Assembly: GCA_951804945.1 (NCBI GenBank)
Contig: OX638150.1
Span: forward strand, 31,682,001 to 31,746,000
Length of the DNA: 64,000 nt
Source of the DNA: Podarcis cretensis
Taxonomy: Eukaryota
Direction: 5' to 3'
Shown one piece after another: positions 1-64,000 of the stretch (position 1 is the stretch's first letter; every line of letters begins with the position of its first letter). A program made the translations under genes and the position numbers. The notes below the pieces were generated by a model that saw only the letters and a program-made list of their open reading frames with translations, did no database searches and had not been told where the DNA came from.

Positions 1-494
1 AGGTGCTGAGCAGGGCAGAGGCTTAAACCAGCACTGTGTCAACTAATTAACTGCTGTTTTTTGTGCTGTCAAAATGCTGCTGGGGTGGGGTGAGAAAACA
101 TTTCTTTGGGGACCCAATTTAGCCTCCAAGCCTAAGATAAGCCACCCCTGTTGTCCGTGTTACCAATAACAATAATTGAGTATGTATATTATAGATAGCA
201 CTTTCCCTAAGTGCTCAAATCACAAAATGTTATTAGCAAGCATATGTACCAGTGATCCAGTAACTGTTCTGCAAACGTCTAATCCTATAGCCCCAGTGAT
301 GCATAGACATGGTCACAGCCTGGATGGGGCACTTTGGGGAGACCTGTGCAAGCCACTGAGAGCTTATGATGGGTCCAGAATTAATAACAGTAGTAATCGT
401 GGCTAAAATTAGACCCTTATTTGCTATGCATGTCTTTTGACTCTCCTGCAGTCCTGCCTCTTCTTCCCACTCAGACACACTCTCTCTCTTTCAG

Positions 495-583
495 ATCAAC
501 TTCTTCATTTTCATCCGTATCATTCAGATATTGGTCTCTAAGCTCCGTGCCCACCAGATGCGCTACACAGACTACAAATTCCG
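495..583 (+). CDS. GCGR: Glucagon receptor, internal coding exon (TM5 end/ICL3: [30 protein letters not shown]); gene is 5'-truncated by the window
   Basis: tttcag|ATC...TTC CG|gtactg, 89 nt. Translation matches class B GPCR GCGR (human KLRARQMHHTDYKFR). Synteny with MCRIP1-PPP1R27-P4HB. Confidence 0.93.
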
Positions 584-925
584 GTACTGGCTCCTGCTCC
601 CACCCTTCCCTGCTCTACAGTGCCATAGCTTTTCCCGGGATGGGAAGGTTCTATTATCATCCTGTTTACGCCATCATTGCCCATGGCATCACAGCCTTTG
701 TAGGTTAGGGGTATCCCTTCCACACGTCCATGGGTTTGGGGGATGGGTACACTGACTTTTTAAAGTGGCCTTCGATACGAGTCTAGCAGGTTTCTTTTCT
801 TGTCATTCATAAGCCCATTCGTTCCTCCACCAGGTAGGTGGTTCATACGGGGTTCGGGCTGAGTACTGTGGGATGCTGCTGCCTTTTGCTTGTGATGCAT
901 TCTAATTAGCTGATGCCCCATTTAG

Positions 926-1064
926 GCTGGCCAAGTCAACACTGACGCTCATCCCGTTGCTGGGAATCCACGAGGTGGTTTTCGCCTTTGTCACCGATGA
1001 GCATGCCCAGGGCACGCTGCGCTATGTCAAGCTCTTCTTTGACCTCTTCCTCAGCTCCTTCCAG
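926..1064 (+). CDS. GCGR: GCGR coding exon (TM6-ECL3-TM7: [46 protein letters not shown])
   Basis: tttag|G CTG GCC...TTC CAG|gtgagg, 139 nt. Phase continues the previous exon. Diagnostic GCGR motif [11 protein letters not shown]. Confidence 0.95.
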
Positions 1065-1154
1065 GTGAGGCACACCAGAAGCCCATTCTTTGCTCAGGCC
1101 CATTCAAAAACTATAGAGAGACAAGCCTTTCTGGTTGCAATTATTATTTAATGT

Positions 1155-1518
1155 ACATTTCTGTGTATAAGACTAGGTTTTTTCCTATAAAAATTATGCT
1201 AAAAAGTGGGAGTTTCTTATACATGGCTAGTGCATAGGGCGGACGTTTGATTAGCTGCTGCCGTGTCTGTCTACGGCTGTTGGATGTGTTATTGGTTGCT
1301 GTGTCAGTGGCTGGTGTTGATTGGCTGAAGCTGGGGCAATAGGACGGGCGATAGGCAACTTCTGCCAGTGAGGGGACAGATGAGCTCAACAACCCTGTGC
1401 AATCCCCCCCAAAGCGCAATCCTCCCCCCAAAAAGCTCAAGATGTCTGAGCCATCTCCCTCCATCTTCTTAAATTTGAGTCCCCCAAAATAGGGGACGTC
1501 ATACATGGAAAAATACAG
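1155..1518. mobile_element. Non-autonomous Tc1/mariner-type DNA transposon remnant in a GCGR intron
   Basis: Degenerate inverted ends (..tttctgtgtataagac.. / ..gtcatacatggaaaaatacag) followed by TA. Boundaries approximate. Confidence 0.5.
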
Positions 1519-1557
1519 TAAATGGCATTATTCTGATTGACTTCTCTGCCTCTTTAG

Positions 1558-1599
1558 GGAATGCTGGTGGCCATTCTTTACTGCTTTGTGAATAAGGAG
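1558..1599 (+). CDS. GCGR: GCGR 42-nt exon (GMLVAILYCFVNKE)
   Basis: ctttag|GGA ATG...AAG GAG|gtaagt. This is the canonical 42-nt secretin-family TM7 exon (YCFxNxE). Confidence 0.95.
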
Positions 1600-2484
1600 G
1601 TAAGTGTGCTCTAAACTGGGGTGGGGGTGTGGTGGAGGAGGGAGATACAGGACATGCAAGCTGCTGCACAGGTAGGAATGTATGGCAGCAAGGATGATTT
1701 CCACCTGTATTATCTGAGTGGTATTGGAGGCACAGCTGGAGCAAGATGCAATGTCTTTTGAAATACTGTCAGAGATGAGTGACCCACCCAGCTTAATTCA
1801 AGTGGTAAGAAGGCAGATGCAGTCAAAGCTCCTCATCCGTGTATGTCTGTCGCCCATGTAACTGGAACTGTGTAAGCAGAACACAACCAGTGCGGAGCTG
1901 TTGTTACAAGTACAACGGAATCTGTGCAAGTGTTGTTGGTTGTGTTTGCTCCTTTCTGTACCCATTTCTGTTGCAACCGACCAGCTGCACATGGTTTCAG
2001 AAAGGGGCATGTGCAATTTTCAGTGGACAGAGCAGTAAGAGAGGTGGTGCTTAGTCCTTTCTCTGTCCGATGCTTTTCCACCGCATCCTCCCATCTCCAA
2101 TATGTCAGATCTTCTCGGCAAAGGTCTAGTCTGCACTGCTGATTTTGGAATTTGAGGGTGTCATGTGGCAGGGGGAGATGTGGTAAAAATGGCAGTGGGA
2201 AACATTTTAGGCACCCTTCTCCTTGAAAAATTTTCCCTTCTGAGGTTGCTTTTCACTACATGAAGCATACGTGTTCAAATACACGTTTGTATGTAACTTG
2301 CAGTTGTGAGCCCTTAAACTGGCTGTATTTCTCATATGCATGAGATTAATACAGAGTTTATTTATAAAGGTTTATAATCCTGCCATTTGTGGCAAAGCAG
2401 CCTACAGCGGATAATAATATTTAAAAATACAACCTCAAACCAGTAAATAACACATCCTCCCCGCAAATGTTTCTATCTCCATAG

Positions 2485-2778
2485 GTGCAGTCAGAGCTCA
2501 TGAAGAAATGGACGCGCTGGAAGCTTGGCTGGGACATAGAAGAGGAATATAAGCACACGTACAGCCACACACCCCATGTTCGCAACGGGGGTACCAGGAC
2601 CGGCGAGAAGCACAAGCTGGTTGGCAACTACCTCAATGGGCTGGGCCGCAGCCAAGCCACCATGCACACCAGCACTCAGTACCTGGAGAGGACAGCATGC
2701 AGTGCCAGTGAAAACTTGGCAGTGGCCGAGCAACCCCATTGCTACGAGTTCCCTGACACAGCCGAGAGCAACCTCTGA
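2485..2778 (+). CDS. GCGR: GCGR last coding exon (helix 8 and C-tail, VQSELMKKWTRWKLG...AESNL*)
   Basis: ccatag|GTG CAG TCA GAG. VQSEL..W.RW.LG helix-8 motif. TGA at 2776-2778. Confidence 0.93.
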   Translation: MQSELMKKWTRWKLGWDIEEEYKHTYSHTPHVRNGGTRTGEKHKLVGNYLNGLGRSQATMHTSTQYLERTACSASENLAVAEQPHCYEFPDTAESNL

Positions 2779-5335
2779 AGCTGACTTGCCCGTCTGCCCC
2801 TGGCTTATGGGGCCTGTCTCACTCTTTGGCCCCTGAGGCAGCCGTCCTGCAGAGCAAAGAGGGCAGCTGGCAGCCCAGGAGGCTGTGGGACACATGACTG
2901 GAAAGTGTGCCCTCTGCCAAGCAGCTCGGCGCTGACTAGATGGTGCAAATTCCTTTTCCGTGCTGGAGACATGCTTACGAGAGACCCAGCAAGACGAGCT
3001 GCCTTGCCTGTCCGCATGCCGAATGCTCCAGGACATGAGATCCAGGGGACAGCCCAGCCACAGGGCATCCTGACAGAGGTGACAATGCCAAACAAGCTTT
3101 GTAGTGGGAGGAGATTCTGTACCATTGTTAGGAAACTTTGAAAACCTGCACATTTATGATTGTGCCAGAATCAGCACTGACCAGACTCCTTAAGAATCTC
3201 CGTTTTCCTCTTTTTTTAAAAAAACAAAACAACCAAAATCCAACAACCAAGTTTCTAGTCCTCATAAATTACAGAGAACAAGCACTATCTGCTAAATGCG
3301 TGCGTGCACACTCACACACACGGTCTGTGCAATTTTTTTTTAAAATCAGTCATAGGGAAGGATATATCTAGAGGCTATCATATGTTTCTTTCATTTTCCC
3401 CAAACAAATTGTGCAGCAAAACATGTATGTATAATTATCCTATGTGAAGTGTCCCATTTGCAAAAGGTCAAATTTAGTAGGCTCTCTGATTCCAAATTTG
3501 CAGATCCACTTTTGCACATATGAAAATGTAGTCTCTGGAACAGAGACGCCTTTGCCTTCTGGGCACACGGGATGGCATACCACTTAAAGAGATATTTTGG
3601 GGCGGTGCAGAAAGCATTGCCTGCAGAGTTTGGAAGGAAAACAGTACTACCATTCAGTATATATATCTACGTGGAAGTGACACGGCTCACTTGGGTCATT
3701 GACTTTGTACGTGGCTGTACCATTGCATCCGCACTGTGGGCATGCTTGCGCCTTCTGTGCTGGGTGACTCTGTAAATCTACTTGTGTGGGCAATACAAGC
3801 TCTGAGGGCCACTTCTGTGTCTGTCTGCCTGTCAGTGCCAATGTTCGGGTGATTGAAGGACCCAATAAATTGTGCTGTATGTCCTGGCAACTTAGACGGT
3901 GCCTCCTGATGCACTGAGATGTTTATCCATGCTGGGGCCTGGACTGCCTTTCATTCACCAGCATGGACAGGAACAGGTGTCCTGCACCAGCCTTGTCCTT
4001 CAGAAGTACTAACCTTTCCAGGGAGGCCACGCAGCAGCTTTAAATTAGAACCACTGCAAGAAACAGGTAATTGCCAACTCCTACCCCTGTGTGATGTCCC
4101 ATCCAGTCCCCAAGTCCCTTTACAAAAGTGCTTCACTCCGACCCTCTGATTCCAAAATCTCCAAGCAGCAACCATTGGTATGTTCTTCTTTAAGAACACT
4201 GCATTCCATGCTGTCCAAAAAAAGCTTTTTTTTTTTTTTTAAAAAAAAGATTTTCAGCATATGTACATGCAAATGTATCTTCTGAACCTGAACAGCCACA
4301 AAATAACTCCATGCATACGCATCTTAGTGATGTGCCATAGCAGGACACCAACTGCAGTATGGAATAAGTCTTCAGTGCAGGCATGTTAGGAAATCATCAG
4401 AGCAGTTGGAGGCCATCAGCTTCCTGCTGCCTCCCTCTTGCCCATTCCCATTTGCAGCACTGGCAGGAAACAATCACCTTCAGCTGTGGCAGGCCTCAGG
4501 AAACAGGTGGTCCGGTGGGGCAGAGAGAAGATTTCTCCCCAATCCTTCCCTGCTTCCAGCCTGATTTCTTCCTCTTCCATCCCATCACTGGTCTGCCCAC
4601 TATGGTGTGGATTCCCTCTGTGGGCACAGAATGCTTTCTAGCCATGGACTTGTTGTCTGGTCTTAGACAGATTGCTTTCTTTCTGCCTCTGCAGCTTTCC
4701 TGTAAATGGGAATCGACTATAAACCAGAAACGTAATTTTCAATTATTTTCTGCTGCGTAGCAATTGTCTGGCCTTGAGCAAGTATTTTTTTTAGCCCTTG
4801 CTCCAACTGCTAAGTCCAGTAGGACTGCTCAGGGGGTCTCCATCACAGGTGGTCATCACACAGAAAATATCGGCAGTAGCAGCATTTTCATTGTGAAGGC
4901 CTTGTTCTCTTTACTTCTGGTGGAGGGAAACATGTACACATAGAATGAGCTGGAATAAAGTTCAGGCAGTGCAGAATTGTAACAGGTTGATCTAAGAAAG
5001 GTCCCCCTAAAGCTGCCAAGGTGTATTTTTAAGATTAAATACTGTTCACATTATCTGACCTGGAATAAGGCCTGAATGCCAACTGAAAGGGCCTGGGGCA
5101 AGGTTACTGCTCATTGTGGATTCTTACAGAGATCTGTGGAAACAGCTTGAATGCTTATACAAGCCTGAAAAAAAGCATTCATATTGACATGTAATTTGAT
5201 TCACAAAGCATTATTTGAGATAGCAACAGCAGGCAAAACTTGAAGATGGGACAAAGAGATCCTACTGAGGAAGAAGAGAGAGCAGGTAAGCTTGAAAATG
5301 AACTTGCAGCACATCCCAGATCCTTTTCTGTTAGG

Positions 5336-5463
5336 AAGGAACCTGTGACGCTCCAGATATTGCAGGACTACATGATCCTCCCTGATCATTGACCATCCCA
5401 GCCAGAGCTGATGGGAGTTAAGAGTCCAAAAACATCTTGAGGGCCACAGGTTTCCCATACCTG
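5336..5463. mobile_element. Squamate hAT-like hairpin MITE
   Basis: ggaacctgtg...ctccagat...gactaca...gatgggagtt...aacatc...gggccacaggtttccc. Imperfect inverted arms. Confidence 0.5.
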
Positions 5464-6674
5464 TGATATTAGATCACTGAAATCATACTGACTGCTCAGC
5501 TCTGCAGCCCTGCCCAGTCATGTCCTGAACCAGTTACTGAACACACATGGCCAATGATGTACTCAATAATCCACTAGTGGCGTCATTTCTGCAAAGCGCC
5601 ACACTTGAGAAAGTGCATGGCCCTTTTCCTGACATGGGATGATGACGCACCCATTATGTTCACTTTGGATGCCTGCTGGACGGGTTACAGAAGAAATGTA
5701 AATTGTGTAACATCTTTCACAAACACATAGCACTTGTCGTCGTGTGTGTGTCCCCCCCCAAGCTACGTGCGCAAACAGGAGAGCATAGTTATGTCACACA
5801 CTTGCGCTCTCTCCAGTTCCTTTGTGCCTCCGCCTAAGGTGCTTTGGCAGCATGTGACTTCTAAGTCTCCCTGAGCTAGTTTTAGGAACGGGACAATCCC
5901 CTTGTTCATGGGATTAGTCCCCCTGTCTCTCCCCCAGTGCACCACCTCCCAAAATGTCCCCCCAAACAGGGAAGCGTATGCCAAATTAACACTCCGCTCG
6001 CTACTACGCATGCACACCCTCTTCAGTTTGACAGTGGGGTACATGCACACAGCCAGTTATTTGCTTGGCATTCATAATGCCTGTGACCCTCCAGCGAACG
6101 CCTTCCTCGTTTCATCTCCCACTGGTTTTAATCCAAAACAACACCTCGTTCCCAAGCCATGAGATGTAGAGCTTTTCCTTCCCTCATTTGGGAAGGAACA
6201 CAATCCAGTGCCCTCTGCGCCCTCAGCCAGACCACAGTCACACCTGGGGCCTGATTGGCTTAAGACCCAACAGACTGTAAACATGTCCCAGAGCCAACAT
6301 CAATGGCCACAGGGTACCCACGCATTCTGTTTAGGACTCAAGAATCTGAAAGGCACAGCAGGCCCAAGTGACCATTTAATCCGAGCCTTCACTCCGTGTT
6401 AACATGCAACAGGAGTAGAGACGCAAAATCCCGCAAAGTAGGGCAATCTGTGCAATCTGGAGAAAAATGCTTTCTGCTCCAAATGATGTCAGTGATGGCT
6501 GTTTTGAAAATTCAGACATGCTGAACTCGCAGAGCTTACCAAATGCTTTCTTTTATTCCAGCAAGCATTTTAATTGAAGTCTGATTTTAAAGGTTTAACC
6601 CATTTTTAGTCTTATGCTATTGGGTCCCCTGTACAACTGCTTAGAGAAGGCTGTGAGGAAGTGGCACACAGTTG

Positions 6675-6850
6675 CTGGTATCCGTCTGTCTGGGGAGACA
6701 ATGGAAGAATGCACTATCAGGCGTAAAGTCAAACTGCTGGAAAGTTACAGTGCCTGCTGTGGCTGTAGAGACCGATATAGGAGAGACATGTTTTATTGCA
6801 GCTGGGGCAGATGAAGGAATCTGGTTTAATGGTTGCAGATGTAACATGGC
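6675..6850 (-). mobile_element. RTE-clade LINE 3' end fragment
   Basis: Minus strand encodes FICPSCNKTCLSYIGLYSHSRHC, the Cys/His C-terminus typical of RTE ORFs. A related copy lies in the opposite orientation at about 62783-62920. Confidence 0.7.
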
Positions 6851-7537
6851 ATTTCTTTTCTCTGTGCTCTTCCCAGCAGTCTAGAGGATGTGATCTAGAG
6901 GAGAAATGACCGCTTGAATACATGAATTTTCTGTCTCCAAGCACTGCAGTTATTTGCAAGGGATTCACACATGGTGGGGCATACAAGTGTCATACAAACC
7001 GTTGAAATAAAAAAATGAGTTGCTATCTTGCATATAAGCTCACACTGCACATGGAATACAAGCACAGTGACCAGAAGTGCAAGTTGTCTTTGGAAACATA
7101 ACAGCAGTATTTGCCTGGTTTATTATTTTCCTCTCTCTTGCAACCTTCACACCCAAGAGCAGACGAGAATGGACTCAAGAACCACCACCTCAGCCATCTG
7201 TTCACAAGCCTGTGGTGAGCAAGGGGCACAGACTGAGCTGATGTCTCCCCCCCACCACCCCCTGCAAGGAAGCCACTGCCGTCACCGGGTGCCTCTGACT
7301 GAGATAACGAGCCTAACTGAAGCAAATTGCTGGAACACAAAGGCACTTGATGCAAAGGTAAATATGGCTGGTGGCGGGTCAGGCGCATGGCATGGATGGT
7401 TCGTTCTTCCCAGTTGTCAAAGTATCTCAAAAGTGAAGCCCAAGAAAGATGCCTCATGCCTGTCCTCTGAAAGGGAGCACCCACAATGCTGTTGCCTTCA
7501 AAGAGGCTGAGAGATTGCTGTGACCACCACAGTGGAG

Positions 7538-7859
7538 GTAAAGGTAAAGGGACCCCTAACTGTTAGGTCCAGTCGTGAACGACTCTGGGGTTGCGGTGCT
7601 CATCTCGCTTTACTGGCCGAGGGAGCCGGCGTACAGCTTCCGGATCATGTGGCCAGCATGACTAAGCCGCTTCTGGCGAGAGCAGCGCACAGAAATGCCG
7701 TTTACCTTCCCGCTGAAGCGGTACCTATTTATCTACTTGCACTTTGATGTGCTTTCGAACTGCTAGGTTGGCAGGAGCAGGGACCGAACAACGGGAGCCG
7801 ACCTTCTGATCGGCAAGTCCTAGGCTCTGTAGTTTAACCCACAGCACTATCCATGTCCC
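7538..7859 (-). mobile_element. Sauria SINE with internal deletion
   Basis: (ACCTTT)n tail. Highly similar to the copy at 60969-61320. 12-bp TSD accacagtggag (7526-7537) / accacattggag (7860-7871). Confidence 0.9.
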
Positions 7860-8631
7860 ACCACATTGGAGAGAGGGGAGCAATTGCACTTTGGTTCCGT
7901 AATGCTCAAATTCCAAGACAAGCAATTAAATACTTGATAATGATGTGTCTCCTGCCGACTCAGTTCCAAGACTATGTGGGATGGTGGACAATGTCACCAT
8001 GGCAGAACTTTCGGTAGCATGTTTGTGGACTCAGATGTGGACTCAGATGTTGTAGGTAAGCACCATAGGGCCAGCCCATAGCCAAGGGGGCTGGCTGTAC
8101 CATCGTCATGAAGAGTCCAGGGAGACTGACTTTCGACCTTCACAGATACGAATCCTAGGCAGGCCTTGGACTCCTGGCAGCAATAATGCATGGTTGGCAC
8201 ACACCGTCCTTATCTACCACCCTATGTAACTGTGCCCAGATGCAGAAAGCTGTGTCTCTATTGGCACACTGAGTAGAGTTGGCAGGATAAATTACAGCCC
8301 AGAGAGCACAGCACCCTAGGCACTCCTGTCTGTCGTGTGGGCGATGCTGTGCCTCTGACAGCCACTTAGTCTCCAAGCGCAGACAGAAACTTATGTAAGA
8401 GCCCCATCGGGGTCAATTTCACGGTCCAGATCCTAGAGCCTAGGGAGCAGGCAGAGACCCCACCCACACAACACAGGAGGTGCCGGCAGACATTCCTTCC
8501 TATTCCTGGCATGGGATGCTCTGATCTTATCAACAAATGCTCACGATGGGAAACTCTGGACTATGGTGTCATGAACTTGGCCCAGAAAGGTGATTTAGAA
8601 AGAGCTAAAGTTGCTGCCACTCTCTACCCCA

Positions 8632-8633
<2 letters not shown>

Positions 8634-8666
<33 letters not shown>
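8634..8666. repeat. (CA)n microsatellite
   Basis: Direct reading. Confidence 0.95.
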
Positions 8667-8667
<1 letters not shown>

Positions 8668-10799
8668 CCTATTGATTCTTGGGGCCCATAAATTGTACCC
8701 TGCCACATGTGTCTCTCAGAGGACTACTCCCAAAACAACTTGTGTCAGCCCAACTTCAACACATCCCCCACTAGCTCCTCTTATCACTCCCTGCATTTCC
8801 CAATGAAGTGAGGCCCTTTTAGGGAGATTTGTTCTCCTTGATTGCAAAGTTCTCTCACAGTGCAAAGAGCAGAAAGTGAAGCGGTTTCCTGGGCCCCACC
8901 AGTGCTGCTTGCTTCCCCAGCACTCTTGGGTTCCATGCACCACAGGGCAGGGCAGAAGATCAAATGCACAGACATTTTCTCCCAGCTGTAAAGGACCATG
9001 GCACATGTCATCTGAGAAGAATGGGCTTCCATGGTAACGGGGGATGCTCTGACAAGAGCAGCACTAGCTAGGCAGGAATCCAGACTTCTTAGGAGGAATG
9101 AGTTACCTGCTGGTGGACACAGGCATGACTAAACACTAGGAGACAAGGACTTATCACAAAGTACATATAGACCAGCTCTGCCTAAGCACAGGTGAGCAAC
9201 TTGTGATTGTGGAAGGGGGATGTTTTTAAGCCAGGCCATGCTGGTTCATATTACACAAATTACCTTGCCCACAGGAGTGATGGACTCTGGAGCTAGCAGA
9301 CTACTTCATATGGAGAGGAGTCTGTAAAATTAGCAAGCAACTGCACAGATGTCAAGGACTGATACGATCATTCCTTTGCTAAATATACAATTACTGAAAA
9401 GGAGGACAATCAATCTTGAGTCTTGTTTCATATAGGAGTGGATATCCACAATCAATCTTTACACTAGCCTCAGTCCTGACTGATTTCCCCCACCCGTCTG
9501 TGCAAACAGTATCAAAGAATAAGATTTCAGAAGAGGAGGAGAGAATAAGAGCGTCAGAAGAGCAAGGGGGGGAGGTAGATGGGGCATGTGCAGGAATTCA
9601 TGTGTCTTGCAAGGTGTCCAAGAAAAATATATAGGAAGAGAAACTATAGCTGTCCCATCCACCACTCTGGTGTCAAAACAGTGAGACTTGAATTCCTTCT
9701 CAAATCTTTTCTCGGTTTAATTTATAAGATTCAGCTAGGCCTGCAATTGAAACAGAGCTGAAACAGTCAGAAAGAATAACTATTTCCAGCATTATTTCAT
9801 TTGAATGATGATTCAAGGCCCACGTATGAAAACATCACTTTAAAGTGTTTTATAGAAATGTGTTTTCTATTCTGCTGCAAAGAAGTTCAGTAAAACCTCA
9901 AAACATACTTTCACCACTTAGGCACATGCATTTCTGTGGATTAAAAGAGACATCATAATGTTTACACACTTTTAAATGCTAGCGCCTTAGGAATAATGTA
10001 TGGAGAGGAAACGCACCATAATCAGCCTAATGAGTTTGGGAAGCTGTCATTCGGTTTCTGTTGCTCTCTTAGGGCCTTTTATTATCTCAATACTATCTTG
10101 TTTGTAACAACTCAGCGTTAATGGTAGTGATTCATTTTGCTCTTCACAGCTTAAAATTTGGTCATTAAAAGAAAATCAGATAACTGTCACAATCCTAGCT
10201 CTCTTACCAAATAATAAAACTAAACTGTTGGCTTCAGGAAAAATAAACAAACACATGCTAAACATATTCAGGAGCTATGTGGAATAAAAATGTTTCCACA
10301 CTATACAAACTCCTTTTTAGATGGGAGCTAAGGGAAGCTAATGGATATGTAAACAAAGAGGACAAGAACCTTAAAACTAAACCCAGCCAAAATTAAGTAC
10401 TTTTAAGTTTCCTTGATTTCAGGAACGGCACTTGCTTAACTTTTCCTATCATTATCAACTGGATTTTGAAAAGCTTAATTAAATCATGCTTTGAAAAACA
10501 ACAGCTTTGAATTCCAAAACGTCACTGAAACCTGTTTAAAATTATATATTCTGCAGCTCAAAGCAGAAAAAGTTATTCAGGTATCTAGATCCCTTGTCAT
10601 GACTCATAGGATAAGAGAAACTAGTTCATTCATAGATCAGGTTAAAAGAAGAATGAGCCTTGAGATGAATGGGATTTTTCACCATGTAGAAAAGGTAAAC
10701 TGCAGGGTGTCTCACAGTTTACCCATTGATTAACTGGAAAAGGGGATGGAGAGGAAGTTTGCACAACCAGCAGACAATCAGTTTGATTTAGCACAATTA

Positions 10800-11150
10800 A
10801 GCTCATAAAATGCTGCAACAGACTTACACACAGATCTCATAAAATGCCTCATAAGAAACAATGCAATCAAATTCAAGGTTGAGAAGCACAAGTGTTGGGA
10901 TTCTAGAAAAATGAAGTATGCAGAAAAGACATCTGATAATCCTTACAGATAACACAGCTCACTGAGAAAATATCAGCTTGATGTACTGAACAGTCATCAA
11001 AGAGACAATGTCAGGAACTGTTAGGGGAAACATAAAAATAAAGCCAAAAATATCACAACCACATATATTTGGGGTGTCAGCCTAACTTGAATACTGTGCT
11101 ATTTTCACCCCATCTCAAGAAGCTACTAATTTGTCACAGAAGAATTGAAG
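10800..11150 (+). mobile_element. Highly decayed CR1-type LINE RT fragment
   Basis: Residual motifs such as aaattcaaggttgagaag and cctaacttgaatactgtgctattttcaccccatctcaagaag resemble the CR1 ORF2 3' region. No open frame. Confidence 0.4.
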
Positions 11151-13226
11151 AAACTGCAGTGAAAAACACATGCGAACACACACATCTCTGGGGGAGAAAG
11201 CAGTTTCCAGTATTTGCAGTACAAGCAAACTAATTTCATTCTGGTATTGTTTGAGTTCACTTTTGTTATAGGGTGTTTGCCTTTTGTAATTCCAAATATA
11301 ACTTGCATTCACTGCCCCACTGCTGCCATGGCACCTCCATCCCTCAGGTTGCACAGGACATTCCTAGAGATGCGCAGTCAAGCTTTGGTTCCAAGATGCT
11401 TCTATTGACCATCCTTTTAAAAACTAGTCATCTAGAGCCAAATGTATGCTTGGACCTTGTGAAAACAGTGCTGCCGCCCCAAATTCATTCTGTACTTGCA
11501 AGTATAGACTGAGCAGGTACAAGAACACCTACACAGATCAAGTGTACAGACTGAATTGTAGAGTTAATGCAAGACATCCGCTATAGTAAGTTGATGCAGA
11601 AATTTGGCTCTATTCCAAACACACATCTGAACCACACCACCAGGGATTCCATCCATGCCTATGAGGGTTCCTAGATCCTTTCACGCAGACCACATAACCA
11701 AATGCGTGTTTTGCGTATCTCAGCTCTGCGCCAACAGCAGTGTAATGACTACATAATTAAAGGCTTAAATGAAGGGAACAATGTTTTCTATCAGGGGCTG
11801 TTGGCCAAGCGCGTCATTAGAACTGAGTCACAACAATGAGCAACTCATTTCCAAGAACCACCCCCCCTAGATGCGGAAGAGGAAGGACTTACTGATGCAA
11901 GGTGCAAACAGAACAGAGTCCCTCCCAATTTCTGGTAGCGTTATCTATTTCATAAGGGGTATATACGGCCAATGACAGATCTGTTCTCCTTGAAAATCTT
12001 CAGGGCATTTTAGAAGCCAATTCCGTACTTAGTTCTCATCACTATTCTGATTGAAGAAATCCAGCAATCAGTCTGCATACATCATTCAAAGGGGTTTCTT
12101 AGCCTATTGTCATAGCAAACTGTCCTAGGTTAACAGGAGCTGTGTGGTTATCTAGCTACGGTCAGGATTGAATACGGAAAATCTAGGATTCAAAAGCTGG
12201 TTCAGCCCCAAGCTCATTGAGTAAGCCTAGGCAAATCACTTTCTCTCTGCCTACCTAACCTACAGTACAAAGGGCAGGGACTGTGAGGGCAACTCCAGGT
12301 TTTATTTTGCAGGAGGGATTCAAGTGCATACCAATTAAAGTGGATTAGAGTGCTCTGTCACCATAGTGCAACAAATCCTTTTTTTAAATGGATTTTTGTG
12401 ATTAAGAAAGTGAAGAGGAAATGCACTGGCACGAATGGCTAACGGAAAGGTATATGAACACCCTACAAGCAAATCAGAACATATGCTCAGTAAAGACCAC
12501 ACATAAACTAACCTCTGCATAAGGTTAAATAGTGCAAGTAAATGAGGATGAATGCTCAGTAAACAGGTTGTCTGGAGGAGCCGTGAGATTAGCATCCCAT
12601 ATGGAGCACCTTGGAAGGGCAGCATACATGTGCGGCAGATAAATTATCGCTTTAAAACTTCTCACACACTAGATGGATGGATGGGTGATGCTGTGTATTC
12701 TCATCTGAATGAAAAGAGCTGAAGATGTGTTTGGAGGAATCAACCCTCAGCACCTGCACCCAAGTTAGGGCATAAGGAAGACTAGGCTTGAAAAATTCAC
12801 ACTTTCTATGTCAGTAAGTATTTAGGGAAATCTTCATATTTTGAAGATAGCCCTTGTTGGTGAGTTAGCTTATTAAGACCACTCTGCTCTTCCTCACACA
12901 GGAAAGGTCAAAAACACTTCATGCTTTCTAGAACTTAACTCCCCGCTCCAAGTATGCTGGATAACTGGATAACAAGTGGTGCCATGATAAAAACAGATTG
13001 CAGAAGTAGAATCTGCTTAGCACAGAAAATACTAAGAGGTGACATAATCTAGTATTCAACTACTTGAAGCCTGTCAACAGCAGGAAACAAATAGAAGAGC
13101 TCTACCAACCACCCAAAAGGTTGATGCTTGGCTTTAGGAAGAACGTTTTAACTCTATGATGATAGAAGACTATACATGTTTGGTTCGGAATATGGTGGAA
13201 TATGCTGATGTAGCTGAACTATTGTA

Positions 13227-13468
13227 CAGTGGTACCTCGGGTTACATACGCTTCAGGTTACATATGCTTCAGGTTACAGACTCCGCTAACCAAGAAATAG
13301 TGCTTCAGGTTAAGAACTTTGCTTCAGGATGAGAACAGAAATTGTGCTCCGGCTGCACGGCAGCAGCAGGAGGCCCCATTAACTAAAGTGGTGCTTCAGG
13401 TTAAGTACAGTTTCAGGTTAAGTACGGACCTCCGGAACGAATTAAGTACTTAACCCAAGGTACCACTG
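13227..13468. mobile_element. Tc1/mariner (Tigger-like) MITE, 242 bp
   Basis: TIRs CAGTGGTACCTCGGGTTA / TAACCCAAGGTACCACTG with TA on both sides (13225-13226, 13469-13470). Internal cttcaggtta repeats. Confidence 0.9.
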
Positions 13469-16400
13469 TACATTTTAAAACTTAGTTCCCGATTGCTGTA
13501 GATTAATGATCAGTATCCTGCCTCAGAATAAACCACATACTCTTTGGATATTAGGCTTTGCAGGTGCCAGTTCTTCCTTTCCAGGAGTTCTTCTCTCTAC
13601 CTCTGGGACACAGCAAGTTTAGACTCAAAATTATTTCTAGTTTTTTTATAAGCTGGGAATAGATCACAAGGCATACATCTACCTATATTAACCTTGTTTG
13701 TACATTTTTCTGTTGTGCAACTGGGACAGCATACTGAGCAGGTCAGGCCGTCAACTCAATCTAGTCTGGTACAGTTGATGTTCTTGTGACTGGTTTCTTT
13801 TTCTTGTCTATTCACTCCCTAATGAGAGCCAAGACTTCGCCAACAAGGCATGTTTCATTTGTATCAGCACTGCCATCTTCAGACAAAAACAGGGAACGTC
13901 CCACAAAATTTTATCCAAACTTATTTCCCCATCAGGACAGAGAAAACATGGGAGCTCAAGGGCATTGCTTCACACTTTGGCTCCTTTCACTTGACATGAG
14001 AGAGAAAACAGGAATGAGAGGAGAGGGTGCTCTTTGTTGGACACAGTTTTATATTTTTATTTTCAGCCAGCTAAGCCACTTCCGTTTTGTTTATGGGCAG
14101 AAAGGATTGCAGCCTCCTTACATTTATGGATGCAATCAATTAAACAAGTTTCAGTCCATCCAGCTAGAGCTTGGGTACTCCAAATTCTCTCTCATGTGCC
14201 ATACTGTATCACACAAGTTGCTGACTTCCAAGTAGAAATGAAAGTGGAACAAAGAAGGCCTCACACGGATTGACACACCACTTCAGGCCCCGTCGCCCGG
14301 TGAGCAGATCTCACCTTATCCACACCTGCGCTGCTGTATAGCCACAAGATAATACCTGCTCTTCATTCTCCTATAACCTTTAACACTGTTTTAATCATGT
14401 TTGGCAACGCACCATCCCTTTCTATACATGTTATATAAATCACGAAACACTTGTGATTTCAGGGATATCACAGATTGATACAAGTCTTGCAGCAGAATCA
14501 TGAGAACAGCAGTTAATTAGCTACCAGGCAGCTAATTAACAATAGGAAATGTGTCCAAAGTAGACAAGCAAATAGGAAAAATAAAGAAGGCAACTTTAAA
14601 AAAAAAAAAGGTTTCTGTTAGTGTGTCGGAAGTGGGGACAGACTCAATATGCAGATAGGCATATCTGTGACATCAGGGATGAGCGTGGAATAGATGCAAA
14701 GGCTTTACTATCCTCATATCTAAGGGCCTACATGGATGGGTGAATTCTCTGAAAGGGATTTAGTGAGAAAGCAGGATTAAAAACACAGAATAGGAAATGT
14801 GACCATGTCTGTTGGACAGAAGAATATTCCTTATTTTCTGGGATCAACTAAGCAACTAAGATGGATAAAAACCAACTAACATGGGGAAGCCTCAATGTCC
14901 CATTCCTTGTCCCCTGTCCTTGTGTATTTGGATGGATATAACAAGATCAAGCCACTCCCAACTCTTCCCAGTTAATGCAACACAAAAACCCCAACCTTTG
15001 TGTTAATGAGTGCTTGCTGACACATCAACTAGGGAAACTGTTCCACCCACATCAACATCAGATATTTGTTTTTACTCTGAACTCTCCACAGGTTTAAATC
15101 TATAGTATGAGCAACACCCTTTTTCTTTCTTTCATTAAATGGGTTTCTCTTCAACGTGCAAGGTATTTTAGGACAATTTCAATGCAAAACAAATGCACAG
15201 TATTTTTGTTGTTGTGAGAAAGCTACATGTGCCCTTGCCTCCAAGCCATTTGCAAACTCGCTGCACTTTTTAATTTAAAAAAAAATACTCAAGCTACGGT
15301 ATTTTGCATCTGGGAATTTGCTATTTCCTTTTATTTGCCACAACTGTTGCAGGAGTGAACACTGTACATACCTAAAAGTGATAAGCTTCCCTGACCCCAT
15401 CATTTTGCCACTTTTTAAAAAGGTTCTCTAAAAGCTGAATATTTCTGTATCTTTTCTGAATCTGCTGTATCTTTCAGAAACAAGCATATTCACACAAAAA
15501 CCTGTTACACAGAGAGAGAGATTTGTAGAGCAGCATGGCTGCCCCCTTCTTTTTGCAATGCAGTACCTTTCCAGAATTTCATTTTATTTTCCTTAGAATT
15601 TAATTATGGTTTTGAGTGAAGGTTTTGAGCCCCCCACCCCTCTGAAATGGAGTGGTGGTGGAAAGGCTATTCCCTGCAACAATATTCCTGTTCCTCTAGC
15701 GTTTCATATGTGAAGGGTATCATGTCAACTTGTGCAGGATCAGAGTCAGCATTAACAGCAAGGACTATTAAATCCAATTACTTTTGTGGTTTGGTAAAAG
15801 TCCTCACTTTTTCAGCAGTGAGAACATTTTTTTATTTAATGTAATTAGACCCACTATGCCAAAATTTGACCTCATAACCCCAAAAAGAATTCTAGGCCAC
15901 AAAATGCGGGGGGGGGGGGGGAATAGCTCATAAACCTCACAGGTCAGACTCTCTAAATAGGACTGTGTTTCAAGAGATTCACAGTGGCCAGAGGTGACAG
16001 GGTTCAGCCTTGGTGAAGTGATGGGGGAAATCTTGCATCTAGTAAGTGTAATTTAGATGGCAATAAATCCTCTGGACCAAAGGACGAAAACAGATCTGGG
16101 TATATTAATAGATGCAGCATTTAAATCCCAGTCCCCTCTGACAGCAACAGGGATGTCTCATGCTTTCTCGCAGGACTGTGGTACCTTATGAGTGTGGAAA
16201 ACAGTGCAGGTTTCCAAAGCCATTAAGTTGGCTTCCACAGACCTATGTATAAGGTGTAAAAAGACAAGTGTTCCATGTTGTTAATTCAGGTACCAGGACT
16301 TACTCTTCCAGTTCCACACTCACAATCACTTAAGCTGAATAGAATCCCCCACTGCTCATGTAAGTGTATGCTAAAAGGATGGGGAAAGCACACTATTTCA

Positions 16401-16644
16401 CAACTTTTGATCATTCGAGTATGGCTGGCTGGGTAAGAGGTGACAAGCTCATCTCAAGAGACCATGAGCATGTGCCCTGAAGTTCCACAACAACGGGAAT
16501 CATGCAAAAACAAGATGACGTGTGATCCATCTACAAATACAGCCGCCACGTTAAGTAGAAGGCAGAGCGTAGGGATTGGCAGCTGGAGGCCCAGGGACAA
16601 AATCCAAACTGGCAAATGAATATTCATTTAGCTGCAGACCAAGA

Positions 16645-16645
<1 letters not shown>

Positions 16646-16703
<58 letters not shown>
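16646..16703. repeat. (TACACA)/(CA)n microsatellite
   Basis: Direct reading. Confidence 0.95.
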
Positions 16704-16705
<2 letters not shown>

Positions 16706-19700
16706 TGTACCTAGGACACTTTATTCCCAAGCACCCACACTGGGGTTAGTTTCTGTACTCGGTTAGTGTTAAACTGCCTTGTGAAACCCAGCCATACAGG
16801 CGGGGTATAAATAATAAATTATATCATTATTTTTATTATTATTGCTTCATTCACTCACTTTCCACAAGGCACCCACATGATGTCAGCATCCAATTGTTGT
16901 CCCCCGGTGTTTCTTCTATGGTTCTTCTGCCTTTTCTCAGAGCTCAGAATATCTACTTTTAATTTTTTAATAGAACTGGTTACAGTTTTTCTGCACATGC
17001 AGATAGCCATAGCTAGGCTTTTCCAATTCCAATGTGTGTGGTGTCTTGTCGGGCAGGTGAACATATCAGCAGTATCACACCTCCACTATCACCTCTATAA
17101 GGGGCATCATTTTATCAACAATTCTTTATTATTCCCTTAGTTCCGATCATTAGCATCAAGACACTTTTTTGGCGATACTTATTTAAAAAGTTAAGTTCTT
17201 CACGCAATAATGTCAAAATGAAAAGTGCCATGGTGCTAACTTTTAAGATTTAAGACTCACCCCTATTTTTCTTCATTGCCATCGTTTCAGCACTGCAGAT
17301 TTTCCCTATCACTTTCAAAGACCTAAAGGTAATCTCATTATTGCACTTAAATAAACAAACTAAAAAAACTGACTATAGGAAATGGCTGCCCAAATGTCAT
17401 CCTCCTTTACCCATATAGTTGTGTGATGCACAGTAATGTGGATGGTATGTAGCAGGATATACACATATAAAAGTTTCGCCCACCATGTTAATTTTGCATT
17501 TTTAAAACATAGCATTATAAACTCTCTGGTCAAAGTCTATACCAAGCCCATCACTCTTGAGTGTTTAAGGGTCAATTTACATGATAAAATGTTTATGTTG
17601 AGAAATCAACATGAGCTGCTTTGTTCCATATAATCTTATCACATTCCAGTCGTGCCCACATTGGAATATTATTGGGGGTGGGTGAGTGTCTGGCAAAGGT
17701 GTCTCGTCTAACGATGCAGCCACTCAGGTGAGAGGTTGCAAGGGACACTGCCCAGCCAAATCAAAGGAAAGACTCAAATTATGTAGGTGTAACACAAACA
17801 GCCACATGGGTTAGCACTAATGAACGACCATTCTGTAGCCTTTTCAACAGAAGGGACAGATGTGATCAGCACATTTACAGTCTTTGGCATCCCAACACAA
17901 TGGGTTGAGGGCTGACATCTAGCCTCAAAGATTCACAAAGCACTGCATATTCCTGTATCTATACCTGTATCATCAAAAAGCTTGGGCAGGAGGAGTAATT
18001 CTGAGGCTGATAATATTTTCTGAAATCTATAAAGCCTGTACACATCCCAAAATATCTGGTGAAGAACAAGGGACATAACTACATATTACCAAAAACAACA
18101 TGTCTGGTTCTCCTTGTTTTCCTCAAAAATGGGGGGGGGGGAGCTAGGCACAGAGCTGTTTTGGGCTGCAACCCCATTTTCCCTGAGGCAGCATTGCACT
18201 AAAGCATAACCTATTAAACACAAGAAAGAGCAATAATGATTGATGGAAAGAAGTAACCTCTATGGACCAACCCCACAAATAGAATGTAAACCTATCCCAA
18301 GTAAAGATTTACACTTTCAGAGTGTCTTGGAAAACTGCCCTCTTTGTTTAGCTTGGATCAACAAATAAGATCTCACTTAATTGGGTTAATTCCCATGTTA
18401 GCTTCATATTTCAGCCAAAAAAGAAACCCTGCAATTCTGCATGGTGGGAAGCACATGATTAAGGGTGCTGAGGGATTTACTGAAACCATCCTGTTTATCA
18501 TTATCACACCACGGGCAACCTTTATTTTCTTCATTTGATCTTCTATATCTTCTTTGACGTCTCCTTGGCACTATGCTCCATGTTGCTTTCATAGCTACAT
18601 TTTTGTGCTGCCTGTTGGCAGAGAAACACACTCTGTTCTAATCCAATTCATGACATGACATTTGGTCAAAGTAAACAAACTGGTCAGGCTGGGTACAAAT
18701 ATTGCCCACTTCAATCAAGATTGGCAAAAGCGCTCAGCAAGTTGGATATGATTTCAAATCTAGCCTAAAGATATATTTGGGAAAGCAGACTGAGGTAAAA
18801 TATCCACAGCACAGCAAACTACTGAGGATTCAAGCGTTACTGCATTTGGGGGTGCTGATTCAGTTTGCTGCGGTAGGAAAATCCTGCTAATCCAACTAAA
18901 GGTAATAATATCACCTGCAGCCAGATTACAGTGTGAAAATAATGTTAGCTTCCTGTTGACCCTACAGGCACCACTGCTCTAGTTCCCAGACTTCAAGGAG
19001 GAAAAATACCTTACTAAGCAACACTCCCTACCCTGTTGCCTTAGGGAAAATGGATGTCTGAAAGTCTCCACCATTCTGCTGCAGAGGCACGTATGTGTTC
19101 TGTGCACACAAAAACTTCTTAAGGTGTCAGCTAAGACTACTCAACATAACCCAACACCAGATAAACCCTGTGCTAACCCTAGTAAGCACCAGTGTTCCAA
19201 GGATAGGAAACACTGTAGGTGCCTGCTGCCAATCACACAGAAAATGACCATGTCATTAGTCAAGGAAATAGCAAGTTGTGAGAGAGGCCTTGCTTCACAG
19301 TAGGTTTCACCTCATGAAGCACTTTCCCCAAGCAGCCCACAACTCCACCTCCTTCACAGCACAATGTGAACACCCTTCTAAGGTGCACAAAATAATGTGT
19401 ATCCAAATGGCAACTGTTTACCAAGCACTAGGATATCTTTCTGAATACTAATAGCTAAATACATCACACCTAAGGGACTAGATATTTCATAGTTCCTTCT
19501 CCCCGTACAGGATTGCAAAAGGGACTTGAATGCCCTTCTGGAGGCTTAACCATCACAACAGCATCAGGTTAGGTTGAACTGTAAATTACTCCAGACAGAC
19601 TAAGTTGCAACTAGCCCAGCACCAATGGAGAGTAATAGTCAAGTAAAAACAAAGGAAGCTTCCAAGCACTGCGTTAGGGCAGCAAAAGGAACAAAACAAA

Positions 19701-19864
19701 TCCCCTTCCTTTTGAGAAAATTCACTCTGGCTCAGGTGAAGCAGTTCAGAACAATGAGAACATGGAACCCAAAGAAAGATTGGTAAGCAAGCCCCGTTCA
19801 TGGGAACCCAGCTAGAGATGCAGGATAAATTCTCAGAGCAGAATGTCAAAATGACTAACCAGTT

Positions 19865-19870
19865 TTTATT
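19865..19870 (-). terminator. MCRIP1: Candidate MCRIP1 polyadenylation signal AATAAA
   Basis: AATAAA on the minus strand about 970 nt past the stop codon. Confidence 0.5.
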
Positions 19871-20838
19871 TACAACACTCCTTAAAAGACAGACACAGAC
19901 CAAGAGGGGCATTACAAAGGGAAAAGAACAGCCACCATGCCCCTTGCCTACCCAACTCTGAGCAGGGTCCCCAACATCACTGCCTGAGCTGGACACAAAC
20001 ATGGGCACTACTGCCACTTGCCAGTGCCCAGCACACACCAAGGCTGTCCCCAGCCCTGCTGGGGCACGGGGGCTGGGCTCTGGGGCTAGCTCAGAAATGC
20101 TACCTGCCCCCCCCCCCCCGGCTGGGGCTGCAAGTCAGCCGAGTGTAAAGACAGCAGAACCTGGAGCACCTGCTCAGCTCAGAATAAGGGAGTCGATTCA
20201 GTTTTATCCTATACAACAGAATCCCAAAAGAGTTTTCCCTTGGGAGACTTTGTACCTGGGTCCCTCAGCCTCTATCTTCAGCGTTTCGCCATTGTTGTGC
20301 CACAGAGCTGAGCAGATAGCATATGGAGATCGTAGCACAACACTCTTTCATCCTCCAGTCTAAAAGCTCAGGTACTGTATGAGGAGTCAGTCTGAATTCT
20401 CACAATGTATTGATAGGGTGGACTACGAAAACCCATATTGCTTCTGTCCCATCATTCTCTCTTAGCCTTGCCCTAAGAAGGGCTGGGCTTTGAAACGGGT
20501 ATAGGGAGAGATTAGATATTGTTCCTGATCCTTCTGCCTTATTCCACACTCCTAAAACAGACAGGGTACACACCAACCTCTTGGCCACCATCAGAGTAAA
20601 ATGTCATTTACTAAGGGGAAAAGGTAATTTCTGGGGCCAATTGTAGAATGAAGGCAGGCAGGCCAGGCCAGGCCAAGGGAAGCTGTGAAGGAAAGGCAAA
20701 AAGCCTATCCTTCCTTAGGGAATTCAGAGCCAGCCCCAGGCACAAGCCAGACCAAAGGAGGAAACCAACACAAAGTCATCAAATTCATGTACCAGTGGCC
20801 ACACGCCAGCACTTGGGGCTGAGGCAGGCCGAGCCATT

Positions 20839-20903
20839 TTAGGATTTCTTAGCATCCTGTGTGTTCCGCCGCTTTAGGTCACTCAAGTCAACAGGTCTGA
20901 AAG
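20839..20903 (-). CDS. MCRIP1: MCRIP1 last coding exon (TFRPVDLSDLKRRNTQDAKKS*), with the CtBP-binding PxDLS motif
   Basis: ttgacag|CT TTC AGA CCT GTT GAC TTG AGT...TCC TAA, 65 nt. Matches the human C-terminus FKPIDLSDLKRRSTQDAKKS. Confidence 0.95.
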
Positions 20904-21735
20904 CTGTCAAAAAAGAAGAAAGGAGACACAATTTAGGGTAAGATTCCTGACTACCAACATTGCTTTGCATCAATACTCCCTCCAGCCTGCCTTGATAAGA
21001 ACAAAGATGCTAGCCTCCCCACCATCACCTAACAGTTAGTACCCTAAATTGGAATTCAGATCACAGGTAACCTACACACCTAATTAAATGGTTTGAGTTG
21101 GTACCCCAGACCTATTCAACACAGCAGGCCATTACTACAACCCAAACCCAAGGGGTCTCCAGTTCTACCTAGAATGATAACCTAAATTCTTCAACCAGAA
21201 AATCTCTAATATGCAAGAAAGTAGGTACATCTATATTCATGTACCTAATCAAATTCATGATCCCCTATATGTTTCCAAATATCCTCCTATACAAGAGAGT
21301 TTTCACCATATGTCAGAAAAGCAAGAAAGATGAGGACAAATGGGCTTCCCAAGGAAACAAATGTCAGAGCCTGGTGCCAACTGCTGAAAAGCCCCTTTCA
21401 TGCATAACCATCCAGCTCAACCCCAGAGAGAACTGGAACAGGGCCTGAATTGAGTCAATAGACAGATCTGGATTGGAGCAGTCAGTCCAGGCCATATAAA
21501 CCTTTAAAAGTCAACACCAGCACTTTGAACTATCTGGAAACTAATGACAACAATGCTTCTAGTGATGGGTTTCAGTTAGGATTCTTTCAGCTGCATCTTG
21601 GACTCTATGTTTTCAAATGCTCTGCAAAGCCAGTCCTACATCAGAGTAATCTAAACTGGCTGTCACCAAGGAGGTGTAACCATGACTAAATTAGACCTCT
21701 CTTTGAAAGGGGAAAGCTAGCAAAAGAAAACTCAC

Positions 21736-21837
21736 TTTTCAGACTGGGGTTTGGCATCTTCTCCACATACTCCTCCACAAGTCCCCGTTCACCACTTGCC
21801 ATCTGATTGCGGAGATCCCGCTCCACACACTGCCATG
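21736..21837 (-). CDS. MCRIP1: MCRIP1 coding exon (AWQCVERDLRNQMASGERGLVEEYVEKMPNPSLK)
   Basis: ctctgcag|CA TGG...AAA A|gtgag, 102 nt, phase 1-1. Confidence 0.95.
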
Positions 21838-22321
21838 CTGCAGAGAAGGGGAACAGTTAAAGTGGGGATAAAACTTCACATGGAGAATACAGAAGAGCCC
21901 TTTCCTTTAGCCCAAGAGTACTGCCAGCGTTTGGCACCCTAAGACAGCCTAGACACCAAGCAGTGGTCCCACTGTTACTACTGGAGAAGTCTTTAAATGC
22001 AAATAAATAAGCAGGGAGGCAATGACAGCTGTTTGTAATGCTGGATGCAGAATCAGAAGACAAGTCTCACATACCCTCAGAACTATCCGTCAGTTCCCAC
22101 AATTGGATTCATATCTAAACATTCCAATGAGTCTCATCTTCATTTTCTTCACTTTCCTGCACCCATCTTAAATACATGAGTAAGGAAAAAAATAACACCA
22201 GAACTGCAACCGCATGAGAAACATATGTTATATACAGGGTAAGAGGTAAGGAAATGTGCTACTGACTCAGTGGAGATGCAGCAACTGAAGAGATCAGCCT
22301 TCTCAAATGTAAATACTGCAC

Positions 22322-22440
22322 CTTCAGAGATGAAACGCACATTCTCCTCATGTGCAGGAGTGAAGATCTCACTGCTGTTGCTTGGGGAGCGAGGGCTGCT
22401 GTTTCTCTTGCCATTGTATACAACTCGGGAGACAGGAGAA
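22322..22440 (-). CDS. MCRIP1: MCRIP1 coding exon (SPVSRVVYNGKRNSSPRSPSNSSEIFTPAHEENVRFISE), with ERK sites S21-P and T30-P
   Basis: ttccag|T TCT CCT...GAA G|gtgcag, 119 nt. Near-identical to human MCRIP1. Confidence 0.95.
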
Positions 22441-23398
22441 CTGGAAGTGCAGTGGAGACCCCAGTGAGAGAGGAAACAAGACACTGATCTTTGCCACAAA
22501 TAAAGAAGCAAAAAAGGAAGATTTATACTAACTATCCTGGCAAAAGGATCCTTTAGCTCTACAGACCATTCAATGTGGCTGCTATTACACTTTTCAGAGA
22601 GTGTGACCAATACAGACTGCGGTTGTGCTTAGTTGTCATTTACATCAGGAGTAGGCAGACTTCAGGCATGCAAAATCTACTTCTTTTTTTAACTAGAGCT
22701 CAATGATCCAACTATCACAGCCAACTCACAAGAGTTGCACACTTAGAATTGAAGAGCACTGAGCTCAGGAATTTGTTTTGAATATGAGCACTGAACTAAA
22801 CTGAGCTCACAGTCCTTCTATATAAAAATCTACCTTGGCTTACCTCACCCTTTTCATCACTTGAGCCGCATGACTTCGGAGGGATGGTCATTTTTTTATT
22901 GTCAGTGCTAAGCAACTGGGAATCAAAAATCCTTACTGATCTACTTCAAATCACTCAGAGATCTATTCTGATATCCCTATGGCCGACCCCTAATTAGCAT
23001 GACACCTTCTTATGTACAAAGTGTTAAACAGTTATTGTTTCAGACTCAAAACTAAAGTTATATAGACAAAGAAAAGAAACTTGGAGGAACTGACATCCAA
23101 ACATTACCTAGTGAAGCTAGGTGGGGAGGTGAACACAAAGACCCATGCTAATGACCAGTTAAAGGTTCAATCAATGATATCCATTTACCTTTATTGCCCA
23201 CACCATTCCTGAACCACTGTCAGCAGGTAGCAACACAGAAAGATTTTTGGTACATAACCGTGGTATACACAACCACCAAAGACAGCAAAATCAGCACTGG
23301 GAGCTGAAAGTCTCCAATCATCGAGGAGTCAGTACATTCTGACAGCCCGCTCAGTACTAACACAAGTTCAATTCCCACAACCCCATAAGTTTTCTCAC

Positions 23399-23406
23399 CT
23401 CGTCAT
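23399..23406 (-). CDS. MCRIP1: MCRIP1 start exon, coding part ATG ACG AG (whole exon about 23459-23399)
   Basis: gcagccATGACGAG|gtgag. 8+119+102+65 = 294 nt = 97 aa plus stop, the known MCRIP1 length. Confidence 0.88.
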
Positions 23407-23639
23407 GGCTGCCTTTTCCCCAGCCCTGGCCCAAGTCCTGGATGTGTGGCTTGGCAGTGCTAAAACAAAGACAAGACACTGAGCTCAGTGGGGATGGACC
23501 CTCAATAAATCCCACGGGTGGGGACAAATTGCTCCAGTAACCGACTTTGGATGGAAGCATCTATGCCCACCTCTGCTATTACATTTAAGGAGATTGCAGC
23601 ATCTGGTAAGTCCCACCCCATCGCTAAAAATCCCCAAAT

Positions 23640-24480
23640 GTGTCCAAAAGCCCTGAAGCCCCCCGACACCACTTCGGGACCCCACCGCCCTCCTCCCTGC
23701 TCCGAGTCCAGTCCCTAGAGGCACCTGCGCCTTGGGGCACCCCAATATTTCCCTCAACAACGCCCCCCCCTCCAATCCGCAACCCCACGCTACCCTCAGG
23801 CACGGAGATGGGATGTCAAGCTTCGTGAGGGAGGTGCGGGGAGAGGGAGGCCCAAGCAGCCGCACTTCTTCTCCCGGCCCCGAACGACAACAAGGCAGGC
23901 GTGGAGTTTGGGGACTGCGCTACTAGGCCCAGAGGAACAGAAAGGGAGCACTTCCACGGGGGGCTGGGGAAGAAAGGGCGCCCCACTCGCCGCGGCCCCA
24001 CCCTCAATTCCCCACCCCGCAACCCTCTTCACCTGGGCCCGGGTTAAGTCCCGGCTTCTCTCGCTGCTGCCAGGCCCGGGGCGGAAGAGAGCGCCTAGGC
24101 CGGGCTGCGCGTGCGCACTGCGGGCGAATGGGCCCGGGTAGCCCCTGCACCGAGTACCCGAGGGAGGAGGTTTCCATGGAAACGGAGCGGCTGGGCAGGG
24201 AGGGGTATCCATGGAAACGGGAGTGAGGGGTGGGGAAGAGAAGCTCTGGGAGACGCGGGAGAGGGCGGGGAGGGTCTCCAGAAACGGGGAAATGGGGCAG
24301 GAGCCGGAGCGGGAAGGAGGCTTCTTAAAAGAGATCGCGTTTCCCTCCTTTGTGAGCTTCGGGAAGTCGGCATTGCCCAAAGCAGAGTCGCCACTTCCCA
24401 GGCTTGGGTCAGGATCCAACTGAGCGCTACCCGCCCCCCAATTTACCGTGTGGCCCGTTTTGTGGACGTTTGAGGCTTCT
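23640..24480. promoter_or_regulatory. CpG-island promoter of MCRIP1 with NRF1-like site (TGCGCGTGCGCA, 24106-24117) and RFX X-boxes (24170-24183, 24205-24218)
   Basis: Sharp rise in GC and CpG density. Motifs read directly. Confidence 0.8.
24033..24110 (-). other. MCRIP1: Probable non-coding first exon of MCRIP1
   Basis: Donor cccag|gtgaag at 24033/24032 inside a CpG island. The 5' end is estimated. Confidence 0.55.
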
Positions 24481-25885
24481 CTCCACATCCTGTTTTCATA
24501 ATCATTACTCTCTAAGTCTACGCCAACTAAGTGTGGACAATTCTGTGATTACGGGGGGAAATCATTGACATGATTTCACACGTTTTCATTAACATTTTCC
24601 GTGTTTGTATTCGAATTGCAATCTGAAAAGAGCCTTCTCCAGTTTTCCGAGATCTAGCTCTCTTTGGGATGGCATTTAGGATGCATGGTTGACAGAAAGG
24701 GTGGAGGAAATTTCCCATTAATTAGGAAATGTTATTTTTTTTCTGGTGTAGGATTAATTTTAGACCTTGCCCAAGCCTTCAGGATAGGGCACACTATATA
24801 GATTGACACTTTCAAATAGCAATACAAAAGCAATCCCTTTCTCTCTCACACACTTGTAGTATTTTTTAAATTCATTTTTTAACTTGCCCATTTGAATGGG
24901 TTTTTGTCATTACAGTGTTCTGTAGAAGCATTTTAAAGTGCTGCATTCGGAAGGGGAATCATGGGAGTGGAGACTTCCTGGTTTAGTACAACTCCAACAC
25001 ATTAGGAACTAAGGTTTCAACAAAAGTCTCCTAAATTTAGCCAAACAAATGTAGGTAAAAATAAGATAAAACCACTTGTTTTTGCTTACTAGACAAGGGC
25101 AGATCAAAGATCCTGCCCTGACTTCTGACCAATCTTGTACATCACCTTGCTTATCATCTTACTGGGCATTGTCTGTGCCTATCATCTATTGCCAGGGCTA
25201 AAAGTTATTTAAAAGTAAAGCTGAGGATCTCAGGATGTTGAGCAGTGTCCCCAAACTTAATTCATGTGCAGTGTATTATAGAGTGAGCCCTGACAATAGC
25301 TCTGCATGGTGATGTATGCTTAGATGGCAACCACAGTGACACCTAACCAAATATGTAGGAAGCCTGAAGCAAATGTGAGTTGTGCAGAGCTGCCCTACTT
25401 CTGTCAAAGCATGCTGACCCAGATGGTGCAAGTGATTCACTACTGATTTTCACCAAGAGACAAACTATCCAACTGGGAAGTAGTATTTAGCACTTATCAG
25501 GTGTCTCTGAGTGGACAAACCTCCAAGCATTGACTCGTCTCCAAGAAATGCCACATCTAATTTTCTTCCCGTCTTGTTCATGCATTTGCCAAGTCATTAC
25601 TAAAGCCAACTCAAGTCATTTGGGACAAAAATAGTAAGAACTTTATTACAGGCCTCTTATTCCCCTTCCAAGTGATAGGTTGCAGGAACAACACCTCTGT
25701 ACCTGAAACCTATCAGAAAGAAGCAGCCACAAACAAAAGAAGCCCAATTATTTAATTTCTTCAAACTGTGTGGTGTACCATAGACTGTGCAATTATCAGA
25801 AACATTGCACAGCTGAGGGCTAATATCCACCATCTTGCATTGCCATTTCATTCTTCTGTCTTCCAGAGAAAAGAGCATGCAAAGA

Positions 25886-26080
25886 TTCATAGAATTGTAG
25901 AGTTGGAAGGGACCACGAGGGTCATCTAGTCCAATCACCTGAGCTATAGTATGCTGCACATATTTTAAGTGCTGCAAAAAAAAAATACTCAAGTTGCATA
26001 ATTTAATAATACAGAATTGTAGCATTGGAAGGGACCCCAAGGGTCATCAAGTCCAACTCCCTGCAGTGCAGGAATCTCAA
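25886..26080 (-). mobile_element. Two tandem CR1-tail/SINE 3' fragments
   Basis: Two copies of agaattgtag..ttggaagggacc..agggtcatc.agtccaa. Same tail as the SINE at 63722-63859. Confidence 0.7.
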
Positions 26081-26491
26081 CATCTAATCTGAAACCATAC
26101 CAGACCCTGCTTAGCTTTGCAAATGTGCTAACAATTTTATTACTGCACCACTAGGAGGACATTGACCCTTACTTAACAGAATGAAATAACGGTGCAGCAG
26201 GGACAATGTCTAATGGACAACTTCAAGGTTAATACATGTCCTCCATCAAAGTTAAACAGCTAGATGTGTATGACTGAGATCTTTTAGGCATTAGTCACTA
26301 TATCTTGTTCTGCTTTTTAAGCTGTTCTACTTTCCTTTAGAATTCATTTCCTCATTTCATATCCAAAATCTCATGTGCAGCTAGGGAACAGTCTAAGGGC
26401 AACCTGGGAAACAAAGTGTCTGGGCAGGAAGTGTGGCTACCCTTCCCAAGAGTAGGGGGAAATAAAAATAACCCAAGGTTGTAGAAATTAC

Positions 26492-26497
26492 TTTATT
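26492..26497 (-). terminator. PPP1R27: Candidate PPP1R27 polyadenylation signal AATAAA
   Basis: AATAAA on the minus strand about 640 nt after the stop. An alternative lies at 25642-25647. Confidence 0.5.
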
Positions 26498-27137
26498 GAA
26501 AAAATAAAAAGCTGTTTCAGAACCACATAAAAAATAACAGTAGAAAAGCAAATCTAGGAGCAAACATGTGAGACTTTATACATGACATTTTTAGGATAAT
26601 ATATACAGCAGAAAGATACCAGCTTGAAGTTGGGGCTATTTTCTCTTTGTGATAATCGTGTGAGGATTCTTCAGGCCTGAATAGGTTGAATGTCTTTGAG
26701 AAAGCACTGTTCAAATCAGTCATTGCCAGATAATAATTGGAAGGTGTATGTTCACACAAATTGGTACCCAGTCCAGTTCATTTCATAATCACCTGTGTGA
26801 ACCTCCTGCACAACAGTGCCGTTTGGGCCAGTGTGTCCCAGCCATTAGACTCATTTTAACTAAAGCCTGACCGTAGCAGGTACCAGAAAATGGGCCACAT
26901 GGTAGAGAAGTTTACATTTTCTGGAAGGGCTATCCCAAGCATAGCTCTCTGATAAACCCCAAGGTAGCCACTCTCATACATACACATTACAACCAAACTG
27001 TGGTCTCTTTTAGGAGGCCGTACACTCTTGCCAACGTAGTAGGGGCAACTTTGCTAGCCTCCCTGAAGCATGCAACAAATGCTGCTGCCTACCATGGAGG
27101 CTAAACTCCACATGGGAAAGAGCTGAGTGGCACTAGC

Positions 27138-27261
27138 TTAGTCTACTCGGGCTGCTTTGAAAAGCTCCACGAGCTCCTTGTACTCTGGGTCAATTAGGTC
27201 AGATGGCTTCTCCCCTTCATCATTGGTAGCATCACGCTGGGCCCCAAGAGAGATGAGGTAC
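27138..27261 (-). CDS. PPP1R27: PPP1R27 exon 3 (YLISLGAQRDATNDEGEKPSDLIDPEYKELVELFKAARVD*)
   Basis: ctgcag|G TAC CTC...GAC TAA, 124 nt. Matches human YLISLGADRDATNDDGDLPSDLIDPDYKELVELFK. Confidence 0.95.
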
Positions 27262-27746
27262 CTGCAGGATTAAAGAATGAGGTGATGAGACAAGGACAGA
27301 ATTGACACACATACCTACATACACAGTTTAGTTCAAACATGCAGTTTTCCCTATGCTTTCATAAACAAGATGATACAGAGGACTTGTGAATTGGCTGTTG
27401 GTTTCAATGTAAAGCTTTCCTCTTTCCATAAAGAGACCAGTCTTCTCTTATAGCTGGTTTCCATTCTCACCTTCTTACTTGAGATATCCTATATATTTGG
27501 GAGCTATCATAGGTCACATAACACGCCAACACAAAACATCACTGCTAGTGTCCAAAGACTAGCACTACCTATTGGATGGTCATCTAGCCAACAGACATGT
27601 CACCATCTCAAGTCTAAGCCTAGCACTCACTGTTGAGCAAGCCCTACTTCCCTCCCCATTTTCCTTGACCAAGTTTGTGGCCTGTCAAGAGAGGGTGGGC
27701 ATGGCTAGACTAGAGATTAAAGGTTAACATAATTTGCATCTCTGAC

Positions 27747-27897
27747 CTTGCAATATCAGCGTGACCGTCACTGCAAGCCATGTGTAGGGGTGTCCAGCCG
27801 TCCTCATCTTTCTGATTGATGTCAGCACCATATTTCACCAACAGCTTGACGCAATCAAGGTTCCCAGAAAGCACAGCTTCATGGAGGGCAGCCATAC
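27747..27897 (-). CDS. PPP1R27: PPP1R27 exon 2, ankyrin repeats (GMAALHEAVLSGNLDCVKLLVKYGADINQKDEDGWTPLHMACSDGHADIAR)
   Basis: cattag|GT ATG...GCA AG|gtcaga, 151 nt. Ankyrin TPLH motif. Confidence 0.95.
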
Positions 27898-28828
27898 CTA
27901 ATGGGAGAAGGTAATGCATCAGCCACAACCTGATCAGTCACAATCTTAGGAAAACATCCCACAAAAAGGCAGCTGTGCTAACATGCTTGAGACAGTGGGG
28001 AGGAGTTGTCTAGAAGCAAAATGCATCGTTTTTCTCTCAGAAAACTAGACCAGGGCCTTTACATTTTTTAGATTGCATTATCTTATAAATATTGGGGAAA
28101 TGGCACACAGAGGGGACAATTTTTGGCCCACCAGGTTCTTTGCATGGAGAAAAAGAATATTATGTTAACTAAGGCTGAGTGAGTTCCAGAAACTTATTTG
28201 GGGAATTAAGTAAGCAGTTTGTAAGAACAGCACCTCGATCAAGGCTTCTATGGCCTTCTGCAGTACTGAGTCAACGTTATGAAAGTCAAGTGTGATGGAA
28301 GTCGGTAAGAAGCAAACACACTCTCACAATCTACTGGGCCATAGTAGCTGTAACTGTTGAAATTCCTGTGACTACTGGATTTCTTTTTTAAGTGCAGCCT
28401 TTCATGCTGATATCATAGCTGGGGGAAACGGCTCAAAGAAACACTGATTCAGCTTTACGGCTGGGCATGAAGCTGCTCTGTTCATCCTGCCACTGGATAT
28501 ATTGTTCTGTTCTCAACTCAGCAGCCATATTTTATTCACACAGGAACAAGCTGCATTAGCAGATTAGTAAAGGGATTGATATTTTCTCAGAGAGTGCGCT
28601 GTACATATTGGCATAGTTTTCTTAGCATCTATCACCTTAGAATCTGTTCAATACCCAAGTGTCTAGCAAAAGGATTTCAGGTGACATAGCTCCCTATATT
28701 GATGTAAGTGTTAGAGGGAAAAACATGACCTAGTTTGTAACACACAGCCTGACTTTGGGATTAGGCATCTGCAAGTGCTTAGGCTTATTCAACCACCCTT
28801 CAGTTAGGTTCACCCACGTCCTACTTAC

Positions 28829-29006
28829 CTGAGGGGTAGATAGTGTCCAAGGTGACCTTCCTGGCACGGATGAAACGGCCCACCTGCTCCAGGTCGCTCT
28901 GCCTAATATGGTCCAGGAAGAGAACGTCATTGGGGAAACGCACAGTTTTCAGGCCTCGTGTATATCGCCTATACCTGGGAAGTGAGTCTGGGTAGTAGTA
29001 CTTCAT
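28829..29006 (-). CDS. PPP1R27: PPP1R27 exon 1 coding part (MKYYYPDSLPRYRRYTRGLKTVRFPNDVLFLDHIRQSDLEQVGRFIRARKVTLDTIYPS), with PP1-binding RVxF motif KTVRF
   Basis: gccacaATG Kozak. TCA G|gtaagt donor. 178+151+124 = 453 nt = 150 aa. Confidence 0.92.
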
Positions 29007-29274
29007 TGTGGCAGAGGTAGAAGGAAGAGCAAGAGACCAGCGAGACAGGACTGAAAAATGGTGTTGAGGAATAATAAAAAAAGCACACGGCAACCCAGAC
29101 GACTTTGAAGTGCCTTGAGACCCAAAGGATTCTCTTCTCTGTAACGCTTGCACCTGAAAGACTGGTGGGATATTAGCTATGATTTCTGCTCCTGATAGGA
29201 CTTTCCTTGGAAAACACTGAGCATGTGTGGGTGATCTCCTGTTGAGGACTGACTATTTCCAGCGGTGTCTCCTG

Positions 29275-29411
29275 TTATATATCTTCCCCATGGCTATTTT
29301 GAGGATATTCCGCTCATGCTATTTGCCATGAGATTTGGTAACTGAGCTGCCCTGCCCTCCAGCCTCCCCCTTTTGAATATAAGTCAGGGTTTCAATTTAC
29401 ATCCCACCTGT
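29275..29411 (-). promoter_or_regulatory. Putative PPP1R27 core promoter: TATATAA (29281-29275), MEF2-like CTATTTTGAG (29294-29303), E-box CACCTG (about 29405-29410)
   Basis: Motifs read directly. Arrangement is typical of muscle TATA promoters, and PPP1R27 is muscle-enriched in mammals. Confidence 0.5.
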
Positions 29412-31719
29412 CGATGTGCAATAGTTAATGGGTCAAGCTTGCTCCACAATCGGCTTGTGTAGATCCCAGAACCCAGCAGCCCGATTCTGCAAACCACTGT
29501 TTGCAAAGCCCACTGTTAGCCCTGCTTTCTGGAACCTCTTGACAACCTTTGTGGGTTTTCCAGAATATACGCAGCTATCTCCAACAGGAGAGAAATGCAC
29601 AGAACTTAAGTTCTACACTGAAGTTCAGTTCAAATTGTGCAGACAGCGAAACTTCAAAATTTACAGTCTTTTAAAGGAAACTATGCATTTCCTTCAGTTG
29701 TATAACTCTAACTTGCTGCATTTTGTTGCATCTTGAGTTTTGAATAAGCAAGAATATTAAATTATGTGGTGAAAATGGTGGAAACTATGAAATGTATGCA
29801 TTTCCTCTTTTCGAAAACATCAATGCATTTCCACCAATTTCCCACTTCAAGTGCTGCCATCTCACAGAATGAAACTGGTCTCATATCCCAAACTTAACAG
29901 CAAAGGGTTGTATCCCATCAGGTAGACACCTTGTTAGCCACTCTGATTAACTTCAGTGTGTCTCCTCCATTATGACTGGCACTGGATATAACCCTACGTA
30001 CCCTAGAAAGGCATCTCCCAACCTTGGAAACTTTTCTTTCTTTAATCAGCCAGTTGATTCCAGAGGTAACCGGCTCAGGACAGAACAGCCATTCCCAATG
30101 ATATCCATCCTCCTGCCCCTTTAGAACTGGCCACCAACCAAAAAGCATCCGCATCAGAGCAGCCTGATGAGAAGAGGTTTATCTTCCCTCTCTTCCTGAA
30201 GAAATATGCCAAGTTTCTGACTCTGTAAAAATAAACTAGAATAATCTACTTTCCTTGGGTACCTCAGCAGGCACTGGATGGTAAACAGTGCAACTGCAAG
30301 GAGCAGTAATGAGACATCCCACAGCTCTGCTTTGTTGTTATTCTGGGTTTTGTAAGGAACCCCCTGTTTACAGACACTGTGACAATGAATGCAAGCATGT
30401 CCCATTTGCCTTTGATATTACAAAGCATGAGAACACTACACAATGAGATCAGGATGAGCAAATTACTGGGCTAGAAACTGGCTTTTCATCTCAAGAGTGA
30501 AGGCAGCTAAAACCAACAACCCAAAGACCCATAGGTGGCATGGAGGCCTTATTTCATAAACTAGCCCTGTTCATATGGGATGCATGTATTCTTCATAGCA
30601 ACGATTTGAAAGTTTGCCTTCTGCAGCTTGAAATGAGAGACATCCTGCTAGTGTCAGAAACTAAAGTGACCGTATTGGGCAGGGGACCAATGCCGTCACA
30701 CAACTCCCCCTGCCTCCGGGCCCAACCCTCAGCTCATACCTAGCCCTGGATCAGCCACTCTGCTAGAAGTGTACATTTTACGCTGTCATTTGAATACTGC
30801 CAAACACATTTGTGCATATTTGCATATATATTTTTAATTTTGCTGTAGAAAGCCATTTGAAACAATCTACAAAGCAGACCCTATTTTTGGAGGTCCTAGC
30901 TCGCCTGGCATCCCAGCTGAGCAGAGCGAGAAAACAGCCCCACAAACAAGGCCTCCTGCCTTCCCTTCAATCAGCATGCAGCAACTTGTTTTCCTTTGCT
31001 AGGGCTGCTATCGCTCCCCATCATGTGACAGAATTACATATTTGCTTACAGAAATATTCTTCAGCAGAAGCAGCCAGCAAGCACAACACCTGTCAGGATT
31101 CTGTGCGTATGACAGGTAATAGCTGTTCAGTATATGCGTCTTTGTACACCATTTCTTGGAACGAGAGGGAATTAAAAGCTTCCTGACCTTTAGAATGTTT
31201 TCTACACTGAGAATCCTCAACTTGCCCAATGGCTCTGTCCTTTGGCAGGCTGGGCAAGGTTCTTCTGCACACACAGGATTGGGCAACAATATCCAAGTAC
31301 TGCTTTCTGGTAATGACCTAGCAGGTGAGAGAAGAACTACAGAAATAAGGTGCTTCTGAGTCCCCATCCCTCTGAGATGTTCCAGAGCACAATGTTCAAT
31401 GATGATACTAAATGTCTCAGAGATCAAGAATCCACAAGGGTTTCAGGGTTTCTCTCCCAATAAAAGTGATCAGTCAGGGTGACCAAACCTGTTTTTGTAG
31501 TGAAGCAGCCTGAAAACAATTCTGAAATTGGTCTAGGAGCAATTATATCAATTTCCCTATCCGGCCATTTTAAAATGAAACTAGGGCCTCAACAGAAGCA
31601 ACAGCCATGCTGCCTGAAAAATCCCCCTGATCATTCAGAAATACATCAGATTTGATCTCTCTCTTGGGTCAATGGGGTGATAATCACCACCAGATCCTTC
31701 CCCAATCACTCAGTAGCAA

Positions 31720-32200
31720 AGATGATATTTAGGGCATGACCACCAGTATGTGTTGAGTGCACAATTTATTGAGACAGCCCTATGGTACCCAGGAAATTCT
31801 GAGCAGGCCTAGGCACAACAGGCCCTGCATGGATCTTGAAGTCCCTCAGCACTAACATCCTGAAATTCTCCACCAGGTCAGGCAGGTGGGTGGACAGGAC
31901 ACCAACCACATCCCTGTCCTGTATCTGCCACCCAACAGAGGTAAAAACCCTCACATCCAGCTCCCAGATGGGCTGGCCCTTCTGGCACGAATGATGAAAT
32001 TTAATGCAGCAACCACTACATCTCTTCCCTGTTGCTCCAATCTTGCCTGATGCTGCACCAAATACCAAGATAGGCAACACAAGCTAAGGTCAGGGCCCTC
32101 CAATTCACCTACCCATATCTCAGTTATGTGCACAAGGTCAATCACCTCACCCATGATCAGATCATAGGTGAGTTGTTTTGCCTGGCATTAAGCAACAGCG
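31720..32200 (-). mobile_element. Decayed L2/CR1-group LINE ORF2 apurinic endonuclease domain
   Basis: Frameshifted pieces LLLNAR, DLVHITEIW, QHQARLEQQGRDVVVA and LVLRDFKIHA match APE motifs (NAR, ITETW, GDFNIH). Confidence 0.75.
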
Positions 32201-35099
32201 CGGGACAGGTAAGCATGGATACCCAGTTCTCTGTTGTGGAGGTGGCTGACCATGGATGACAGACTTATAACAGAAAAGGACCAACAGGTGCAGTAGTTCC
32301 ACTTAACTCAACGCTCAAGTGATGACAAGTACGGTATTGCTTTAGAAAGCACTCTTCAGTTACGGGATTTTAAGCACATTGTTGCAATGGAGCCACCAAA
32401 CTACCCGAGTAGCTTGGGGCACTTTTCAGAACATCAAATGCCTTTAGACTTGCTATCCAAATTCAGACCTAGCAACTGCAATAGCATCCTCACAATCTTG
32501 CCATTGTACTGCCGACTAGGGGGTTGCATGTGTTTTTCCTCTGCAGGTCGGGTCCCAGCGCCTTAAAACTCTACTATATGAGCCCTTGCAACATTGGCTG
32601 AATACAACAATTCCACTGGACATGGGGGTATGTGCTTGCTCCCTCTTTACATAAAGAGTAAATTCCTAGCATACGCAACCACAAAGATATGCTTGAAAGG
32701 TGAAATCTCAGAAGCCAGAGTAAGGTCTCAAGAACCTTGCTGAGTAAGGTCTCTAGAAGCCAGGGGAAGACTCAAGCCTTGCAGAGCTTCTTGACGCTGC
32801 CCAGAATGAATAAAAGAATTATGCAGAGTATGCGGTCATACTAAGTTGCCTAACTTGCCTGATTTATGTGGGTTACGGAGGTCAGGTGACGCAGAACGCA
32901 GCTCAGCTTACAGGGGACTGACCATCCGGGAGCACTATTACACCAGGGTTCCTATCCTGCACACCATTCAAAGACTTGGCCATGACGTACAAAGCCCTTT
33001 AAATAACTTGGTCCTTACATAACTTGCAAGTCACACTCTTCCTTAAGAGGAAGCACTTGCTTTTTTTTTTTTTTTAAATCATCCAATCTACTTCAGCAGA
33101 CATTAGGCATCTACTCTACCACTTACAGAATTCCTTCCCTGTAAAGCTTTGGAAGATAGTTTGGTATTTTGAAATGCCTTTCAATATGAATTTAGTTTGA
33201 GAAGAGTGGAGAGAGAAACTTCCATTTTGTATTGTTGTATTACAGGCTCTGCCAGGAGCCTATAAGAGAAGATACAAATTTGGGTTGCTCCTGAATTTTA
33301 CCCTTTCGGTCAATAATGTAGACTTTCCTCAGTCTCAAAAGGTACAAGCAAGCCGCCAGGGCTCTGAAAGATCAAGCTACTGTGCCTTTAACAGCCTTCA
33401 AGAGGATGGTGGAAGGGTCTGCCACTGCATACGGAGGCATGGTTTCTCATATCTAATTCTGTTGGAAGTGACATTCTGTTCCACACCCGTTCTTAGAACC
33501 ATGTTGGAAGTAGATCTAGGAAAGGAAATTTGCCAACACTCATGGGAGTTCTCCTGGCCTTCTAAACTACTCGCCTACCTCCTCTAGCATCCAGGAAAAT
33601 TCACTTAAAATGTACAGACGAATAATACTAACACAGTGCTACTTTTCCAGAAGAGGTACCAAACTTACTATGAACGCCTTCCTTGGTTCTCTTATAATGG
33701 CAATGGTGCCTACCCGAGAGGTGCCAGAACAGAGTTCCGGCTGAAAAGCCCTAGCACTATAGCCTAGTGAAAATGTCACAAATCTTGTGAACACCCAAAT
33801 CCCTCTGCTGGAGGCACTGTGGGGAATGTGGCACTTATATCCATCCTTTGTGCCTTTGCTCAGCTGTGAAATCTATCTGGATGCAGGTACTATAGAAGAT
33901 GGGTGTGATAATTCATGGCTCAGATTTAGGTTTGCTTTTCATGTTCTGATCAAATCAATAATCTTCCAAAAGAGCTAGTTATCTTTATGCTGGTAGCCAT
34001 AACACTGAGTGTAACTCAGAATTGAAAAGATTGGGGGCAGGGCTTGAAAATGTGGTGTAAGTCATTTTTTTACTGTAGTTTTTGAAACATTCACACATCA
34101 TTTAAAAGTGCAATGAGGCAAACCTGGTCTTCAAGACTTCGCAGCTGTATGGTAGCCATTTTTAGCTCCCATGTCTGGTACGCCCCATTAAGCTCAGGTA
34201 CCAAGCCACAAAGTTTTTGCTTGGAACTATATGTAAATATTTCCTCTTCTTTTTTTCCCCTCTTCAAAAATAAATATGATCTCTTACTAGACTGTCTCCT
34301 TCTGCCATAATTTACATTTTATTACCAGATAGAATTCCCAATTTTCCAGGGACACAGCCTGCTCTACCACCTTATTCAGTAGTACATACAGACCGAGCTC
34401 ATCTCCTGAGTTATAGCAATTAAATGGAAGTGGAGAGAGTAAGGTCCCCCTCATTTGACCCTGTACATTTCCTGGAATGTTGCATCTAGGGTCCCCCCCC
34501 CCTACAAGTACAGTTTTGCACACAGCTGAATGCAGATAAAATAATTCAAGCATTTTTTTATGTAATCAATGTTCAAATGTACAGATTAGTTTTTTTATTA
34601 TCTATGAACGGTTTGTATCATTCTATATTCCGTACTTAGTAGGTAATTTCCCACTACTGCCATTTTTCTTTAAGGTTTTGCTACCACGTAGCATAAATCT
34701 ACCCTCCAGATACTTGCTATTGGACTTTCATAAGCTGAAGTCAAAATAGCCAAAGATGAAAGTGATAGTATACCTCTGGAGAGTACCATGTTTGCTTCCC
34801 ATGGAACATACTGTTCTTCAGATACTGAAAACCTAAAGCAATACTTTGCACAAATGAAGTTACTTTGTTCAAATGTGCATTTCTGCAAAACAGATTTGAA
34901 TTCCATAGTAAGAACATGCAAAAGGCTGGATATAAGTTTCCCCCAGGAGGGGGGAATATTTATCATGTAAGCAAGTTTCAGCAACAGAAAAATAAATAAA
35001 TCCATTTTCATCCTTCCTGGCCTAGATGAGAAAAGAGTTCTCCTTAAACCAGAGTTCAAACAAAACAGCCAGATACACAACATAGTATTAAAATCAACT

Positions 35100-35105
35100 T
35101 TTATT
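35100..35105 (-). terminator. P4HB: Candidate P4HB polyadenylation signal AATAAA
   Basis: About 950 nt after the stop codon, followed on the minus strand by T/GT-rich sequence. Confidence 0.6.
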
Positions 35106-36057
35106 TGGCCAATGAGTTCCATTCCTTTTAGCATCATAGACGCTCCAAACTAATTCCAATTCTGTCAACATACATTCTTGTCCTCCCATCACTCCTTGGC
35201 TCTCAAGTACCCCCACAAAAAAACCTAGTTATTGAGTGTCCTTTTTGTTTCATTCTGGTAGGCCCCTTCCCAAACAGCTCTGTAAATGCCTGGGAGACCC
35301 ATTCACAAAGCAAATGCGTAAAGAGCAAGTCGTATTGTTTGTTCAGGGGGCAAGGTGGCAACACCAGTTAAGGTTTTGCCTCAGGAGTAATTGGGTCCTT
35401 TCCCCCTCAAGGACAGTCTTCTATGCCATCCTAATCTTTGGAAGAGAGAGATACATATACTGTTCAGCATAAAAGGGAAGCAAGACCATGCAATGAGTTA
35501 AGAGGACCTGCTCATTTCCCTTTCCACTGCCACCACCGTGGTCAGCCCAGTAGGTTCCTCCACACCGGAGCAGCCCAAAAAAGAAATAGTAATTGAAAAA
35601 ACAGCTGAGACAGTATCCAAGACCCTGCTGGGCCAACAGCAGCTTATGACATTTGGACAAGTGTGTTAAGTTTTAAGGCGGCATTACTGGTGAGGCTCCA
35701 AAGTGAGTTAGGCAATGGGACATGTTGCCATTTCAATCTGCTTCTACCCAGATCACAGAACACTCTAGGAAAAGAAAATGTACATCACAGTGTGTAAAGG
35801 AGGGGGGAAAGAGAAGACCCAGCAGGGCTGGCTACCTAGGCAGATCCCTCTTCCAAACTGAAAATAATAATAATAATAATAAAAATTAAGTAGAGGAATC
35901 AGTTGACAGACAAGTTAGGATGAAGGGTTACTTTAGACCATTCCCTGTACTCTCAGACAGCATCTGCCTTCTGGTTCAAGTTGGTTCTGGACTTGCTTAA
36001 CTGCATGAAGTGGCAGCCACAGTGTAGTGTCTGGGGATATGCAGATTGGACTTGTCT

Positions 36058-36141
36058 TTACAGTTCATCTTTTACAGTGTTTGCATCATCATCGTCTTCT
36101 TCTGCATCTGGCTCTTCAGCATCCTCTAGATCTTCCAGATC
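36058..36141 (-). CDS. P4HB: P4HB exon 11: acidic c region and KDEL (DLEDLEDAEEPDAEEDDDDANTVKDEL*)
   Basis: aaacag|GAT CTG...GAA CTG TAA. ER-retention KDEL. Confidence 0.96.
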   Translation of the reverse strand, partial: DLEDLEDAEEPDAEEDDDDANTVKDEL

Positions 36142-36721
36142 CTGTTTAAATGAAGAAGCAAAAGCTTGGTCAGCTGCAGCTACTCTCACAGCCAGTGCCA
36201 AGGAGGCCAACACACAGTTAGGTCCTGCCAGTGCAGCTGTCATTGCCCTTAATAGCATGAGAAATTCATGTAACTGCCTCTATGCTCAGAACTTTGCTCC
36301 TCTGGCAGACAGAGTCCTGCCTCCCGAGATGTGCAGGCCAAGGAAAGTCCATGCGTTCCATCAAGTCACTCAAGGCAAAATAAAATAAAATAAAAATGGA
36401 AACAACCTACAAATTTCCATATACCAGGCAGAAGGAACTTGTAAGACAATGGGGTCAACACTAGGTCTGTTGCTTTCTGCTTGCCCTATACATCTCAAAA
36501 TTATTTGAATGGATAAAAAACCTGCTGTACCAACTTTAGCACATTCTCCATCTATATAACATTCTGAATCAGATGAATGCCATCGCATTTGAAAACCAAG
36601 TTGGTGATTTTAACGTTTTGATCAACCAAGAAGTGCACAAAAGACCTCTAAGAAACTTACTTTAGAATTAAAACTTCATTAACACAACCATGTACTGTTA
36701 AGGTAAAATCTGATCTCACTT

Positions 36722-36722
<1 letters not shown>

Positions 36723-36764
<42 letters not shown>
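36723..36764. repeat. (CA)n microsatellite in P4HB intron 10
   Basis: Direct reading. Confidence 0.95.
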
Positions 36765-36769
<5 letters not shown>

Positions 36770-37171
36770 ACAGATAAAGAGAAGCTGTGATTAAGGCAGC
36801 TGTTCCAGTATCTGTCTTTGAACTTTCTAAGCAAATATTAGTAGTAGCTCCAGAATAGGTATAATCATAGGAGATGATCCTGACAGGTCACATTCAGGTT
36901 CATTATCAGGGAAGCCTTGCAAGAGAATTGTACCAGTCCGTTCACAAATAAATGCTCCATTCACAGTAATAAGCAAAAGTAAAACAAGTGGAGATTCAGT
37001 CCGAATGATTGATGCAGTACTCTATACTGCAAATCCAATTGGCTGTTCCTTAGATTTGTGATCTAAACCCACCCATGTTCAGTTCTTTCTTCAGAAGTGT
37101 TGACTTTCAGTGGCTTGCAAAATCCTCAGTGATTTGCATACCCTCAGCCAATTATTTCATATACACTATAC

Positions 37172-37465
37172 CGGAGGTGGCCAACTCCCAAGAGACTCAC
37201 AGAACTAAAAACTGGCAGTGATCTACCCCTTTTTGGGGGGTTCAGGTCAAAGTTGTTGAGCTCACCAACAGATCGCTGAGGAAACAACCGCCTCACTGAG
37301 TAAACTCCATCTTCCATTCTGCAGATCGTGCAGCAATGGAGGGCACGGCGAGGCCGAATTCTATTTTACCAGCGCTAAGGAAAGGGACCCAGTGATTGAC
37401 CACAATCTACCAAAACCTCCCGGGGATCTACCAGTAGATCGCAATCGACCTCTTAGGCATTCCTG
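37172..37465. mobile_element. Non-autonomous hAT transposon in P4HB intron 10
   Basis: Ends cggaggtggccaac / ttaggcattcctg. 8-bp TSD cactatac (37164-37171) / caccatac (37466-37473). Confidence 0.7.
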
Positions 37466-39063
37466 CACCATACCATTCCACTGCATTTCCTTAAAGAATA
37501 TAGACTGGCTACCAGCATACTGACAAAAAGCAAAGAATATAGGCTGTTATCTTCAACAACAGCCTATGCTGAATAACAGACAGATGTTACCATTATCCTG
37601 TTCTCAGCATCTGGTACCAATGCTTTTTGAATGGAGTACACACTGTGCTGTTGAGCTTGCAACTATGAAAAACCTGCTAGTACACAATTCTTCTCAGAAT
37701 GAGAAAATGCAAAAGCACTTGCAAGAAATACACAGGGCCAGCCAACAGCCAACACAGCACCTCCAAAAATCAGCTGTGAGGGACTAGAATACCATTCACA
37801 GGAAGGACAGAATTTGTTTGCCTCCAATTCAATCACATTCTTCAATTCAAAATCTGTTTTCATGAAACCCAGATTCGAGGACCTGCTACAATCCAAGAAG
37901 ATTTAATGGCCATTTTTGGCCAATGCTTTTGCTCAGTACCTTTATGTTTTTATACCCAAACTTCCACCGGTGACATCTTATAGAACACAGGTTCAAAAGC
38001 TATCTGTCTTCAAGGTGTTGGAACCTGACAAACAACCAAACTGAATAAAAATCCAAATTTCCAAAGTGTACAGAGATGATCTACATGTTAGTGCCAGGTC
38101 TGTGCCTGAAAATCATATAAGTGATAGCTAACTATAGTGTCTATCACCAAGATGCTGAATATCAAAGCCAGTTCACTCTTAAATCACAAAGCCTGGTGCA
38201 AAGACTTAAGCTCAAAACAGGGACAAAGGAATCAAATCGGGATATAGTTTCTGTGTATGCATCACTCATGGTCATTGTACCAAACAGTTAGCACCCTTGA
38301 TAACTGTAGGTCTAGAAGTGTAGTCTACAGAGCTTTAAATCACACAGAACCCACCATACAGGGTCCGGGAACATGCAGAGGTGCAAAGGCTGGGTCACCA
38401 GTTGCTCCCTGTATCCAATGGTAATGTAGGAACGGCAGCCCTGAATGCACAGCAATTCTAACTTGGGCTATGAGCTTTACCCCCTCTATGTTCAGCTGCT
38501 ACTCCTGCTGGGCAGCAGCACCCAGATAAGCCTAGCAGTGCTGCAAAGAGCCAGTAGCATTGCTAGCACAGCAACAGAACAAGCAAAATTTGTTACACAT
38601 GCTGGCAGCAGCGACTACTTGACTCAAGCAAGAGGACACTCGCACCTGGTGCTGGGTGCTGGAGAAAGAGCCAATTCAGTGTAGGGTCATCTCTCGAGAA
38701 CTACAGATAGTAGGGTCAACGCTGGGAAGAATGTAAAAAAAAAATCATGTTTCTTGAACATTTGCAGTTGATCTGGGAATGGTGGGGCTCTCACAGGCTG
38801 ACTGCCTGTTTGTGTGGCCTGGTTAGTCCACATGGAATGGCAGGTATTCAGGAACACCCTTCCCCACCACCCCAGTTCATTCTGGGTATTACCAGCTGTG
38901 CTTTATTTACAAGTTGCTAAGGAACCAGCATTCTTGGCAGCCACAGTAAGCCCAAAGTAGCTTTGCAGGACAAAACTTCCCTTCCACGGGGATTGCATCT
39001 GAACCCTGCCATAAAACAGCTACACAGGCCAGTGCCCAACACGGTCTGGGTTTAGATACTCAC

Positions 39064-39150
39064 ATCTTCATCTACACCACCATCCTTTCCGCCACTTTCC
39101 AGGAACTTCTTAAAACCTTCCAGCGTTCTCTCGCCGTTGTAGTCTACAAC
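39064..39150 (-). CDS. P4HB: P4HB exon 10 ([29 protein letters not shown])
   Basis: ttgcag|GTT...GAT|gtgagt, 87 nt. Confidence 0.96.
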
Positions 39151-39358
39151 CTGCAAAAGCAAAGGAGGAAGTGTGTCAGCAGTCAAAAGACAAAGCTGGG
39201 CACTGGGGGCTGAAGAATCGCTTTCTGAACAGCTAAGCAAAAAAAAAGGGATTGGAAAATTCACCTTCACCCATACGAGTCGAAGAAGAGCAGCCAGCCA
39301 CTAGATTCCCATGATCGCTGCGAGGAGAGAATAGCCCGTACATGAGCATAATCCTCTA

Positions 39359-39688
<330 letters not shown>

Positions 39689-39857
39689 TCAGAAAGGGGA
39701 CAAAACCCAGATTAGAATCTGTTCAACAAGAACCACTCACTCCCCAGTTCCAGTTCCTGCCACCTGAGAAACATTCTTCGCTAGCCGAACCTGTGCAACT
39801 CAAGACAGGATGCGCCAAGGTGCAAGTGCATGTGGACTCAGCTATCGAAATACTTAC

Positions 39858-39978
39858 AGAATTCCACAAACACGTTCTTATTCTCATCAAAGGCCACTTC
39901 TTCAAAGTTTTTCCCAACCAGAACTTTGACAGGTTGTTTGTCCCAGTCATCAGAAACATCTTGGCTCATCAGATGGGG
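39858..39978 (-). CDS. P4HB: P4HB exon 8 ([40 protein letters not shown])
   Basis: tttcag|CCC...TTC T|gtaagt, 121 nt. Confidence 0.96.
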
Positions 39979-40355
39979 CTGAAACAGACAAGCAAAAGGG
40001 AACCCACATGAAAGCAACAGCATGGAATGCGCCAACAGGAAACCCTCCCACCCACTGTTCCAAGACAGGGCAGAGCAACTGACAAAAGCCAGAGGCTATA
40101 AAAAGTCAGATTAATATAGACTTCCTCCTTCAAAGTCAACCCCCACCCCACCCAATGACCCAGCCATGTCCTTCATGAGCTGCTGCATGAAGGATGCGTG
40201 TTTACAGGGAGCTGGCATAGGCATGCTGAGTAGACAAAAGCCCACTCTGTTTCAGTTAAAGAACAAAAGAAATGCATGGCAAGATATATGTACAACAAGT
40301 AAGAGGAGATGGCTGCAAGAGTCAGATTAGTTCCAATATTTTTACAAGAGGGAGT

Positions 40356-40635
40356 TAGGGCTGGGCGATAGGTGGTTTTCAACATCACCAGCTAAACATC
40401 GCAATATAGTGATATATTGCAATGTCTAAAATAAAGATGGAGCTATGTACAGGCATTGGAGGGCTTCATGGTTTTTCATGCAGGATTATGTTTGCATAGC
40501 GCATGTACACACACACACACACACACACACACGAATACACACACACGATTCACAATATATTGCCAGGTCAAAAATTATGAAACTGATATCACAATACGGA
40601 TTTATCAGTTTTGGACAATATATCACCAAGCCCTA
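40356..40635. mobile_element. Non-autonomous hAT element containing a (CA)n tract
   Basis: TIRs TAGGGCTGGGCGATA / TATCACCAAGCCCTA. Degenerate 8-bp TSD gagggagt / gaggaggt. Confidence 0.75.
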
Positions 40636-42318
40636 GAGGAGGTCTAGGATGTTTTCCAGAGCATTTTAAAAATGAAAGTGACCTATTAAACCATTGTGTC
40701 AAAATTGTGTTCCAAGATACAGAGCCAGCTGTCTTGTACAGAAGTCAGATCATTGGTTCATTCAGCTCTCTGATCTCCAGGGTTTCAGACAACCCCTCCC
40801 AGACCTACCTGGAGGTGCCAGGGATCTAAGCTGGGACATTCCACATGCAAACACAGGATTCTATTAAGTGTTCTATCCTTCCAACATGCTTAACATTCAA
40901 TTTGTCTTGAACCCCATCTGAAAAATCCCCTACAACTTCCCCTAGGCTACATCTTTCATCTATCAACTGCTTTGAAACTCCCAACTCAAAACTGTTCAAC
41001 CCTAGATCTACTTTTGCTTGAAGACCATGCATACTGTATCTCATGAATGTGAGGGGTCTTCAAACAGGCCAATGCTGAACATAACCTTCTCTGAGGTTAG
41101 AGGTCTTTGGAATGTCTCTATTCCTATTTGCTTTCCAGCACACAAACCATCCCTGTAGTTCTAAATAACTTCAAGTGTCTTTTCAGAAGTGAGGAATGCT
41201 GCCCAAAGGGCTATGCTACACATTAAAAAGGAGGCATATGTTACACCACCTATGGGACAGTACCACCTTTAGTGTGAAGGTGAGGGACTGCATGATTCAA
41301 TGACCATATACCCCCAATCTAGCAGAACGCTACAGAGCAGAAAAGAGTTCTAGCCTTTCCTTCTCCAAAAATGCACCAGCTTCCTATCTACAGAGTCTGA
41401 TACGGGGGAAGCATATAACACTCAGCCTTTACAGCCAAGTGGCAGAGGCTTCGTTGACCACATGCTCACACTCATATGTTAACAGGCTGACCAAAAGAGT
41501 ACTACAACATGAATATGTATTAATACAACCTAGAATGTATTTTACCTTTTATGTCATGCAACACCTTACAGTCTATGTGTTCCAAAATAGATCTACCATA
41601 GTCCTGTATCCTATTCAAGAATGTCCGTCAAGCCAGGTATCACTCAATACTTTTTCTTCCCTATCATCAACTCAGCTTTCCCAATTAGAAAGGTCATCCT
41701 GAACTTTTAGCCTCGTTTAATAATCCCTTCCAGTTTTTCAAAGGACCTGCAGATGTTCTTTAAAGGTGTACTTGTCCAGTCGACTGAGTAATTAAGATGA
41801 AGGCTGCAACTTCACTGAACAGGAAAAGGAATAATGGGAGGCAAGAAAAGTAGATGAAATAGGCAGAGCCAAGAAAGAGCCCTGCAAAATTCAGGTGTGG
41901 GGCAGAACAAAAGCAGTAGCTGGCTCTGCTGTACAGCTGCTTTCGTCTCCAGATTAAGATGGAAGCCTCCCAAGCGCTCGTGCCACATGAGGACAAGGCC
42001 ATGCTGCCATTAAGGCAGAGGTAGTTCTTAAGAGCTGGTGATGCAGTTCTATGAGAAGCTCCCAGACTTGTCAAGCTCACTTTATCAGCATTTAAAGGCT
42101 ATTTCCATACTGGCACCGTGCCCCACTGGCTTTGCCCTTTGGGCTTCTCAGCATGAAGTCTAAATACTGGGCTGCTGGACGTGCTGCAAAGCCAGCTTGA
42201 AAGACTTCGTGCCACGTGACTGTTCTCAGGTTTCATGTGATTCGTGCTGCGGGGATCACCTCACATGGATGCCTGTCTCAAGAACAAAATACAAAAAAGG
42301 AAGGAAAAAAAGAATTAC

Positions 42319-42519
42319 CTTCACTTTGCCCTCCAAGAACTTATTGCAGAAGTCCCTGATGTTTCCTGGAGTCAGCTCTTCTGAATCCGGCTTGTACTTG
42401 GTCATTTCCTCCTCCAGGGTAATGAGACGGATGGCAGGGCACTCCTCTTTCTTGAGGCCAAAGAACTCCAAGATCCTCTGGTTATCGCCGTGGTCACTGT
42501 CTATGAAGATGAACAAGAT
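42319..42519 (-). CDS. P4HB: P4HB exon 7 ([44 protein letters not shown]...EGKVK)
   Basis: ccgccaag|ATC...AAG|gtaatt, 201 nt. b' domain. Confidence 0.96.
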
Positions 42520-43240
42520 CTTGGCGGAGGAGAAAGGAAGAAGAACAGTGGAATCGAGGCATTAGACAAATGCATGGCACAGGCAAGAAACTAGCTAGTC
42601 CTCCCTCAGTAACTATTCTTTCTCCTGCCACCCCAATTGTGTTTCATGCCTAAAGCAAGTTCTTGTCCGCTTAATAGTTGTCAAGTACCTAGGCTCAGTG
42701 GCTTTCAACCTTTTTGATTCCACGGCTCCCTTAACCCACCATCTTCTTTCTGCAGCTTCCCTGGGGGAGTCACTTACAGTGGGGTTCCATTACAGGACTC
42801 GAGTCAGTGGGGACTCCCCCATTCTGCCCCTTTGCTTCACACGCCCCATTCTGTCCCTGCCATCTCCCCTGAATGTTCCTCAGAGTAAAAGAGAGATAAT
42901 GCAGGAAGATATGAGCTTACAAGTTAATGAAAGCATGGTCCCCCCCCCCCGCTCCCCTGAACATTCCTCAAGTCTCCCCAGGGTGTTTCAGTACAACCAT
43001 TGACCAAGCTTATTCCATTCAAAGACTTCTAGAGTTGTCACCTGATTGCTGGGGCTATTTAGGAGCAGTCTATGCTGAAGCAGCTTGTGCTACTTTTCAT
43101 GTTACTTAGCTATATTCTGAAACTCCTATGATCGGATCCTGTTCGCAACCAGAGGTACCACTGTAAGTGCCAGTGTTCACCCCCTGGGAAGCCTAGGGGA
43201 CGAAGAAAGGATTTTTAATAATTCACTTCCTGGTCCTCAC

Positions 43241-43366
43241 CTTCCCTTTGAAGCTCTCTGCTGCTTTTTTGAAGTTATCCAGTTTCCCCTGGTAGTCTGT
43301 AACACTCTTGGGCAGGAACAACAGGATGTGGGTCTTGATCTCTCCTCCAAAGATTTTGGGTGCCGT
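43241..43366 (-). CDS. P4HB: P4HB exon 6 ([42 protein letters not shown])
   Basis: ccacag|ACG...AAG|gtgagg, 126 nt. Confidence 0.96.
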
Positions 43367-43542
43367 CTGTGGAAGAACAAATAGATGCATGCTAGGGCCA
43401 AGAGTGTTACCAGGTTGCCAAGATTATGAAAAACTCCCCCCTCCCTCATTTACAGTTCATTCTACTTAGTATAATTTGTCTGGTTAGCATTCTCCACTCC
43501 TGATTGGTAGACACAGATCAAGGCGTGGGTTAGGTCACCCAG

Positions 43543-43572
43543 CCAACCAACCAACCAACCAACCAACCAACC
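43543..43572. repeat. (AACC)n microsatellite in P4HB intron 5
   Basis: Direct reading. Confidence 0.9.
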
Positions 43573-43600
43573 CTGCCTTGCTAGAGAGCCACTTCCATAC

Positions 43601-43705
43601 CTGTTCAGTGAATTCAATCACCAAGGGCAGCTGGTTTGATTTGATGAAGTTCAACAGATTCTCTTTTGTTATCTCCCCTTCATAGTTGTTACGTCCTTCA
43701 TCAAA
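43601..43705 (-). CDS. P4HB: P4HB exon 5 ([35 protein letters not shown])
   Basis: ttccag|TTT...CAG|gtatgg, 105 nt. Confidence 0.96.
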
Positions 43706-45693
43706 CTGGAAACAAGCACAAAGTGACTCGTGAGAATAAATCAAGCCGACTTACGGTTGAGATCAATCAAGAGTTACAGTTGGGTCATCAGCCTACTTAT
43801 CACCAAAACGCAGGTTATGGGCAGATTGAGTGTCTGCCACAATTCTACAGGCATCCAAAATTTGGTATTGAGTAAATCATTCGGTTTCCTGAAAACGTCG
43901 GTGGTGGTTTAGGCTTCTAACCCTTATGTCTATGAAAAAATGTGTGCAAGTATGTAGGACTAAAGGATGGCACAGCAAAACCGAGAATGGCTCAGTTCAC
44001 ATTCAATCCTAAACCAAGCTATGGCTTAGCTTGAACACACCTGACTACCAGGGATGAGATTGTGGCCATTTTGCTCTTCCTCCAGTCCTTCTGCTGCTGC
44101 ACTGCTGTAAACCAAAGACTGGTTCAGGCTCATGTGTTATCCAAACCTGGGCTTGGATTCTAATGGTGTGTGAACCACGAACTCTGGTTCAAACACAACA
44201 CTGAGCCAAATTACGACTTAGCTCACAGCAAATGCAGCAGCAGGAGCAGAGAAGCAAAACAGCTCTCTCCAGTAGCCCACATACCATGTCATAGTTTGGA
44301 CTAGTATTGCATGTAAAACAGGTCAATACTTTGAGGAATGGGACTTTAGGGCCCAACATTTATCTTCTGCCACAACCAAGCTATTATTCAGATTTATGTA
44401 AAAAAGACAAACATGAAGTCCAGCTTGGTTTCTATCCATCACTTCTCCAATTTTTACAAGATACACAATCCTGAGTGTTATATCTGTAGGGCTCCCACTG
44501 ACAACTCTAGACGCAAACTACGGTGCACATTTCACACTGCAAGCAAGGCACAGAATTTCTCAAGTTAAAATCCAGGGTAGAATCTCTGCCAAAGCTCTCA
44601 TCTTACTAACAAGCTAAGATTCAAGGCTCCATAGGAGTAAACAGAGCAGTGACTAGAAAGGAGTTTGGCACTAAGGGATTGCCAGATTCTTGCTACATAC
44701 CCACCACCTCAAAAGGGGTTTCTTAAATATTCTATAGTATTTTAAATACACAACTCTCGAAAGTCACAGAAGCAGGTTGCTCATTTCCTGGTAGGCAACA
44801 GGTTGTGCAGGTCTTGCTGGAAGCAGATATATTTATCTGATCAACAGAACCACTAAAAAGGAGGTAGTGTCCTAGGCAGCAGGACACAACGTGGAACTAG
44901 TAAATATATAGCAGTTTACTCAGAGGACAACACATCCCTGCAGGGCTATTGTTAGCCAAGCAGGAACAGAAGTCAGAAAGCACGCTATCATTCCTCTGCC
45001 AGGAATAATTTTGCTGCAGAGCAACACCTATTACTGTTCAGGTTCTCAAAATCTTTCCTGGCACCATGGAAAGGGGCAGGGAGTAACAGACATAGGAGAA
45101 TCAAGGTTATCCACCAAGAAGACATGCAAGGGAAAGCAGTGATCCCATTGGCTGGGCTCCCTAGTGACACAACTCTGGGGGACGCACATATAGGTCACTG
45201 TTTGAGTAACTTTCCAGGAAAGTTATACAAAGAAATCTACTTCAAGACGTCGTGAAGTTTATGCAAAAGACAAGGAAACAAAAAGCAAAGTTGGGTAGTT
45301 GTAGTGCTGTGTTCAAATCTCACCTTAGCCATGAACTCAATAGGTAGCCTTAGGTAAGCCAGTATTCTCTCAGACACCATATATATAGTAAGAGCTACCT
45401 GCCTTCACATTGGCAGGTTAACCAAAAATGCTGTTTGCACACTCAGAAGTGTTTTATAAAATGCCAGATTTTAATACAACCTATCCCTGAAGAACAGTTT
45501 ATTAGAATACACCTGGGAAGGAGGCACAAGTCAGCGGTCACAAAGAAACAAAACTTTAAAATGTGCAGCCTTACCAGGGACTAGATATTCTACGGTTTTG
45601 CCAATAACACCTCTGCTTGTTTATGTGTGCTACATAAGACTTATAATAAATCGGTTCCTGGCTTTCATACACCTCCAGTGAGATGCATTTAGA

Positions 45694-45815
45694 ACAGGCT
45701 TCCTCAATGTTGGCCCTCCAGATGTTTTTGGCCTACAACTCTCATGATCCCTAGCTAGCACAACCAGTGGTCAGGGATGATGGGAATTGTAGTCTCAAAA
45801 CATTTGGAGGGCCTG
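45694..45815. mobile_element. hAT-like hairpin MITE
   Basis: ggccctccagatgtttttggcctacaactctcat...gatgggaattgtagtctcaaaacatttggagggcc. Clear inverted arms. Confidence 0.7.
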
Positions 45816-47743
45816 ATTTAGAACCTACCAGCTCTGCTTTTACTATACCCTGTAATCTTAGCAGAAACTAGCCAACTTAGAGATACCTCAAGATTCCAAA
45901 TGTAGTCTTGCCACAGTCCAGAAGATTCCGAGTGCCACTCTCACCAGCCCCAATGTTTAGAGGCCTGCTAGCGGAAGACCATACAAAGACTTTGCGAACA
46001 CAACAGGGCTTTACTCCGTGTGTGTGTGTGAACAACCCCCAGAACAACATGTGGGGAGGGAGGGTATATAACTATCAGCAAGGAAATAGAGGCAGGTCAT
46101 TCCATCAGGCAAGCAGAAATTATCGTGCTGGCAGAGCTATCTGCTTAGCGCTACTCTGAATTCCTCCCAGTGCTTCACCACTTAACAGCTGCAGGGGCAT
46201 TTCACGTCCTGTCCAATTCTGTAACTGCTTACATGGTTTCGTCTCATTCCAAACAATATTCCCTGGCATCAGTGAGGTCACTTCATGACACTCAAGCTCT
46301 ATGGGGCCATGTGCAAATGTGGTAGGAACAGATTCAAATGTAACATCTGCTGAAAGTTTGTTTCATTTTGGTTGGAAGCAAAAAAAAAAATAATAAAATG
46401 GCAGCACCACAGAGTTAACCGTGTAAAAATTCAAGCATTTGACAGGTGTGCACCTGAAGAGTTCAGAAGCTTGGGCAAGTGTCCTTTTGGCAACTAAAAG
46501 GGATTTGCTTTTACTTTGGCTGGTTGAAGTCTCAACAGCTCCAATACTGAGGAGCAAGAAACGGAGAATAAGAGTGAGGAAAGTTCTAAGCCACTCAGAA
46601 AAGTACCCCCTTTCGATAGAAGAGCTGGCCAATCAGAAATTTACCTCCTATCCTTTAATAAAAGTGCTGGCCAAACACAACTTCCCCACCCCCTTAACAG
46701 ATTGAAAGGTTTTTAAAAGCAAGTATTCAGCTTAACATGCCAAACACTTGAAGGTGGAAAAGCCTGTCTGAAGCAGGGAGAATTGACCTTAAAGAGGCAG
46801 TCAGGGTGTAATCTACAGGCTATAGATGCCTTTATAACAGGCGAGAGCATGCGTTGCTCTACTCTTCTCAGGTGGAGAGAAGGGTATGGACACTGTGGGG
46901 TCACCATCCACTTTGTAATGGCGCTCAAAAGTCAATGCCTGCAACTACAGTAAGTTCTGGAGGATTCTGGAGTCTGAGATTTCCTCCCTTAATGGTTGCT
47001 CTGCTAAGGGCCCCATACCTTTTGACAAACCACTTTGGCAACCTAAATACTGACAATGGCATGAGTCAAGATCTTGCTCTTGTGGCTTGCAACACAAAGC
47101 AGGGGTGTTTTTCCCCCACAAGTGTCCCTGTTTGGAGGTCCCCCCCCCTAAATTACCTCCTCCATTCTGGTTCTCTAACATCTGAACAGACCTAGCTATT
47201 ATATTACCAAGGTTAACTTGCTGAATAAGCTACTCAGACTGCTTCTTCCTGTTCTGCTTTCACAATCCATCCAGTGTGCTTGGTTTCCACCAACAAGCTC
47301 AGCAGCGGAAAGACTGGTTTTGTTCCAGAGAATTGCAATTTAAGTGGCAACGAGTCTTGCTGCCAATCATTAAGATTCTCTTGCCTTAATCATCTATACT
47401 GACCTTGAAAACAAAAGCCCAACATCAGTTCCTCTTCACACTACCACTTCAGCTGTGATACTAGAAGTACCCTTTGAGGAAGCAACTGGGTTTTACAAGC
47501 TAAAGCCCATGCACTCTTAGGATATAAGAGTACTTCCAGGGGGAGGGGGAAGCTGATGAGAAAAAATTCAAGTGGTTTCCAATTACCTCCTTCAAATCAA
47601 GTTTTTAGAGCACTATTTGGACCTGTGTGAACTTTCTACAAATACAGCAACAGTGTGGGTGGATGTAGAACAGAAATATACTGGGAAAGCAGAGTGCAGA
47701 CAGCCAGACTTAGCACATAATGGGAATATTTTGCACCACTCAC

Positions 47744-47881
47744 CTTCTTAAAAAGGGCAACTCCATCTTTGCTGAGCTGGTATTTGGCAAAGACATCGCT
47801 GTTGGAAGAGATCCCAAAAGGAATGTCATCAATGGACTCTGCTGCCAACAAGAACTGCTTGGCAGCATCAGATTCTGCATC
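47744..47881 (-). CDS. P4HB: P4HB exon 4 ([46 protein letters not shown])
   Basis: tgttag|GAT...AAG|gtgagt, 138 nt. Confidence 0.96.
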
Positions 47882-48267
47882 CTAACAAAGAAGAAAGATT
47901 TTAAGTTTTAAATACTCCACACCATGCCTTGATTTGATGCATGTTGCTTACTCAGTGATGCAAGAACAACAAAGAGCCAAGATGGGATAAAGAAATGGGC
48001 ATCATACTCTAGCTGTAATTTCCCTGTGTCCACAAATTCCCCTCCCCACTGAAATTGGGCACGATTGATTCTACTGTAACCAATTGAACAAGTTGTGGTG
48101 TGCGATGCCCACAAGTTTCTCTGGTTTGCAAGTTTATTTATTCTATTTTTATCCCACCTTCCCCCTAAGAGCTGAAGGTGCCATACATGGTTCTCCTCCT
48201 CCCCAATTGGAAGTAGGTTAGGTTAAGAGACTGTCTAGGCTCAGGTCACTCAGGGAACTTTGTGTTA

Positions 48268-48537
<270 letters not shown>

Positions 48538-50088
48538 TCAGAATCTCTTTCACGTTTAAGTTGGAGCACTTGATCTAATCACCCCAAGTGGAAACTCCCA
48601 TTATTTCCTTGTTCAGAGGGCAAAGAGCTTCTGTTCACCTTTTTAGGGAGATAAGCCACCATCTTCTCTTCCCCCTTTGCCTTCCAAGACAAAGCTGCCA
48701 CCAGAAGGTGCTATTGAGCACAAAGCTGCTTTACTTGGTACAAAAAATATTTCATAGTAACATTTAAGAGCATGCTGTTTCTATCACCACATTGGCTCAT
48801 GTATATTTAGAGCTTTGGTCACATTATAATATCACTGATGCAAAACGTTCTGCAAGATGCAAGCATTTTCATGCTGACGAATACCACAAAATGGTTGAGT
48901 GAAGAAAAAATACAGGAAACAAGATTTTCTACCACAGTACCAAAGCTTAAAAGCAACAAATAGGTTTTTCAACGCTGTTAAAATTAGATCTGTATTTCTA
49001 ACTCTTGGGAGGCTCCACCCAAAACTAGCTGCCTTTAGAATCTGCTTTAAGCACATCTTACACTGATTATATACAATGCAAGATAAGTTACTATGCCAAT
49101 CTCCATTTCAAAATTCCCCAAATGTAAATAATACGAATTGCCCTTCCCTATACCTGTGAACAGAAAGATTCCTATAGGCAGGAGGGTAGATACCTGCTCA
49201 CTGTGACCATCACCCACATTGCAGGGGTGACAAGTGGAGCTGCAGCCCTGGAGCTTGAGGGTGGTGGTGCAGAAACTGATCCAGTTTTATTGAGCTTTAT
49301 TGATGAAACAATAGGAAAGAGCCATACCCCAGCTGTAAGCTTTGAAGGGGGAAGCTAGGAACAGCCACCACCTTCACCTTCCACTGCCTTGCCTCCTTCA
49401 CTCCCAAAGTTTGCAGCAGGACAGGGGGAGCAAGTGATCGCTCATAATCTCCCGCAGTGCAAGCTCTGGGATAAGACCACCATCCACTGAATACAATGGG
49501 ACATATAAAAACATGCAGAGGATTGCACTGAAGAGGAGGGGCTAGATCCTGACAAATATGTGTTTTTGGCTTGGCTAGCCAGGTTAGGTGAAGCTGGTCC
49601 GGGGGACAGAGCCCTGCTTTCTTTACTTGGACATGGCCAAGCAGTGTGAGAAACAGAAGGGCCGTGTACTCCATATTCTCGAGGCAGCTCTCAAAACTCT
49701 GCTGGACCAAGCTATACACCCACCCACCAAGTCGAAAATGATGCCCAAAGAATTCAGTTCAAGATGTATGGGATTGCTTATTACAGCTACTTTTACCACA
49801 CGAGAAAGAAATCATATAACCAAGCCTGTAACATTTAATGCATATATTGATACAGCAACCTGGGGATGGGTTATTGCTTTTTGTTTTGTTACCATGCAAT
49901 GTATTTTTGTGTTCTGATATTGTAAACTGCACTGCGATCCTTGAATGAAAGGTAGTTTGGAAATTTAATAAATAAAATAAGCCTATTTTTTTTATATGCA
50001 AAAGGTAATAACTAACTCTACCAGCACTCAGAGTGGCTGCGCAGGCTGCCTTTCAAGAAAGCCAAAATCAGAGGCAGGACAGTCATAC

Positions 50089-50301
50089 CTGTGGGAAAAC
50101 TTATCCTACACGTGGCTTCTGTGGCTGCTGCAAGCTCTTCTTCCCATACAACTGAAAGCACTTCTTCCCCTATAACTGGAAGCTCATCTTCCTCTGCAAC
50201 TGAAAGCTCATCTTCCTCTGCAACTGAAAGCTCATCTTCCGCTATAACTGAAAGCACTTTTTCCCCTACAACTGGAAGCTCATCTTCCCCTACAATGGGA
50301 T
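50089..50301 (-). CDS. Candidate alternative P4HB exon encoding a 71-aa acidic 8-residue repeat (DPIVGEDELPVVGEKVLSVIAEDELSV...ISFPT)
   Basis: cccccatccttag|AT CCC...CCC ACA G|gtatga, 213 nt. Phase 1-1 like the host intron, with no stops. Unverified by expression. Confidence 0.35.
50127..50294. repeat. Minisatellite, 7 x 24 bp (consensus actgaaagctcatcttcccctaca), in P4HB intron 2
   Basis: Seven units read directly. All are exactly 24 nt and differ only by substitutions. Confidence 0.92.
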
Positions 50302-52497
50302 CTAAGGATGGGGGACTGGCCATTCTGTAGTGTTGCCCTCCCAATTTAGTTTTTCACCAGCCACCAGCACAAAAAGTTAATAGCTGAAGACCATTCAGCT
50401 TCCTAAATGAGGAGATTTTTGTGCCTATTTCTAGGTGACAGGCTCCTAAGCAAGGCGGGATTCTTCCCAACTGTCACCATGGAATCTCGGGAGAGAATCA
50501 GCAGCAATGTCTAAGGAACAGGCTTCTTACATCATTGTGCCCCACCCCCATCCTACTTCTGTACCTTCCATCAGCCACCACTACCTTTTAAAAACTTCAT
50601 TATTTTGACCTGTGTGATTTTTCTTTTTTTATATGACTAGGAGTTTTAATAACTCTTTGACCACAGGCTTTCCATTATGATGGTTAGGGAAAAGTATGTT
50701 ACAATCAGCATAACCAACCATTCAGAATGATCAGGCATGCTGATCAGCTGTCTGCCAGTAGCTTTGGTGATAAAAGTAGTTTGTCTAGCACTAATATCAT
50801 CCATGTATATGGCACAACTCATGAATTGTAGAGTTGAGAGTGACCCTGGGTTTTATCTAATCTGATCCCCTGTAAGGCAAGAATCTCAACAAAATCTTTC
50901 AGACGAAGGACATGTCCCTGCCCCAAGGCTCTTACCATTTAGAAACAGATAAAGCAGGCAAACAAAGGAACGGAAGGGAAAGAGGGATGGGGTAAACATG
51001 GGGAAAATTACATTTCAGTTACATGTATTAAAGGCTTAGTTGCAATGGTGCTTTAGGAGTAGGGGTCTGTCAAAAGCTTCGTGGAAAAGGTGATTTTGCA
51101 AATGGTTATGTAGGAAGGGTTTTGGGAGGCAGTTCAAGTCACAAGGTACAGTCGTTGAAGGAGCAGAAGACAGCTAGATGACCAAGCATGGAGGTGCTGG
51201 CTAAGCAAAAGAGACAGGGAAAGAGATATGGGAGGATGTGGCAGCAGTGAGGCAAGAGGGTGAAAGCTACTGAGAGCTTTGAAGATGAATCAGGGAGGAC
51301 TCAAAGGCAACATAGGGCTGCAAGAAGGGTATTTCTGTGCTCAGAATAATTTTGCCAAGAGTGATGAATATAGGCAAGATTATCAAGTCCAGAGGGCAGA
51401 AGGCTGGATGGATCAGAGATTTTTGCTGAGGGACAACAGGGAGCAGAGTGCAGGTAATGTTATAAAGCAGTCTTACTCATCTGCATGTCCTACAGATACT
51501 GCTAGACTTCCACCTCAACCCCATTTTCCAACAAGTAACATGTGGAAGAAAAACTGTTACTATTTTTATCATTTATGACATGCTAGTGCCTATGCTTTTG
51601 TGTTTTTAAATGCAACTACAGGTGCATGCTTGTCTCAGTTACACAAAACTGGGAATATGAAATATTTGATAAACTCTCATTTAGTTTTGATACAACTTCA
51701 AAAAATAGGACATCCATTTTATACGTAGGAAAGAGGCTGAAATAGACTCTAGTGAATGAATGGCTATGACTGAGCAGTAGCATGAGCTCAGTGCCTTGAG
51801 TCACAGACTTCTCCTTCAAGGCTAGAATGCTGTTCAGAATACAGACACTGAAATAGTCACTGCTTAATAGATTTATTGCCTTTGGCTGTAGCCCTATCTA
51901 CCTCTTCTTGGCAGCAAGCCTCACTGACCTCCATGGAGCTTACTACTGAATAGATATACACAGAATTGGGCTGTAAGGAATAAACAATGGTGAGGGAGGG
52001 TATTACATGCAGTAAATTGCTCCAAGAGCTGCAATTTTGCATTTGTGATTCCATCATATACAAAGCAGGGAGCAGATATATCCTAAGGGCAACTATTAAA
52101 AAGCAATACCAACTTGTCCTTAATTTGTGTCAGAGGAGTTCTAAGCTAGAAATGCAAAACCACGGTACCTTATTCCTATTTAACAGATTATCCTTGTCTT
52201 TCTAGTGACTAGAAAAATTACATGCAAGGACAAAGTTGCAAGTCGTCTATGAAAAACAATTTTTCGTGGGACTATTTAGCAGAGACGTTTGAACTGGTGA
52301 AATATATATATACAACATGAACAAACAGCTTAAAGGAGGCAGAGAACCATATCTGAACAACATGAAGTGAAAGCCAACAGTTAAGGCATCAAAACCAAGA
52401 AGTATCCTCTTGTGTCACTTTTGCTTTATGTTCCAGGTTTGGTCCCCCCACCTCAATTCACATGTTCCAGACTTTTTAGCCATTACCATAGTCTCAC

Positions 52498-52704
52498 CTG
52501 TGTATTCTTTAGGGGATGATTTATCACCATTCTTGAAGAATTTGATAGTAGGGTAGCCTCGAACACCAAACTGTTGGGCAAGCTCTGATTCTTCTGTTGC
52601 ATCCACCTTGGCCAGCCTGATTTCTGAGTTGTCAGATTTCAATTTTGCTGCCGCCTTCACATACTCTGGGGCCAGAGCTTTACAGTGACCACACCAGGGT
52701 GCAT
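52498..52704 (-). CDS. P4HB: P4HB exon 2, a-domain active site WCGHC
   Basis: tttcag|AT GCA CCC TGG TGT GGT CAC TGT...TAC ACA G|gtgaga, 207 nt. Confidence 0.97.
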
Positions 52705-53429
52705 CTGAAAAAGAGAAGTACTTACTATCAAAGCAATTACTGTGCAACCCTCCAACACTGATACTTTCTATCAACAGGAATGCAACCACAACAACAAAAC
52801 ATTCCATGCAGATAGCATCCAAGTGACGGGTGGGAGTGAAAATTATGGCAAGGAAAGCTTCACCTTTGACTGCCCTGTAGTACTATAACCAGCACCTTTC
52901 CGGTCACAAAATCCTAACATGAAGTTTCCCCCTCTTCACCTATTACTTTACAAGCAGTCTCTGCAGTGGAAATGCAAGGCAACGAACGAGGAAGTCTAGA
53001 ATATCGGGAAAAGAAAGAGACAGGCTCAGTCCTCAATACTGTTGCTCACTTGATGTAAATCTCTCCCCAGTGCATAGTTCAAGGTTTCTTGTCCTGCACT
53101 GCCGTCAGCAACAACCTGCAACTAGCACAGCACATCCAACTTTGGGAGTCTTCCAAGACTCCAGTGAAGCCTCTTAACTTTACTGGCACGCCCCTTCCAA
53201 CAGTACTCCTGGTGCTATTGCAATGCCACCAACAGACATAACCTGGCACAATGCTTTCCCCAATACTTCAAAGAGGTACATTTCAGACGCACTTTGCACT
53301 CTTAAAAAATATCCAGCGGGCCCCTGTGCTCTCCTGCCATCAGATCCTACCAGTGTCCCATAGCCAACTCGTCAGCATCTATCTATACCCCTATTTTCAA
53401 GGCTGAAAATATATAGCAACAGTAGCACC

Positions 53430-54590
53430 GGCCTATTCCATGCATCCGGGACACGCCAACAGCAAAAGACGAGCAAACGCCTACAGGCCCCTCTTTGGGC
53501 TGGTAAAAGACATTACCGCAGCCAGCGCACGCCAGCTCTCGCAAGTCCCCTTCTCACGTGAACTGTGTAACGTCTGAATAGGCAGGGGTTGTTTTCCTAA
53601 TGGCGGGGGACGACGACCCGCTAACGTGAAAAAGCCTGTTCCCCATCCCTCCCCTAAACCGAACAGGGGGACCCCAACCTCAGTTTCCCCTCCCACCCGG
53701 CCGGCCTTCCCTCTCCACCCTCATCCGCGCTCCCCCCCCCCGGCGCCCCTCCACTCACAGAACTCCACCAGGATGTTCGGGTGCTGCTCCAACGCCCGCT
53801 CGAAGTTGGCCGCCTTGAGCACCAGGACGCCCTCGTCCTCCTCGATATCTGCGTCGCCGGCCAGGCAGGCCCGTCCCAGGAAGAGCAGGCAGAGGAGCGG
53901 AGAGAAGAGCAGAGCGGTCTTCATGGCGGCGCTGACAATGACGGCAGGATCCCAGGCGAACAGACCGGACCACGAAGTGGCGCCGCAAAAGAGAACACTC
54001 CGCGCCCGCCTCCCGCTTTATAAACCCGCCCTCTCCCCGCTGCGTCTATCGCCCATTGGCTGCTTCCGCCCTCCTACGCTTCAGCTCCCATTGAACTGGC
54101 GTGGAGCCTAAGGCCGCCCTCCGGGTCCTGGATTGGTCAGCTTTAAAGGTCGCGTCGCCTTTCCTTCCCCACTTCCGAACAGCCGCGAGAGTTTCCTTTG
54201 CTCCGCGGGCTTTGATTGGCCGTACCGACCTCTCCGGTGACTGGGATTGGATAACGCGGCCGCTCTTAGAAACTCGGACCAGCCGTTTCTGATTGGTTAA
54301 CCTCAACGAAATTCCCTCCCCTCCCCGCCTACTTTCGCCTCTCTTCTTTGGAACGTGGCATTCGAGAGATACGCCCGCCTCGCGCTGCGCATGCGTGTTT
54401 GAGTGTGGCAGGGAGACCTCGTTCGTGTTTGATTCTGACTGGCCGCATTTAATGAGCGACCCGGAATTGAAAGCTAGCAAGGAACCAAGTGTTTCCGGGA
54501 CTGTACGAAAGAGGGGGAGGCTTTTGCATAAGAACTGCTTAGAAGTGGGCGGGGGAGCGGGGAACTCAAGCGAGCAAGTTTATTACGATG
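53430..54590 (-). promoter_or_regulatory. P4HB CpG-island promoter: TATAAA (54022-54017), five CCAAT boxes (54055, 54132, 54215, 54246, 54292), GC boxes, NRF1-like TGCGCATGCG (54386-54395)
   Basis: Motifs read directly. TATA plus multiple CCAAT boxes is the known architecture of the mammalian P4HB promoter. Confidence 0.85.
53759..53924 (-). CDS. P4HB: P4HB exon 1: signal peptide and start of domain a (MKTALLFSPLLCLLFLGRACLAGDADIEEDEGVLVLKAANFERALEQHPNILVEF)
   Basis: gccgccATG Kozak. TTC T|gtgagt donor. The 11 exons sum to 1551 nt = 516 aa plus stop. Confidence 0.96.
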
Positions 54591-55943
54591 GGAAGTTCTG
54601 AAGTGTGTACATCTGCATTGCCTTTGTATATGCTTTACTGTTGTGAATTTTTTTCTAATGAGAATAAGCGCATATTATATTTTTGTATTACCATTTTTAT
54701 TATATATGTTAACGTATAACCCTAGCATGTTTACTCAGAAGTACTATAGAACTCTCTTGAGGCTTAGGCTGCAGTCCTAACCCCCATTTACATGGGATCA
54801 AGCCCCACTGAATTCAGTAGGACTTGCTTTCGAGTAGACATGGTTAGGGCTGCGGTGCTGGACTGAAAAGGAATAGCTTTATTCTCTGCCTTCCTCTCCT
54901 GCCTTTTGACTTCATCTTTTTACTGCTGCAAGGAATAGTGTAGCTATATTACCTGGACAACTCCCCCCCCCCCAGCAATGAGGAAGAGTTTGCTCAAATA
55001 GAATTTGTTGATAAATAAAATACAAACATTTTGTAGTTATTTATATGGGAAATACATACCAGTGTCTGGATCATTTGCACTCCCATGTTGTCTGTGTTTC
55101 CTCTTCTGTTCCCTGGTTTATAATATAATATGGTCTTTATAATAATGTAATGCATTTTATTTGTCAATGTTTGAAAGGGCAGGGCAGTAAAGTGGCAGAA
55201 CCAAGCCCAATAGTTTCTGAAAAACTATTTCAAAACATTCCATCCTTTATACATTAGCATTTCCACCACTATTCCAAAGACCTGTGCCACAATCAACCAT
55301 AAGTGGAGCTCTGGGAGAGTGGTCTGCTGCAGGCTGTGTCATATTGTTTATGCCTAACAGCATAAGAGTTGAGACAGCCAAATTTGCCATTATGTTTAGA
55401 TTGAGAGTCAAGCTTCAGACCTTTACTAACTTAACTGGAAGAAAGTCCCATTGAAATCTATGTGGCTTATGTCTGAGCTGACATGCATTGTAAACTAAGA
55501 CTGCAATCTTAACCTCACTCACCCAGGAGTTAGCCCCATTGAATTCAGTAAGGCTTCTGAGTAGGCACTGCGAATAAAATCATTGGGAGACAGCCAACAT
55601 TAGTTATGCTCAGAGTAGATCCACTGAAATCAATGGACTTAAGTAACCTGATTTAGTGGGTCTGTTCTGAGTATGCTATAATTGGATTTTACACAATGGC
55701 AGTGCAGTCCTATCTGTGTTTCTACATAAGTAATCTGGCTATATTCAATGGGATTTATTTCCAAGAAATAATTGCATTTAGAATTTCAAATTGCTTTTCT
55801 ATTTTCAATTTGCTCTGCTTAGGTTTTTTATGCTAAACACAACTCACATTTTATAGCATCCTGTGTTTTTAAGGTGCTTAAGAAATAATAGCTGTTAAGT
55901 GGACAGCTGAGCTCTTGGGTCAATTAACATTTTTAACCATTTT

Positions 55944-56301
55944 TATGGTGCTGGAGGAGACTCTTGAGAGTCCCATGGACTACAAGAAGATGAAACCTAT
56001 CCTTTCTTAAGGAAATCAGCCATGGGTGCTCACTGGAAGGACAGATCCTGAAGCTGAGGCTCCAATACTTTGGCCACCTGATGAGAAGACTCCCTGGAAA
56101 AGACCCTGATGTTGGGAAAGATTGAGGGCACAAGGAGAAGAGGACAACAGAGGACAAGATGTTTGGACAGTGTTCTCGAAGCTACTAACATGAGTTTGAC
56201 CAAACTGCGGGAGGCAGTGGAAGACAGGAGTGCCTGGTGTGCTCTGGTCCATGGGGTCACGAAGAGTCGGACACGACTAAACGACTAAACAACAACAACA
56301 A
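55944..56301 (+). mobile_element. RTE-BovB LINE, 5'-truncated 3' end
   Basis: Diagnostic BovB sequence tggtgctggaggagactcttgagagtccc...aagctgaggctccaatactttggccacctgatg...gagtcggacacgact, with a (CAA)n tail. Confidence 0.92.
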
Positions 56302-57408
56302 ACCAATCATTTCCTTTGGTCTTAGATGAATCAGGTAAAATATGACAAAATTCCAAATCATGTAATTTTACACTAGCCACCTGCTGATAACAAACTTTCA
56401 AAAAACTTTTCCAAGTACTTAAAGTAGGTCAATTATTTTTCAAATTTCCCCATGTGCATTTTGGTATGATACAAAGAGATGCCTATCATACAGAACTAGC
56501 GAATGGGTGTTTTCATTGTATAAATTTGCATGTCCAGGAACCTGAAGGACAATTGCATCAATGGATCATCCGTGTAGTTGACTCATCTTGCCTGCTCACA
56601 ATTGCCATCAACTTCAGTGGCATTGTTTGGCTTTGTATATGACTGCTGAAATAGTTGTGAGCTGTATAACTTCAGCAAAGTTTAAAGGGATGTTTCTGCT
56701 GCTGTGCAACATGACCAAACATTTTTGATATTCAAAATATTTAGGCTTGGCAAAACCCAATGTAAGCAGTCTAGACTAGTTTGGTTTTTAGACATTATTT
56801 TCTTTCTTTCTTTCAGTCTCGGTGTGTGTCTCTAGTGAGTGGGAAATTCCACATTGCTTCAGCCCCTGGAAGTCAGTATGCACACAGTAAGAATCTAGTA
56901 GTTTAGCCAGTTTAGGTAGAAATCCAAAGCTGGAGCGTCTGTTTTGTGTACCTTACCTTTCTGCAAGTCGTAGGATTGCTACCTGGCATTCTGTGTGGAA
57001 TGGATGGACTCAGGGGACACAAACACTAAGCTTCTACAAGTATAATAGCATTCCAACAGCACAGGATTAAACAAGTTAGCAGCAGCAGTATTCAACAGAG
57101 CATTATAAATAATTTGGGCACACCCAGGGAGAGTATTTCAGCAGGAGCTTCTAGATCCTTTGCCACCAGGAGTAAGCAACTCTACAAGTGGCAAAGTAAA
57201 TACATATAAGTCTGGAAAGATCCCAAAGCTGGAAGGCTCTCAAATTTCTTCTAGCTTAAACAGTTTTCATGTCAAAATATTCCTAGTAGGAATAACAAAT
57301 ACAAATAGACTACATGCAAGTATATCAATGAATAGAGAAACCTCATGCTAACTTTGGTTAAAAGATCCTAGTTTTGGAAATAATTGTACACGCACCCTGT
57401 ACACATAC

Positions 57409-57492
57409 GGTAGCTGTCAACTTTTCCCTTGTGAGAAATCCTATTCGGAATAAGGGAAATTCCCTTAAAAAAGGGAAATGTTGACAGCTATG
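57409..57492. mobile_element. Short MITE
   Basis: Inverted ends tagctgtcaac / gttgacagcta. Confidence 0.6.
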
Positions 57493-59944
57493 CCTGTACC
57501 TTAACTTCTTTTAAAATGTTACACTTGCTATGGATCGCCAGGGCAGAGTACAAGGAAGGTCTGCTTTGAACTGCACACTAAACTCTTCCAAGGCTGTGTT
57601 GCATTTCCATCATGTTGTTGTTAACCCACTCAAATGTGGGTGTGTTTCTCTCAGCCAAGCTACTCTAGTTGTGCAAACAGATCTCTCTTTCTTCATCAGG
57701 GTGTGTATGCATGGGACAGAGAGGAGAGACAGCCTTGTTAGACTTAGTACTGCTGGGACACGTCATCAGAGATATCCAGCTTTGCAAGATGCCCTCCCTG
57801 TAAACGCCAGCCAAAGGCAATTCAGCTCAAAGTCCTACCTTTATTTCTGTCTGATCTATTCATAGGACGGTGGGCCAGCCTGAGCAAGCAGACACCAGTG
57901 GGTGGGTAAATCAGTACTGTAGAGCTAAAACGTGAGGTAGCTCCAGGCTGGAAGTAATAAAGGAATGAGAAAAGTTGTTATTACAACCTTAGGAAGCCAG
58001 TGCAGTATGTAATACAAAAGGGACTCATTTCTGATAAAACACAGGAGAGGTAGGGAGCTTGTATCATCACAACTGAGAATTTAGAGCAGGCAGGCATAAC
58101 TGAAGCTGGGGCTTAGTAACCTCCTGTTTTTTCTTCAAAACTATGGAGACTGACAAACACCTACCAGTATGTAATTCATGGATATTTTTGGCTTAGTGGG
58201 TGGAGAAAGCACAATCTAGAGCTTGAGTCATCTTTGGCTTGTCTGTCAGGGGTCTGCTCAGAGATAAACCCCTACAACAAGTTCAGTGAATCTCCCTTTC
58301 AAGTAGGTATACTTAGAGTCGCGCTATTAAGAAAGCCACAGTGCACATTATGGACCTTCTTGCATTTTACTGCCTTCCCTCTAATTGTAGTACTCAATCC
58401 AAGTGTAAGGTAAATCATTCCCTGCATAAAATTATGTAATAATTACTCTTCTTCCTTCATGCAGGCAAATCTGCAGTTAAACAAATATTTATGCAGAAGG
58501 TGCATTCCCTTTCCAAAAGAGCAGTCATCACTATCCTCCCCCCCCCATTTGTTTCCTGATTGTGAAAATCTAAACGAGTTCCCTATGTGGTGGCTTCCTG
58601 CTTTCTGGGTGGACGTGTCCCAGCCTGTTAGGTTAGAACCCCAGAGCCAGGGAACAAGGCCACCATTTAGGAAGCTTGAGCTGGCTTGCTGCAATTGGTT
58701 GACTTGTACTGCCCCTTTACCCTGGGCTGAGAGCTGTGGCAGAAGGAGATAGGGCTTTTACTCCAGTCTTGCTTTGTTGTTATCTTGCTCTTCCTAGGAG
58801 TAAAGTAGATTCTATTGGCTGGGGATAGATAAGGTTTGCTTATCAATCTAGCTGGAGGAACAGATGTTACTCACCTGCGCCAATGTCCAGCGGAACCTAG
58901 AATGGGTTTTTCCCTTGGGCGGATATCTTAGCTTGCTGTCTGCAAGCAAACCAATGCTCTGCCCTTCAGCCTTTATTCCAGCCAACCTGGCTTGCTTTCT
59001 TGAGCTTTCCCACTGCATTTTGTGTAGGCATAGCTGCTGTGCTGCTCCTTCTTTTCTGACAGAGATGAAGTGTCTTCAGTCATGGCAGGAAAATATGTTA
59101 TAAATATATCTCTATCTCTCTGGCTCTGTTTTTTCTTCTTCATTTTTTTAACAGCTATTTATTCTGCTGTGGATTTATTTTTATGTTGTTTGTTCTGTTT
59201 TGATCAGGTTTGTTTTGATTATTACTGTTATCTGAGCTGGGGGCGCCTTTCAGGGTGGATGAACAAGACAAATGTGTTGGGCTGGATTCTAGTAGGAGCC
59301 AGCAGAGTTACTACAACCCCATATCAGCTCGGGGGGGGGGTGGTCAGGAGAAACCCCCCCCCCCACCAGAAAAGCACACAGTGTGGTGCAGGGAGATCTT
59401 TCCATGTGGCAAGGGGAAATGCTTGTGCTGATGGAACTATCATAATAGTGTGACGTTGAGTTCAAAAGCACTAAGGAAAACCAACCCCGGTAACTGTATT
59501 CATTACTCTTCTGTGGACTGGTGAACTTGCTGAATTCCTGTCTATTAAAGGCAAAGTAACTGTGTCATGAAATGAGGATCCAGCAAGCGTGTGACATACG
59601 AAAACAGGAACAATTTGCCAAACTGGATCAAGGCCAGCAGTTGGTGTGAAGAAGGGTGTCTATGCATGATAAACATAATCAAGGCTTTAAAATATTGTAA
59701 GTGCTTTTCAGGGAAGACACTCCTGTGTGGAAAATGTTTCTAGTGGAATCCTGCAAGAATGAGAGCTCAGTTCCTAAATTAGGAGAACAGCGACAGGAGA
59801 TGTTAGCGACTGACCTAGAAACTACCGTATTGATTTCATTTTTGCCTGACATGTCAAAACTCAACAGCTGAAGTTTTTCCCATCACTTCACCTCCATGCC
59901 AATATTCTTCTTTTACGTGCTGAATTTCTCTGCATCAGGCCTGC

Positions 59945-60629
59945 TGTTAAAGGCACAGGAGCTGAGCTATCTCTGACCGGAGTCGGGAACCCTAGACTCA
60001 GGAGCCAAATGCGGCCCTCGTGGACTCTCTACTTGGCTGTCGGGAGCAAGCCGTGGTAAATCACACTGTGATCGTTGGAGTCAACTCTTTATTAGCAAAA
60101 ACATGATCAGCACAGGAGTGCCAGGCTTAATGAGCTCAGTAACCCATCTCTGGTAGGTCTTGCCCTCATGAAGCAGTTGCTGAGACTGAAGGTCCCTGCC
60201 TCCTCACATCTACCTAAGTCCCTTTCTCCAGGGTTTTCTCCAAGCAATCGGAGACTGCATCTGCACCTCACCGGTCTCTCCTCTGCCCTTTTCATGCCTC
60301 TTCTCATTCTGGGAGACCAAGGAGGAGAGGAGCTGGTCGCAACAGGAAAGGAAGTCACCCATGCCTTTAGATCAGCCTGACTCATCTCTGCTTCTTGACT
60401 TCTCTCCTCCCACCCTCCTGCTTCAGCTTCTGCCTCTCATTCTGAACTTCTCTCTGCCACAGACTCTTCCAGCTCACTAAGCCCTGTCGCCCCTTCAGCT
60501 TCTGACACCTCCTCCTCCCAGTCTTCTCCCTCTGACCACCATCAATTCTCGGGCTCTGAGCCTTTGTCCCTTGGGGGTTCCGCCGCTGGTTCCTCCCACC
60601 ATTCCTCAGTGTCCAGCCAGTCCACGACA
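59945..60629 (-). mobile_element. Solo LTR-like element (TG...CA) with an internal decayed ORF and AATAAA
   Basis: Termini TGT../..ACA. Minus-strand AATAAA at 60093-60088. Purine-rich acidic frame. No clear TSD found. Confidence 0.55.
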
Positions 60630-60968
60630 TCAACCTGCAGAACTCTCTCCAGGCCACAATCTCTCTTCCCCCTAGTCAAAATCCTTCACTGGACCCAGGT
60701 GTTTTTGCCTAGCTGGAACATGCCCCTTAAATGAACTCTTGCTTGTCTGGATAGAGGGGTGTATGAGTGTGTGTAGAAACTAAAAGTACAAAAAGAAAAT
60801 TTTATATTCATCACCCACTTTTGCCTTGCTCTGCCCACCACTGGCATGCGGCCCCCAGAAGCTTGCTTTTAAGGGAATGTGGCCCTCAGACTGAAAAGCA
60901 CTCACCGCTCCTGAATTAAGAGATGTTTGGATAACTGTATTTCAGGCAACTGTCAAGGATTTCCTAAA

Positions 60969-61320
60969 AAGTAAAGGTAAAGGGACCCCTGACCATTAGG
61001 TCCAGTCGTGGCCGACTCTGGGGTTGCGGCGCTCATCTCGCTTTATTGGCCAAGGGAGCCGGCATACAGCTTCCGGGTCATGTGGCCAGCATGACTAAGC
61101 CGCTTCTGGTGAACCAGAGCAGCGTACGGAAACGCCATTTACCTTTCCGCCGGAGTGGTACCTATTTATCTACTTGTACTTTGTGCTTTCAAACTGCTAG
61201 GTTGGCAGGAGCAGGGACTGAGCAACAGGAGCTCACCCCTTCACAGGGATTCGAACCGCCAACCTTCTGATCGGCAAGCCCTAGGCTCTGTGGTTTAACC
61301 CACAGCGTCACCCGCGTCCC
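60969..61320 (-). mobile_element. Sauria SINE, full length
   Basis: 5' GGGACGCGGGTG, B-box GGTTCGAATCC (61257-61247), (ACCTTT)n tail. Confidence 0.92.
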
Positions 61321-62782
61321 TCCTATACAGTACATCTACTCAAAAGTCAGCCTCATTGAGTTCTGTGGGACTGAACGGCCAGTAAAGTGTTTTAGGATGA
61401 GCAAAGTGCCAATGATGCAGCCAGCATTACATTCCTCTGATTCTTCTGCCATCTCCTGGTTAGCACCAGGAATTGTGTGGATTCAGTTAACGATGGGAAT
61501 ACTACACGGGAACGCAAATAAACCAGTGCTACAACTATTGAAGGAAAGTGTCTCAGCTGCAAGGCAGCTCCTTCATGTGCTGTGCATTTTATAGCCCAAT
61601 CCTAACAATATTTACTATATTTACAATATTTTTACAATAAATATAAATATAAAATATATTTACAAGATATTTACAATATTTACTATATACAATATTTACA
61701 TTGAATTTACTAAATTCAATGGGGCTCATTCCTAGGGGAGTGTGTTTTGGATTGCAGCCCTTGATTCACATCCATTGTGTATTTCTTTTGCATCACCTTC
61801 TCCAACTCACACTTTAGTCATCAAATACAAATATTCCACCACCCTTTCTCTGTGTGCAGTCATTAGGCTGGTCATGGTAAGCAGGCTGTACTTTGGAATG
61901 GCTGGGCAAGGTTCACTTCTCATGTCCACTTAGAGCAGTCATTAATATTTACTTCAATTTTCACAGGCTGAGCTATCATACATATGCAATACTATAATGA
62001 TACAAGTCAGAATGATGGGGAAGGGGAAGAAAAGCAAGCAAACAAACAAACAAACAGGGCAAGCAAAAATGCAAAGAAATAATTGGCTCTGCCGGTACAT
62101 AACATATTGCAGCGTACAATTTTGAGGATTTCTGTTCCAACACATTTTCATTTGCTCGCCAAGTTGACAACAGAAAAATTTACCCATTTGAGGACTGGTA
62201 TCACTTTCAGCATCAGAACACCCCCCCAAACTGCAGATGGTTCTGGGGTTGGTGATCCTGTAGCAGATGAGCATTAAAGCTGCTGCAAATTGGCACTTGC
62301 ATAGAGTAATTGGTACCAACAAAGCACAGCAACATTGCTGCTAATTGACTTCCAAAATACTATTCTGCCTTTCTTCAACTGCATGGCAAAATTCCAAGAT
62401 GCCCGCTGTCCTTGTCAGCTAGTGCCTCTTTTCTGATATCCCCCCCGGTGAATTATTGCCTCTCCTTTATTTAGGGATGTTTCTAACATTTTTGTTAGTA
62501 TGTTATTAGAGTTGCTATTCTTCAGATCTCAGCTCCTTCCCCTGTGTTTCTCCCTGAGGTGCATCACTCCTACTGCACACATACATGCATCTAAATGCAT
62601 TCATTTGGACACAAAATGTTTGTGCAAGCATTTCAGACTGCAGTCTGTGACCACCAATGACCTTTGAGCTTTGTTCAGGTCCGTATCAAGTCTGTGGGTT
62701 TGCGGTTGAATATGGGAAATTTTTATTTGTACTTTATTGCTTCCCCTAACTTACCAAGGATTTAAGACCGAACGGCCACCCT

Positions 62783-62920
62783 TGCCTTCATCTGCCCCAG
62801 CTGCAGCGAAACATGTCTCTCCCATATCGGTCTCTACAGCCACAGTAGGCACTGTAAATCTCCAATGGTTTGACTTCACCCCCCAAAGGCTCACTCCATT
62901 GTCTCCCAAGACAGATGCAA
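62783..62920 (+). mobile_element. RTE-clade LINE 3' fragment
   Basis: Same family as 6675-6850 (ttcatctgccccagctgca...atatcggtctctacagccacag). Confidence 0.7.
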
Positions 62921-63029
62921 ACTATAGTTTTATTACGTCTTTTGTTTCTTCTATTAAAACTTGTTGTGTTGCAATTTGAATTATATTAAATTAAAGTTGC
63001 TATAACAGCATAACAAAATAAATAATTTA

Positions 63030-63034
63030 ATAAT

Positions 63035-63066
<32 letters not shown>

Positions 63067-63560
63067 TTATTTATACCCCACCCATCTGGCTGGATTTCCC
63101 CAGCCACTCTGGGCGGTTCCCAACAGAATTAATGATAATAATAATAAAAAAGCGATAAAACATCAGACTTTAAAAGCTTCCCTGAACAGGGCTGCCTTCA
63201 ATGTCTTTCAAAAGTCAGATACAGTGGTACCTCTGGTTGCGAATGGGATCCGTTCTGGAGGCCAGTTTGCAACCTGAAGAGAACGCAACCCACGTCTGTG
63301 TGTCTGCACACATGCAGGTCGTGATTCGCCGCTCCTGTGCATGCATGTGATGTCATTTTGCATGTCTGTACATGCACAAGTGGCGAAACCCGGAAGTAAC
63401 CCTTTCCAGTACTTCCGGGTCACCACGGGACACAACCTGAAAACGCGCAACCTGAAGCAAACGTAACATGAGGTATGACTGTTTATTTTCTTGACATCTG
63501 ATGGGAAGGCGTTCTACAGTGCGGGCACCACTACTGAGAAGGTCCTCTGCCTGGTTCCCC
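63030..63560 (-). mobile_element. L2-type LINE 3' end with (TTA)n tail, interrupted by a mariner MITE at 63222-63481
   Basis: Tail (AAT)n at 63030-63066. LINE-like sequence resumes after the MITE. MITE ends CAGTGGTACCTC / GAGGTATGACTG, preceded by TA. Confidence 0.7.
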
Positions 63561-63721
63561 ATAACCTCACTTCTCACAGTGGTCTACCAAGAACTTTGGA
63601 TATTTTCAAGTAGTCCACGAGGGGACGCAATTCAATTGGGGGACCACTCTGCTAGTGCACAATTTCCTCCCCTTCTCCAAACCATAACTACCTATCCAGT
63701 TAGTAAATGCTTCTGAATACA

Positions 63722-63859
63722 ATAGCTCAGTTGGTAGAGCATAAGAATCTTAATCTCAGGGTCATGGGTTTGAGCCCCACGTTGGGCAAAAGATTCCTGC
63801 ATTGCAAGGCTTGGACTAGAAGATGGTCCTTGTGGTCCCATCCAATTCTACAATTCTAT
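63722..63859 (+). mobile_element. tRNA(Lys)-derived SINE with CR1-like tail
   Basis: Head tagctcagttggtagagca...cttaatctcagggtcatgggtttgagccccacgttgggc, then a CR1-type ttctacaattctat tail. Confidence 0.8.
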
Positions 63860-63861
63860 TT

Positions 63862-64000
63862 AAATATACCTTCCTGAAGAAACCAGAGGCCTTTCTCCTG
63901 GGCATGGTCGGCCAATCGGTGCCAAAGAGGGATAGAACTTTCTTTATGTATGCGACAACAGCAGCAAGAATACTCATCGTGAGGTACTGGAAGACACAAG
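63862..64000 (+). mobile_element. L1-clade LINE ORF2 C-terminal fragment, running off the window
   Basis: Open frame KYTFLKKPEAFLLGMVGQSVPKRDRTFFMYATTAARILIVRYWKTQ, typical of the non-mammalian L1/Tx1 ORF2 C-terminus. Confidence 0.75.

Follow-up and report, generated by a model that had tools for sequence, protein, structure and literature searches.

Acidic tandem repeat in P4HB intron 2 of wall lizards as a probable alternative first exon for a signal-peptide-less protein disulfide isomerase

RESULTS

A tandem-repeat array with an open reading frame lies in P4HB intron 2

The window (the whole stretch of 64,000 nucleotides that we analyzed) carries the complete P4HB gene on its minus strand. 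Its 11 exons, separated by GT-AG introns, encode a canonical product of 516 amino acids (aa) that has two CGHC motifs and a KDEL end and that differs at 2 residues from the Podarcis muralis RefSeq protein. The segment described here sits in intron 2, between exons 2 and 3 (Table 1), and short fragments of dispersed repeats flank it at 49884-49981 and ~50800-50910, where many unrelated contigs and genome places match. Elsewhere in the window, frames at 29252-27713 (minus strand), downstream of P4HB, resemble an ankyrin-repeat phosphatase regulator, which we take to be PPP1R27-like, and a frame at 906-1148 (plus strand) resembles a transmembrane segment, presumably glucagon-receptor-like. Related lizard protein disulfide isomerase (PDI) records differ by one residue at the exon starts at 36141-36144 and 48512 (both minus strand): Phrynosoma PDI has one more residue, a Q, ahead of the last exon, and the exon 3 A is missing from Rhineura X2. 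These one-residue differences suggest tandem acceptors at P4HB exon starts in those species.

A first-pass annotation had described, in intron 2, seven indel-free 24-bp units in an open frame with an ATG at 50323 and a phase-1 donor at 50089. We confirmed this description by using TRF and translation. TRF reported a period-24 array with 7.0 copies, 84% matches, and 0% indels, and translation of the minus strand from 50323 to 50087 gave 79 aa with no stop; the remaining two frames over 50089-50477 have 7 and 11 stops. The donor (CAG/GTATGA) falls 235 nt from the ATG and is in phase 1, like those of exons 1 and 2. The ATG has A at -3 and G at +4, the positions at which a start codon is judged against the Kozak consensus. 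Because the TGA at 50356 is in the frame of this ATG, a longer reading frame from the 5′ side is impossible.

The same annotation had placed an acceptor at 50301, which would give a 213-nt exon. That AG is present, as one among many; no other AG nearby has as long a pyrimidine tract as the one at 50485 (15, versus 13 at 50301). The annotation had also warned that a variable-number repeat can be stop-free by chance, and the warning was justified. When the columns of the array were shuffled, 25.7% of the arrays were open in a given frame and 64.8% were open in any frame. The open frame by itself is not beyond chance expectation, so the sequence alone is weak evidence, and it is the splice evidence that makes the acidic-repeat exon real.

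Table 1. Positions in the window of P4HB exons and of features associated with the acidic-repeat exon
Feature	Position	Strand	Remark
Candidate alternative 3′ exon, intron 10	38646..38721	-	Acceptor followed by Arg-stop; the 38646 end is a guessed donor
P4HB exon 3	48379..48512	-	Common to both forms; joints from 52498 and 50089
Splice donor GTATGA, used	50083..50088	-	Joint 48512-50089; skips 1576; ends CT..AC on the plus strand
Coding part of alternative exon	50089..50323	-	ATG 50323; 78 codons + 1 nt; phase 1
Alternative, likely first, P4HB exon (minimum extent)	50089..50477	-	X3 and X4 contigs
Seven 24-bp units, 8-residue acidic repeat	50128..50295	-	Seven units also in P. lilfordi CAI5765871.1
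Acceptor AG proposed in the first-pass annotation	50302..50303	-	Crossed unspliced by contigs of X3, X4, and X7
In-frame TGA 5′ of ATG 50323	50354..50356	-	Closes the ATG frame upstream
Upstream open reading frame (uORF), five codons, in 5′ leader	50377..50394	-	T at -3
Putative internal promoter region	50478..50820	-	Single-copy, CpG-poor; promoter role inferred
P4HB exon 2	52498..52704	-	Carries the first CGHC; missing from the alternative form
P4HB exon 1, coding part	53759..53924	-	Signal peptide; missing from the alternative form

The acidic-repeat exon is joined to exon 3 in assembled sequencing runs

A query with 50089-50450 pointed to 23 sequencing runs. Part of the query occurs in 21 of them, 16 of which are guessed to be RNA; none is recorded as RNA, which counts neither for nor against that guess. 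We examined 8 of the 23 runs, 7 of them RNA-type by the same guess: X3 and X4, from one study of organism B (a close relative), and five runs of organism A. In all of them, the contigs indicate no transcription start, strand, or level, and rare variants are dropped.

Run X3 yielded a 414-nt contig (depth, 55) in which 50089-50477 is followed by 25 nt of exon 3; the joint, between 48512 and 50089, has GT-AG ends. X3 also carries the canonical joints 53759-52704 and 52498-48512 (depth, 74.5) and hence holds spliced RNA. In run X4, another sample of the same study, a single contig covers 50089-50466 and has a 25-nt loose end that matches the start of exon 3 with 1 mismatch, which is synonymous. 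The donor at 50089 is thus joined to exon 3, as the first-pass annotation had supposed, in 2 of the 7 RNA-type runs examined, both from one study. The repeat array is gap-free in the contigs of X3, X4, and X7.

The 50089-to-48512 junction was not seen in the five organism A runs (X1, X2, X7, X8, and X13). Contigs of X1 and X2 (depth, 5 to 7) continue past the donor without splicing, those of X7 and X13 span part of the exon but stop short of the donor, and X8 has nothing on the exon. The spliced form was seen in runs of one study of organism B and not in the organism A runs; the tissues are not on record. Run X20, whose kind is not recorded and which is DNA-sized, goes on to 50640.

The RNA status of the runs is guessed, which leaves room for the joined form to be DNA, namely, a processed retrocopy in organism B. 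We regard this as extremely improbable: the acidic-repeat segment is single-copy in its own genome, both as DNA and as peptide, and X3 covers little of the introns and includes the canonical joints. Even if there were a retrocopy, it would imply the former existence of the transcript.

The assembly pattern points to a first exon

The X3 canonical contig spans exons 1 and 2 without a break and ends after the first 25 nt of exon 3. In the X3 assembly, two paths converge at exon 3, and neither exon 1 nor exon 2 is followed by a fork. From this branching, we infer the pattern of an alternative first exon. At the 5′ ends of the X3 (50477) and X4 (50466) contigs, we found no foreign letters, loose end, or exon 2 sequence. 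Of the three models in the first-pass annotation, the internal first exon without a signal peptide agrees with these contigs, which lack an upstream exon, and with the unbroken contig of exons 1, 2, and 3. We concluded that the acidic-repeat exon is very probably a first exon.

The other two models, a 213-nt cassette and an exon used in mutual exclusion with exon 2, would both start at the 50301 acceptor and insert the acidic repeat into the endoplasmic reticulum (ER) form of PDI. Such an exon would be of phase 1-1 with an open frame, and as a minor form it could be lost from contigs that drop rare variants. However, none of the 4 runs examined across exons 1 to 3 has a 52498-to-50301 or 53759-to-50301 joint, and both spliced contigs cross 50301 unspliced and run on through the TGA at 50356. 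Nor does any of the 120 exon 3 homologues listed (of 220) have the new N terminus or such an insert. The 50301 AG thus exists with no use seen, and an exon beginning there is highly improbable.

An internal poison exon that lowers PDI through nonsense-mediated decay would use an acceptor upstream of the contig ends. The AG at 50485 lies 8 to 19 nt beyond those ends, and there are stops in every frame over 50089-50477. We consider this reading improbable as well, in that neither contig has a loose end or exon 2 letters at its 5′ side, X3 shows no fork after exon 2, and the P. lilfordi model described below starts at the acidic exon.

The region upstream of the contig ends is CpG-poor

On the reading of a first exon, transcription would start in the region just upstream of the contigs. 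CpG observed/expected is 0.14 over 50450-50950, versus 0.90 at the canonical CpG-island promoter; a CpG-poor, single-copy region is compatible with a young promoter of tissue-restricted activity. The 100 nt upstream of the contig ends contain two TGATGNAA sites and a CACCC-like box, but the window as a whole has 23 copies of TGATGNAA, versus 15.5 expected, and we propose no regulator on this basis. In run X1, a low-depth contig goes back 33 nt at 50722-50754, possibly a small duplication in organism A, 5′ of the putative promoter.

A Podarcis lilfordi protein record begins with the acidic-repeat exon

The first-pass annotation knew of no such P4HB exon, a statement that no longer holds. A P. 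lilfordi record (CAI5765871.1; UniRef100_A0AA35JUA6), a 444-aa "protein disulfide-isomerase," begins at the equivalent of ATG 50323 and joins exon 3 in frame. We found it among the 15 members listed of the 30 in a lizard PDI cluster; among the same 15, P. muralis, P. raffonei, Lacerta agilis, and Zootoca vivipara are represented by canonical forms alone. Its N terminus is identical to that of the window at 71 of 78 residues, with all 7 differences in repeat codons 28 to 50, and it ends in DEDR and lacks KDEL.

CAI5765871.1 is an automatic annotation record that does not comment on the isoform. P. lilfordi annotation draws on a mix of transcript and ab initio evidence; if this model is transcript-based, the exon is not testis-only. 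We found no paper on a P4HB intron 2 acidic-repeat isoform in a literature search that covered few of the subscription journals. We concluded that the isoform is real and already stands, uncommented, as one annotation record.

The predicted product has one CGHC motif and no signal peptide

The 78 new residues include 22 D/E and 2 K/R (pI 4.05). Their peak hydropathy is 1.66, compared to 2.59 in canonical exon 1, and they contain no signal-peptide-like hydrophobic core. The alternative product, as represented by CAI5765871.1, keeps Thioredoxin_6 (PF13848, b and b′; E = 1.5e-46) and has one Thioredoxin domain (PF00085) with one CGHC, versus two in canonical PDI. Pfam gave no match to the new N terminus. 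Predicted sizes are 52.3 kDa for 470 aa (KDEL end) and 49.4 kDa for 444 aa. The AlphaFold model of CAI5765871.1 has a mean pLDDT of 55, with residues 1 to 96 below 50 and zero alignment depth over the new N terminus, a quality too low for structural interpretation.

As predicted from its sequence, the alternative form would not be canonical ER PDIA1, being without a signal peptide and without the set of two CGHC domains. Because the signal peptide is missing, the one-CGHC product is probably cytosolic. Full isomerase activity is described as requiring all four PDI domains (PMC7640458), and a role as a cytosolic chaperone or thiol reductase, rather than an isomerase, is therefore most likely.

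The acidic repeat has a V-x-G rhythm with a period of 8 residues, which is reminiscent of the beta-helix repeats of phage gp5; we make no structural claim from this likeness.

Intron 10 offers a candidate KDEL-less 3′ end

The first-pass annotation had the internal first exon lead into a protein that keeps b-b′-a′-KDEL. The b-b′-a′ part is retained, with one CGHC; the KDEL part is uncertain, given the DEDR end of the P. lilfordi record. In the window, intron 10 has two AGs followed by Arg-stop, at 38721 (the better, with pyrimidines at 17 of 19 positions) and at 38692. A candidate exon at 38721 would drop the acidic tail and KDEL. A window model through this acceptor is also 444 aa long, ends in DEDR, and has 8 differences from CAI5765871.1, with which it shares the ATG, the seven-unit N terminus, and the join to exon 3. 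The record ends in DEDR, whereas the window allows either DEDR or KDEL. The intron 10 acceptors with Arg-stop may account for the absence of KDEL from the P. lilfordi record.

Downstream of exon 3, the X3 contig is 1975 nt long, versus 1997 nt for the canonical path to the polyA signal. This length fits a KDEL end and is not decisive.

If the 38721 exon were spliced as a cassette, ~70 nt would separate its stop from the last junction, a distance at which nonsense-mediated decay may come into play; as a terminal exon, it could make use of an ATTAAA at 37907.

Substitutions in the exon look neutral, and homologues were found only in Podarcis

The coding codon differences listed relative to the window are 5 nonsynonymous and 1 synonymous for organism B and 6 and 1 for organism A. 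Pooled, 3 of 11 listed substitutions are synonymous, versus 2.75 expected (P = 0.54), a comparison of too few changes to carry much weight. Stops are absent among the 11 listed changes (chance P = 0.61), and indels are absent (P about 0.49); 8 of the 20 X4 differences are unlisted, and a stop among those 8 is possible. On these counts, there is no sign of purifying selection in the acidic exon. Several substitutions turn one unit type into another, which may reflect an exchange between repeat units.

A protein search with the new N terminus gave 0 of 700 longer candidates at an E value of ≤1; it also missed the P. lilfordi record (a nonrepresentative cluster member), which makes it a weak search. 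Among candidates of near length, 0 of 12 matched at an E value of ≤10, an equally weak result in that the P. lilfordi record was likewise missed. A representative-sequence search returned 12 matches, and the 9 inspected were unrelated short-period repeat proteins, with no PDI. The exon looks young and so far is found only in Podarcis-like genomes.

A transposon as the source of the exon or its putative promoter is not supported: in a search that skips very common words, the exon is single-copy, and the dispersed repeat nearby lies at ~50800-50910, with one isolated match further up.

DISCUSSION

The reading that we favor, with somewhat better than even confidence, is an alternative first exon in P4HB intron 2, driven by an internal promoter, that would head a PDI with a single active site, no signal peptide, and a probably cytosolic location. 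Transcription would start at or above about 50477. Ribosomes would bypass the five-codon uORF, or re-initiate after it, and begin translation at ATG 50323. The signal peptide and nearly the whole of domain a would then give way to the 78 acidic residues, with b-b′-x-a′ and its one CGHC coming from exons 3 to 10. At the C terminus, either the usual KDEL exon would be used (470 aa) or the Arg-stop exon at 38721 (444 aa), which would give the end found in P. lilfordi CAI5765871.1.

The main alternative is a real start without function: the promoter would be young, leaky, and tissue-specific, and its transcript, although spliced to exon 3, would yield little or unstable protein, the frame being an accident of the repeat. 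The neutral-looking substitutions and the 26% chance of an open frame would suit such a start, as would the uORF at 50394, the lack of a homologue found outside Podarcis, and the last helix of domain a, which, orphaned, may be unstable. Against this, the depth of the spliced X3 contig (55) is comparable in magnitude to that of the canonical 5′ contig (74.5), although depth is a poor measure. In addition, the window and P. lilfordi share the ATG, donor, frame, and number of units, and the organism B contigs show no gap between the leader and the donor in use. A start without function is, in our judgment, a real contender that nonetheless falls on the unlikely side.

Returning to the first exon that encodes a protein, we think it fairly probable that a stable signal-less protein is made and doubtful that it is a dedicated functional cytosolic PDI. 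The most far-reaching version, which we put forward only tentatively, is that an intronic minisatellite turned coding first exon, paired with a KDEL-removing 3′ exon, gives wall lizards a dedicated, abundant, tissue-specific cytosolic PDI (acidic tail-b-b′-a′).

The principle has precedents. PRDX4t, the testis-specific variant of peroxiredoxin 4, uses an alternative promoter and first exon that drop the signal peptide, making the protein cytosolic; as described in the account of the variant, the promoter lies upstream, exon 2 is shared, the location was shown, and knockout mice are fertile (PMC7577974). Both it and the lizard form concern ER redox enzymes with a signal-dropping alternative first exon, the location of the lizard form being predicted. 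Unlike PRDX4t, the lizard form would use an internal promoter and lose a catalytic domain. GRP78va, a cytosolic BiP isoform, arises by retention of intron 1 and internal initiation (PMC2729930). It resembles the lizard form as a signal-peptide-less version of a major ER folding factor from the same gene. It differs in having no new coding exon, whereas the lizard form gains an N terminus built from a repeat.

Human P4HB splice variants include domain-deleted PDIA1 with a predicted loss of isomerase activity or ER location, and the sections on these variants describe no intron 2 first exon with a repeat N terminus (PMC7640458). Chick "cognin" was considered as a precedent and set aside; the passages on it treat it as PDI itself (PMC4660867). 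A 2025 review calls the cytosolic location of the PDI family "so far elusive" and explains it by ER reflux (PMC12781119).

The finding has limits: the principle is known from PRDX4t and GRP78va, one annotation already includes the record, and the transcript could be nonfunctional. If true, it would provide a gene-encoded source of cytosolic PDIA1 that is independent of ER reflux, that is, a second route. A natural signal-less isoform would be a ready reagent for the role of a one-active-site PDI in the cytosol. The locus also offers a testable case of a coding exon born from a tandem repeat within one lizard lineage and, if true, caught soon after birth.
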